A stretch of 64,000 bases of DNA, taken from Macrostomum lignano. Lineage: Eukaryota. The number at the start of each line of letters is the position of its first letter. Positions within the stretch are counted from its first letter, which is position 1. The translations under genes were made by a program, and so were the position numbers. This document shows positions 1 to 64,000 of the stretch, in pieces. The stretch covers positions 496,001 to 560,000 of the forward strand of contig NIVC01000158.1 in assembly GCA_002269645.1 (NCBI GenBank), given 5' to 3'. The notes under the pieces were generated by a model. The model was given only the letters and a program-made list of their open reading frames with translations. It did not search any database and was not told the DNA's origin.

Positions 1-1130
1 TTTCTCATGCGACACCCACCCCACCTCCGCTTCTATTGTTCTCGTTTTTGATTCTTTTGTTCTCTTTACCCCCACCAATTATCACATTTTCTCCGATTTT
101 CTCTTTCTATTGTTCTCGTTTTCGCACCTAATTATCACCTTTTCTCCAATGTCCTCTCTCTCTCTCTCTGTGCAGCTGCCTGTAAGTTCCTGTTACTGAT
201 TTGTGCTCTAATTGCCTTTGCTTATCCGGAGTTTGCCTATTTTTCCATTGTCTGATTCGAGGGCTGAGCCAGTTGTGATACCGTACCTTTTGCTGTATTT
301 TTACTCAATAGTGAAGCCGCCTAATTGCCTGATTATTTGCCTAAGGGCCTAATTATTAACTATTAACTAACCTCATCATTATTCACTCTTTCACCATCAT
401 TTCACCCATGGCTTGCTAAGCCTTTCTCCCGGGGTTGCAAAGCATAAGGAAGTTTGGGTAAGCTAATGGCCTCTCCCCGTGCAAAGCTCGCCTGTGAGTG
501 CGTGCTGCGGGGCCGCGTGTGCGTGCAGTAGAGGGATTAGCGAGTCTTGGCACAGAATGGCAGCAGGAAGGTTGCAACCCCATGCTGACGCGTCCCTTCG
601 CCTTGAGCAATCTAAACTAGAGACAGTACATGTTCGCCTCATACTACTCTTAGTAATCAAAGTCGCAAGTCCGCCTCGCTCACAGCCACAAAGGATCCCC
701 TGCTGAGAAATCCTCCAGATTGAGCCCAGAGTTCCCGATCATGCCCCCAAGCAGAGTCCCTGTACTCGGCTGCATGTGTCTCCCCTGTTAGCCTAAATCT
801 CCTGGTAACCATCCCAGGCGGGGCTCTAGCCTCGAGAGGTCTGGTAGAAAGATCCAGGTGCGCCAGGTCACATAGAGTGGTGGCAGCCACTCGGTCATAC
901 TATGACCGAGTGACCAACTATTGCACCTTGGCTACAGGTGGGGTCCATGTGGGTCTTTGGCCCTCTGGTCACAAAGCGCTACCAATTAAGCTATCAATCA
1001 TGTGGGCGGGACAGTCTGGTGCTGGAGGTCCGTCAGGTCATTGCCCAGTCATAGGCAGCCTACGGTCATTGCCCCCTCTGGTCATGCGTTCGTCTCTCTA
1101 CGGAGCGGACAGGCGACAAGGGCGGTTACA
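1..1130. mobile_element. Possible LTR-like or other repeat-element remnant, probably truncated by the window edge
   Basis: GC-richer unique block (416-1130) ending abruptly in GTTACA at 1125-1130 (TGTAAC on the minus strand, a typical LTR terminus) before AT-rich DNA. Internal inverted repeats are present, but there is no recognisable ORF and no TSD visible. Confidence 0.25.
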
Positions 1131-2212
1131 TCAATTGATTTATATTGAGTGCAAGGTAAGCTGCGCGCAAATTCCATACAGTAAAATACCAGAGAGAAGT
1201 ATTTGAATTGCCATGTATGAACATGCTACAGAATTTCCAAATCAACCGGCCTAATATATATAAATACAGGCTCGCTCAAGGATAAAGTGTTATGCGTGAT
1301 ATATGTACATTAGGGATCCGGTCCGAGACTTGTACATACTGCAGTACATAAATCTATTTACAAGTACTCTCGTACAAGTTACATATTCCGAACTTGCACA
1401 CGCATGAATTATACCAGTATTTAAGCTGTTGAAAATTAGTTGAATTCAGAATAGCAAATTTGCCTAAAGAGAGCTGGGGGACCTATATCGCTCGTCTTTT
1501 TTCATTTCATAATTAAGTTTTGTGAAATTTAGGTCTTATCGGCACCTTTTAATCTTCAAACGCAAAATAATTAGTAAACTGCTGTTCCTTTTTAAAGTAT
1601 CGTCCGACAAGTTGATATTTGTCAGGGCCATTGTTATACGTATGTTGTAACGTATTGAACTGCATATTTAACATAAAATATTAAATTTTAGTAAAAATAA
1701 GAGATCAAAAAGTTTTTTATTTTGGTTAATGTGCTTACAGCCACAAAAATGCCTTCTTTGATTTAACTATTAAATATTTTTCTGAGAACTTTAGGCACAA
1801 ATTTAACATGATTAAAACGAGCATGGTTTATACCGCCCGATCATCACCAAGTGATATTATTTGATTGATAAGCCTACCCACCCTGCTCTACAACTAGCTA
1901 AGACTTTTTGATTGAGTTGAGTTGAGAAGAAAAAATACTAAAGCTTGTCCGAATTGTTTTTTCTCAAGTATATTTTCTGTAAAAGAGTAAAACATTTACT
2001 TTTGATACTTTGTCTCGTCTGTTGTCTGTTAGTTTGGGTTCGGGCCTAGGCCTATGATTTTGTAAATATATTGTATAGGCTATTGCAAAATTTGACCATT
2101 CTAATATTGCTACAGTAAAAAGACGGTGCCCTTAACAAATCAGTAGATGAAATCAGTAAAAAATAGTCTGTTGTTGGTTTTTTGAGTTTAATTATTTTAT
2201 TCTCAAAGTAAA

Positions 2213-5200
2213 ATGTCAATGCCAATGGACATAGATATATCTTGTCTCCCACTGGATGTCCGTGCAAAACTAGCAGAACTTGAGTTGGAACTATCAGATG
2301 GTGAGTGGTGTTATTTTTATCTTAAAAATATGAGATATACAATATATAGGCTTAATTCATAAATCTAAAAAATTGCAAAATTCTCTTTCTTTGCATAATT
2401 AATCACCTATTTATTTTTTAGTTTTAAATACTTAATTAGGCTTATATTGTGCTATTATTTAATACAAGATTTTTAAACTGATCTTTTAGCTAAAAATCTT
2501 AATTTATCTAAAATGATTTTAAAGTGAAGCCCATAGTCTGGTTCATGCTGGGTGCACACCCGAAAAAAAATTAGTACACGCCCATTCTCAAAAATATGCC
2601 GGTGTTGCAATAATAAATGACCTTTTTTATGTTGTGACAATAAAAGACCTTTTTTAAATTGCGTAATACACCCTTATTATTAGATAATTTTATGGCTTTT
2701 AAGGCTTTTTTGGCGATACTATTTATAGCCGAAAGTTTATACATGCAAATATTTGTTTAAATACTCTTTTACAAGCTGGAAAAAAACGGAAAGCTTGAAA
2801 TTTGCGCCTAAAAATGAACTTTTTTATCTTTTTTCTACTTTACAATAACTCTTACACATGATTCTATAAAGTGCATGCCAGGTGTGCACGCATACTTTTT
2901 TCTCAGGAGTGATGCACACCAACTGTGCACGCCTAATTTTGGTGTGCAAAGCCAATGCATGCCCAAATTTTTGGGCATATACTATATCACTTAATAACTG
3001 ACAAATAAGACTATTGAAGCCTTTAATTTTAGAGATAAAGCAGTAAAAATGAATTAATGACATGTTGTTAGCTTTAAAGGGTTTTTTCAAGACAACATTA
3101 AGTCCCTTGGATTAAAAATAAAAAAATAAAGATTTCTAATGCTGTATATACATTGTGCAAATAGGATAATAGTGGACTAAAGTTAAGATGAATATTTTTA
3201 CTTTTAATGTAAATAGCCTAGTGAAGCTTATTAGTCCCTTAGATCAAAGACTAAACAATAGATTTTCTATACCATATGCATATGCACCTTGTATAACTGG
3301 AGTAGTAGGGGCTAAAGTTAAGATAAATATATCCTAGCCATTTTTATGCAATAAATGAGATTCTATTAATGAGTGATAAGTTGAAGTATTTATTATCACT
3401 CTGTACTCCAGCACTATATTATAGTAAATGATGGATAACTATTGTCATTGGATTTAGCTTCATTAAAATTTATGGGATGTTATAAGAAAATTTATTATAT
3501 ATATGGATAAAGATTGGCTATGGGAGAAATTAAATATATTTGCCAATATACAAGCTAGATATGGGAAAATTTTGGTTATAGTAGAGCTCTAACATCTACC
3601 CTAACTTTACTATATTGATAAACCATTTTTTTTATTTAATTTTTAAAAATTTTTTGCCTTCTTAAATACTTGTCTCACTATACTATGTCTCTTTTTTATG
3701 CCAACTATGCTAAAATATGCTTCCAAAATTCCAATGCTCTGCTTAACAATTGGTCTAAGTAAAGTTTATATATCAAAATATACAAACTCTACTTGCAACT
3801 ATATAACTTTATTTTGCCATAATATTTACCTACTTTTTATATAATGTTAATATAGATTAATGGTCTCCAGCAGTCTATTAATGTGTACTTACATACTGCA
3901 TTGAACTTTCAATACTGTTAGATTTCCACACGTGTTTTTCTTGTTTTTCAACATTTAAAGGCGACATCACCCAGAAGGGATATAAGAAGAAGCGAGCCAG
4001 ACTATTGGACCCCTACATTGCCAAGAAGCAGCAGCAAGGACCAGCCGCTAGCGCCAGTGGAGAAGGTGGCAGTGGCGCCAGCGCCGCGTCTCCAGCTGTG
4101 CGTTGCCAAGCAGGCGGCGGCGGCAGACGCGACGATATTCGCTATCACTCGGAGATTCGAGCCGAGGCTGTGCAGGCTGCGCTAGCCAGGAATAGGGAGG
4201 CTTCAGCTGCCGGCCCGGCTGGCGTGACGACCGGTGCACCACCCGCTGCGCCGCCTGCGCCCTCTGGTCGGCGTGTACAGCAGTCATCTGGCACTGCGGC
4301 AGCTGTTCGATGTGAGTCTGAGCTGCAGTTGTGCTGCTCTTATTGGTTTTTTCCTGCTGATTGAGTAATGTCTGAGAGCAGATAGATTACAGTCAGTCAA
4401 ACAGATACCCAAAGACAGGCAGACAGGTGTCCAAAGACATGCAGACAGATACCCGGACAGTCAGACAGATGCCCAAAGACAGTCAGAAAGATACCCAAAG
4501 ACAGTCAGACAGATGCCCAAAGACATGCAGACAGATACCCAAAGACAGTCAGACAGATGCCCAAAGACATGCAGACAGATGCCCAAAGACATGCAGACAG
4601 ATGCCCAAAGACAGGCAGACAGGTGCCCAAAGACAGTCAGACAGATACCCAAAGACAGGCAGACAGGTGCCCAAAGACAGTCAGACAGATACCCAAAGAC
4701 AGGCAGACAGATGCCCAAAGACAGTCAGACAGATTCCCAAAGACAGTCAGACAGATACCCAAAGACAGTCAGACAGATACCCAAAGACAGGCAGACAGAT
4801 GCCCAAAGATAGACAGACAGATTCCCAAAGACAGGCAGACAGATGCCCAAAGACAGTCAGACAGATACCCAAAGACATGCAGACAGATGCCCAAAGACAG
4901 GCAGACAGGTGCCCAAAGACAGTCAGACAGATACCCAAAGACAGGCAGACAGATGCCCAAAGAAATGCAGACAGATGCCCAAAGACATGCAGACAGATGC
5001 CCAAAGACAGGCAGACAGGTGCCCAAAGACAGTCAGACAGATACCCAGACATGCAGACAGATGCCCAAATACATGCAGACAGATGCCCAAAGACAGGCAG
5101 ACAGATGCCCAAAGACAGGCAGACAGGTGCCCAAAGACAGTCAGACAGATACCCAGACATGCAGACAGATGCCCAAATACATGCAGACAGATGCCCAAAG

Positions 5201-8200
5201 ACATGCAGACAGATGCCCAAAGACAGTCAGACAGATACCCAAAGACAGGCAGACAGATGCCCAAAGACATGCAGACAGATGCCCAAAGACAGGCAGACAG
5301 GTGCCCAAAGACAGTCAGACAGATACCCAAAGACAGTCAGACAGATACCCAAAGACAGGCAGACAGATGCCCAAAGAAATGCAGACAGATACCCAGACAT
5401 GCAGACAGATGCCCAAATACATGCAGACAGATACCCAGACAGTCAGACAGATGCCCAAAGATAGTCAGACAGATACCCAAAGACAGGCAGACAGATGTCC
5501 AAAGACAGTCAGACAGATACCCAAAGACAGGCAGACAGATGCCCAAAGATAGACAGACAGATTCCCAAAGACAGGCAGACAGATGCCCAAAGACATGCAG
5601 ACAGATGCCCAAAGACAGGCAGACAGGTGCCCAAAGACAGTCAGACAGATACCCAAAGACAGGCAGACAGATGCCCAAAGAAATGCAGGCAGATACCCAG
5701 ACATGCAGACAGATGCCCAAATACATGCAGACAGATACCCAGACAGTAAGACAGATGCCCAAAGATAGTCAGACAGATACCCAAAGACAGGCAGACAGAT
5801 GTCCAAAGACAGTCAGACAGATACCCAAAGACAGGCAGACAGATGCCCAAAGATAGACAGACAGATTCCCAAAGACAGGCAGACAGATGCCCAAAGACAG
5901 TCAGACAGATACCCAAAGACATGCAGACAGATGCCCAATGACAGTCAGACAGATACCCAAAGATAGGCAGACAGATTCCCAAAGACATGCAGACAGATAC
6001 CCAAAGACAGGCAGACAGATGCCCAAAGACAGTCAGACAGATTCCCAAAGACAGTCAGACAGATACCCAAAGACAGTCAGACAGATACCCAAAGACAGGC
6101 AGACAGATGCCCAAAGATAGACAGACAGATTCCCAAAGACAGGCAGACAGATGCCCAAAGACAGTCAGACAGATACCCAAAGACATGCAGACAGATGCCC
6201 AATGACAGTCAGACAGATGCCCAAAGACATGCAGACAGATACCCAAAGACAGTCAGACAGATGCCCAAAGATAGACAGACAGATTCCCAAAGACAGGCAG
6301 ACAGATGCCCAAAGACAGTCAGACAGATACCCAAAGATAGGCAGACAGATTCCCAAAGACATGCAGACAGATACCCAAAGACAGGCAGACAGATGCCCAA
6401 AGACAGTCAGACAGATTCCCAAAGACAGTCAGACAGATACCCAAAGACAGTCAGACAGATACCCAAAGACAGGCAGACAGATGCCCAAAGATAGACAGAC
6501 AGATTCCCAAAGACAGGCAGACTGATGCCCAAAGACAGTCAGACAGATACCCAAAGACATGCAGACAGATGCCCAATGACAGTCAGACAGATGTCCAAAG
6601 ACATGCAGACAGATACCCAAAGACAGGCAGACAGATGCCCAAAGACAGTCAGACAGATGCCCAAAGACAGTCCGACAGATTCCCAAAGACAGTCAGACAG
6701 ATACCCAAAGACAGTCAGACAGATACCCAAAGACAGTCAGACAGATGTCCAAAGACATGCAGACAGATACCCAAAGACATGCTGACAGATACCCAAAGAC
6801 ATGCAGACAGATACCCAAAGACATGCAGACAGATACCCAAAGACAGTCAGACAGATACCCAAAGACATGCAGACAGATACCCAAAGACAGTCAGACAGAT
6901 GCCCAAAGACAGTCCGACAGATGCCCAAAGACATGCAGACAGATGCCCAAAGACAGTCCGACAGATGCCCAAAGACATGCAGACAGATACCCAAAGACAG
7001 TCCGACAGATGCCCAAAGACATGCAGACAGATGCCCAAAGACAGTCCGACAGATGCCCAAAGACATGCAGACAGATACCCAAAGACAGTCCGACAGATGC
7101 CCAAAGATAGGCAGACAGATGCCCAAAGACAGTCAGACAGATGCCCAAAGATAGGCAGACAGATGCCCAAAGACAGTCAGACATATGTCCAAAGACATGC
7201 AGACAGATACCCAAAGACATGCAGACAGATACCCAAAGACATGCAGACAGCCGATACCCAGACTCGATCTAGCCACTACAAGTAAATATTGCAATTGGAC
7301 AGCATTTCGAAGAAAAATCAATGAATTTCATTCAAACCTTTCAGTGGCCAGCGACGGCGACTCAACTGACGATGCACTGGACGACGACGACGATGACGAC
7401 GGAGAGGAAGACGACGACGCTGACATCAGCGAAGAGGCGGAGAACAACGCCGGCAATGGTGGCGCAGCATTCACGCTTGACGCCGGCAGTTCAAGCGCTG
7501 ATGGGTCGCTGCCGTCTGCCCAGCAACAGCAGCAGCAGCCGCCGCAGCAATCTTCGCCAGCTCGCACCCAGCAGCAGCAGCAGTCTAGCACTGGAGCCTA
7601 CGTGATTCGCGGCAATGCTTATCTAGGCATGCCCACGAACGACAGTCGGCATATCGGCATGGACAGCGGCGGGGGCGGCGGCGGAGGCAACGCTTCCATG
7701 TCTACACTGCGTCGAGTTGACGACGCTGTTGGTCAGCAGCGCTCCAAGAAGCAGCAACAGCAGCAGCAACAGACCTCGACGCCAGGTCCGCCGCCACAGT
7801 CGCGCACCTCGGCAAAGATTCAACAGCTGATGCAGACTCTGGCGCATCCGAAGCGTCGCCCGCTACCTGAAATGTACGCTGACGACGAAGACGACGATTT
7901 ATTGCCGACAAACGCTGCCGGCGCGGATCGGCGCCAGTCGGCAAAGTCGACTGACGCGTCGGCGCCGAAGCCGCAGGGCGAGGAGAGCCTGCCGGTGGTC
8001 GGCGAGCCGGCCGCCCTGCCGCCGCCGTCTCACGCCAGCATCGAGGAAGCCCTGGCCAGGGCAGCATCGTCAAAGTCCACCGCCGTGTCCACCATGGAGC
8101 CGGGCGGCAGGCTGTCATCCGGGCTGACCTACGCCAAGCTCTATAGCCGATCGCGGAAGCTGGCGCATCATCTGCTCAACCGACTGGGCCATCGGGGCGA

Positions 8201-11200
8201 TCTCAGCTTGAAACCCGGCGACAGAGTGGCTTTGGCCTATCCTGGCCACGATCCCTCCGGATTTGCTGTCGGATTTCTCGCCTGCCAGCTGGCTGGTCTG
8301 GTGGCTGTGCCCGTTGAACCGCCGCCTCTGTGCGTGTCAGCTACCGGCTTTTTACTCAGCTCGCTTGAGGTGAGACTGCCGGTTAATTGCTGCGTTTTGA
8401 CGTTTGGATTGGCTTAGCGTTGTCTCTTACAACGGCTGAAACAATTGTTCCATCTGGTGGCTTCAGGGAAGCGGTAGTTCAGTCTGGTGGCTTCAGGGAA
8501 GCGGTAGTTCAGTCTGGTACGTAGCTTCCGGGAAGCGGTAGTTCAGTCTGATGGCTTCAGGGAAGCGTTAGTTCAGTCTGGTGGCTTCAGGGAAGCGGTA
8601 GTTCAGTCTGATCTGATGGCTTCAGGGAAGCGGTAGTTCAGTCTGATAGCTTCAGGGAAGCGGTAGTTCAGTCTGATCTGATGGCTTCAGGGAAGCGGTA
8701 GTTCAGTCTGATGGCTTCAGGGAAGCGTTAATTCAGTCTGGTGGCTTCAGGGAAGCGGTAGTTCAGTCTGGTGGCTTCAGGGAAGCGGTAGTTCAGTCTG
8801 ATCTGATGGCTTCAGGGAAGCGGTAGTTCAGTCTGATGGCTTCAGGGAAGCGGTAGTTCAGTCTGATGGCTTCAGGGAAGCGGTAGTTCAGTCTGGTGGC
8901 TTCAGGGAAGCGGTAGTTCAGTCTGGTACGTAGCTTCCGGGAAGCGGTAGTTCAGTCTGGTGGCTTCATGGAAGCGGTAGTTCAATCTGATGGCTTCAGG
9001 GAAGCGGTAGTTCTATCTGATGGCTTCATGGAAGCGGTAGTTCAATCTGATGGCTTCAGGGAACCGGTAGTTCAATCTGATGGCTTCAGGGAACCGGTAG
9101 TTCAATCTGATGGCTTCAGGGAAGCGGTAGTTCTATCTGATGGCTTCAGGGAAGCGGTAGTTCAATCTGATGGCTTCAGGGAAGCGGTAGTTCAGTCTGG
9201 TGGCTTCAGGGAAGCGGTAGTTCAGTCTGGTGGCTTCAGGGAAGCGGTAGTTCAGTCTGGTGGCTTCAGGGAAGCGGTAGTTCAGTCTGATGGCTTCAGG
9301 GAAGCGGTAGTTCAGTCTGGTGGCTTCAGTCTAATTAATAGCAATTTTAAACCCGTAATACATTGACCCCGGCATAATCCAAGGTTCGAGTCCTGCTCAC
9401 AAACGACTCATTCTTCCGAGCTGTAACCAAAGGCGGGCACGAGCCGCCGACATATCCGGGCTGGCCGCCCGGCCTGCTCTGGTCCACTGCGGGCGGCGGC
9501 GACTCAAGCAGCAACTTGGCCACGCCGCCAAAGGACTGGCAGGCGCCGGCCCTGGCGCCCGGCGGCATTGATCCAGCCAACTTGGCCTGCATTGAATACG
9601 CCTACGGCCGCGATGGCAGCGTTAGAGGTGTCTGCATTACCCGGGCCGCACTGCTGGCCCACACTGCGGCACTGTGCTCTACGCTTGGCTATAGCAACGG
9701 CGAGACTATGCTGTGCCTGTTGGACGCCAAGCGCGAGCTGGGCCTGTGGCACGGCCTGCTGGCCGCTATCTGCTCCGGCGTGCACACAATTCACGTGCCT
9801 TACAATGTGATGAAAGCCGAGCCGCTTTCCTGGCTGCGACTGCTGTCTAAGCTCAGGGCATCGCTTGCTCTAGCTAAATCTCGCGACCTATACTGGTCTC
9901 TGCTAGCTGCTGGCAGAGATTCTCAGCATCATCACAAGAGTAGCCATTCGGATATCAATTTGGCTTCGCTGCGCTGTTTAATCGTGTCGGACGGCGCTAA
10001 TCCTTGGTCTCTAACCAGCTGCGATTCTTTTGTAGCCGCGTTTAAATCGCGCGGCCTTCGCTCGGAGGTGATGTGCCCGTGCGCTTATTCATCAGAATCG
10101 CTGACAGTGTCCGTGCGTAGGCCCGCCAGTAACGCCAGCTCAGACAGCGGCGGAGCTACTGGCAGAGGCGTGTTGAGCATGCTGGGCCTGAGTCACGGCG
10201 TTGTACGAGTGGACTCGGAGGCCTCGTATACATCATTGACACTGCAGGATTGCGGACAGGTGAGGCCGGGGAGCGACGGAGGAGCTGGGGGAGGAAGAAA
10301 TGCATCCTACAGGTAGGAGAGGGGGAAAAGGGTGTAGGAGAGGGGAAAGGGGTGTAGGAGAGGGGAAAGGGATGTAGGAGAGGGGAAGGGGTGTAGGAGA
10401 CGGAAAGGGGATGTAGGAGAGGGAAAAGTGATCTAGCAGAGGGAAAGGAATGTTGTTGAGGGGAAAGGACTGTAGGAGAGGAGAAAAGGATGTAGGAGAG
10501 GGCAAAGGGATGTAGAAGAGGGCAAAGGGATGTAGGAGAGGGGAAAGGGATGTAGGAGAGGGAAAAGTGATCTAGCAGAGGGAAAGGAATGTTGTTGAGG
10601 GGAAAGGACTGTAGGAGAGGAGAAAAGGATGTAGGAGAGGGCAAAGGGATGTAGGAGAGGGGAAAGGGATGTAGGTGAGGGGAAAGGGGTGTAGGAGAGG
10701 GGAAAGGGATCCCGTTGGAAAAGTTATGCACCTGCAGAGGCATAAAAGGTGAGCGAGGTGCACAAAAGAGGCACTTTGGTGGCCTATTTCGTGTGTGTTT
10801 TGGAAATGCACCTGAGTGCACCTTTTATGCCTAAATGTCACCAATATTTTTGAAAAGAGGCATGAAAGGTGTACAATCGGTGAAGTGGTCAGGCAGTAGG
10901 TGAATTCTCAATTTTGATTGGTTGTGGCGGTAGGGGCAGTAAAGGTGTATAAGGGGCACTGGAGGTGCGCAAAAGGTGAAGAGTAGGCTCACAAGTGAGG
11001 CACATCAGGGAAACGAGAGGTGCTGAAGGGGCGCAGAAAGCGCATGAAAGGTGAATTAGAGGTGCATTTAAGGTGCATTTCAGGCACGAAAGGTGAATTA
11101 GAGGTACATAAGGTGTACATGTGCGGCGTAAATATGTATACAGGTGCATTTCCAAAACACGCTCGAAATAGACCCCTAAGGTGCCTCTTCTGTGCACCTC

Positions 11201-14200
11201 GCTCACCTTTCATGCCTATGCATGAATTAACGCATTAATAATTCGTAACAAAATTAACTGAGAGTTACATACAGTCACATACTCGTACATTGCACGCACC
11301 GATTGAACATAGAAAAGCTTTGTTTACACCTATACTAATCGCTGCTATCCCCTTCCTGATCCTAACAAACCACGAAACTAAACATTTCCTATACTGATAA
11401 GTTTTAATGACTTTCAAATACTCAGGAAAAGTTCCGAAAAGTGATAAAAAGGTTTGCATTAGTAAGGAAACGTTTCGAATAGTGAGAAAAGGAAGCAAAT
11501 AACTTTGCCAGTTGAAAATTTAACGCCCCTTGCATTGCCTCTACGCCTAAAGTGCCCACTGTGCCCCTTTTATTCACCTTTCGTGCCTCCAGTGCACACT
11601 GTACACTTTTTATGCACCTCCACCGCAGCGCACCTTTTATTCACCTTTCACTCCACCAATGCCCCCAATTCCGACTTTGTTCACCTTTTGTGCCTCAACG
11701 CACACTGTGCACCTTTTATGCACCTGAATCCCCTACGACACCTGTGCCCCTACCGCCTATTTCGTGCCTTAAATTCACCTTTTGACCCTGCAGAGGCACT
11801 CAGGTGAACACGCGGTGCACAAGTGGCACAAAATAGGCATAAAAGAGGCGAAAGTGAGGCAGACGGTGCAAAACTCTTCACCTTTCATGCCTACTTTAAA
11901 AACTCAAAATTCAACGGGGATGTAGGAAAGGGGAAAGGGATGTAGGAGAGGGGAAAGGGATGTAGGAGGGGGAAAGGGGTGTAGGAGAGGGGAAAGGACT
12001 GTATGAGAGGGATAGGGAATATAGGAGAGGGAAAGGGATGTAGGAGAGGGGAAAGGACTGTAGGAGAGTCAGGGAATGTAGAAGAAGAGAATATCAATAA
12101 TACCCAATACGCAATGATCGTCCCCATCCATGCCTTCCCAGGTGATGCCCAACTCTGCCGTTGCTGTGGCAAAGCTCGACTCGCCCCGTCTGTGCCGTCA
12201 GGACGAAGTCGGCGAAATCTGCGTCTGCGCACGGTACACTGGGCAGCGTTACTGGGGCTTGGCTGGCCTTAGCAACCAGGTGTTCCGCTGTCAGCTAACC
12301 ACGGAAGCTTGCGAGGCCGTGTCGGATGAGGATGCCTTCGTGCGGACCGGCCTGCTGGGCTTTCTGGGACCTCCGGGATCGGTGAGCTGGGATGAGAATG
12401 GCATGTATAGTTGTGAGACGGCATGTATAGTTGTGGAATGGCATGTATAGTTGTGGAATGGCATGTATAGTTGTGAAATGGTATGTATAGTTGTGGAATG
12501 GCATGTATAGTTGTGGAATGGCATGTATAGTTGTGGAATGGCATTTATAGTTGTGAAATGGTATGTATAGTTGTGGAATGGTATGTATAGTTGTGGAATG
12601 GCATGTATAGTTGTGAGACGGCATGTATAGTTGTGGAATGGCATGTATAGTTGTGGAATGGCATGTATAGTTGTGAAATGGTATGTATAGTTGTGGAATG
12701 GCATGTATAGTTGTGGAATGGCATGTATAGTTGTGGAATGGCATGTATAGTTGTGGAATGGCATGTATAGTTGTGGAATGGCATGTATAGTTGTGAAATG
12801 GTATGTATAGTTGTGGAATGGCATGTATAGTTGTGGAATGGCATGTATAGTTGTGGAATGGCATGTATAGTTGTGGAATGGCATGTATAGTTGTGAAATG
12901 GTATGTATAGTTGTGGAATGGCATGTATAGTTGTGGAATGGCATGTATAGTTGTGGAATGGCATGTATAGTTGTGGAATGGCATGTATAGTTGTGAAATG
13001 GTATGTATAGTTGTGGAATGGCATGTATAGTTGTGGAATGGCATGTATAGTTGTGGAATGGCATGTATAGTTGTGGAATGGCATGTATAGTTGTGAAATG
13101 GTATGTATAGTTGTGGAATGGCATGTATAGTTGTGGAATGGCATGTATAGTTGTGGAATGGCATGTATAGTTGTGGAATGGCATGTATAGTTGTGAAATG
13201 GTATGTATAGTTGTGGAATGGCATGTATAGTTGTGGAATGGCATGTATAGTTGTGGAATGGCATGTATAGTTGTGGAATGGCATGTATAGTTGTGAGACG
13301 GCATGTATAGTTGTGAACTGGTATGTATAGTTTGGGAATGGCATGTATAGTTGTGGAATAGCATGTATAATTTGGGAATGGCATGTATAGTTGTGAAATG
13401 GCATGTATAGTTGTGGAATGGCATGTATAGTTGTGAAATGGCATGTATAGTTGTGGGATGGCATTTCTATTCATGGAATGGCATACAAAGTTGAAGTGGC
13501 AATGTGGTAGGGAATAGAGGAAATAATTATAAAGACACACTTTTCTGTTTAATGTAGCAATAGTGTTAGCCACACAAGTGAACAGAGCGTTTCGCATTCT
13601 GTTATTTTGTAATATTATTCCACTTGCGCCTTCGAAGGCTTATTATTACGTACATATGGCATACAGGAGTGCATAAGTAATATAATAGCCGAGGGCACGC
13701 CCTACATATCGGACAGGCTGAGCGGGAAGGAGGGGATGAAAGGAAGGGATTAGAGGACCAGATGGAGGCCGGGTTGCGGAGGGAGAGAAAAATATGCTTG
13801 CCAGTTTTGTTTTGTTTGTCCTTTCGTTCCATTGACTTCTTTAGTTTAGGCTAGGCGTGGGAGACGGGCGGGGTTGGCGCCAATGATGCTTGCCGCTATT
13901 TTTAGACTGTGCATTGTGAATCAGCCGGTCAGGCCAAGCTTTTAGATAGTAGAAAGCTGTAAGCTATAACTAATTTTATGTTGCAACTGACGCTTTGGCG
14001 TTATGGTTATAACTGGGTCGTTTTTTCTATGCTTGTTTTAGCCTTGTCTTTCCCACTTAGCTTGGGAAATCTGCCGTTTTAGAGGCTTTATTACAATAGT
14101 TATGGCTATTTAGTACAATACTGCTGTTCATATTATACACTCTCTACCAGAGAATACCCAGATTGTCTACCCTCCCCGATTGTCTACCCTCCCCGACTGT

Positions 14201-17172
14201 CTACCCTCCCCGACTGTCTACCCTCCCCGATTGTCTACCCTCCCTGATTGTCTACCCTCCCAGACTGTCTACCCTCCCAGACTTTCTACCCTTCCCTACT
14301 GTCTACCCTCCCCGACTGTCTACCCTCCCCGACTGTCTACCCTCCCCGATTGTCTACCCTCCCCGACTGTCTACCCTCCCCGATTGTCTACCCTCCCCGA
14401 TTGTCTACCCTCCCCGACTGTCTACCCTTCCCGATTGTCTACCCTCCCCGACTGTCTACCCTCCCCGATTGTCTACCCTCCCCGACTGTCTACCCTCCCC
14501 GACTGTCTACCCTCCCCGACTGTCTACCCTCCCCGATTCTCTTCCCTCCCCGATTCTCTTCCCTCCCCGACTGTCTACCCTCCCCGATTCTCTTCCCTCC
14601 CCGACTGTCTACCCTTCCCGATTTCCAAGCAGCTGTAGCCAATGTTAGCCGCAACACAAACTCAAAATTGTAGATAAAAGCAGAAATAACACACACACAC
14701 GCACACACACCCGCGAAAAACGTTTTAAACTTTATATGAACAAATAACCATGACTACGAGTATATATACGGGACGGCTCTGCATACATGGATGCAGCTAT
14801 AGATATATCTACAGCTATTTCTAATGCGCAATCTGGGTAGGATTGGCTGTGTAGCCATTTTTTATTTTCTCCCCTTGGTTTCGGCCCATTCCATCTCCCT
14901 CTTGTCCCCCTCCCGATCCCAACACTGCTGCCTGCATGCTAGCAATAAATACTTTGAATGCTAGCCTTAACTTACTAATCCGGGATACGAAAATTCGTCG
15001 AATTTAATGTCCCACTTGCACACTAACGGATTGCCATTCTCTGCAGGCCTGTGCGCTCGATCCGTATTGGGTTTTGGGATCGTTCGTCTTGGGGTTTGGG
15101 GATTATTCGTGTTGGAGTTTGGGGATTATTCGTGTTAGTTTTTTGGGATTATTCGTGTTAGTTTTTTGGGATTATTCGTGTTAGTTTTTTGGGATTATTC
15201 GTGTTAGTTTTTTTGGGATTATTCGTGTTGGAGTTTGGGGATTATTCGTGTTAGTTTTTTGGGATTATTCGTGTTAGTTTTTTGGGATTATTCGTGTTGG
15301 AGTTTGGGGATTATTCGGGTAGGAGTTTGGGGATTATTCGTGTTGGAGTTTGGGGATTATTCGTGTTGGAGTTTGGGGATTATTCGTGTTGGAGTTTGGG
15401 GATTATTCGTGTTGGAGTTTGGGGATTATTCGCATAGGGATTAAAAATGTAACCATTCATATTGAAATAGGAATTTTTAGAATCCAGATTACTGACTCAG
15501 TAGGATTGAGAATCAACTCCCATCCAATTGAATCACACACCAGGGCGGTCTGGTGTTCGTTTGCGGCTCAGCCGAGGGCCTCATCGTGGTCTCGGGCCGG
15601 CGCCACAACTCGGACGATCTCATCGCTACGGTGCTGGCCGTTGAGCCTCTGAAATTTGTACACCGCGGCCGCATCGCCGTATTCAGCCAGGAGCTTCTCC
15701 GCGACGAGCGCGTCATTGTGGTTGCCGAGCAGCGGCCAGACGCCACCGAGGAGCAGAGCTTCCAGTGGATGTCGCACGTGCTCCAAGCGGTGGACAGCAT
15801 CCACCAGGTTGGCGTCTATTGCATCGCATTGGCGCCGCCGAACTCGCTGCCGCGCAGTCCTCAGGGCGGCGTCTGTCCACGGGAGACCCGCCGGCGCTAC
15901 CTGGCCAACCAGCTGCACCCGTGCAGCGTGCTGCTGTGCCCGCACTCCACCGTCACCAACCTGCCGAGGCCGCGCGAGCTCCCAAATCCAGCGCACGGCC
16001 CAATGTCCGCCCTGCTCGGCTCGCTTGTCCAGGGCGGCCGGCCCGCCTTCGCCGAGGGCCGCCAGGTGCCGCCCTCCGCCTCGCCAGATGATGCAGCCGC
16101 CGCGGCCAGCCTGGCTGAGGCGCTTCGCTGGCGAGTTGCGGCCTCGGCGTCAGCGGACAACGGCGGCGGGCAGCATCAGCAGCAGCAGAGGCGGCTTCTC
16201 TCCTGTCTGAACGGCCGGCTTCAGGAGACCGCCGTGGCGGCACCAGCGGCGCTGATGAAACGGGCGGAGAAACTCGCCAACGCGCTGCGGTCCCGCGTAC
16301 ACCGGGACGCCGTGGTGGCCATCGCCCTGCCGCCCGGCCTGGACCTGGCGGCGGCCGTGTTCGCCTGCCAGCTGGCCGCCTGTGTGCCGCTGCCCGTCCG
16401 GCCGCCCGCCGCCGCCTCCGGTCTCAACACCTGCCGATTGATTATCGAATCTGGCCGGGCGACCCTGTTGCTAACCACTCAACCGGTTGCTAAGCTGATG
16501 CGATCCAAAGACGCTATGGCTCTTGGCTGCTCCTGGCCGCCGATTGTCGATGTTGACGACGCCAGACGGCGGCACAGCAGCTCCGCGCCTCCGCCTCCGC
16601 CGCCGTCGACAGAATCAGGCGCTGCCGCGAATAACTCGGTAAACGGCTCAGCAAATGACGTCGCCGAATCGACCGCCTATTTGGATTATTCAGTGAGCAC
16701 CACGGGCCTGCTGACCGGAGTTCGATTCACCCAGCGAGCGGCCGTGGCTCTCTGCCGCAGTTTGAAGCTGCAGTGCGAGCTGTACCCGGCTAGGGAGGTG
16801 GCGCTGTGCCTGGATCCCTATAGCGGGCTCGGCTTCGTGCTGTGGTGCCTTAGCGGCGTGTTCGCCGGCCACCAGACTGTGCTGCTGCCGCCTGCCGAGC
16901 TGGAGGCCAATCCAGCCGCCTTTCTGCTGCTGCTCAGTCAGAGACAGATTCGGGACGCTTTCTGCAGCTACACTGTGCTGGAGCACTGCACCAGGGAGCT
17001 GGCCGGCTGCGTGGATGCGCTCAAGGTGGGCTTCTGTGTGTCTGCCTGCCTGCCTGCCTGCCTGCCTGTCTGTCTGTCTGTCTGTGTGTCTGCCTGTCTG
17101 TCTGTCTGCCTGTCTGTCTGTCTGACTGTCTGTCTGTCTGTGTCTGCGTGTCTGTGTGTCTGTCTGTGTGCC

Positions 17173-17235
<63 letters not shown>

Positions 17236-17268
17236 GTGCCTGTCTGTCTGTCTGTCTGTCTGCCTGCC

Positions 17269-17303
<35 letters not shown>

Positions 17304-17408
17304 GTGCCTGTCTGCCTGTCTGTCTGTGTGTCTGTCTGTCTGCCTGTCTGTCTGTCTGTCTGCCTGTCTGTCTGCCTGTCTGTCTGTGTGTCTGTCTGTC
17401 TGTCTGCC

Positions 17409-17443
<35 letters not shown>

Positions 17444-17454
17444 GTGCCTGCCTG

Positions 17455-17487
<33 letters not shown>

Positions 17488-17700
17488 GTGTCTGCCTGCC
17501 TGCCTGCCTGCCTGTCTGTCTGTCTGTCTGTGTGTCTGTCTGCCTGTCTGTCTGCCTGTCTGTCTGTGTGTCTGTCTGTCTGTCTGTCTGCCTGTCTGTG
17601 TGTCTGTCTGCCTGTCTGTCTGCCTGTCTGTCTGTCTGCCTGTCTGTCTGTCTGACTGTCTGTCTGTCTGTCTGTCTGTCTGTGTCTGTGTGTCTATCCT

Positions 17701-17733
<33 letters not shown>

Positions 17734-17746
17734 GTCTGTGTGTCTA

Positions 17747-17791
<45 letters not shown>

Positions 17792-20700
17792 GTCTGTGTG
17801 TCTATCCTTCTGTCTGTCTGTCTGTCTGTCTGTCTGTTTATACAGAATTTGGCTCGCTATGCAAGTTGCTTGAGCAAAATTTAGTGAAGATTTTTCAACT
17901 GTCTTTTATTTCTTAGACAGTATTTCTAATATCTATGTTTGTGATGTTGCAGGATCTGTTGTCTGATTAAAAAGCGAATATTTCGCTGTGGCTAATAAAA
18001 AGTGCAATTTTTCATCTTCTTTGTACCGATCTGCTCTTCCATCGTATGTATGAAGCATGCAAACAGTTTCCGAATCTTCTTTCCATATTAAGATTAATGC
18101 AAACATTTTGATCAGCCTCTGTCTGTCTGTCGCTAAATGACTGTCTGTGACCTCTTATCTAGCTAGGGATTCGATGATCCATCTGCTCCCTCCGCACTGG
18201 CAGATCACAAAACACTATGCATGACTAATCAATGATATTCCTCTGGTCTACTGTGTGTCTTGTACGTATAGTAGTCCACTGTAGTTGGCAAACAGGACAA
18301 GCCCGTTCACTTCCAGTGCACCCTAACGATTCAGGATTCAAGTTCAGGACTTTTGTTTGGTAGTCCTGCACAGCAAGAGCCAGTAGCCACATCTGAGGGG
18401 TTACACCGACACATTGGAAACTAGTAACCACAATGGAGGATCCTACACTGATATGATAGGAGCTAGTGACCACACCTGGTCCTGCACAATGGGAGCTAGT
18501 GACCACACCTGGTCCTGCACAATGTGAGCTAGTGACCACACCTGGTCCTGCACATTGGGAGCAAGTGACCACAGGTGGTCCTGCACAATGTGAGCTAGTG
18601 ACCACACCTGGTCCTGCACAATGTGAGCTAGTGACCACACCTGGTCCTGCACATTGGGAGCAAGTGACCACAGGTGGTCCTGCACATTGGGAGCAAGTGA
18701 CCACAGGTGGTCCTGCACAATGTGAGCTAGTGACCACACCTGGTCCTGCACAATGTGAGCTAGTGACCACACCTGGTCCTGCACATTGGGAGCAAGTGAC
18801 CACAGGTGGTCCTGCACAATGGGAGCTAGTGACCACACCTGGTCCTGCACATTGGGAGCAAGTGACCACAGGTGGTCCTGCACAATGTGAGCTAGTGACC
18901 ACACCTGGTCCTGCACAATGTGAGCTAGTGACCACACCTGGTCCTGCACATTGGGAGCAAGTGACCACAGGTGGTCCTGCACATTGGGAGCAAGTGACCA
19001 CAGGTGGTCCTGCACAATGTGAGCTAGTGACCACACCTGGTCCTGCACAATGTGAGCTAGTGACCACACCTGGTCCTGCACATTGGGAGCAAGTGACCAC
19101 AGGTGGTCCTGCACAATGGGAGCTAGTAACCACAGGTGGTCCTGCACAATGTGAGCTAGTGACCACACCTGGTCCTGCACATTGGGAGCTAGTGACCACA
19201 GGTGGTCCTGCACAATGGGAGCTAGTAACCACAGGTGGTCCTGCACAATGTGAGCTAGTGACCACACCTGGTCCTGCACATTGGGAGCTAGTGACCACAG
19301 GTGGTCCTGCACAATGGGAGCTAGTAACCACAGGTGGTCCTGCACAATGTGAGCTAGTGACCACACCTGGTCCTGCACATTGGGAGCTAGTGACCACACC
19401 TGGTCCTGCACAATGGTAGCTAGTGACCACACCTGGTCCTGCACAATGGTAGCTAGTAACCACACCTGGTCGTGCGCACATCACACCTTACTCTCCTGCT
19501 TCAGCAAAAGCAGCAGATCAACCTGTCGAACCTCCGGTCCCTGGTGGTCGTATCCGAGGAGCGGCCCCGGCTGTCTCTGCTCACCAGCTTCGGCCGGCTG
19601 TTCAGCCCGCTAGGCTTGAAACCGTCTGTTGTCAGCGCCTCATTTGGTTGCCGAGTGAATCCGTGCGTCTGTCTGCAGGGCGCCTCGGCTCCGGAGCCGG
19701 CCACGCTGTACGCGGATTCCCGTGCTCTGCGGGCGGACAGAATCAGCTTGGTTGAACGGGGCAGTCCGCGCTCTCTGCCGCTGATGGAGTGCGGCGAATT
19801 GCTGGCTGGTACTCAGGTAGGCAGCTGGGGTGGCCTTGTGCCTGTCCGAATTGTTGACTGTGGACTCGGGTCACTGGCTCCTGTGTCTCTTTTCCCTTGT
19901 CTCTGCTGCTCCTCTGCCTGTGCCTGTCCACTCTTCCCATCCCCTCCTTTCCTGTCACCATTTCTCTCTCAATCTCCCTCTCTCTCCCTCCCCTCTCCCT
20001 CTCTCCCTCCCCTCTCCCTCTCTCCCTCCCCTCTCCCTCTCTCCCTCCCCTCTCCACTCTGTCCCTCCCCTTCACTCTATCTCCCTCTCACTCACCCGTA
20101 TTATCTTCCGCTTTACCTCTTCTCTCCTTCGCTCCCGTCTTCCTCTCTCTTCTTCTCCCTTCTTCTCCCTATATCTGCCTATTTTACCTGTAGTGATCCG
20201 TCCTTAAAGTTCTTCAAAAATGAATCAAGGAAATTTTTCAACGCAAATAGAAAATTTGCCGCTAAATAAAAAGAAATTTGTTTTATTTTTTTCAGTTATA
20301 ATACTCGTATTTTTAAAGGAATTGATTGGATGTCTAATGCTTGAAAGGAATTTTTGATGCCGAAAAAAATATTTTAATAAAAGTACATTCTCTATCCAAT
20401 TCATAATACAAACACAAAATACCACGGGCTCTTTTCAGCACTTAACAAAAATTTTAATTTATGTAAAATCATTTTCGCATGCATTTATCTATCCACCGTG
20501 AATCTATTTTTGGAAGCATCAAAGTACCCGCAATTTAGCTGGATGGCTGGCTCCGTTTTCCTTTGAAAATTGGCGGGATATCCGCCAAGTGAGCATACGT
20601 CCCAGGCCTGTCCAATTAAAATACAACAGTCTCAAAACCATGGGGGGATAATAGGCGCGAAAATAGACCTTCTGATGCGATAAAGTGAGTCTCATAAGCG

Positions 20701-22081
20701 CTATAATGAGTCTGAAAAGCGCTGAAATCAGTCTGATAAGCGCTGATAAGAGTCTGATAAGCGCTGAAATCAGTCTGATAAGCGCTAAAATAAGTCTGAT
20801 AAGCGCTGAAATGAGTCTGATAAGCGCTGAAATGAGTCTAATAAGCACTAAAATAAGTCTGATAAGCGCTGAAATGAGTCTGATAAGCGCTGAAATCAGT
20901 CTGATAAGCGCTGCAATCAGTCTGATAAGCGCTAAAATGAGTCAAAAGGCAAGCTTACCAACGCTATAAATTCACTTAATCCCCACTCGCCAACCAGGTA
21001 ATCGTGGCTAATCCGGACTCCCGAACCCAATGCGCCGACAGTCACCTTGGCGAACTGTGGGTCCGGGCTGCGCACAACGCCGCAGGCTATTGGTCGGTGG
21101 TCGGCAGCGGCGGCGCCAGCGGCGGCGATCTGGACGCCTGCTCCGGCCAGTTCGACGCCACTCTTGTCGGCGACGCGGCCGGAAGCGAGACGACCTACGC
21201 TCGAACCGGATTTTTGGGCTTCGTTCGGCGAATGGACATCACCGGGGGCGACGGCGCCAAGCACGACGCCGTATTCATTGTCGGGGCGCTTGATGAGGCG
21301 CTGCAGCTGCGCGGATTTCGCTACCATCCTGTTGATATTGAGGCTACCGTGGCGCGCTGTCATCACTGCGTTGGCGAATGGTGAGACCTGCTTGCTTGAG
21401 TCACGGCTGGCGATTAGGGGTGACGATTGGAGTGACACATTTTGTATGGGTGACGATTGGAGTGACACATTTTGTATGGGTGACAATTGGAGTGACACAT
21501 TTTGTATGGGTGAAAATTGGAGTGACACATTTTGTATGGGTGACAATTGGAGTGACACATTTTGTATGGGTGACAATTGTAGTGACACATTTTGTATGGG
21601 TGAAAATTGGAGTGACACATTTTGTATGAGAGACAATTGTAGTGCCACTTTGTATGGGTGACAATTGGAGTGACCCATTTTGTATGGGTGACATATTAGT
21701 TACCTTTGAGTCATGTTTTTTTAAAATAATTTTCTTACAGATAAAGAAATCCAATTCAGACTACTAGCAGTAGAAAGGTGAGAATTATAAAATGTGAAAA
21801 TTAATTTTAAAACCAAAATTTTTTTCAGCGCCGTGTTCACCTGGCGCTCCCTGCTAGTCGTAGTTGCCGAACTACAAGGTCGCGAGTTCGAAGCCTTAGA
21901 TTTAATCCCCGCCATCACGTCCAGCGTGCTTCGGGAGCACCATCTCATTGCGGGAGTTGTAGTGGTGTGCGACCCCGGCGCCATACCCATGAACAGCCGG
22001 GGCGAGAAGCAGCGAATGCACCTGAGAGACGGCTTCCTTGACGACAAGCTGGACCCCATCTATGTTGCCTACAATCTCTGA
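2213..22081 (+). CDS. DIP2: Disco-interacting protein 2 (DIP2) homologue: N-terminal DMAP1-binding domain plus two fatty-acyl-AMP-ligase-like AMP-binding domains; 9 coding exons, ~1669 aa
   Basis: Exons 2213-2300, 3961-4311, 7345-8369, 9384-10259, 12142-12381, 15544-17025, 19505-19816, 20998-21380, 21829-22081. All introns are GT-AG with consistent phases; total 5010 nt. DIP2 motifs: [100 protein letters not shown]-terminal [32 protein letters not shown]. Confidence 0.95.
4401..7250. repeat. 22-bp minisatellite (CCCAAAGACAGTCAGACAGATA variants), DIP2 intron 2
   Basis: Direct reading; the repeat ORFs have a 22-aa (3x22 nt) period. Confidence 0.95.
8453..9330. repeat. 30-bp minisatellite (GGCTTCAGGGAAGCGGTAGTTCAGTCTGAT), DIP2 intron 3
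   Basis: Direct reading; 10-aa period [10 protein letters not shown]. Confidence 0.95.
10311..12085. repeat. 20-bp purine-rich minisatellite (GGGGAAAGGGATGTAGGAGA), DIP2 intron 4, split by an insertion at 10711-11918
   Basis: The same unit occurs at ~10311-10710 and ~11919-12085. Confidence 0.9.
10711..11918. mobile_element. Non-autonomous DNA transposon (MITE-like, possibly CMC/EnSpm type), 1208 bp
   Basis: Termini CCCGTTG (10711) ... CAACGGG (11918), flanked by duplicated GAT (10708-10710 and 11919-11921). AAGGTG/AGGTGCAC motifs on the left arm and CACCTT/GTGCACC on the right arm. Internal ~75-bp inverted repeat (~10739-10813 vs ~11141-11216). No transposase ORF. Confidence 0.7.
12396..13464. 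repeat. 20-bp minisatellite (GGCATGTATAGTTGTGGAAT), DIP2 intron 5
   Basis: Direct reading; starts ~14 nt after the donor at 12382. Confidence 0.95.
14161..14620. repeat. 17-bp minisatellite (YTGTCTACCCTCCCCGA), DIP2 intron 5
   Basis: Direct reading. Confidence 0.95.
15090..15432. repeat. ~23-bp minisatellite (GGGGATTATTCGTGTTGGAGTTT), DIP2 intron 5
   Basis: Direct reading. Confidence 0.9.
17036..17838. repeat. Degenerate (TGTC)n microsatellite, DIP2 intron 6
   Basis: Direct reading; begins ~10 nt after the donor at 17026. Confidence 0.95.
18458..19471. repeat. 33-bp minisatellite (GAGCTAGTGACCACACCTGGTCCTGCACAATGT), DIP2 intron 6
   Basis: Direct reading; 11-aa period. Confidence 0.95.
20690..20942. 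repeat. 21-bp minisatellite (AAGCGCTGAAATCAGTCTGAT), DIP2 intron 7
   Basis: Direct reading; 7-aa period. Confidence 0.9.
21418..21690. repeat. 30-bp minisatellite (GGGTGACAATTGGAGTGACACATTTTGTAT), DIP2 intron 8
   Basis: Direct reading. Confidence 0.92.
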
Positions 22082-22734
22082 GCTACCATGTAATTACCGA
22101 GTTGACTTTTTTACAGAAAGAAGCGTTTTAGACTGGCTAATCAGTAGTATTGTACGCGCATGCTCAGCTGTCTTTTATTTATTAAAATTCTGAATGCAAT
22201 TTTTTGAACAAAACTATGCATGTATATAGTATTGTGTTATAATCAGGCAATTTCTATACATCTCATGTTTGCTTGGCTTTTTATTATGGCTAAATTGCTT
22301 CTGTTTATGATTTTTTCAGTCGCTTCCCGCGAACAGCACTGGCTATTGAACATTATGAGCTTAGCTTTTTTAATGCAACTTGTCGCAATCCTGCTATAGA
22401 ATGGGGTACTACTTTTTCAAGGAGTAGTATATATCGATGCATGCTAGTATTCTATCGGCTACTTTGCTGTTATTTTCGATCAAATTTGCTTAACTGTCTA
22501 TTGCTTGTTTTGCTTTGTTATATCACTATATTATCCATTCAAATTTTGCACCTGTGCGTACTGTACTACTGTACGTCTTTCAGCCTATCCGTTGTGTACC
22601 TGCCTGTCTGCATTGCATGGCCGCTGTTTGTTCGCACATTTTGCTGCAGTCTCTTTAACAGTGCGTATTGGCGTCTGTCTTCTTTCAGCCTAAAGGTGTG
22701 AAAATGTTCCTGATAAGCAGCCAACTTAAACATG

Positions 22735-23414
22735 CCCACTCCAATGTACACCCACCCACTCCAATGTACACCCACCCACTCCAATGTACACCCACCCACT
22801 CCAATGTACACCCACCCACTCCAATGTACACCCACCCACTCCAATGTACATCCACCCACTCCAATGTACATCCACCCACTCCAATGTACACCCACCCACT
22901 CCAATGTACACCCACCCACTCCAATGTACACCCACCCACTCCAATGTACACCCACCCACTCCAATGTACACCCACCCACTCCAATGTACACCCACCCACT
23001 CCAATGTACACCCACCCACTCCAATGTACACCCACCCACTCCAATGTACACCCACCCACTCCAATGTACATCCACCCACTCCAATGTACACCCACCCACT
23101 CCAATGTACACCCACCCACTCCAATGTACACCCACCCACTCCAATGTACATCCACCCACTCCAATGTACACCCACCCACTCCAATGTACACCCACCCACT
23201 CCAATGTACACCCACCCACTCCAATGTACACCCACCCACTCCAATGTACACCCACCACTCCAATGTACACCCACCCACTCCAATGTACACCCACCCACTC
23301 CAATGCACACCCACCCACTCCAATGTACACCCGCCCACTCCAATGTACACCCACCCACTCCAATGTACACCCACCCACTCCAATGCACACCCACCCACTC
23401 CAATGTACACCCAC
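22735..23414. repeat. 20-bp minisatellite (CCAATGTACACCCACCCACT) downstream of DIP2
   Basis: Direct reading. Confidence 0.95.
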
Positions 23415-24067
23415 CCCTACTCATCCACTACAATGTACAGCCGCCCCCACCCATACATTGACCCATTCCGATTCCAGTTTAGGTAATAAATTTTAGTCGT
23501 TTATTATCTACTAACAGGAGTAGTGTGGTTGGAAAATCAGTAGTATTTCGCGCAGGATGTTAATTAAATTTCCTTGCAGCTCGACAAGTTTGGTTGCTTT
23601 TTTATCAGCCCGGTAGGAAAATTTTTGTATGAAATTTTTATTACTTAGTGAGAATAGTATATGGCTTCTGGCTATTCTTTTAAAATATAATTCTCACCCC
23701 TATCAGACGTGCATGTACATGTGCTTGAATCTTTCGCTAATTATTTCTGTTACTGTTGTATATCATACCTATCGGCTGCTTATAATCCATGTTAAGCATT
23801 GTTTTTTACCTCTCCTAAACAATAATAACAAATATTATTATTACTAATAATGTGCTGCAAATATTTGTATAAAAAAGTCACTCAATACATAATTATTTAC
23901 CATATGATCTGTGTACTTTTATTATGCACTGATATGTGACTTTACAGTTTTTTGTGTTTTCAAAAATACATTATTATTATAGCTGTACTTTATATTATAC
24001 AATATAATTGTGCAGCCTCAAAAATCAGTAAATCCTGGTTGAGTTAAATGAAATGTACTTTTTTTAT

Positions 24068-27000
24068 TCAAATATATACTGAATCACCTGTGAGCCATTT
24101 TGCAGTACCGGCTTTTGTACTAACTATATTAATAATTAATGTGCTTTGAGCGTTTCCAATTAGTTTAACCATTTCATAGTGCCACCTGTTCAATGTGCTC
24201 AAAAGACTTAGGATGAAAGATTGGGATTGTGAAGCTGGGGGGTTGTGAATATTGGGGATTGTGAAGCTTGGGGATTGTGAAGCTTGGGGATTGTGAAGCT
24301 TGGGGATTGTGAAGATTAGGGACTGTGAAGATTAGGGATTGTGAATGTTGGGGATTGTGAAGCTTGGGGATTGTGAAGCTTGGGGATTGTGAAGATTAGG
24401 GACTGTGAAGATTAGGGATTGCGAATGTTGGGGATTGTGAATATTGGGAATTGTGAAGATTGAAAACTGTGAAGATTGGGGATCGTGAAGTGTGGTGATG
24501 TGAATATTGGGGATTGTGAAGCTTGGGGATTGTGAAGCTTGGGGATTGGGAAGATTAGGGACTGTGAAGATTATTGATTGTGAATGTTGGGGATTGTGAA
24601 GCTTGGGGATTGTGAAGCTTGGGAATTGTGAAGCTTGGGAATTGTGAAGATTAGGGATCGTGAAGATTAGGGATTGTGAAGATTGGGATTGTGAAGCTTG
24701 GGGATTGTGAAGCTTGGGGATTGTGAAGATTAGGGACTGTGAAGATTAGGGATTGCGAATGTTGGGGATTGTGAAGCTTGGGGATTGTGAAGCTTGGGGA
24801 TTGTGAAGATTAGGGACTGTGAAGATTAGGGATTGCGAATGTTGGGGATTGTGAATATTGGGAATTGTGAAGATTGGGGATCGTGAAGTGTGGTGATGTG
24901 AATATTGGGGATTGTGAAGCTTGGGGATTGTGAAGATTAGGGACTGTGAAGATTATTGATTGTGAATGTTGGGGATTGTGAAGCTTGGGGATTGTGAAGC
25001 TTGGGAATTGTGAAGCTTGGGGATTGTGAAGATTAGGGATCGTGAAGATTAGGGATTGTGAAGATTGGGATTGTGAAGCTGGGGTGTTGTGAAGATTAGG
25101 GATTGTGAAGATTAGGGACTGTGAAGATTAGGGATTGTGAATATTGGGAATTGTGAAGATTGAAAACTGTGAAGATTGGGGATTGTGAAGATTAAGGATG
25201 TGAAGATTGGGGACTGTGAAGAATGGGATTGTGAAGATTGGGGATTGCGAAGCTCGAATAGTCGAAGAACCCACTGTGGAAATGCTACCGTTGAACCATC
25301 GCTGTCTGTGGCATTTATGATCGAAGCTAGAAAATCGGGCAACACATTCACATCTCGGTCAAAGCCAGGCAAATGTTCCTGAATAAGTTAAATGCTAAAA
25401 TGTTAGGAACAATTTCTGCATGGCTGTTAAACCGTGAACATCCTGGTGACATTTAGCTGACTCCTGGCGCCTGCACGGCAACCCCATTTGTCAAGTTATA
25501 GAATTTCGAACTTCACTTTAGCTATGAAATGCGTCGCGCTCAGCATTGCATTGTAACAAAACTGTTGGCCTGTGCAGGTATACGCATTCACACTCGTGCC
25601 TTTCCTACCTTCATTGCGCAAAACTTTGTGCGGCTTGAGAAAGCGCTGGCGTTGTTAGATTGACTGACACAGGGCGCTGATCTAGCGGCCTCGCATCTGA
25701 CACCCAACAGGACGTCTCTGACACCCAATGTGATGTCTCTGACACCCAATATGACGTCTCTGACACCCAAAATGATGTCTTTGACACCCAATATGACGTC
25801 TCTGACACCCAATGTGATGTCTCTGACACCCAATATGACGTCTCTGACACCCAAAATGATGTCTTTGACACCCAACAGGACGTCTCTGCCACCCAATGTG
25901 ATGTCTCTGACACCCAATATGACGTCTCTGACACCCAATGTGATGTCTCTGACACCCAACAGGACGTCTCTGACACCCAATGTGATGTCTCTGACACCCA
26001 ACAGGACGTCTCTGACACCCAACAGGACGTCTCTGACACCCAATATGACGTCTCTGACACCCAACATGGCGCCTCTGACACTCAAATGGCGTCTCTGACA
26101 CCCAATATGACGTCTCTGACACCCAATATGACGTTCTGACACCCAACAGGACGTCTCTGACACCCAATGTGATGTCTCTGACACCCAATATGACGTCTCT
26201 GACACCCAATATGACGTCTCTGACACCCAATGTGATGTCTCTGACACCCAACAGGACGTCTCTGACACCCAATATGACGTCTCTAACACCCAATATGACA
26301 TCTCTAACACCCAATATGACGTCTCTGACACCCAATGTGATGTCTCTGACACCCAATATGACGTCTCTAACACCCAATATGACGTCTCTAACACCCAATA
26401 TGACATCTCTAACACCCAATATGACGTCTCTGACGCCCAATATGACGTCTCTGACACCCAATGTGATGTCTCTGACACCCAATGTGATGTCTCTGACACC
26501 CAATATGACGTCTCTGACACCCAATGTGATGTCTCTGACACCCAATATGACGTTTCTGACACCCAATGTGATGTCTCTGACACCCAATATGATGTCTCTG
26601 ACACCCAATGTGATGTCTCTGACACCCAATGTGATGTCTCTGACACCCAATGTGATGTCTCTGACACCCAATATGACGTCTCTGACACCCAACATGGCGC
26701 CTCTGACACTCAAATGGCGTCTCTGTAACATTTACAACCACCTGTAGCATTTGCTACCAATAGGCAGCTGTGCACCCCATGAGTATCCTTGTCCACCGCC
26801 CTATATGACCCCATGCTATAGCTCCAATTGGTGTACTGCTCTTGTACATTTGCTCGCATCTGGAATCGAGACGGCTTACGAAACTTACCCTTTGTCAAGT
26901 TCTAACTCTCTGTAGCTTCTCTCCCCGTTGGACCTTCTACGCAGAATAAACAGCCCCCCCCCTGGAAATTGAAAGCCATGCTCGCGCTCTTCGTGGCCTT

Positions 27001-28248
27001 TTTCAGTGGTACCCCCTACCGTTGGCGCTTCCAAACAAATGTCAAAGCCCGCCTCTGTATCCATGTGGAACTTGGGGGGTCGTTCTTTGCCGGTGGAAAT
27101 GTCAAGGGGGCCCCGACTAGAGATCGAAGTTGGTCCAACCTCTTGTAGCTTGTAATCCGACTGTAAGCACGGGCTAGGGGGAATGGATCTATTCCTCTGC
27201 GGCCACCACCCCACCCACTCTCAAGCATGCGGCGTCAGTTGCTGCTGGGAAGCTTCATCTCTCTTGCATGCATTTGGCATTTGGCTGGCTGCATGGATCA
27301 ACAGGCCTTTCCACCCCACCTCGACAGATCCCCGGGCCTCTCTAGTGGCAGCCATTTCGCAAAGTTGACCTGACATTTCGCCCAGTGCGGTCTGCGCGGC
27401 GAGCCGCTGAAGTTCGGTTGGTTTATGGGAGATCAGCAGCTTCCAAGTCTGCATATCGAGTGCAGCTCTTCCTTGTTGAAAACCCTGAACAGGTTTTGAG
27501 TTAGCAGAGTGCACATGCCCGACGATTAGAAAGTCAGGGCCGCTGTACACCCTGAGTGAGCTCAGGAGTCCGCGGAATGGGCAGAATTGCCGTTGCGGGA
27601 CCATGTCCTGGAATTTTTACTTTCATATAGACCGCATGAAGTTGCCACTCCTGACTTCGGTTCCTGGATCTCCCGGGTCAGTCAGTCGGACGATATGACG
27701 CACGCAGCTGCTGGGAAGTTAAGAATGCCAAGTGGGACAGGAGTTTTATGAAGAAATTTTCTTTTCTAAGAGAGCTAGAAAAAGTAAAATTGCGCAAAAA
27801 GAGAAAACCAAATCGTCTTGTCTTGACTTGGGGCTCGCTGTTGTTTTCACTTCCTTCAAGGGGCCAATGGGTACATTTGTTGCTGCGCACATTTCTTCTT
27901 CTGCAAAAGAAAATTTCTCATGCTCAGATTGAGTTTGATCGATTTTTTATTCGATTCCAAGGAGATTCTCAGACCAGAAATCAATGTCAATGGTAGATTC
28001 GGCAGTGCTTCAAGACCCATTATCCAATTTTTGTTCAACAAAAATAATATAAAAATTTACTGAACTTGCAGAAGTTTCCAGAGCGAGAAGCATTTGCCCA
28101 ACACAGCTGGCATACCTACAGAATGTCGGAACATTTCGGAAATGTCACCACCGCCCCCTGATCCTCCCTGGATCCCGCTGTGGCCCTCTATCAGCAAATC
28201 GATGCAATATTTGCCGCAGCTGTCCAAGTGTTTCTGCAGCCCCTTCAT
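24068..28248 (-). CDS. Candidate spliced gene of unknown function (no recognisable domain), divergent from myosin
   Basis: Putative exons 28248-28116, 27900-(unresolved), 27484-27320, 27160-26889, 25696-25609, 25378-25275, 24185-24068. Four consecutive downstream GT-AG junctions are phase-compatible and open, and the stop TGA overlaps AATAAA. The 5' part is unresolved and codon bias is weaker than in neighbouring genes. Confidence 0.35.
24218..25252. repeat. ~16-bp minisatellite (GGGGATTGTGAAGCTT / GATTAGGGACTGTGAA variants)
   Basis: Direct reading. Confidence 0.92.
25697..26724. repeat. 21-bp minisatellite (TCTCTGACACCCAATATGACG)
   Basis: Direct reading; 7-aa period MTSLTPN. Confidence 0.95.
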
Positions 28249-28499
28249 TCCTCCCCTCTCCTTTCTCCCCTTCTCTCACCTCTCTCTCTTGAAATCCCTG
28301 TTTTGAAAACTTGGCCACCGACCTCAGTTGGGGAAATTCAATTGGCCTTGGCCTTTACCGCCGCGGGCCTCGGTGTCTATCGCACTGATCGATAAACTTT
28401 CACAGCCCCCATCAACAGCCCCGCCTCCTCCCCGCGCCCCACGGAACCGTCAATAAAAGCGAGCGGCGTCGGGCGCGCCCAAGGATCTCTTCGCCTGCC

Positions 28500-28628
28500 A
28501 GAGACGGCGCGTGCGGACCCGGAACTGCTTCGCTCCTTCTACACACTTTTAATAGGACTTGCCACTTTTTCTTTCACTAGACTGAGATTTCAATTTCATT
28601 TGCTTTTGTTTTAATTCGTCACTATAAG
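28500..28628 (+). other. Probable non-coding 5' UTR exon of the myosin gene (start approximate)
   Basis: Strong donor AAG|GTAAGG at 28629, followed by an array-containing intron and CAG acceptors at ~29509-29512, shortly before the ATG at 29545. GC-rich promoter-like DNA at ~28330-28520. Confidence 0.55.
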
Positions 28629-28737
28629 GTAAGGCCGGCTTAGAACTCTTGAAATTTTTCTTATCATTACAATGTCCAGGTGCAGGCATTAGTGCCCGTG
28701 TGCAGGTGTAAGATTTTACCTGCACACAATGTCACAG

Positions 28738-29452
28738 GTGCAGGTGTTATCCCAATGTCCCAGTTGCAGGTGTTATCCCAATGTCCCAGGTGCAGGTGTT
28801 ATCCCAATGTCCCAGTTGCAGGTGCTATCCCAATGTCCCAGGTGCAGGTGTTATCCCAATGTCCCAGTTGCAGGTGTTATCCCAATGTCCCAGTTGCAGG
28901 TGTTATCCCAATGTCCCAGGTGCAGATGTTATCCCAATGTCCCAGGTGCAGGTGTTATCCCAATGTCCCAGTTGCAGGTGTTATCCCAATGTCCCAGTTG
29001 CAGGTGTTATCCCAATGTCCCAGGTGCAGGTGTTATCCCAATGTCCCAGGTGCAGGTGTTATCCCAATGTCCCAGGTGCAGGCGTTATCCCGATGTCCCA
29101 GGTGCAGGTGTTATCCCAATGTCCCAGGTGCAGGTGTTATCCCAATGTCCCAGGTGCAGGTGTTATCCCAATGTCCCAGGTGCAGGTGTTATCCCAATGT
29201 CCCAGGTGCAGGTGTTATCCCAATGTCCCAGGTGCAGGTGTTATCCCAATGTCCCAGGTGCAGGTGTTATCCCAATGTCCCAGGTGCAGGCGTTATCCCG
29301 ATGTCCCAGGTGCAGGTGTTATCCCAATGTCCCAGGTGCAGGTGTTATCCCAATGTCCCAGGTGCAGGTGTTATCCCAATGTCCCAGGTGCAGGTGTTAT
29401 CCCAATGTCCCAGGTGCAGGTGTTATCCCAATGTCCCAGGTGCAGGTGTTAT
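28738..29452. repeat. 26-bp minisatellite (CCCAATGTCCCAGGTGCAGGTGTTAT) in the myosin 5' UTR intron
   Basis: Direct reading; 26-aa (3x26 nt) period. Confidence 0.95.
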
Positions 29453-29544
29453 CGACAATTTCAGTTGTATACGTATCTCGTGAAATCTTATCATTGGCAT
29501 CTTCAACAGCAGCTCACACCTGTCCCGCAATCCCCAATCCAGAC

Positions 29545-32500
29545 ATGTCCGGACTAGACCCCAAGGATCCGGACTTCAAGTACCTCGGCGTGGACCGGAA
29601 GGCCCTGCTGAAGGAGATCGGCAATGCCACCTTCGACTCCAAGAAGGTCTGCTGGTGCCCGGACGAGAAGGAGGGCTACGTAAAGGCGGACGTGATCTCC
29701 AGGGAGGGCGGAAAAGTCACCGTCAAGACCGAGAAGGGCGAGGCAAGCTTAACGGATATTCTTTCCTGGTGATCATTAAATTTATAACTAAAGGTAGTTT
29801 GCTTAACCTTTGAAGCGTCACCAAATTCTAGGAGAAGACCCTGAAGGAGGACGACATCCAGCAGATGAACCCGCCCAAGTTCGAGCTCTTCGAGGACATG
29901 GCCAACTTGACCTTCCTGAACGACGCTTCGGTGCTGCACAACCTTCGGCAGCGCTACTACAAACTGCTCATCTACGTGAGTTCACTAAATTTAAATTTAA
30001 AATCGAAAGCAAAATGTCAAGAAAAAAGTCAAGAAAAGAGCAGTTTTAAATGTACAAAAAAGACAAAATACAAAATTTCAATAAGACTAATAAGTGAATC
30101 CACAAAGATGCTTCAGTCTCCAGTTGACTCGCTTTGACTCAACTTTGATTGCAGACCTACTCGGGCCTGTTCTGCGTAGTGGTGAACCCCTACAAGCGCC
30201 TGCCGATCTACACCAACAGCGTGGTGATGAAGTACAAGGGCAAGCGGAAGACCGAGATGCCGCCGCACGCCTTCGCCATCTCTGACAACGCCTATTCGAA
30301 CATGTTGCAGGGTGAGATAAAACAAAATTTCCGGCTTTTACTATTTAACGAATCATTGCGGGGTTTGAATTTTAACAAAAAATATCTCTTATTCCAGAGC
30401 GCGAGAACCAGTCTGTGCTGATCACGTAAGAATTTTTTGTTTTAATTTAACTTGGACCTAATACGACAAATCTCTTTAATTTTATATTTAACAGAAATTT
30501 CAATACGTTTTTATTTGGTTTTCCGCTTGAAACTCGATAGCTATCAGATTTAATAATTAGCTTTGCTTTCGCCAAACAATGCTTATATTTACCGTGTATA
30601 CCATGAGAAGTAGTTCATTGCTACTGCAAAATTAGTAGTGCTTATTAATTGCTGTTCAGCATGGCGCATTTGTGACCTCCTTGTTAGACAAGAGAACACA
30701 TTATTTTGTGCCATCTATTTGTGACGCCAAAAAACCGCACACACTAAACCAGTGGCGAGAGCGGTGCCGGTAAAACCGAGAACACCAAGAAGGTCATCTC
30801 GTACTTTGCCCAACTGACGGCTCTCACTCAGTCCAAGGAAGCCACTGAGAAGGACGCTGACAAGAAGGTTTGAAGCAAAAACTGAGAAGACGAAAATTGT
30901 TCCTTGCCCATCGCGTTTCGAGAACCCTGATTTCCATCCCTTGTTTTCAATCTATTTGAATTGTATTGTCAAACCAGCGCATGCTAGGAACATTTACCAT
31001 ATACACTATGAAGGCTAGAGGGAGAGAGGGCACTAGAGATGGTAAGGGGACAGAGATAATGATATTTGACCGGCAATGTACACTTGGGAGGGTAGGGGAT
31101 AGAGAGAACGATCTTTGACCGGCAATGTACACTTGGGAGGGTAGGTGATAGAGAGAACGATCTTTGATCGGCAATGTACACTTGGGAGGGTAGGGGATAG
31201 AGAGAACGATCTTTGACCGGCAATGTACACTTGGGAGGGTAGGGGATAGAGAGAACGATCTTTGACCGGCAATGTACACTTGGGAGGGTAGGGGATAGAG
31301 AGAACTATCTTTGATCGGCAATGTACACTTGGGAGGGCAGAGAGAATAGATATTTAATTGAAGCTTGGGCCAACTATAGTAGAGAGCCAGATAGCTAGTG
31401 GCTATCTGAAAGGAAAAAATAAAGTAATTACATGTAGCTCGATGCTCATAGTACGAGAATTTTCGGACCATGAGACGTATTAGACCTATTTAGCACCTTT
31501 CTAAATAAGTAAATAATATTGATTGAGTAAGCAGCAGCCTTAATCATACCAAACCCTGGTTTTATCTTTATCCTTGACTATTCTGAAGCTACGTGTATTT
31601 TTTCTAAACCCTTAAATCAAACCTTGACTATACTCGTATGTACGAGCGTAACTGGTGCTGCAGGGATGTGTTTTAACTTGTCTCATACTGATTTGTGCAA
31701 CATTCCTAAAATCAGAGACCTTTCGGAACTTTTCATGACGAAATTTCGAAATGAAAATCTGACCTTTTTACTAAAGTTTTTTTTACCCGATATTTAAACC
31801 AAATTATCTGCATGCCAAATTTAACACAGTTTAATGATTAATTGACCAACCATGAGTCAGGTTTTGCATAGCTCTACCATCCTCCTCCGACGAATCTCCA
31901 GGGCAGCCTAGAGGAGCAGATTGTACAGGCCAATCCGGTGCTGGAGGCCTACGGCAATGCCAAGACGGTCAGGAACAACAACTCGTCCCGTTTCGTAAGT
32001 TGAGTTGACAACTGTTAGTCAGTTGGTTGGCTTTGCGAACTTAACTCAAGCTAATGTCCGCCATCTCTGCAGGGAAAATTTATTCGAATCCACTTCGGCC
32101 CAACCGGCAAGATCGCTGGTGCCGACATCGAATTCTGTGAGTAGCTATAAATCATAAATCAATCAGAAATCATAAATGCCACAGCGTTTCTCATATTTTT
32201 TCCCAACCGGCCAATCTCGCCATGCAGACCTGCTGGAGAAGTCGCGCGTCACCTCGCAGATGTCCGGCGAGCGCAACTACCACATCTTCTACCAGCTGCT
32301 GTCCGACTACGCCAAGCAGTGGCACGACAAGCTGCTGGTCACTTCCGACCCGGCTCTGTACTCCTTCATCAATCAGGGCGAGCTGTCCATCGACGGGGTC
32401 GATGACGCCGAGGAGATGAAGCTCACTGACGAGGCCATCAACATCCTGGGCTTCTCGAACGACGAGAAGAACGGCATGTTCAAGGCCACCTGCGCCGTCA

Positions 32501-35500
32501 TGAACATGGGCGAGATGAAATTCAAGCAGAGACCGCGCGAGGAGCAGGCCGAATCCGACGGCACCGCCGAGGCTGAGAAGGTGGCCTTCCTGCTGGGCGT
32601 GAACGCCAAGGACTTGCTGCAGGCGATCCTCAAGCCCAAGGTGAAGGTCGGCAACGACTACGTGACCAAGGGCCAGAGCCTGGAGCAGGTGACGTTCTCC
32701 GTGAATGCCTTGGCCAAGTCGTTGTACAGCCGCATGTTCGCCTGGCTGGTCAACCGCGTCAACCAGACCCTGGACACCAAGGCCAAGCGTCAGTACTTCA
32801 TCGGTGTGCTGGACATTGCCGGCTTTGAGATCTTCGACTTCAACGGCTTCGAGCAGATCTGCATCAACTACACCAACGAGCGGCTGCAGCAGTTCTTCAA
32901 CCACCACATGTTCGTGCTGGAGCAGGAGGAGTACAAGAAAGAGGCCATCGACTGGGAATTCATCGACTTCGGCATGGATCTTGCCGCCTGCATCGAGCTG
33001 ATTGAGAAACCCATGGGCATCCTGTCCATCCTTGAGGAAGAGTGCATGTTCCCCAAGGCCTCGGACACCACCTTCAAAAACAAGCTGTACGACAACCACC
33101 TTGGCAAGTCGCCGAACTTCGGCAAGCCGAAGCCGCCGAAGCCTGGAAAGGCCGAGGCGCACTTCGAGCTGCACCACTACGCCGGCACGGTCGGCTACAA
33201 CATCACCGGCTGGCTGGAGCGCAACAAGGACCCGCTGAACGAGACTGTCATCGGCGTGCTCAGCGCTAGCAAGGAGCACCTGGTTGCTCTGTTCTTCCCG
33301 CCGCCGGATGGTGTGTAAATCGTATATACTAAATTTATCTGCTAGAATCCGGTGAACGTGTGGTAGTCAAAATAAATTATCTCGTTTTATTTTCAGAGGG
33401 TGCGGAAAAAGCCGGCAAGAAGCGCAAGGGAGGCGGCATGCAGACCATCTCCGCTACTCACCGCGTAAGTTGTTGTTATTGCCGTGTCTCTTCAACTATT
33501 TGAACCATGATTCTCATTTACGCAGCATGTGTAACTCCATGCTTTTCTATTGAAACCGCCCACTTGTAGGAGTCTCTGAACAAGCTGATGAAGAACTTGC
33601 ACAGCACCTCGCCCAACTTCATTCGTTGCATCGTGCCGAACGAGTTCAAGCAGACCGGCGTTGTCGACGCTCACCTCGTGCTGCACCAGCTGCACTGCAA
33701 CGGTGTGCTCGAGGGCATCCGTATCTGCCGAAAGGGCTTCCCCAACCGCATGATCTACTCCGAGTTCAAGCAGCGGTGAGCAATCGTTAATTACCTATCA
33801 ATCCCATATGATTACCTATCAATGCTTTGGTCATTGCAATGAACATCAAATTCCACCCAGATACTCCATCCTGGCCCCCAACGTCATCCCGGAGGGCTTC
33901 GTCGATGGCAAGGCCGTCGGTGGCAAGATCCTGGAGGCCGTGCAGCTGGACAAGCAGCAGTACCGCCTTGGCAACACCAAGATTTTCTTCAAGGCCGGTG
34001 TGCTGGCCGAGCTCGAGGACATCCGCGACGAGAAGCTGAGCCGCATCATCGCACTGTTCCAGGCCCAGATCCGCGGCTACGTGATGCGCAAGAAGCACAA
34101 GAAGCTGCAGGACCAGCGCACCGCCCTCAGCATCATCCAGCGCAACGTGCGCAAGCATCTGCAGCTGAAGAACTGGGAGTGGTGGCGCCTGTACCTCAAG
34201 GTGAAGCCGATGCTCAACGTTGCCCGCCAGGAGGAGGAGATGAAGAAGGCCGCCGAGGAGCTCGCCAAGTTCAAGGAGGACTACGAGAAGATGGAGAAGC
34301 TGAAGAAAGAGCTCGAGGAGCAGAACGTGACTCTGCTTCAGCAGAAGAACGACATCTTCCTGCAGCTGCAGGCTGAGCAGGACACCCTGGCCGACGCCGA
34401 GGAGAAGATCGAGAATCTCATCAAGCAGAAGGCCGACTATGAGTCGCAGATCAAGGAGCTAGAAGACCGCCTGCTGGACGAGGAGGACGCCGCCAACGAG
34501 CTTGAGGGCGTCAAGAAGAAGATGGAGGGCGAGACCAACGAGCTAAAGAAGAACATCGAGGACCTGGAGAAGAACCTGCAGAAGGCCGAGCAGGAGAAGC
34601 AGAGCAAAGAGAACCAGATCCGCAGCCTGCAGGATGACATGGCCCGCCAGGACGAGTCCATAGCCAAGCTGCAGAAGGAGAAGAAGGCCCACGAGGAGAC
34701 CATCAAGCAGACCCAGGAGGCTCTGGCCGCCGAGGAGGAGAAGGTGAAGAACCTGAACAAGCTGAAGCAGAAGCTGGAGCAGAACCTGGATGAGATGGAG
34801 GAGCAGCTGGAGCGGGAGAAGAAGGTCCGCGCCGACGTTGAGAAGGCGAAGCGCAAGATCGAAGGCGACCTGAAGATGACTCAGGAGACCGTCGAGGACC
34901 TGGAGCGGGTGAAGCGCGACATGGAGGAGCAGATCAAGAGGAAGGACGCCGAGCTGAGCAGCCTGCATAACAAGGTCGAGGATGAGCAGGGCATCATCGC
35001 CCAGCTGCAGCGCAAGATCAAGGAGCTGCAGGCTCGCATCCAGGAGCTGGAGGAGGAGCTGGAGACCGAGCGTCAGGGGCGCTCAAAGGCTGAGAAGCAG
35101 CGCCAGCAGGTCGAGGCTGAGCTCGAGGACGTCGCCGACAAGCTGGAGGAGCAGGGCGGCGCCACTGTTGTTCAGCAGGAGTTGAACAAGAAGCGCGAGG
35201 CCGAACTGCTCAAGCTGCGCCGCGAGATGGAGGACAACGTGCTGCAGCACGAGCAGATGGTACAGCAGCTGCGCAAGAAGCAGCAGGATGCCGTCAACGA
35301 GCTCTCTGAGCAGGTTGACCAGCTGCAGAAGACCAAGTCCAAGGTTGAGAAGGAGAAGTCGCAGTTCAAGGCCGAGCTGGAAGATCTGCACTCCCAGCTG
35401 GAGCACGTCAGCAAGGCCAAGGCTAACGCCGAGAAGAACGCCAAGACCCTGGACGGCCAGTTGAGCGACCTGCAGGCCCGCCTCGACGAGGCCACCCGAC

Positions 35501-38500
35501 AGATCGGCGACCTGCAGTCGCAGAAGAACCGCGCCGCGCAGGAGGGCGGCGAACTCGGCCGCAAGCTGGAGGAGGCCGAGGCCCAGCTCGGCCAGCTGAG
35601 CAAGGCCAAGCAGCAGCTCACCCAGCAGCTGGAGGAGGCCAGGCGCAACCTGGAAGACGAGAGCCGGCTGAAGTCCAAGCTGAGCTCGGACGTGCGCAAC
35701 CTGAACGCCGACCTAGACCAGATCCGGGAGCAGCTGGAGGAGGAGCAGGAGGCCAAGTCCGACCTGCAGCGTCAGCTGGCCAAGGCCCAGAGCGAGGCTC
35801 AGCAGTGGCGCTCCAAGTACGAGAGCGGCGGCGGCGGCGGCGGCGAGGAGGTCGAGGAGCTGAAACGCCGCCTGCAATCCAAGCTGCTGGAGGCCCAGGT
35901 GAGTCCATTAATTAAGCCAATAAGCAAAATCTTGGTTTCATCATCTCCCAGCCGCACGGCTGGTTTTCTAATCCTCATCTACCCTCGCTCACCTTCGCCA
36001 ATCCGCAGGACGAGATGGAGAGTGCCAAGGCCAAGCTGGCGCAGGTGGAGAAGGCCCGCAACCGCCTGCAGGCCGAACTGGAGGACGCCACCGTCGACCT
36101 CGAGCGCTCCACCCTGCTGGCCTCTCAGCTGGAGAAGAAGCAGAAGAACTTCGACAAGACCCTGGCCGAGTGGCAGCAGAAGTACCAGAGCGCCCAGTCC
36201 GATCTGGAATCGACGCAGCGGGAATCCCGCGGCTATTCCGCCGAGATCTTCAAGCTGAAGGCTCAGCTGGAGGAGGCCCGCGACCAGACCGAGGCGGTTA
36301 GGCGGGAAAACAAGAGTCTTGCCGATGAGATCCGCGACCTTACTGAGCAGCTGGGCGAAGGTGGCCGCAACGTGCACGAGGTGGACAAGGCCCGTCGCCG
36401 CCTGGAGATGGAGAAGGAAGAGCTGCAGGCCGCCCTTGAGGAGGCCGAGTCTGCGCTTGAGCAGGTGGGCTTGATTCCAGAGGCATTCTGGCGTTATCTA
36501 ATTAGAGCCGAGAATAAGAGATTCTACCTGTGTAATCATGCAATTATCTATGGCCGGGTTCCACCTGTGTAATTATGCAGTTATCTATGGCCGGGTTCCA
36601 CCTGTGTAATTATGCAGTTATCTATGGCCGGGTTCCACCTGTGTAATTATGCAGTTATCTATGGCCGGGTTCCACCTGTGTAATCATGCAATTATCTATG
36701 GCAGGGTTCCACCTGTGTAATCATGCAATTATCTATGGCCGGGTTCAACCTGTGTAATCATGCAATTATCTATGGCACGGTTCCACCTGTGTAATCATGC
36801 AATTATCTATGGCCGGGTTCCACCTGTGTAATTATGCAATTATCTATGGCAGGGTTCCACCTGTGTAATCATGCAATTATCTATGGCCGGGTTTCACCTG
36901 TGTAAATATGGAATTGTCTATGGCCGGGTTCCACCTGTGTAATTATGCAATTATCTATGGCCGGGTTCCACCTGTGTAATTATGCAGTTATCTATGGCCG
37001 GGTTTCACCTGTGTAATTATGCAGTTATCTATGGCCGGGTTCCACCTGGAGATTTTTTGGGAGCAGATTCTCTTCGGAAATTTGGCAGTCTCAATAGAAA
37101 TATAAAAGCCAAAAATTTGCCCATAACTACTGACAGTAGCCTCGCACTTTTCACCAACGAAAATTTCAACATTACACCTCGCCCAGGAGGAGGCCAAGGT
37201 AGCCCGCACCCAGCTGGAGCTCGCCCAGGTGCGCCAGGACATCGACCGTCGCATCGCTGAGAAAGAGGAAGAGTTCGAGAGCACCAGGAAGAACCACCAG
37301 CGCGCCATGGACTCGATGGCCGCCACCGTGGACGCCGAGGCCAAAGGCAAGGCGGAGGTGCAGCGCCAGAAGAAGAAGCTGGAGCAGGACATCAACGAGC
37401 TGGAGGTGGCTCTGGACAGCGCCAACCGGGCCCGCGCCGATGCCGACAAGACCGTGAAGAAGTACCAGCAGCAGCTGCGCGAGATTCAGGTGAGAGTTGA
37501 GACTTTTTTCTTCATTTCTGGCAAGTCTGGCCCTAGATCTGACAAGTCTGGCCCCAGATCTGACAAGTCTGACCCCAGATCTGACAAGTCTGACCCCAGA
37601 TCTGACAAGTCTGACCCCAGATTTGACAGGTCTGACCCCAGATCTGACAAGTCTGACCCCAGATCTGACAAGTCTGACCCCAGATCTGACAAGTCTGACC
37701 CCAGATCTGACAGGTCTGACCCCAGATCTGACAAGTCTGACCCCAGATCTGACAAGTCTGACCCCAGATCTGACAAGTCTGACCCCAGATCTGACAAGTC
37801 TGACCCCAGATTTGACAGGTCTGACCCCAGATCTGACAAGTCTGACCCCAGATCTGACAAGTCTGACCCCAGATCTGACAAGTCTGACCCCAGATCTGAC
37901 AAGTCTGATCCCAATCTGACGTATTTGATTATTTGAATTTATCAGTTTTTCATTTCATGAGCTACTTCACTTACTGCAAGTAGCAATACGCAAATATGCA
38001 TCAATAGAAATATGCACGCCCCAATCGCAGTCGCAAGTGGAAGACGAGCAGCGCCAGCGTGACGAGGCCCGCGAGCAGGCCATGTCGGCTGAGCGCAAGC
38101 TCAATATGTTCACCACCGAGCTTGACGAGCTGCGCACCCAGCTCGAATCCGCCGAACGGGCGCGCAAGGCGGCCGAATCCGAGCGCATGGAGGCCTCCGA
38201 TCGCATCGGCGAGCTCAGCGCCTCCAACGCGTCTCTGAGCGCCACCAAGCGCAAGCTGGAGGCCGACATCAACGCTATGCGCGGCGATCTCGACGAGCAG
38301 CACAACGAGGCGCGCAACGCCGAGGAGCGCGCCAAGAAGGCCGCCATGGACACGCAGCGCCTCGCCGACGAGGTCCGGGTCGAGCAGGAGCACGCGCTGC
38401 ACGCCGAGAAGGCCCGGCGCCAGATGGAGAACGCGCTGAAGGAGCTGCAGGCCCGTCTGGACGCGGCCGAGGGCGGCGCTGCCAAGGGCGGCAAGCGCGA

Positions 38501-39989
38501 GCTGGCCAAGCTGGAATCGCGGGTGCGCGACCTCGAGGGCGAGCTGGACGCCGAGCAGCGCCGGCACCAGGAGACGCAGAAGAACGCCAGGAAGTCCGAG
38601 CGCCGACTCAAGGAGCTGTCGTTTGCTGTGAGCAGGGCTGGTCGAGATGAGAATGGGTCATTGGACTCTGAGAGATATGAGTCATTGGACGATCAGAGTC
38701 ATGAGTCATTGAACACTGAGAGACATGAGTCATTGGACACTGAGAGACATGAGTCATTGGACACTGAGAGACATGAGTCATTGGATAATTGGGAGACATG
38801 AGCCATTGGACACTGAGACATGAGTCCTTGGACACTGAGACATGAGCCACTGGACACTGAGACATGAGCCACTGGACACTGAGACATGAGCCACTGGACA
38901 CTGAGACATGAGCCATTGGACACTGAGACATGAGCCATTGGACACTGAGACATGAGCCATTGGACACAGACATGAGCCATTGGACACTGAGACATGAGCC
39001 ATTGGACACTGAGACATGAGCCATTGGACACTGAGACATGAGTCCTTGGACACTGAGACATGAGCCACTGGACACTGAGACATGAGCCACTGGACACTGA
39101 GACATGAGCCACTGGACACTGAGACATGAGTCCTTGGACACTGAGACATGAGTCATTGGAAACTGAGACATGAGTCCTTGGACACTGAGACATGAGCCAC
39201 TGGACACTGAGACATGAGCCACTGGACACTGAGACATGAGCCACTGGACAAAGAGACATGAGTCATTCAGAGACAATCCGCACTGTCAAGTCACTACAAA
39301 AAATCTTCGCTGCCGTCACTCAACCTGCAGTCGGAGGAGGAGCGCAAGAACCAGGCCAAGCTGCAGGAGCTGGTTGAGAAGCTCCAGTCCAAGGTCAAGG
39401 CCTACAAGCGCCAGGTCGAGGAGGCTGAGGAGATCGCCGCCATCAATCTGGCCAAGTTTCGCAAGGTGCAGCACGACCTGGAGGAGTCCGAGGAGAGGGC
39501 CGAGGTGGCCGAGCAGAGCCTCACCAAGTTCCGCTCCAAGAGCCGCACGAGCGTCAGCGTCACCCGGGGCCCCAGCGCCGCCCCCGCCGGAGGGGTGAGT
39601 CACCGACTGGGCGATGAGTCATGGGGAGTCTGAGGTTGGAGCGATGAGTCATGATGGGGGGAATGAGTGATTATGGGGAATGAGTCATTATGGGGGAATG
39701 AGTCATGATGGGGGAATGAGTGATTATGGGGGAATGGGTTATTATGGGGGAATGAGTCATGATGGGGGAATGAGTCATGATGGGGGAATGGGTTATTATG
39801 GGGGAATGAGTCATGATGGGGGAATGAGTCATGATGGGGGAATGGGTTATTATGGGGGAATGAGTCATGATGGGGGAATGAGTCATTATGGGGGAATCTG
39901 ACGTAGGAGCGATAAGTAATTTTTGGAATCTAAGATCACTCTCACTTGTGTTTTTTCTTTCTAACTTGCAGTTTTTCGACGACATGTGA
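29545..39989 (+). CDS. Mhc: Muscle myosin II heavy chain (SH3-like N-terminus, motor, IQ neck, coiled-coil tail); 16 coding exons, ~1943 aa
   Basis: Exons 29545-29742, 29832-29975, 30155-30311, 30398-30425, 30753-30867, 31902-31994, 32073-32136, 32228-33310, 33397-33464, 33570-33775, 33861-35898, 36009-36464, 37187-37489, 38031-38627, 39331-39594, 39972-39989; total 5832 nt with consistent phases. P-loop GESGAGKT, switch I NNNSSRFGK, switch [24 protein letters not shown], heptad tail, C-terminus ...APAGGFFDDM*. Confidence 0.97.
31061..31336. repeat. 49-bp minisatellite (~5-6 copies) in a myosin intron
   Basis: Unit CGGCAATGTACACTTGGGAGGGTAGGGGATAGAGAGAACGATCTTTGAC. Confidence 0.9.
36524..37048. 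repeat. 37-bp minisatellite (CCACCTGTGTAATTATGCAGTTATCTATGGCCGGGTT) in a myosin intron
   Basis: Direct reading. Confidence 0.95.
37518..37918. repeat. 21-bp minisatellite (CTGACAAGTCTGACCCCAGAT) in a myosin intron
   Basis: Direct reading; 7-aa period. Confidence 0.95.
38656..39266. repeat. ~22-bp minisatellite (CATTGGACACTGAGACATGAGC) in a myosin intron
   Basis: Direct reading. Confidence 0.93.
39611..39896. repeat. 18-bp minisatellite (GGGGGAATGAGTCATGAT) in the last myosin intron
   Basis: Direct reading; 6-aa period. Confidence 0.93.
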
Positions 39990-40203
39990 GGAGGCCGTGG
40001 ACTTTCCCGCTTGGCTCGGGGTTGACACAGCGGTCTCGCTCGCCGCTCTGACTCAGACCCTCGCGTTTCGCCTCACCTTTAAACCCGTAACGTTCTGTTT
40101 TTTTTAAAACCTCTTAGACAGTTGCACTGACTCTTAGGCCTCCTCTGTCTACCCCTCTCCGCTCTCTCTCTCCTCCAGTGTGTCGTCAGCTAAAATGTAA
40201 CAA

Positions 40204-40318
40204 AATAAATAATTAACACTAGCATAACAACAGGGTTTGGGCGCGCGGTTCTTCTACAAACTCAACTAGCAATTTTGCGGAGAGCAGAGACTGGCGTTCG
40301 GATGCCAAGCACAATAAA
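40204..40318 (+). terminator. Candidate polyadenylation signals of the myosin gene (AATAAA at 40204-40209 and 40313-40318)
   Basis: Canonical hexamers ~215 and ~325 nt after the stop codon. Confidence 0.5.
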
Positions 40319-42072
40319 AGTTCATTTCAATTTTGGCACCACTTATTATTTGTTCCACTTTCTTTTGCTAATTTTATTTCTGCTTTTTAGCAAATCAATT
40401 ATACAGGGGAGAGAGAGATCTGAGTTAATTCGACCAGTTTGTTATTATTAAACGAATTTTCGTTGCCAAGCAAAACGATGCAGAGTTAGCTGAATCTCTC
40501 TCTCCCCTGGACTCGCCCATCTGGAACGCTCTCTCCCCTCTGCGTGGTCAGAGACTCTGCGGAGAACCCGCAGGTGAACTTTCGCTAGCAATAAAATCTC
40601 AGTTAATCGTTTAGCAAAATATTGTAGCCCAGTCATAAATTTAGTCAAATGTCACTATTTTAACCCTTCGCTTTGATACCCCACCTCTCTAGTGAATATT
40701 AATTATTACCTAATTAACTCTTTTTCAATTGAATTTTATCGAGTTGTTTTGTTAGCAAAATACAACAGCTGCAGAAAGCGAACGGTTCAGCACGGCATAC
40801 TTTTCTGTTTTGATCTTCAATTAAAAAAATAATTCACACTTTATTAATTAGCAATATTCACGCACCGGCCTCGACTATTTAAACAATTTTTTTCTGAGAT
40901 TTTTTGTCTTTATTATTTTTGCCTTACGTTTTTACGACAGCGGCTTGTTTGCAAGTGCCTCTAAAAGTTAAGCAAAGTGGGTCGGGGTTAGTTCGCAGCT
41001 TATTGTATCAACCAGTTGGAGTCACAGTGAGCGAATGACGTAAATGCAATCAATATTTGCAGGAGGTCGTTTGGCATCACATCGGCTCACAGTTAGCGAT
41101 GACGGCAATTCTGCTGACTACTGAGCTCAAACACGAGTAGATTCGGAGTAGATTCAGAGCAGATTCGGAGTAGATTCGGAGTAGATTCGGAGCAGATTCG
41201 GAGCAGATTCGGAGTAGATTCGGAGTAGATTCGGAGTAGATTCAGAGTAGATTCAGAGTAGATTCGGAGTAGATTCGGAGTAGATTCAGAGTAGATTCGG
41301 AGTAGATTTGGAGTAGATTCGGAGTAGATTCGGAGTAGATTCGGAGTGGATTCAGAGTAGATTCAGAGTAGATTCGGAGTAGATTCGGAGTAGATTCGGA
41401 GTAGATTCGAAGTGGATTCAGAGTAGATTCAGAGTAGATTCGGAGTAGATTCAGAGTAGATTCAGAGTAGATTCAGAGTAGATTCGGAGTAGATTCAGAG
41501 TAGATTCGGAGTAGATTCCGAGTAGATTCGGAGTGGATTCAGAGTAGATTCAGAGTAGATTCAGAGTAGATTCGGAGTAGATTCAGAGTAGATTCGGAGT
41601 CGATTCGGAGTAGATTCAGAGTAGATTCAGAGTAGATTCGGAGTAGATTCGGAGTAGATTCGGAGTAGGTTCAGAGTAGATTCAGAGTAGATTCGGAGTA
41701 GATTCGGAGTAGATTCGGAGTGGATTCAGAGTAGATTCGGAGTAGATTCAGAGTAGATTCGGAGTAGATTCGGAGTAGATTCGGAGTAGATTCGGAGTAG
41801 ATTCGAAGTGGATTCAGAGTAGATTCAGAGTAGATTCGGAGTAGATTCAGAGTAGATTCAGAGTAGATTCAGAGTAGATTCGGAGTAGATTCAGAGTAGA
41901 TTCGGAGTAGATTCCGAGTAGATTCGGAGTGGATTCAGAGTAGATTCAGAGTAGATTCAGAGTAGATTCGGAGTAGATTCAGAGTAGATTCAGAGTAGAT
42001 TCGGAGTAGATTCGGAGTAGATTCAGAGTAGATCCAGAGTAGATTCGGAGTAGATTCGGAGTAGGTTCAGAG

Positions 42073-44565
42073 CACGGACTACTTAAGTAGAAGGACGCGA
42101 CACGCGCAAAACGTGCAAATTTTATTGGAGGCTGAATATTCAATTTTATGTAGCTCGACTCCAGAAACTCGCCGAAGTGTAGTTTTTTCACATGATACAA
42201 ATAATTTAGTCCTTGTTCATGTAACATATGTAATGCATGATTAAAACGATGCAGAAACCTTAGAAAGTAGTTTCAAGCGACGAAAACTAACTTTTTCTGG
42301 TGAGTTTCGAGTCTCGACGTGCGGCATTTGTAGCACAAAATATAGCTCTTCATTTTGATATAGCACTTATTTTAAACGATTCTTTTAGCTGTTCATTGTT
42401 ACTGTGAAGCGGACCTTTTTGACCTGGTCATAAGAAAACCTATCGCAAGATGTACAGACATAAAACAGATACCACTGATTCTGCACCAATCGTATCGGAT
42501 AAAGAGTCAAGACGAACTAAGACGAAAGATTTTAAGAACACGAATTTTGAGTCTTAGTAGCCATTGAATATTTTTATGCCATATTAATATTATTGGCCTT
42601 TTTAAAATGTATGCAAAAGTATATATCAAAGTGGTATAAGATAGCTAGCAGGTTTCTTGTATAAAGCAAATGCGAAAACATGCAGTTTAAACAGTATCAA
42701 CAAAAGCGTACAACGAAATATTTTACAACAAAATGATCTATTGTATAAAGATAACTTGCTATAACATTGCATCAAAAAACTAACGGTACGCAAATCTGGC
42801 AAGGCACCACTCAAAGTCGTCTTCATCATGCAAAGCCAGCCGAATGAAATGCATGTAGTCAATAAGAATAACAGATAGAAATGAGGATAAAGTGCACAAT
42901 CTTGCACCTGGACACGAGTTGGTGGTAAATGATCAGGTTTAGTAGGTAAATATAGACTAAAGTCTTGGACAAGCTATAGAGGTCCATGATCGTCTGGACA
43001 GTAGCTATACAAAAGAACTCCATGCTGCAGGAGAAGCAATACAATAGCCACCTGGCTGATGAAGTTAAAAGCTTTGCAGAAATCTATACAGACAATTGAC
43101 ACCTCCTTTTAGAGAGTCTCGCAGGTGCCATATGGACTAGCTACTTGTTGTAACAGCAGTACAGTGACAGTTGTAACAGCTCAGCCTTGGACACTTCATT
43201 GTCACAACAGTTCTGGAGCATCCTCCTTAAGATGTGTGTACACTTGTTTGTGAGGAAGCCAACCAATCGAGTATTTGTTCCATGTATACAAAATAGCAAC
43301 CTCCATGGCCTTGCCTATAGATAGAGAATTCTTTCTCCAGACCATCCAATTGAAAGTCACCTGAAAAGGATAAGGAAAATAGCTGCATAGCATGAATACT
43401 TAATGATACACAACCTAAATAAAACAAGTTAATACTTATAATATTATTCATACCTAGCATGACATTTTAACCATCTTCATTCCAGACAATTTTGAATATT
43501 TTGGCGAAACACAATACTTCCATGGGTGACCATCTAACTGCTATCCCCCCCCCTTAACCAGAGATATTGTGCCACCATTGAATTTCTATATATTAACAGA
43601 AAAACTGATTAAAACAACTTAGGCCCTATATGCCTCTGAAAGAATATAAGATGAGTACATTCTTAAAAACATAAATATCTATAAGTTCTATAGCAAAAAT
43701 ATTAATGCAGTATACATTTTTGAAGCATAGGCCTATAATTATAAATAGACTGACATCAGTCATACAAAAATATATAGGCCTACCAGTAAAATGATTAATA
43801 AGAATAGAATACTTAAAGTTAAATACTTATATTAATAGGCCTATATTTTATATATTATCTTAGTCTAAGCCTAGCTAGCTATACCCTAAAGTATAGCCTT
43901 ATTAAAGTCTTATTAAATCTTATTAAAGTATAGATTAGATAATCCAAATTATTTAAAATTTCTAAAAAATTTTTTAACTCTAAACAATCAAATACTATTT
44001 ATAGATACTCAATAATAGATAGAAGAGATAGCTTATAGGTTTACCAAGAATACCAACTAATGCCAATGGTAATGATATAAAATTGTTAGCTAGGCCCTAT
44101 ACCTAGTCACCTAGATAATGTAGGTATATGCCTACTAATTTAATAATGAAATACTGCAGGCCCCTATGCTGTAATAACAAATAGCTACATTATATTTTAT
44201 CATCGCCAGGGTAGTAGCAGTGGGCCCTGACTAGGCCTAGCAAATGTTGATAAATTTCCAAAGAGTTTACTTGCATAGATGGCCTATGGTCTACATACAA
44301 ATTCTAATTTAAATTAGGTTAGGCTAGCTATGTATAAACGATACATTTCTAAACAGTACTAAGCTAGACGGAAATTATGTATTGATAAAAAATGGGACAA
44401 AAACAATAAACACTCTAAAAAAGATCTGCATTCTATGATAAGAACATTTCAATGCCTTGCTAAAACTAAAGCTATAGTATACGCTAAGGGAACTTCAGCC
44501 TCCAAAAAAAATTACACGAATCGTGCGTGTTGCGTCCTATATAAACGACAATTAAGTAGTCCGTG
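42073..44565 (-). mobile_element. P-element-superfamily-like non-autonomous DNA transposon, copy 1 (2493 bp)
   Basis: Perfect 14-bp TIR CACGGACTACTTAA (42073-42086 / 44552-44565). 8-bp TSD GTTCAGAG (42065-42072 / 44566-44573). 12-bp subterminal inverted repeat TTGGAGGCTGAA (42125-42136 / 44494-44505). Minus-strand remnant GDFQLDGLEKEFSIYRQGHGGCYFVYMEQIL (~43270-43365) resembles the P/THAP9 transposase catalytic-Glu motif. Confidence 0.8.
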
Positions 44566-44958
44566 GTTCAGAGTAGATTCAGAGTAGATTCGGAGTAGAT
44601 TCGGAGTGGATTCAGAGTAGATTCGGAGTAGATTCAGAGTAGATTCGGAGTAGATTCGGAGTAGATTCGGAGTAGATTCGGAGTAGATTCGGAGTAGATT
44701 CGAAGTGGATTCAGAGTAGATTCAGAGTAGATTCGGAGTAGATTCAGAGTAGATTCAGAGTAGATTCAGAGTAGATTCGGAGTAGATTCAGAGTAGATTC
44801 GGAGTAGATTTGGAGTGGATTCAGAGTAGATTCAGAGTAGATTCAGAGTAGATTCGGAGTAGATTCAGAGTAGATTCAGAGTAGATTCGGAGTAGATTCG
44901 GAGTAGATTCAGAGTAGATCCAGAGTAGATTCGGAGTAGATTCGGAGTAGGTTCAGAG

Positions 44959-47450
44959 CACGGACTACTTAAGTAGAAGGACGCGACACGCGCAAAACGT
45001 GCAAATTTTATTGGAGGCTGAATATTCAATTTTATGTAGCTCGACTCCAGAAACTCGCCGAAGTGTAGTTTTTTCACATGATACAAATAATTTAGTCCTT
45101 GTTCATGTAACATATGTAATGCATGATTAAAACGATGCAGAAACCTTAGAAAGTAGTTTCAAGCGACGAAAACTAACTTTTTCTGGTGAGTTTCGAGTCT
45201 CGACGTGCGGCATTTGTAGCACAAAATATAGCTCTTCATTTTGATATAGCACTTATTTTAAACGATTCTTTTAGCTGTTCATTGTTACTGTGAAGCGGAC
45301 CTTTTTGACCTGGTCATAAGAAAACCTATCGCAAGATGTACAGACATAAAACAGATACCACTGATTCTGCACCAATCGTATCGGATAAAGAGTCAAGACG
45401 AACTAAGACGAAAGATTTTAAGAACACGAATTTTGAGTCTTAGTAGCCATTGAATATTTTTATGCCATATTAATATTATTGGCCTTTTTAAAATGTATGC
45501 AAAAGTATATATCAAAGTGGTATAAGATAGCTAGCAGGTTTCTTGTATAAAGCAAATGCGAAAACATGCAGTTTAAACAGTATCAACAAAAGCGTACAAC
45601 GAAATATTTTACAACAAAATGATCTATTGTATAAAGATAACTTGCTATAACATTGCATCAAAAAACTAATGGTACGCAAATCTGGCAAGGCACCACTCAA
45701 AGTCGTCTTCATCATGCAAAGCCAGCCGAATGAAATGCATGTAGTCAATAAGAATAACAGATAGAAATGAGGATAAAGTGCACAATCTTGCACCTGGACA
45801 CGAGTTGGTGGTAAATGATCAGGTTTAGTAGGTAAATATAGACTAAAGTCTTGGACAAGCTATAGAGGTCCATGATCGTCTGGACAGTAGCTATACAAAA
45901 GAACTCCATGCTGCAGGAGAAGCAATACAATAGCCACCTGGCTGATGAAGTTAAAAGCTTTGCAGAAATCTATACAGACAATTGACACCTCCTTTTAGAG
46001 AGTCTCGCAGGTGCCATATGGACTAGCTACTTGTTGTAACAGCAGTACAGTGACAGTTGTAACAGCTCAGCCTTGGACACTTCATTGTCACAACAGTTCT
46101 GGAGCATCCTCCTTAAGATGTGTGTACACTTGTTTGTGAGGAAGCCAACCAATCGAGTATTTGTTCCATGTATACAAAATAGCAACCTCCATGGCCTTGC
46201 CTATAGATAGAGAATTCTTTCTCCAGACCATCCAATTGAAAGTCACCTGAAAAGGATAAGGAAAATAGCTGCATAGCATGAATACTTAATGATACACAAC
46301 CTAAATAAAACAAGTTAATACTTATAATATTATTCATACCTAGCATGACATTTTAACCATCTTCATTCCAGACAATTTTGAATATTTTGGCGAAACACAA
46401 TACTTCCATGGGTGACCATCTAACTGCTATCCCCCCCCTTAACCAGAGATATTGTGCCACCATTGAATTTCTATATATTAACAGAAAAACTGATTAAAAC
46501 AACTTAGGCCCTATATGCCTCTGAAAGAATATAAGATGAGTACATTCTTAAAAACATAAATATCTATAAGTTCTATAGCAAAAATATTAATGCAGTATAC
46601 ATTTTTGAAGCATAGGCCTATAATTATAAATAGACTGACATCAGTCATACAAAAATATATAGGCCTACCAGTAAAATGATTAATAAGAATAGAATACTTA
46701 AAGTTAAATACTTATATTAATAGGCCTATATTTTATATATTATCTTAGTCTAAGCCTAGCTAGCTATACCCTAAAGTATAGCCTTATTAAAGTCTTATTA
46801 AATCTTATTAAAGTATAGATTAGATAATCCAAATTATTTAAAATTTCTAAAAAATTTTTTAACTCTAAACAATCAAATACTATTTATAGATACTCAATAA
46901 TAGATAGAAGAGATAGCTTATAGGTTTACCAAGAATACCAACTAATGCCAATGGTAATGATATAAAATTGTTAGCTAGGCCCTATACCTAGTCACCTAGA
47001 TAATGTAGGTATATGCCTACTAATTTAATAATGAAATACTGCAGGCCCCTATGCTGTAATAACAAATAGCTACATTATATTTTATCATCGCCAGGGTAGT
47101 AGCAGTGGGCCCTGACTAGGCCTAGCAAATGTTGATAAATTTCCAAAGAGTTTACTTGCATAGATGGCCTATGGTCTACATACAAATTCTAATTTAAATT
47201 AGGTTAGGCTAGCTATGTATAAACGATACATTTCTAAACAGTACTAAGCTAGACGGAAATTATGTATTGATAAAAAATGGGACAAAAACAATAAACACTC
47301 TAAAAAAGATCTGCATTCTATGATAAGAACATTTCAATGCCTTGCTAAAACTAAAGCTATAGTATACGCTAAGGGAACTTCAGCCTCCAAAAAAAATTAC
47401 ACGAATCGTGCGTGTTGCGTCCTATATAAACGACAATTAAGTAGTCCGTG
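44959..47450 (-). mobile_element. P-element-superfamily-like non-autonomous DNA transposon, copy 2 (2492 bp)
   Basis: Near-identical to copy 1 (offset 2886), with the same TIRs and TSD GTTCAGAG at 44951-44958 / 47451-47458. Differences seen: C42784 vs T45670, and a 9-C vs 8-C run. Confidence 0.8.
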
Positions 47451-47834
47451 GTTCAGAGTAGATTCAGAGTAGATTCGGAGTAGATTCGGAGTAGATTCAG
47501 AGTAGATTCGGAGTAGATTCGGAGTGGATTCAGAGTAGATTAAGGGTAGATCTGAGATAGATTAAAGGGTAGATTCAGAGTAGATTAAGGGGTGAATTCC
47601 AAGTGGATTGCAAGTAGATTCAGAGTACATTCAGGCATATTTGGCTGCATTTGCAGTAGGCTCATACAGTCGCAGATTTGATTAAATTTTGTTTAAAACT
47701 AAACAAGCAGTAAGCATTGACACCAATTGATTCCAAAAGCAGATCAACTTTGGCGTATTAATCAGAGGACAAACTCGCATAATCTTTTTAATGTCATCAT
47801 TTTTTGCAGAATCTGCTTCCACGGCGGTGACAAG

Positions 47835-50520
47835 CCACAGAATCGATGCCAGACACTCAGTGAGACACAGAACCGATGCCAGACACTCAGTGAGACACAG
47901 AATCGATGCCAGACACTCAGTGAGACACAGAACCGATGCCAGTCACTCAGTGAGACACAGAATCGATGCCAGACACTCAGTGAGACACAGAACCGATGCC
48001 AGACACTCAGTGAGACACAGAATCGATGCCAGACAGACACTCAGTGGGACACAGAATCGATGCCAGACACTCAGTGAGACACAGAATCGATGCCAGACAC
48101 TCAGTGAGACACAGAATCGATGCCAGACAGACACTCAGTGGGACACAGAACCGATGCCAGACACTCAGTGAGACACAGAATCGATGCCAGACACTCAGTA
48201 AGACACAGAATCGATGCCAGACAGACACTCAGTGGGACACAGAATCGATGCCAGACACTCAGTGGGACACAATCGATGCCAGACACTCAGTAAGACACAG
48301 AATCGATGACAGACACTCAGTGAGACACAGAATCGATGCCAGACAGACACTCAGTGGGACACAGAATCGATGCCAGACACTCAGTGGGACACAGAACCGA
48401 TGCCAGACACTCAGTGAGACACAGAACCGATGCCAGACACTCAGTGGGACACAGAACCGATGCCGGACACTCAGTGAGACACAGAACCGATGCCAGACAC
48501 TCAGTGAGATACAGAACCGATGCCGGACACTCAGTGAGACACAGAATCGATGCCAGACACTCAGTGAGACACAGAATCGATGTCAGACAGACACTCAGTG
48601 GGACACAGAATCGATGCCAGACACTCAGTGGGACACAGAACCGATGCCGGACCCTCAGTGAGACACAGAACCGATGCCAGACACTCAGTGAGATACAGAA
48701 CCGATGCCGGACACTCAGTGAGACACAGAATCGATGCCAGACAGACACTCAGTGGGACACAGAATCGATGCCAGACACTCAGTGGGACACAGAACCGATG
48801 CCAGACACTCAGTGAGACACAGAACCGATGCCAGACACTCAGTGAGACACAGAATCGATGCCAGACACTCAGTGGGACACAGAATCGATGCCAGACACTC
48901 AGTGAGACACAGAACCGATGCCAGACACTCAGTGGGACACAGAACCGATGCCGGACACTCAGTGAGACACAGAACCGATGCCAGACACTCAGTGAGATAC
49001 AGAACCGATGCCGGACACTCAGTGAGACACAGAATCGATGCCAGACACTCAGTGAGACACAGAATCGATGCCAGACACTCAGTGAGACACAGAATCGATG
49101 CCAGACACTCAGTGGGACACAGAATCGATGCCAGACACTCAGTGAGACACAGAATCGATGTCAGACACTCAGTGAGACACAGAATCGATGCCAGACACTC
49201 AGTGAGACACAGAATCGATGCCAGACACTCAGTGAGACACAGAATCGATGTCAGACACTCAGTGTGACACAGAATCGATGCCAGACAGACACTCAGTGGG
49301 ACACAGAATCGATGCCAGACACTCAGTGAGACACAGAATCGATGCCAGACACTCAGTGAGACACAGAATCGATGCCAGACACTCAGTGGGACACAGAATC
49401 GATGTCAGACACTCAGTGGGACACAGAATCGATGCCAGACACTCAGTGGGACACAGAATCGATGTCAGACACTCAGTGGGACACAGAATCGATGTCAGAC
49501 ACTCAGTGAGACACAGAATCGATGCCAGACAGACACTCAGTGGGACACAGAATCGATGCCAGACACTCAGTGGGACACAGAATCGATGCCGGACACTCAG
49601 TGAGACACAGAACCGATGCCAGACACTCAGTGAGACACAGAATCGATGCCAGACACTCAGTGGGACACAGAATCGATGCCAGACACTCAGTGAGACACAG
49701 AATCGATGCCAGACACTCAGTGAGACACAGAATCGATGCCAGACACTCAGTGGGACACAGAATCGATGCCAGACACTCAGTGAGACACAGAACCGATGCC
49801 AGACACTCAGTGGGACACAGAACCGATGCCGGACACTCAGTGAGACACAGAATCGATGCCAGACACTCAGTGGGACACAGAACCGATGCCGGACACTCAG
49901 TGAGACACAGAATCGATGCCAGACACTCAGTGGGACACAGAATCGATGCCAGACACTCAGTGAGACACAGAATCGATGCCAGACACTCAGTGAGACACAG
50001 AATCGATGCCAGACACTCAGTGAGACACAGAATCGATGCCAGACACTCAGTGGGACACAGAATCGATGCCAGACACTCAGTGAGACACAGAATCGATGTC
50101 AGACACTCAGTGAGACACAGAATCGATGCCAGACACTCAGTGAGACACAGAATCGATGCCAGACACTCAGTGAGACACAGAATCGATGTCAGACACTCAG
50201 TGTGACACAGAATCGATGCCAGACAGACACTCAGTGGGACACAGAATCGATGCCAGACACTCAGTGAGACACAGAATCGATGCCAGACACTCAGTGAGAC
50301 ACAGAATCGATGCCAGACACTCAGTGGGACACAGAATCGATGTCAGACACTCAGTGGGACACAGAATCGATGCCAGACACTCAGTGGGACACAGAATCGA
50401 TGTCAGACACTCAGTGGGACACAGAATCGATGTCAGACACTCAGTGAGACACAGAATCGATGCCAGACAGACACTCAGTGAGACACAGAATCGATGCCAG
50501 ACAGACACTCAGTGGGACAG
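47835..50520. repeat. 30-bp minisatellite (ACACAGAATCGATGCCAGACACTCAGTGAG), ~2.7 kb
   Basis: Direct reading; 10-aa period; recurrent 4-bp AGAC insertion variants. Confidence 0.95.
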
Positions 50521-51111
50521 AACATCAGTTAACCAGACAATGTGACACACAGATCATATTTATTTCAACTGTTATTAGCTCCGTAATGCTGATGGATTGA
50601 CATGCACTCAGAACACTTCAATTTTGCTACTTGTATTGAAATATAACGTAAGTATAAATGTATATCAGGTTATCTACATGTAGTTCAGTACGTAATCATT
50701 AAATGCGTGTACTTTTACATTTTGTTGGTTTATATTAACTAAGCCTAATTAATTTCATAGCAAAAAAGCAATGAAGATACAAAACAATTTCAAATTTTTA
50801 CAACCCAAGAGAAAGCTTGTTGAAATCTTTTTTTGTAATTTAGATTTTTAAACTTTTGTGCACTGTCTAACCGTCTACTTTGATAATAAAATAATGCAAG
50901 CATACAGTACGCGTGTTCCATGGTGACTTTTAGTATTGATGTACTTTTATTTGAAGTTTAATAGTACATATAGAGACTGATTCTGTACAGGTGATATAGC
51001 TATTAGTTCACTGATGACATTTAGGTGATTAATAATTTATTATTAATGACTTTTCAATAGGAATAATTAGCAAATATTCAAATAAAACCGAGATCAAACT
51101 GATTCCTTGCT

Positions 51112-51200
51112 TTATAATCTGGCAACCTGCATATTGCCAAGCACGATATTGTCATCCAGCTCTGTGTCCGCCTCCCTGACTGCCAAGCCGGGCGGACCGT
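51112..51200 (-). CDS. Putative alternative terminal coding exon of the Crumbs-like gene (…DGPPGLAVREADTELDDNIVLGNMQVARL*)
   Basis: GC-rich island between AT-rich DNA and an array. Pyrimidine-rich acceptor TTATTGCAG| at 51201, then 29 open codons to TAA (51114-51112). Phase 1, compatible with an internal donor G|GTAATA at 54132/54131 in the last Crumbs exon. Minus-strand AATAAA at ~51041-51036. Confidence 0.5.
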
Positions 51201-51251
51201 CTGCAATAACAGCATAGCGGAGACAGGAAAGATCACTGGGCTGTTGTGCGG

Positions 51252-51792
51252 TGGGTAGATTGGGTGGATTTGTGTGGGTAGACTGTGGATTGGGTAGATT
51301 TGAGTGGATAGATTACGAATTGGGTAGATTTGAGTGGATAGACTGTGGATTGGGTAGATTTGAGTGGGTAGACTGTGGATTGGGTAGATTTGAGTGGATA
51401 GACTGTGGATTGGGTAGATTTGAGTGGGTAGACTGTGGATTGGGTAGATTTCAGTGGATAGATTGTGGATTGGGCAGATTTCAGTGGGTAGACTGTGGAT
51501 TGGGTAGATTTCAGTGGGTAGGCTGTGGATTGGGTAGATTTCAGTGGGTAGACTGTGGATTGGGTAGATTTCAGTGGGTAGACTGTGGATTGGGTAGATT
51601 CCAGTGGGTAGACTGTGGATTGGGTAGATTCCAGTGGGTAGACTGTGGATTGGGTAAATTTGAGTGGGTAGACTGTGGATTGGGTAGATTTCAGTAGGTA
51701 GACTGTGGATTGGGTAGATTTGAGTGGGTAGACTGTGGACTAGGTAGATTTGAGTGGGTAGACTGTGGATTGGGTAGATTTCAGTGGGTAGA
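51252..51792. repeat. 30-bp minisatellite (GTAGATTTGAGTGGGTAGACTGTGGATTGG)
   Basis: Direct reading. Confidence 0.93.
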
Positions 51793-52497
51793 TTAATTTA
51801 GTTTAGTTTAGAGAGTGGATAAATTTGAGACGCTAAATAACACTTGAACAAATATTAGAATACATAAAATGTAACGCAAATAAAATAACAAAATTCGAAG
51901 TCCTCTAATTAGAATTTTGTTCAGAGTTTAAAGACGTTTTAAAGGATGCAGTTCCTGTACAAGCCGGCTTGACTTTAAACTGCTGCTACTACTCACAGCC
52001 TACGCATGCGAGTAGTATATGCAAATCTACACCAGTTTTAGGTTTAATTTAATACTTCGCATCAATAAAAACTCAATTCGACTCGCTCGCAAACATATCA
52101 GGCAAGTAAAAAAGTACATTTAATAAAAACCAACACTCAAAGGAAAGAATATTTTTAGTCTTGGCGCCACACAAAAATAAACTGATAAACGTCCGTTTCT
52201 ACTCAATCATGCTAGAAAAAGTAGTATGGCGATGAGAAAAACACCTGTAAATATGGAATGATAAATAGGTCAAATTAATACGAAAAAGTAAGCGGTTAAA
52301 CACGAGATTAGGTGAGAAGATCCGGTGTCCCAGAAGCGTTTCAGAAAAAATAGACATTAACAGAGAGGTTCACTAGAAAGTACAGAATTTCACTGCATTC
52401 TGTGGAGACTCGAGCATTTAGCAGCTGATAAACCTCTACATGTATATAAAAGAAATATGCCCCATTAGAACTGCTCTATCTACGAATACCTATGTGT

Positions 52498-53480
52498 AGC
52501 AGGTGACATTCCCTATCTAACAGGTGAAATTCCCCTGTCTAACAGGTGACACCAATGTCTAACAGGTGACACCAATGTCTAACAGGTGACATTCCCTGTC
52601 TAACATGTGACATTCCCTGTCCAACAGGTGACATTCCCTGTCTAACAGGTGACACCAATGTCTAACAGGTGACATTCCCCTGTCTAACAGGTGACATTCC
52701 CCTGTCTAACAGGTGACACCAATGTCTAACATGTGACATTCCCTGTCCAACAGGTGACATTCCCTGTCTAACAGGTGACACCAATGTCTAACATGTGACA
52801 TTCCCTGTCCAACAGGTGACATTCCCTGTCTAACAGGTGACATTCCCCTGTCTAACAGGTGACACCCATGTCTAACATGTGACATTCCCTGTCCAACATG
52901 TGACATTCCCTGTCTAACAGGTGACATTCCCCTGTCTAACAGGTGACACCAATGTCTAACATGTGACATTCCCTGTCTAACAGGTGACACCCATGTCTAA
53001 CATGTGACATTCCCCTGTCTAACAGGTGACACCCATGTCTAACAGGTGACATTCCCCTGTCTAACAGGTGACACCCATGTCTAACATGTGACATTCCCTG
53101 TCCAACAGGTGACATTCCCTGTCCAACAGGTGACACCCATGTCTAACAGGTGACACCCATGTCTAACATGTGACATTCCCTGTCCAACAGGTGACATTCC
53201 CTGTCCAACAGGTGACACCCATGTCTAACAGGTGATATTCCCCTGTCTAACAGGTGACACCAATGTCTAACATGTGACATTCCCTGTCTAACATGTGACA
53301 TTCCCCTGTCTAACAGGTCACACCCATGTCTAACATGTGACATTCCCTTGTCCAACAGGTGACACCCATGTCTAACAGGTGACATTCCCCTGTCTAACAG
53401 GTGACACCAATGTCTAACATGGGACATTCCCTGTCCAACAGGTGACACCCATGTCTAACAGGTGACACCCATGCCTCACA
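52498..53480. repeat. 21-22-bp minisatellite (CTAACAGGTGACATTCCCTGT variants)
   Basis: Direct reading. Confidence 0.93.
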
Positions 53481-54072
53481 GTTGACATTTCCTATCTAAC
53501 AGCAGATGACAACAGGTAACACCATGTCTAACAGATGACACCTTAAAACGTGACATCTCCCTGTCTAGCAGGTGACATCGCAGTACATCATTGTGAACTT
53601 CAGAAATAAGAGCTACATTAAATCACTTCAACGAGCCCAAACCAATTATTAAAAATGTAAAAAAGTGCAAAAATGCAAAACTTCCAACACAGCCATATGC
53701 GCAATGTACAAAGACATGCACTATTAATAACAGTACATCAGGTCAATGTAATACATAAAGTGCCAATGTTCTACATCTGGTTAGCTATTAAATAATGATA
53801 ACAATTCAGCTAAACAATTATTGAATGGAAAAATAAATATCAATCGCCCATTAGTAATAGAAAAAATTAACAAAATGCAAATTATACATCGCGTTATACA
53901 ACTACTACTGTTGAAAGTAGACAGACTTTAACAAACACTTGCGATCAACTTCCCGATAGGTTACTTAGTCATGCAAATCCGATAAAATGCGTTTAAATAT
54001 GAAATATCCGATCCCACAGCCCTGTGGACTAAACTAAAACAAAAATTATAACGAAACAAAATTGGCGCCAAT

Positions 54073-57000
54073 TCAAATGAGGCGCTCCTCAGTGGGCGGC
54101 CTGAGCCCTGACAGGGTAGCAGTTTTATTACCGTGATTGGTCTCCTCCTTGGATGGCCGGTATTGTCCGGTCTCGGAGCGCCGGTTGCGTGCGAGTTTGA
54201 TCAGCACAACAGCAACTAGAATTGCGGCGGTGGTTCGGTTAAACAAAAAATAATTAGTGGCTAAATGTTTCATATTTATATGTAAAACAACAGCAACTAA
54301 TTAACCAAATTTATTCTAAACCAAAAAGTAAAACAGCAATAAGCATGCAATACAAATAAGCTTAACTGGTGCCTTCTTAACAGGTATCTGTCTCATGTCT
54401 AACAGATATCTGTCTCGTGTCTAACAGGTATCTGTCTCATGTCTAACAAATATCTGTCTCATGTCTAACAAATATCTGTCTCATGTCTAACAGGTATCTG
54501 TCTCATGTCTAACAGGTATCTGTCTCATGTCTAACAGGTATCTGTCTCACGTCTAACAGGTATCTGTCGCATGTCTAACAGATACCTGTCTCATGTCTAA
54601 CAGGTATCTGTCTCATGTCTAACAGGTACCGTCTTAACAATAGACATATCTGCCTCTTCGCGATACCTCTTACTTTCTACTGCTATGAGTAGACACTGGC
54701 AAACATGCTAATAAAAAAGAAAACGGGAATCACATCTACTAGGCCATAAACCAGCCAGCTACTCACTAATGACAACAACAAGCAGCAGCGCCAGGACGCT
54801 CAGCGCCACCACCACCGGGGTGGAGACGCCGGCCACAGCCGGGGCGCAGGGCACGACGCTGCAGTCGGCGCTGCCGCAGGCGGCACCAGAGAAGCCGGGC
54901 CGGCAGACGCACTCTCGATAGTTCCACAGATCCACGCAGCGGCCGGAGTTTAAACAGGCTGGCAGTGGCTTGAGTTCACACACTGGGTCGCCATGGCAAC
55001 CAATCAGGGGTGGCTGAGGCGCGCTCCCATTGGCTGGCCAATCAACGTAGCGGACGAAGCCGGGCTCTCCGGCTGGCTGCGACCAATCAGAGAGCGGCAG
55101 CAGCCGGCCGTTCAGTCTGACTTCGTCTAGGCAGCCCTTGAATCCGTCACCAACTGTTGCTATGGCAACGGAATCAAGCGTCAGACTGGCATTTGGCAAA
55201 CTCTCCGAGCTTTCCGCCAGCCACAACTTTGAGTCATTGCTCAGGCTGGTCACCTGCAGCTCTAGCGGGTTGTTCGGTTCGGTGGTTACGTTAAATCGAT
55301 AAAATTCTCCGGTTGCTAAGGACGCCACAGTTGTAGCCGTTCGGTTGTCAAGGCTGGCCGCCAGCTGGCCGGTCGGCGTCAGGGCGATGCTCAGCAGGCG
55401 GTCGGCCCGCCTGATGGACAGGAGAGTCGGGGCCCGGCCGCTGCCATCGCTGCTGCTATTTGACGCAGAACTCAACGCCTGTCGAGTGCGCACCAAGCCG
55501 ACAATGGCTGTCAGCGGCTCGTCGAGGCTGTCAGAGGGCGACAGGCGCCACGCGGAAGACGAAGGCGAGGGCGAGGCTTGGCTGTAGCTGAAAGTGGCGG
55601 CAGCGCGACCTGCGAATGATGGAATTGATAGCGAGAGAGAATAGAGAGAACAGTACGAGACTAGAGGTGTTTCTATATTTAGCTCAGGGCTAAGACCACG
55701 CTGTGTATCATGTAACTGACTTCAGAGAAATCTCCACAAACAGCTGCGTACTAACCGCCGCCAACTATGCTTAACTTTTGTAGATGCCAACGGCCTCCCT
55801 CGAGGCTACGATGCAAAAGTTGTATCGTAATAAATAATACCAATTGATTACCCCTGCTCTAATGGGCAGATGTGCAACCGACAGCTCAGCCGCAGCTATA
55901 GCGCGGCGCATCTGAAGGCTGCGTACAATTAGCCCAGCTAATGCTGGCACCCATTTCACAGCTGGGTGAACCGAAGTGTCTTGCTCAAGGACACAAATTG
56001 TTCCGAGGGGGGGCCGAGAATCGAACCCCTGACCTTTCAGTCGTGAGTCCGACGTTCTAAGCACCAGGCTACAACCCCTATTGTGGCCTTTTGTATCTTA
56101 AGTAAAAACACTTGCAGTAGCAGATAGAATGTATGTTTTCGTTATTTTTTCTTAAGGTATTTTTCCCCTGTATTGCTACTATAAGTAAAGCAGTTAATGA
56201 AGTTTATTATAGTTAGCTCGTAATTTCAAACGTTCAATATTCTATTATTTCTACTGTAAGTAAAGTATTACCGAAAATGCGATAATACTGGTCAAATTCG
56301 CTAGCATTTCTGCTCAACACAGTCTCCAGATGCAAGCTTATCATATTTAATTCAAACAGCGACCACAGGCTCCAGGTACAGGACAGCAGAGCCCTACTAA
56401 TCAATTAGTCATGAATAGCCGAGCTTTGAGAGAGGAAATTACTGAGCACTTCCCCGTTTCTCCAGTCTTTTGTCTCCCTAACCTATTCTTAGAAACGCTT
56501 CTCTTCAATCAATCAAAAAGGGGAATTTAATCCCTCCACTTCCTAATCCGTTTTGTTGGGTTGGCAACTCTTCGTGACAGTGCGTGAATAATGAGGTTTC
56601 TTGACACTTGGGCCTGCACTTTTTAATATCCGTCAACAAACTCCCTGCCACTAACATTTCCCAAGCCTGAACTACTATTAGTAGGGTAAAAGCATATCTA
56701 CTTAGCTGTCTGCCCGATTACAGAAGCTTCAAATAATCGCAACAGATTTGATAGGAAAGTTAACCATGAGTGAAAAAATTTTTTCGAATTATCGTACGAA
56801 CATATTGTACTAGTAACCTAAAGTGCACTTTAGAATCCTACAGACTAGTACATATCCTCTTTAATATCGTCGTAAAGATTAATCAGACAGGTAGCCATGC
56901 AGCTCGGACACTCTCGCTAGGTTTCCAGTTAGAACCGAAACGACAATAAAGTACAAGCTGCACTTACACTCGAACGTGCGCGGCGTCAGATTGACGCAGG

Positions 57001-60000
57001 CGCTGCCGTTGGGACACGAGCGCCTGGCGCAGAAGTCGATGGCGCTGCAGTTGGCGCCTATCCAGCCGGAGGCGCAGCTGCAGCTAAAAAAATGCGCAAA
57101 AAATTCATGTTAAAAATCATTTTTAGTTCTAAACCCCCCAAAATCCAAACCCCCCAAATCCGAAACCCCCAAATCCAAAATCCCCACAAATCCGAAACCC
57201 CCACAAATCCAAACCCCCCAAATCCGAAACCCCCACAAATCCGAAACCCCCAAATCCAAAACCCCCACAAATCCGAAACCCCCACAAATCCAAACCCCCC
57301 AAATCCAAAACCCCCACAAATCCGAAACCCCCACAAATCCGAAACCCCACAAATCCGAAACCCCCAAATCCAAAACCCCCACAAATCCGAAACCCCCAAA
57401 TCCAAAACCCCCACAAATCCGAAACCCCCAATCCAAAACCCCCACAAATCCGAAACCCCCCAAATCCAAAACCCGAAATCCAAACCCCCCAAATCCAAAA
57501 CCCCCACAAATCCAAAACCCCCACAAATCCGAAACCCCCACAAATCCAAAACCCCCACAAATCCAAAACCCCCACAAATCCAAAACCCCCCAAATCCAAA
57601 ACCCCCACAAATCCGAAACCCCCCAAATCCAAAACCCCTAAAATTCCAAAACCCCAAATCCAAAACCCCAACTTCAACTTGGGGTTACAAAGCCCCAACT
57701 CTAAACTTTCAACTAATCTGAACACCGACTACGTTCCAAAACTCCAAGTAGCCGAAGAAGGCAACTCACGTGGAGTTGCCATCCACGCATCTGTCCCGCA
57801 CCGAGCACACGCTGGAGTTGCAGTCGTCAATGTCCACGCTGCAGTTGCGGCCCTCCCAGCCCTGGTAGCAGGAGCAGCTGTAGTTGTTCAGCAAGTCCCG
57901 GCAGATCCCGTTCACACAGGGCTTCGACGAGCATTCGTTGATGTCTTTGTCGCATCGAACGCCTGCAGCATGTTTTGTAGTGACATTGTAAAATATGAGT
58001 AGTGACGTTCCGGATACAGCTTTGGGATCCCATCTAACAGACACTCAAGATCCCATATAACAGACACCCAAGATCCCATCTAACAGACACTCAAGATCCC
58101 ATCTAACAGACACTCAAGATCCCATCTAACAGACACCCAAGATCCCATCTAACAGACACCCAAGATCCCATCTAACAGACACCCAAGATCCCATCTAACA
58201 GACACCCAAGATCCCATCTAACAGACACCCAAGATCACATCCAACAGATTCAACATCCCAGCTAACAGACTTAAGATCTAATCTAACAGACCCAAGATCT
58301 AATCTAACAGACCCAATATCCCATCTAATAGACCCAAGATCCTATCTAACAGACACTCAAGACCCAACGGACTACCAGAAGCAGAAAATACTTGACTGGT
58401 TGATTGACGCTTTTTCCAACACTGCTGTGCAGCGTGGTTCCTAGTGGCTTAAAAAAGCAGATCAATAGACTCAAGTGTATGCCAGCATTGCCAGGCTACT
58501 CACACGACAGCCGCATACACAATGCTTTCTCAACTGAGCCCACAATGCGTTACTTTGTTTCCCAGGCTTTAAGCCGGAAGTGTAGCGTAAACGGCCGGAG
58601 TAAATATATCACTAACAACGCCTCGTCACCTTGTTAGCAATTGCCCGCGCCGACTAGCGATCTCAAAGCCTCTACAAAGCAGCTCAAAATCACGGCAGCA
58701 GACCTTCGTTATTGCACGCGACGCCGCCCTAAAGCACTTGTCAGAAAATGTTTTAGTATGCTAGAAAACTACTTGAAACTAACAATTCTACTCGTATTTT
58801 ATTGACACGCTTTGCTCCGCTTCCAGCTGTTGTTGGAATGAAAACTTATAGTTAGCTAAATTTGTTATTTTTTAACAAGCCCGCCACATGGGCGAGGCTG
58901 CGCAAAAAGCTACACGCACTCGTGCCATGGCATAAATGGCATAGCAACAATGCCCCAGCATCGTATGAAAGATTCTTTTGATTGCAAGCTGAATTACTCT
59001 TAAGATCCATTAACTCTTAAGTCTTACTCTTAACTCCTAAGACTCGACTCAAGATCTCACCTAACAGACAATCAAGATCCCATCTAACAGACTGAATATC
59101 CCATCTAACAGACTCAAGATCCCATTTAACAGACTCAAGATCCCATCTAACAGACTCAAGATCCCATTTAACAGACTCAAGATCCCATCTAACAGACTCA
59201 AGATCCCATCTAACAGACTCAAGATCCCATCTAACAGACTGAATATCCCATCTAACAGACTCAAGATCCCATTTAACAGACTCAAGATCCCATCTAACAG
59301 ACTCAAGATCCCATCTAACAGACTCAAGATCCCATTTAACAGACTCAAGATCCCATCTAACAGACTCAAGATCCCATTTAACAGACTCAAGATCCCATTT
59401 AACAGACTCAAGATCCCATTTAACAGACTCAAGATCCCATCTAACAGATTGAATATCCCATCTAACAGACTCAAGATCCCATCTAACAGACTCAAGATCC
59501 CATTTAACAGACACAAGATCCCATCTAACAGACTCAAGATCCCATCTAACAGACTCAAGATCCCATCTAACAGACTCAAGATCCCATCTAACAGACTCAA
59601 GATCCCATCTAACAGACTCAAGATCCCATCTAACAGATTCAAGATGCCATCTCCATCAACCGAACTGACCCTCAAACCCGGGCGAGCAGCTGCAGTTGAA
59701 GTAAGGCGGCTCAAGGGACACCCCCAGACAGGTGCCGTTGATGCACACAGGCAGGCTGGTGATGTTGAGGTCCGGCTGCAGCTGGCTGCAGTAGTTTGAC
59801 GCGGTGGAACAGTAGGGCGGGATGTAGGGCAGCGGGCAGATGCACGGCGGCGAGGCCGTGATATTGTTGCAGATGCCGCCGTTTTTGCAGTCGGTCGGGG
59901 TGCATGTGGTTGCGCGCCTGGCGCGGGAAAGGGCGCCGAGTTGTTGCGAGTCTGCTGTGGCGCGATTAGGGAGACGACTGTACTGTAATACTGTCTCACA

Positions 60001-61357
60001 GGATCTTCATTGCAACTCCCTGCCTTCTGTAATCTCCTCCCATTTCCTCTCAAATCTAATCTCTGCCTGTCTAATCTAACCTCCCTCCATTCTCTCAAAT
60101 CTAATCTCTTCCTGTCAAATCCAATCTCCATTCTCTCAAATCTAATCTGTCCCTGTCTAATCTAATCTCCATCCTCTCAAATCTAATCTCTCTCTGTCTA
60201 ATCTCCATCCTCTCAAATCTAACCCCTCTCTGTCTAATCTAATCTCCATCCTCTCAAACCTAATCTCTCTCTGTCTAATCTAATCTCCATCCTCTCAAAT
60301 CTAATCTCTCTCTGTCTAATCTAATCTCCATTCTCTCAGATCTAATCCCTCCCTGTCTAATCTAACCTCCCTCTATTCTCTCAAATCTAATCTCTTCCTG
60401 TCAAATCTAATTCCCTTCCATCCTCTCAAATCTAATCTCTCCCTGTCTAATCTAACCTCCCTTCATCCTCTCAAATCTAATCTCTTCCTATCAAATCCAA
60501 TCTCCATTCTCTCAAATCTAATCTGTCCCTGTCTAATCTAATCTCTTTTCATCTTCTCAAATCTAATCTCACCCTGGCTACTTTTATCTCCCTCAATCCT
60601 TTTGATTCGACTGTCTCCTATTTTATCAAATATAATCTATCATCTATATAATCTGCTCTCATAGTACTCCTTTTCTCTATTCTTCCTTCACTCATTCCCC
60701 TCTGCATTCTCGTCTCACCCTCCGCACAGTCTCCTACGCCTCTGATCTCCCCTCTCATTTATTCTCACATCCCGCGCAGCCGCTGGCCGACCAGTTGTTG
60801 AAGCAGTGCCGGCCTCCGCCCGCCTCGTCCCGGACGCAGCCATCAAAGGCGGACACAGCCAGGAGGTGCGCCGAACCGTCCGCCAAGCCGTCACTGTCAG
60901 CGCCGGGGCTGGTCTCGAACCGGCAAACACCTGCTCCCAGACTAGCATTGGCAGCGCGCGACACTTCAACTTTAATGAGAATATTATCACCGCGACCGGA
61001 CACCAAAGTGGACAGCTGAAGGTCGCCCACCGGATTCGAAGCCCTCCCAGCAGTGCGCAGGTCGCAGGCCTGCACCCGGCCGAGCTGGGGCTGGCTGAAC
61101 AGCACCGTGTGACCATCGCCATCCGCAGTAGACACCGGTTGCCAGGCAACAGAAAAAGCCGCCCGGCCAAGAGTTGGAGCTGTTAGGAGAGCTAGCCCAA
61201 GTCCTCGATTCCTGCTGCTCTGACAGGCTGTGAATTTGAGGCTGGTGTCGTTGTCCATGGCAACCATGATGGCGTCCTTGTCGTGCAGAGCTGCCGAAGC
61301 CGCTGCCGTCGCCGTGGACGCCGTCAGGGCGGTAAAAATTAGCAACCAGACAAGCAT
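54073..61357 (-). CDS. crb: Compact Crumbs-family type I membrane protein: signal peptide, degenerate LamG-like N-domain, ~5 EGF, LamG, EGF, TM, FERM-binding motif and PDZ ligand ERLI; 6 exons, ~721 aa
   Basis: Exons 61357-60769, 59951(or 59954, NAGNAG)-59670, 57962-57770, 57083-56968, 55609-54767, 54215-54073; GT-AG with consistent phases. Signal peptide MLVWLLIFTALTASTATA; cbEGF DINECSSKPCVNGICRDLLNNYSCSC; post-LamG EGF CLNSGRCVDLWNYRECVCRPGFSG; cytoplasmic tail RRSETGQYRPSKEE...PPTEERLI*, the Crumbs signature. Confidence 0.9.
54378..54630. repeat. 22-bp minisatellite (CTAACAGGTATCTGTCTCATGT), Crumbs intron 5
   Basis: Direct reading. Confidence 0.92.
55828..56078 (-). mobile_element. tRNA-derived SINE (~250 bp) in Crumbs intron 4
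   Basis: Minus strand: tRNA-like head GGGGTTGTAGCCTGGTGCTTAGAACGTCGGACTCACGACTGAAAGGTCAGGGGTTCGATTCTCGGCCCCC with Pol III A and B boxes, then the SINE-typical body TGTGTCCTTGAGCAAGACACTT...CACCCAGCTGTGAAATGGGT, then an AT-rich tail TATTATTTATTA. Confidence 0.8.
57133..57670. repeat. ~16-17-bp C/A-rich minisatellite (CCCCACAAATCCGAAAC variants), Crumbs intron 3
   Basis: Direct reading. Confidence 0.9.
58025..58365. repeat. 23-bp minisatellite (GATCCCATCTAACAGACACCCAA), Crumbs intron 2
   Basis: Direct reading. Confidence 0.9.
59060..59645. repeat. 21-bp minisatellite (GATCCCATCTAACAGACTCAA), Crumbs intron 2
   Basis: Direct reading; 7-aa period. Confidence 0.93.
60035..60570. repeat. ~40-bp pyrimidine-rich minisatellite (TCTAATCTCTC...TCTCAAA), Crumbs intron 1
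   Basis: Direct reading; variable unit length. Confidence 0.85.
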
Positions 61358-61419
61358 CGATGCACTTTCACGGTTAGTGTTGCCCGATCGAAAACGCCTT
61401 GCTTGATAAAAATGAAGGG

Positions 61420-61428
61420 TTTTATATA
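61420..61428 (-). promoter_or_regulatory. TATA box of the Crumbs-like gene
   Basis: TATATAAAA on the minus strand ~65 nt upstream of the ATG at 61357. Confidence 0.55.
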
Positions 61429-63097
61429 AGGGACGACAGCCTTCGCCTTCAGTAGCGCGCCTGCCCCACCCGGTTGGTCAGGGCTGCAGCAGCGAATAGT
61501 GCGTGTGTGCTCTGGAAAACATTTTAATAACAATACAATATATACACATGCTTGCATAAGATAATGCGTGAATTTGCACTACTGTCTACTTACGAAAGTA
61601 GAAAATAGCTTAATTAAACAGAAAACAAAAAGTAAACTTCCGAATAACGGTGCACGTGATTAGGCTCAGAAAGTGTTATAGATGAATATTGTAATTTTAC
61701 GACAGATTTTATTTTTCAACCAGAAAATAAAAACAAAAAAACACGACAGAGTGAAATCAACGATTGTGATTACCGGAAAAACGCACATCTAATCGCTATA
61801 AATATTAATAAACGAGAAAAAGCAACCTTGCGAAGTACTGTAAATCCCTAACAGTTTAGCTAGCTTGGAAAGTGACGGTATCGCAAAGAAAAACAAAAGT
61901 AACAGGAATTTTTATAAGCGTCTGAAAACAGAAACAGGTTTTACTCGCGAGCTTATTAGTTGTACTTTTATGCCCCCACTTCTCACTGGTCCCTTTATCT
62001 GTCCAATCAGCGCGCAGTCACTTCTCTGCCCACCCCTCCCTCCATTTTATTGCCTTACCCCTCGCGCGCCCTGCTGGAGGGGGGTAGAGGTGAAGCTTCT
62101 ATGTACATAATCCACCGGTTGAATGTACATTATTCCTGCACTGATAACAAACTGGACCACAAGCAATGTTCTTGCCCCCTATTATTGCCTCTCATGATCA
62201 AGATGGCTGATTTATTCTTTACACACTATACTGAATAGAAAGCAGGAAAAGATTTAATTTTGCTTATATTTTAACTGGTTTTGAAGGTTTTCTCTTGGTC
62301 GAACGATATAGTTAGAGCAAAAAATTGCGAAGACGCACAAAGCAACACGCGAGAGAATGGCTGAGACATTGCGGCTGGGACGGATACAAAAATGTTAAAA
62401 TAAAATAATATAATTTTGCGCAGCGCTGACTACTGAGCTTACTAAACACTAAAGCTGAGCTTACTAGCGAGTGCGGTGCACAACACTGCATTTTTTACTA
62501 AGAGACGAAGAAAACAGAGAAAACACAGCCAAGTGTACAAGTGTGTAACACAGTTGCTTTAACACAAGTACTTTCTCTACTTAGTAATAAGATCTATTAA
62601 GACAAACTCTTAAGACTAAGTAAAAAGTACAAAAATCTAATTATTTTTCATGGAAAGAAACAGACAGATCAGATGTAAGTAGAATTGCTGTTGTATACAC
62701 TTTACTACTCACTGCATATGCATACCGATCTGCACATTATAACTGCATATTGTAAAGGCAGCACAACAGATAAGGAGACAATATTTAAAGATCGTAAAAG
62801 TAACAATCCGACATTTGTTCTTTTAAAGTGCAAAATGTACTTTCTAATTAAGAAATGTCAAAGCAATTCATCAGAAGTGAAAAACGCACTTAAGAAAATT
62901 ATGCACTCGATAGAAATTCGAGGACAAATCTAAACAGAACCAAATGTTAGAAAATGAAGCGACTTGTAATTAATATATCAAATTACGGTTGTAATTCGCC
63001 TTTTAACTACTTATTACAGTAGTAGAAAGGTCAGCGCATTCAAACTCTAAAATTTTAGTTGTTAGTTGAAAATTTTTCCTGTCCCTCCAGCGTCGAC

Positions 63098-64000
<903 letters not shown>

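What the first reader, a model, noticed from the sequence alone, without database searches (positions are those of the whole stretch)
51112..54132. Alternative Crumbs tail: ERLI PDZ ligand swapped for VARL via a distal exon
An internal donor CAC G|GTAATA (54132/54131) lies after the FERM-binding motif (GQYRPSKEE) but before PPTEERLI. It joins in phase to an orphan GC-rich exon at 51200-51112, giving ...GQYRPSKEETNH-DGPPGLAVREADTELDDNIVLGNMQVARL*. The 2.9-kb intron would contain two minisatellites, like the other long introns here, and AATAAA follows the exon. ERLI binds Stardust/PALS1 and Par6 (established), and mammalian CRB3 has an ERLI/CLPI splice switch (established). An independently evolved FERM-retaining, PDZ-switching isoform in an invertebrate Crumbs would be new to my knowledge. 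Splicing from the exon-5 donor (54767/54766, also phase 1) is a second possible route.
Basis: inference. Interest (0 to 1): 0.72.

Follow-up and report, generated by a model that had tools for sequence, protein, structure and literature searches.

The report
Alternative Crumbs tail in a flatworm
The flatworm Macrostomum lignano can splice its Crumbs polarity gene from a weak site inside the last coding exon to a small exon 2.9 kb downstream, which replaces the conserved ERLI docking tail with an unrelated tail ending VARL; a public transcript-based gene model of a near-identical gene copy already has exactly this form, but nobody has described it.

Summary
The window is Macrostomum lignano assembly Mlig_3_7, contig NIVC01000158.1 (0 mismatches over 19,928 bases). 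It carries a short Crumbs gene on the minus strand. GenBank annotates this copy with the ERLI tail (PAA89249.1, identical to my exon model). Seven exons reproduce that protein exactly, and the last intron is ACG|GTAATA...TTGCAG|ACG at the homologous positions. The M. lignano annotation was built only from RNA data, so this is indirect transcript evidence. The internal donor is weak (3.0 bits; 15 of 16 curated donors score higher). The distal acceptor is strong (9.4 bits, top 0.4% of AGs). The claimed frame has the best codon score of six. AATAAA follows the exon. The closest known case is mammalian CRB3-ERLI/CLPI. Not shown: read counts, use of the junction by this particular copy, conservation outside the species, and any binding role for VARL. 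The sequence is already public but undescribed.

The parts
60769..61357 (-). Crumbs coding exon 1 (start codon, signal-peptide-like N-terminus)
   Evidence: Exon model translates exactly to PAA89249.1/P0147
59670..59951 (-). Crumbs coding exon 2 (EGF-like); NAGNAG acceptor CAGCAG at 59954/59951
57770..57962 (-). Crumbs coding exon 3 (EGF-like)
56968..57083 (-). Crumbs coding exon 4 (EGF-like)
54767..55609 (-). Crumbs coding exon 5 (weak Laminin-G match, EGF, first part of the transmembrane helix); strong donor TTA|GTGAGT at 54766
54132..54215 (-). Common part of the composite last exon: rest of the transmembrane helix plus the juxtamembrane FERM-binding region ...RNRRSETGQYRPSKEETNH
   Evidence: 100% identical in all three gene copies
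54073..54131 (-). ERLI-specific read-through segment (GNKTATLSGLRPPTEERLI and stop). It begins with the weak internal donor GTAATA (54131-54126), which scores 3.0 bits
   Evidence: tail profile 12.1 bits; PDB Crumbs tail 4wsi/4yl8, E=0.029
51201..54131 (-). Alternative intron of 2,931 nt (3,554 and 2,686 nt in the other two copies)
52488..53489 (-). Minisatellite (21/42-nt unit) with the CTGTTAGAC core shared with minisatellites of other Crumbs introns
51258..51792 (-). Minisatellite with a 30-nt unit, 17.8 copies
51201..51222 (-). Distal acceptor CCGCTATGCTGTTATTGCAG, 9.4 bits, top 0.43% of AGs in the window
51112..51200 (-). Alternative terminal coding exon: (D)GPPGLAVREADTELDDNIVLGNMQVARL plus TAA
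   Evidence: Identical peptide at the end of PAA59849.1. 89/89 identical in copy g7 and 88/89 (one synonymous change) in copy g5. Best codon score of six frames
50946..51041 (-). Candidate poly(A) signals of the distal exon: AATAAA at 51041-51036 and 50951-50946, ATTAAA at 50962
   Evidence: conserved in copy g5

Best explanation
The last coding exon of this Macrostomum lignano Crumbs gene is a composite terminal exon. If the exon is read through, the mRNA encodes the canonical 38-residue tail with the FERM-binding motif and C-terminal ERLI. If the weak internal donor at 54131 (CACG|GTAATA, just after ...GQYRPSKEETNH) is used, 2.9 kb is removed, including the ERLI codons and two minisatellites. 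Splicing then joins to a strong acceptor at 51200. The product keeps the ectodomain, transmembrane helix and FERM-binding motif, and ends in 29 unrelated, acidic residues (…NMQVARL) followed by its own AATAAA signals. Shown: the sites, the frame, and a transcript-derived public protein with exactly this junction in a 98%-identical gene copy. Inferred: that this copy also uses the junction; that the choice depends on competition between a weak donor and 3'-end formation or read-through; and that the isoform cannot dock Stardust/PALS1 or Par6 through ERLI while still engaging FERM proteins.
For: P0121 = PAA59849.1 ends in the predicted tail. Seven exons in locus L001 reproduce it exactly, with last intron ACG|GTAATA...TTGCAG|ACG. 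The window is 100% identical to the locus of PAA89249.1, the ERLI form. The last exon is 143/143 identical in all three copies, so the same donor and the same ERLI read-through exist in each. The M. lignano annotation is built from RNA-seq and de novo transcripts, with TACO run at isoform-frac 0.75. Acceptor 9.4 bits (top 0.43%) and donor 3.0 bits, against a median near 7.8 bits for 16 curated donors, all with G at +5. Codon score is best in the claimed frame and exceeds about 98% of stop-free non-coding windows. AATAAA lies 71 and 161 nt downstream and is conserved in the other copy. Alt-exon divergence between copies is 1/89, and that change is synonymous; coding exons differ by about 1% and flanks by 2-6%. 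An older, independent UniProt model also leaves the gene right after EETNH.
Against: I could not see any read or junction count, so the evidence is a gene model. Only one of three near-identical copies is annotated this way, and reads cannot easily be assigned among the copies, which differ at one site in the alt exon. The donor lacks the +5 G found in all 16 curated donors. No relative outside M. lignano was found, so there is no evidence of conservation. The low divergence of the exon is not statistically distinguishable from its flanks. The alternative tail has no recognisable motif and no similarity to Crumbs tails. No AATAAA or ATTAAA lies between the ERLI stop and 52124, so the proximal 3' end assumed by the competition model has not been located.
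Confidence: 0.8

Rival explanations
1. The junction is real but is splicing noise or a by-product without function. A strong orphan acceptor downstream occasionally captures a weak cryptic donor. The VARL protein is then rare or irrelevant, and the assembler assigned it to one gene copy by accident of multi-mapping.
For: The donor is weak. No conservation beyond the species was found. The tail has no recognisable motif. Only one of three copies carries the model.
Against: TACO kept only isoforms at 75% or more of the major isoform at a locus, so at that locus this was not a trace form. The codon score is coding-like in exactly this frame. The only difference between copies within the exon is synonymous.
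Confidence: 0.13
2. The distal exon mainly belongs to another transcript: a 3'-UTR exon of the ERLI mRNA reached from a donor downstream of the stop codon, or a separate downstream RNA. In that case the coding junction in PAA59849.1 would be a merge made by the assembly pipeline.
For: The pipeline merges ORF-containing transcripts with downstream poly(A)-bearing fragments across repetitive gaps of up to 10 kb. A 9.6-bit donor-like site at 51996 and an 8.4-bit acceptor-like site at 52392 lie inside the intron. No proximal AATAAA was found.
Against: A merge would not change the ORF. The deposited CDS needs a precise in-frame GT-AG junction at the internal donor, and I reproduced it exactly. TBONE cuts units at spliced-leader sites, yet this exon remained inside the gene.
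Confidence: 0.05
3. It is a chance open frame next to chance splice-like sites, and is never transcribed.
For: All three frames of the segment are open, and 14% of GTs match the donor score.
Against: A deposited transcript-derived protein carries the identical 29 residues after the identical junction.
Confidence: 0.02

Closest known systems
Mammalian CRB3 isoforms CRB3-ERLI (a) and CRB3-CLPI (b)
   Same: Both arise by alternative splicing within the last coding exon. Both keep an identical ectodomain, transmembrane helix and 4.1/FERM-binding region, and replace ERLI with a short unrelated C-terminus (23 aa there, 29 aa here) (PMC2064851).
   Different: Here the new tail comes from a separate exon 2.9 kb downstream with its own poly(A) signals. 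The protein is a 721-731-aa Crumbs with EGF repeats and a weak LamG match, not the tiny CRB3. The tail ends VARL, not CLPI. Fan et al. found CRB3-CLPI in mammals but apparently not in Drosophila or zebrafish, so this would be an independent origin. Nothing is known here about importin-beta binding or ciliary location.
Drosophila Crumbs
   Same: Type I membrane protein with EGF and LamG repeats and a tail of about 37 aa carrying a FERM-binding motif and ERLI. The tail aligns with PDB 4wsi/4yl8.
   Different: All predicted Drosophila isoforms share the same 37-aa tail (PMC3977972). The flatworm gene has a second tail.
C. elegans CRB-3 (tail ends EGLI)
   Same: An invertebrate Crumbs-family member whose last four residues depart from ERLI (PMC4359734).
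   Different: That is a fixed sequence difference in a separate gene, not an alternative splice form of an ERLI-bearing gene.
Composite terminal exons such as the immunoglobulin mu secreted/membrane switch (from general knowledge, not tested here)
   Same: A weak 5' splice site inside a terminal exon competes with use of that exon's own end. Splicing to downstream terminal exon(s) changes the C-terminus and the poly(A) site.
   Different: The proximal poly(A) site has not been located here, and no regulation has been shown.

Membership tests
Crumbs family | Short cytoplasmic tail with a juxtamembrane FERM-binding motif (G-T/x-Y-x-P-S) and C-terminal ERLI | tested here: met
   RNRRSETGQYRPSKEETNHGNKTATLSGLRPPTEERLI. 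It scores 12.1 bits against a profile of 28 Crumbs tails and matches PDB Crumbs tail 4wsi/4yl8 at E=0.029.
Crumbs family | Type I membrane protein with EGF-like repeats in the ectodomain | tested here: met
   Pfam EGF, hEGF and EGF_2 score above their cut-offs. The N-terminal hydrophobic leader and a single hydrophobic span before the tail are read from the sequence.
Crumbs family | Laminin-G domain(s) between the EGF repeats | tested here: inconclusive
   Laminin_G_2 matches at residues 466-562 with E=0.025-0.045, 14.7-15.5 bits, below the 22.9-bit cut-off.
Crumbs family | Closest relatives are Crumbs proteins | tested here: inconclusive
   28 of the 150 best representatives end in a Crumbs tail with ERLI. 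However, the hits are driven by EGF repeats, and Jagged/Delta proteins also score.
Crumbs family | ERLI binds the Stardust/PALS1 and Par6 PDZ domains | not testable with these tools
   Needs binding assays.
ERLI-less alternative-tail Crumbs isoform (CRB3-CLPI type) | Produced by alternative splicing downstream of the FERM-binding region, within the last coding exon | tested here: met
   Donor lies after ...EETNH. PAA59849.1 is reproduced exactly with this junction.
ERLI-less alternative-tail Crumbs isoform (CRB3-CLPI type) | Transcript evidence for the junction | tested here: inconclusive
   Indirect only: a transcript-derived public model of a 98%-identical copy. No reads were seen. This window's own copy is annotated as ERLI.
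ERLI-less alternative-tail Crumbs isoform (CRB3-CLPI type) | New tail confers a distinct partner or location (importin-beta, cilia for CRB3-CLPI) | not testable with these tools
   No recognisable motif. The tail does not resemble Crumbs distal tails: 21% of shuffles score as high.
Composite terminal exon with splice versus poly(A) competition | Sub-optimal internal 5' splice site | tested here: met
   3.0 bits. 15 of 16 curated donors score higher, and it lacks the +5 G that all 16 have.
Composite terminal exon with splice versus poly(A) competition | Proximal poly(A) site between the internal donor and the distal exon | tested here: inconclusive
   No AATAAA or ATTAAA until ATTAAA at 52124, 52053 and 52048, about 2 kb past the ERLI stop.
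Composite terminal exon with splice versus poly(A) competition | Distal terminal exon with its own poly(A) signal | tested here: met
   AATAAA at 51041 and 50951, conserved in copy g5. This is sequence-level evidence only.

The most novel reading that the evidence does not exclude
The VARL form is a regulated, functional isoform that uncouples Crumbs from the Stardust/PALS1-Par6 module while keeping FERM (Moesin/Yurt/Expanded-type) coupling. That would make it a convergent counterpart of mammalian CRB3-CLPI in a flatworm. After the recent genome duplication of M. lignano, the copies may have begun to divide the two tails between them: one copy is annotated ERLI and one VARL, and the g5 acceptor tract differs at two bases.
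Probability: 0.2. Interest if true: 0.7.

Novelty: new member of a known kind. Interest (0 to 1): 0.45.

Why it matters
ERLI is the most conserved feature of Crumbs proteins and their link to the Stardust/PALS1-PATJ and Par6-aPKC polarity modules. The papers I read describe only one natural ERLI-less splice form that keeps the FERM motif: mammalian CRB3-CLPI, which its discoverers reported as apparently absent from Drosophila and zebrafish (PMC2064851). All predicted fly Crumbs isoforms share one tail (PMC3977972). A second, independently evolved case in a flatworm would suggest a recurring need for a PDZ-independent, FERM-competent Crumbs. M. lignano has transgenesis (PMC5730564), and by general knowledge RNAi and a multiciliated epidermis, so isoform-specific tests are practical there. 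The finding also shows that an unnamed 'hypothetical protein' in GenBank is a Crumbs isoform.

Tried and rejected
1. A 73-aa query spanning the transmembrane helix, FERM motif and alternative tail found nothing in the 5.8-billion-protein index. This was a false negative of the word prefilter, because the full-length query later found the exact sequence.

2. Is the distal exon a diverged duplicate of the ancestral distal Crumbs tail (ELDDNIVL resembles VE[LM]DNVLK)? I built a profile from 28 Crumbs tails. The alternative peptide scores -0.7 bits, and 1,044 of 5,000 shuffles do as well, whereas the ERLI read-through scores 12.1 bits. Rejected.

3. Conservation outside the species. The exhaustive representative search returned only EGF-rich proteins and no closer Macrostomum relative. 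The word-index search returned only the M. lignano cluster. No conclusion is possible.

4. Selection on the exon judged from the three gene copies. There is 1 synonymous change in 89 nt, against about 2-6% divergence in the flanks. The sample is too small to be significant.

5. Rfam found nothing in the window. The fibronectin and monobody hits to the tail in the PDB search are spurious.

6. Gene identifiers Mlig002106 and Mlig011649 appear in no searchable paper and in none of the supplements I could read. No paper combines Macrostomum or flatworm Crumbs with isoforms.

7. I did not scan the metagenome, viral or prokaryote DNA collections, because they are not expected to hold flatworm sequence.
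Full report
**Where the window comes from.**
The window carries three genes.
- An AMP-binding, DIP2-like gene on the plus strand.
- A muscle-type myosin heavy chain on the plus strand, whose motor domain is 82% identical to that of a monogenean flatworm.
- After 14 kb of repeat-rich spacer, a Crumbs-like gene on the minus strand.

A full-length exon model of the Crumbs gene hit Macrostomum lignano proteins at 98-100% identity. The locus of one of them, PAA89249.1 on NIVC01000158.1 of assembly GCA_002269645.1, is identical to the window over 19,928 overlapping bases. The window is therefore M. lignano Mlig_3_7.

**Checking the observation.**
- Exon-5 donor ATTA|GTGAGT at 54767/54766.
- ERLI tail ending at 54073.
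- GT at CACG|GTAATA, 54132/54131.
- Acceptor ttattgcag|ACGG at 51201/51200.
- TAA at 51114-51112.
- Two minisatellites inside the 2,931-nt interval.
- AATAAA 71 and 161 nt after the stop.

Joining 54132 to 51200 gives ...GQYRPSKEETNH-DGPPGLAVREADTELDDNIVLGNMQVARL*. Joining from the exon-5 donor is also in frame. The last coding exon starts at 54215.

**How much of this could be chance.**
The 'in phase' argument is weak, because all three frames of the distal segment are open for 16-46 codons (read). I curated 16 introns from the myosin and Crumbs genes and built small weight matrices from them.
- The internal donor scores 3.0 bits. That is below 15 of the 16 real donors in leave-one-out scoring. 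It lacks the +5 G that all 16 have, and 14% of all GTs in the window score as well.
- The acceptor scores 9.4 bits. That is near the top of the real acceptors and in the top 0.43% of 8,594 AGs.
- Codon usage favours the claimed frame over the other five. Only 1.6-2.3% of stop-free 29-codon windows from non-coding sequence score as high, and the score lies in the lower part of the range of real Crumbs coding windows.

From sequence alone the case is suggestive, not decisive.

**The decisive result.**
The 90%-identity cluster holds four M. lignano entries.
- PAA89249.1 (721 aa) equals my ERLI model of the window exactly.

From its locus (L001) seven exons reproduce that protein residue for residue. 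The last intron is ACG|GTAATA ... TTGCAG|ACG, 3,554 nt long, at the positions homologous to 54131 and 51200.

The paper that produced this annotation states that it was generated from RNA-seq mapped with STAR. The reads were assembled with StringTie and merged with a de novo transcriptome by TACO (isoform-frac 0.75). Units were then cut by experimental trans-splicing and poly(A) data (TBONE), and ORFs were called by TransDecoder (PMC5730564). The model is therefore indirect transcript evidence for the junction.

An older UniProt model from another assembly (A0A1I8HDW2) is a chimera of the upstream PDE6D gene, Crumbs and antisense myosin. It too leaves Crumbs right after EETNH. That is weak support for the donor.

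**Comparison of the three gene copies.**
- The composite last exon is 143/143 identical in all three, so each copy has both the ERLI read-through and the internal donor.
- The distal exon is 89/89 identical in copy g7 and 88/89 in copy g5. The one change is synonymous (AGA to AGG).
- Coding exons differ by about 0-2.9% and unique non-coding flanks by about 0.2-6%. The low divergence of the distal exon fits a coding exon but is not significant by itself.
- The g5 acceptor tract differs from the window at two bases.
- Because the copies are so alike, I cannot tell which copies actually produce the VARL form.

**Is the gene a Crumbs gene?**
- The tail matches a profile of 28 Crumbs tails (12.1 bits) and the Drosophila Crumbs tail in PDB entries 4wsi/4yl8 (E=0.029).
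- EGF repeats are clear.
- A Laminin-G match is present but below threshold.
- Of the best 150 representatives, 28 end in a Crumbs tail with ERLI.

I file it as a short Crumbs-family member.

**Mechanism.**
The last coding exon is a composite terminal exon. Read-through gives ERLI. Use of the weak internal donor removes the ERLI codons and joins a strong distal acceptor. The result is a protein with the same ectodomain, transmembrane helix and FERM-binding motif, but with a 29-residue acidic tail and its own poly(A) signals.

The junction and its coding consequence are shown. The regulation is inferred: competition between a weak donor and read-through or 3'-end formation. I found no AATAAA or ATTAAA between the ERLI stop and 52124, so the proximal 3' end is not located. 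Loss of ERLI predicts loss of docking to the Stardust/PALS1 and Par6 PDZ domains; this rests on established knowledge of the motif and was not tested here. Whether VARL binds any PDZ domain is unknown. The tail shows no similarity to conserved Crumbs distal tails.

**Comparison with what is known.**
The closest case is mammalian CRB3-CLPI. It is made by alternative splicing within the fourth exon. It shares the ectodomain, transmembrane helix and 4.1-binding domain with CRB3-ERLI, and carries 23 divergent C-terminal residues. It was reported in mammals but apparently not in Drosophila or zebrafish (PMC2064851). All predicted Drosophila Crumbs isoforms share one tail. C. elegans CRB-3 ends in EGLI, but as a fixed sequence. 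I found no paper on flatworm Crumbs isoforms and none naming these gene identifiers.

**Verdict.**
It is real at the level of a gene model. It is a new, apparently independent example of a known kind of Crumbs isoform. It is undescribed in the literature I could search, but its sequence is not new to the databases. Its abundance, copy of origin, conservation and function remain open. Interest is moderate.

Noticed in passing
window 52515-53534, 54397-54625, 58032-58352, 59082-59636 (minus strand): Four different minisatellites (units of 21-42 nt) in Crumbs introns, including the alternative intron, share the core CTGTTAGAY in the sense orientation. 65 of the 66 matches in the window lie there, against 1.3 expected. 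None occurs in the minisatellites of the myosin or DIP2-like genes.
   Followed up: partly
window 51996 and 52392 (minus strand), segment 52392-51997: Inside the alternative intron, a 9.6-bit donor-like site (GCT|GTGAGTA) and an 8.4-bit acceptor-like site bracket a 396-nt unique AT-rich segment. The segment is 97.7-99.1% conserved between the gene copies and holds the only ATTAAA hexamers after the ERLI stop. It may be the proximal 3' end of the ERLI mRNA or an extra exon.
   Followed up: partly
window about 63307-63101 (minus strand); P0148: The upstream neighbour on the same strand is a PDE6D / GMP_PDE_delta gene. UniProt A0A1I8HDW2 (2,206 aa, 'Delta-like protein') is a chimeric prediction that fuses PDE6D, Crumbs and an antisense translation of the myosin gene.
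   Followed up: partly
window 59954/59951 (minus strand): Tandem NAGNAG acceptor CAGCAG at the start of Crumbs exon 2. The deposited models use 59951 (…GCAGYSQQ…); using 59954 would add one residue.
   Followed up: no
window 29742/29743 (plus strand): The first coding exon of the myosin heavy chain seems to end at a GC donor (GAG|GCAAGC). Two adjacent exons (30158-30391 and 30730-30870) match overlapping parts of homologues, which might indicate alternative exons.
   Followed up: no
window 41135-47634: A large tandem duplication with a period of about 2,886 bp, carrying 11-nt microsatellites. It lies in the spacer between the convergent myosin and Crumbs genes.
   Followed up: no
L003 13385-14226 (copy g7, NIVC01003638.1): The third gene copy has a one-base gap in exon 5. 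Its deposited protein (PAA50433.1, 629 aa) therefore ends in a frameshifted ...VAGVSTRWWWR. This is either an assembly error or a decaying copy.
   Followed up: no
window 51123-51115 (last three codons of the distal exon): The new C-terminus -ARL fits the peroxisomal PTS1 pattern [SAC][KRH][LM]. For a type I membrane protein this is presumably a coincidence.
   Followed up: no
The word-indexed protein search missed an exact 73-residue match that is present in the database. A negative result from that tool with a short query is not evidence of absence.
   Followed up: yes
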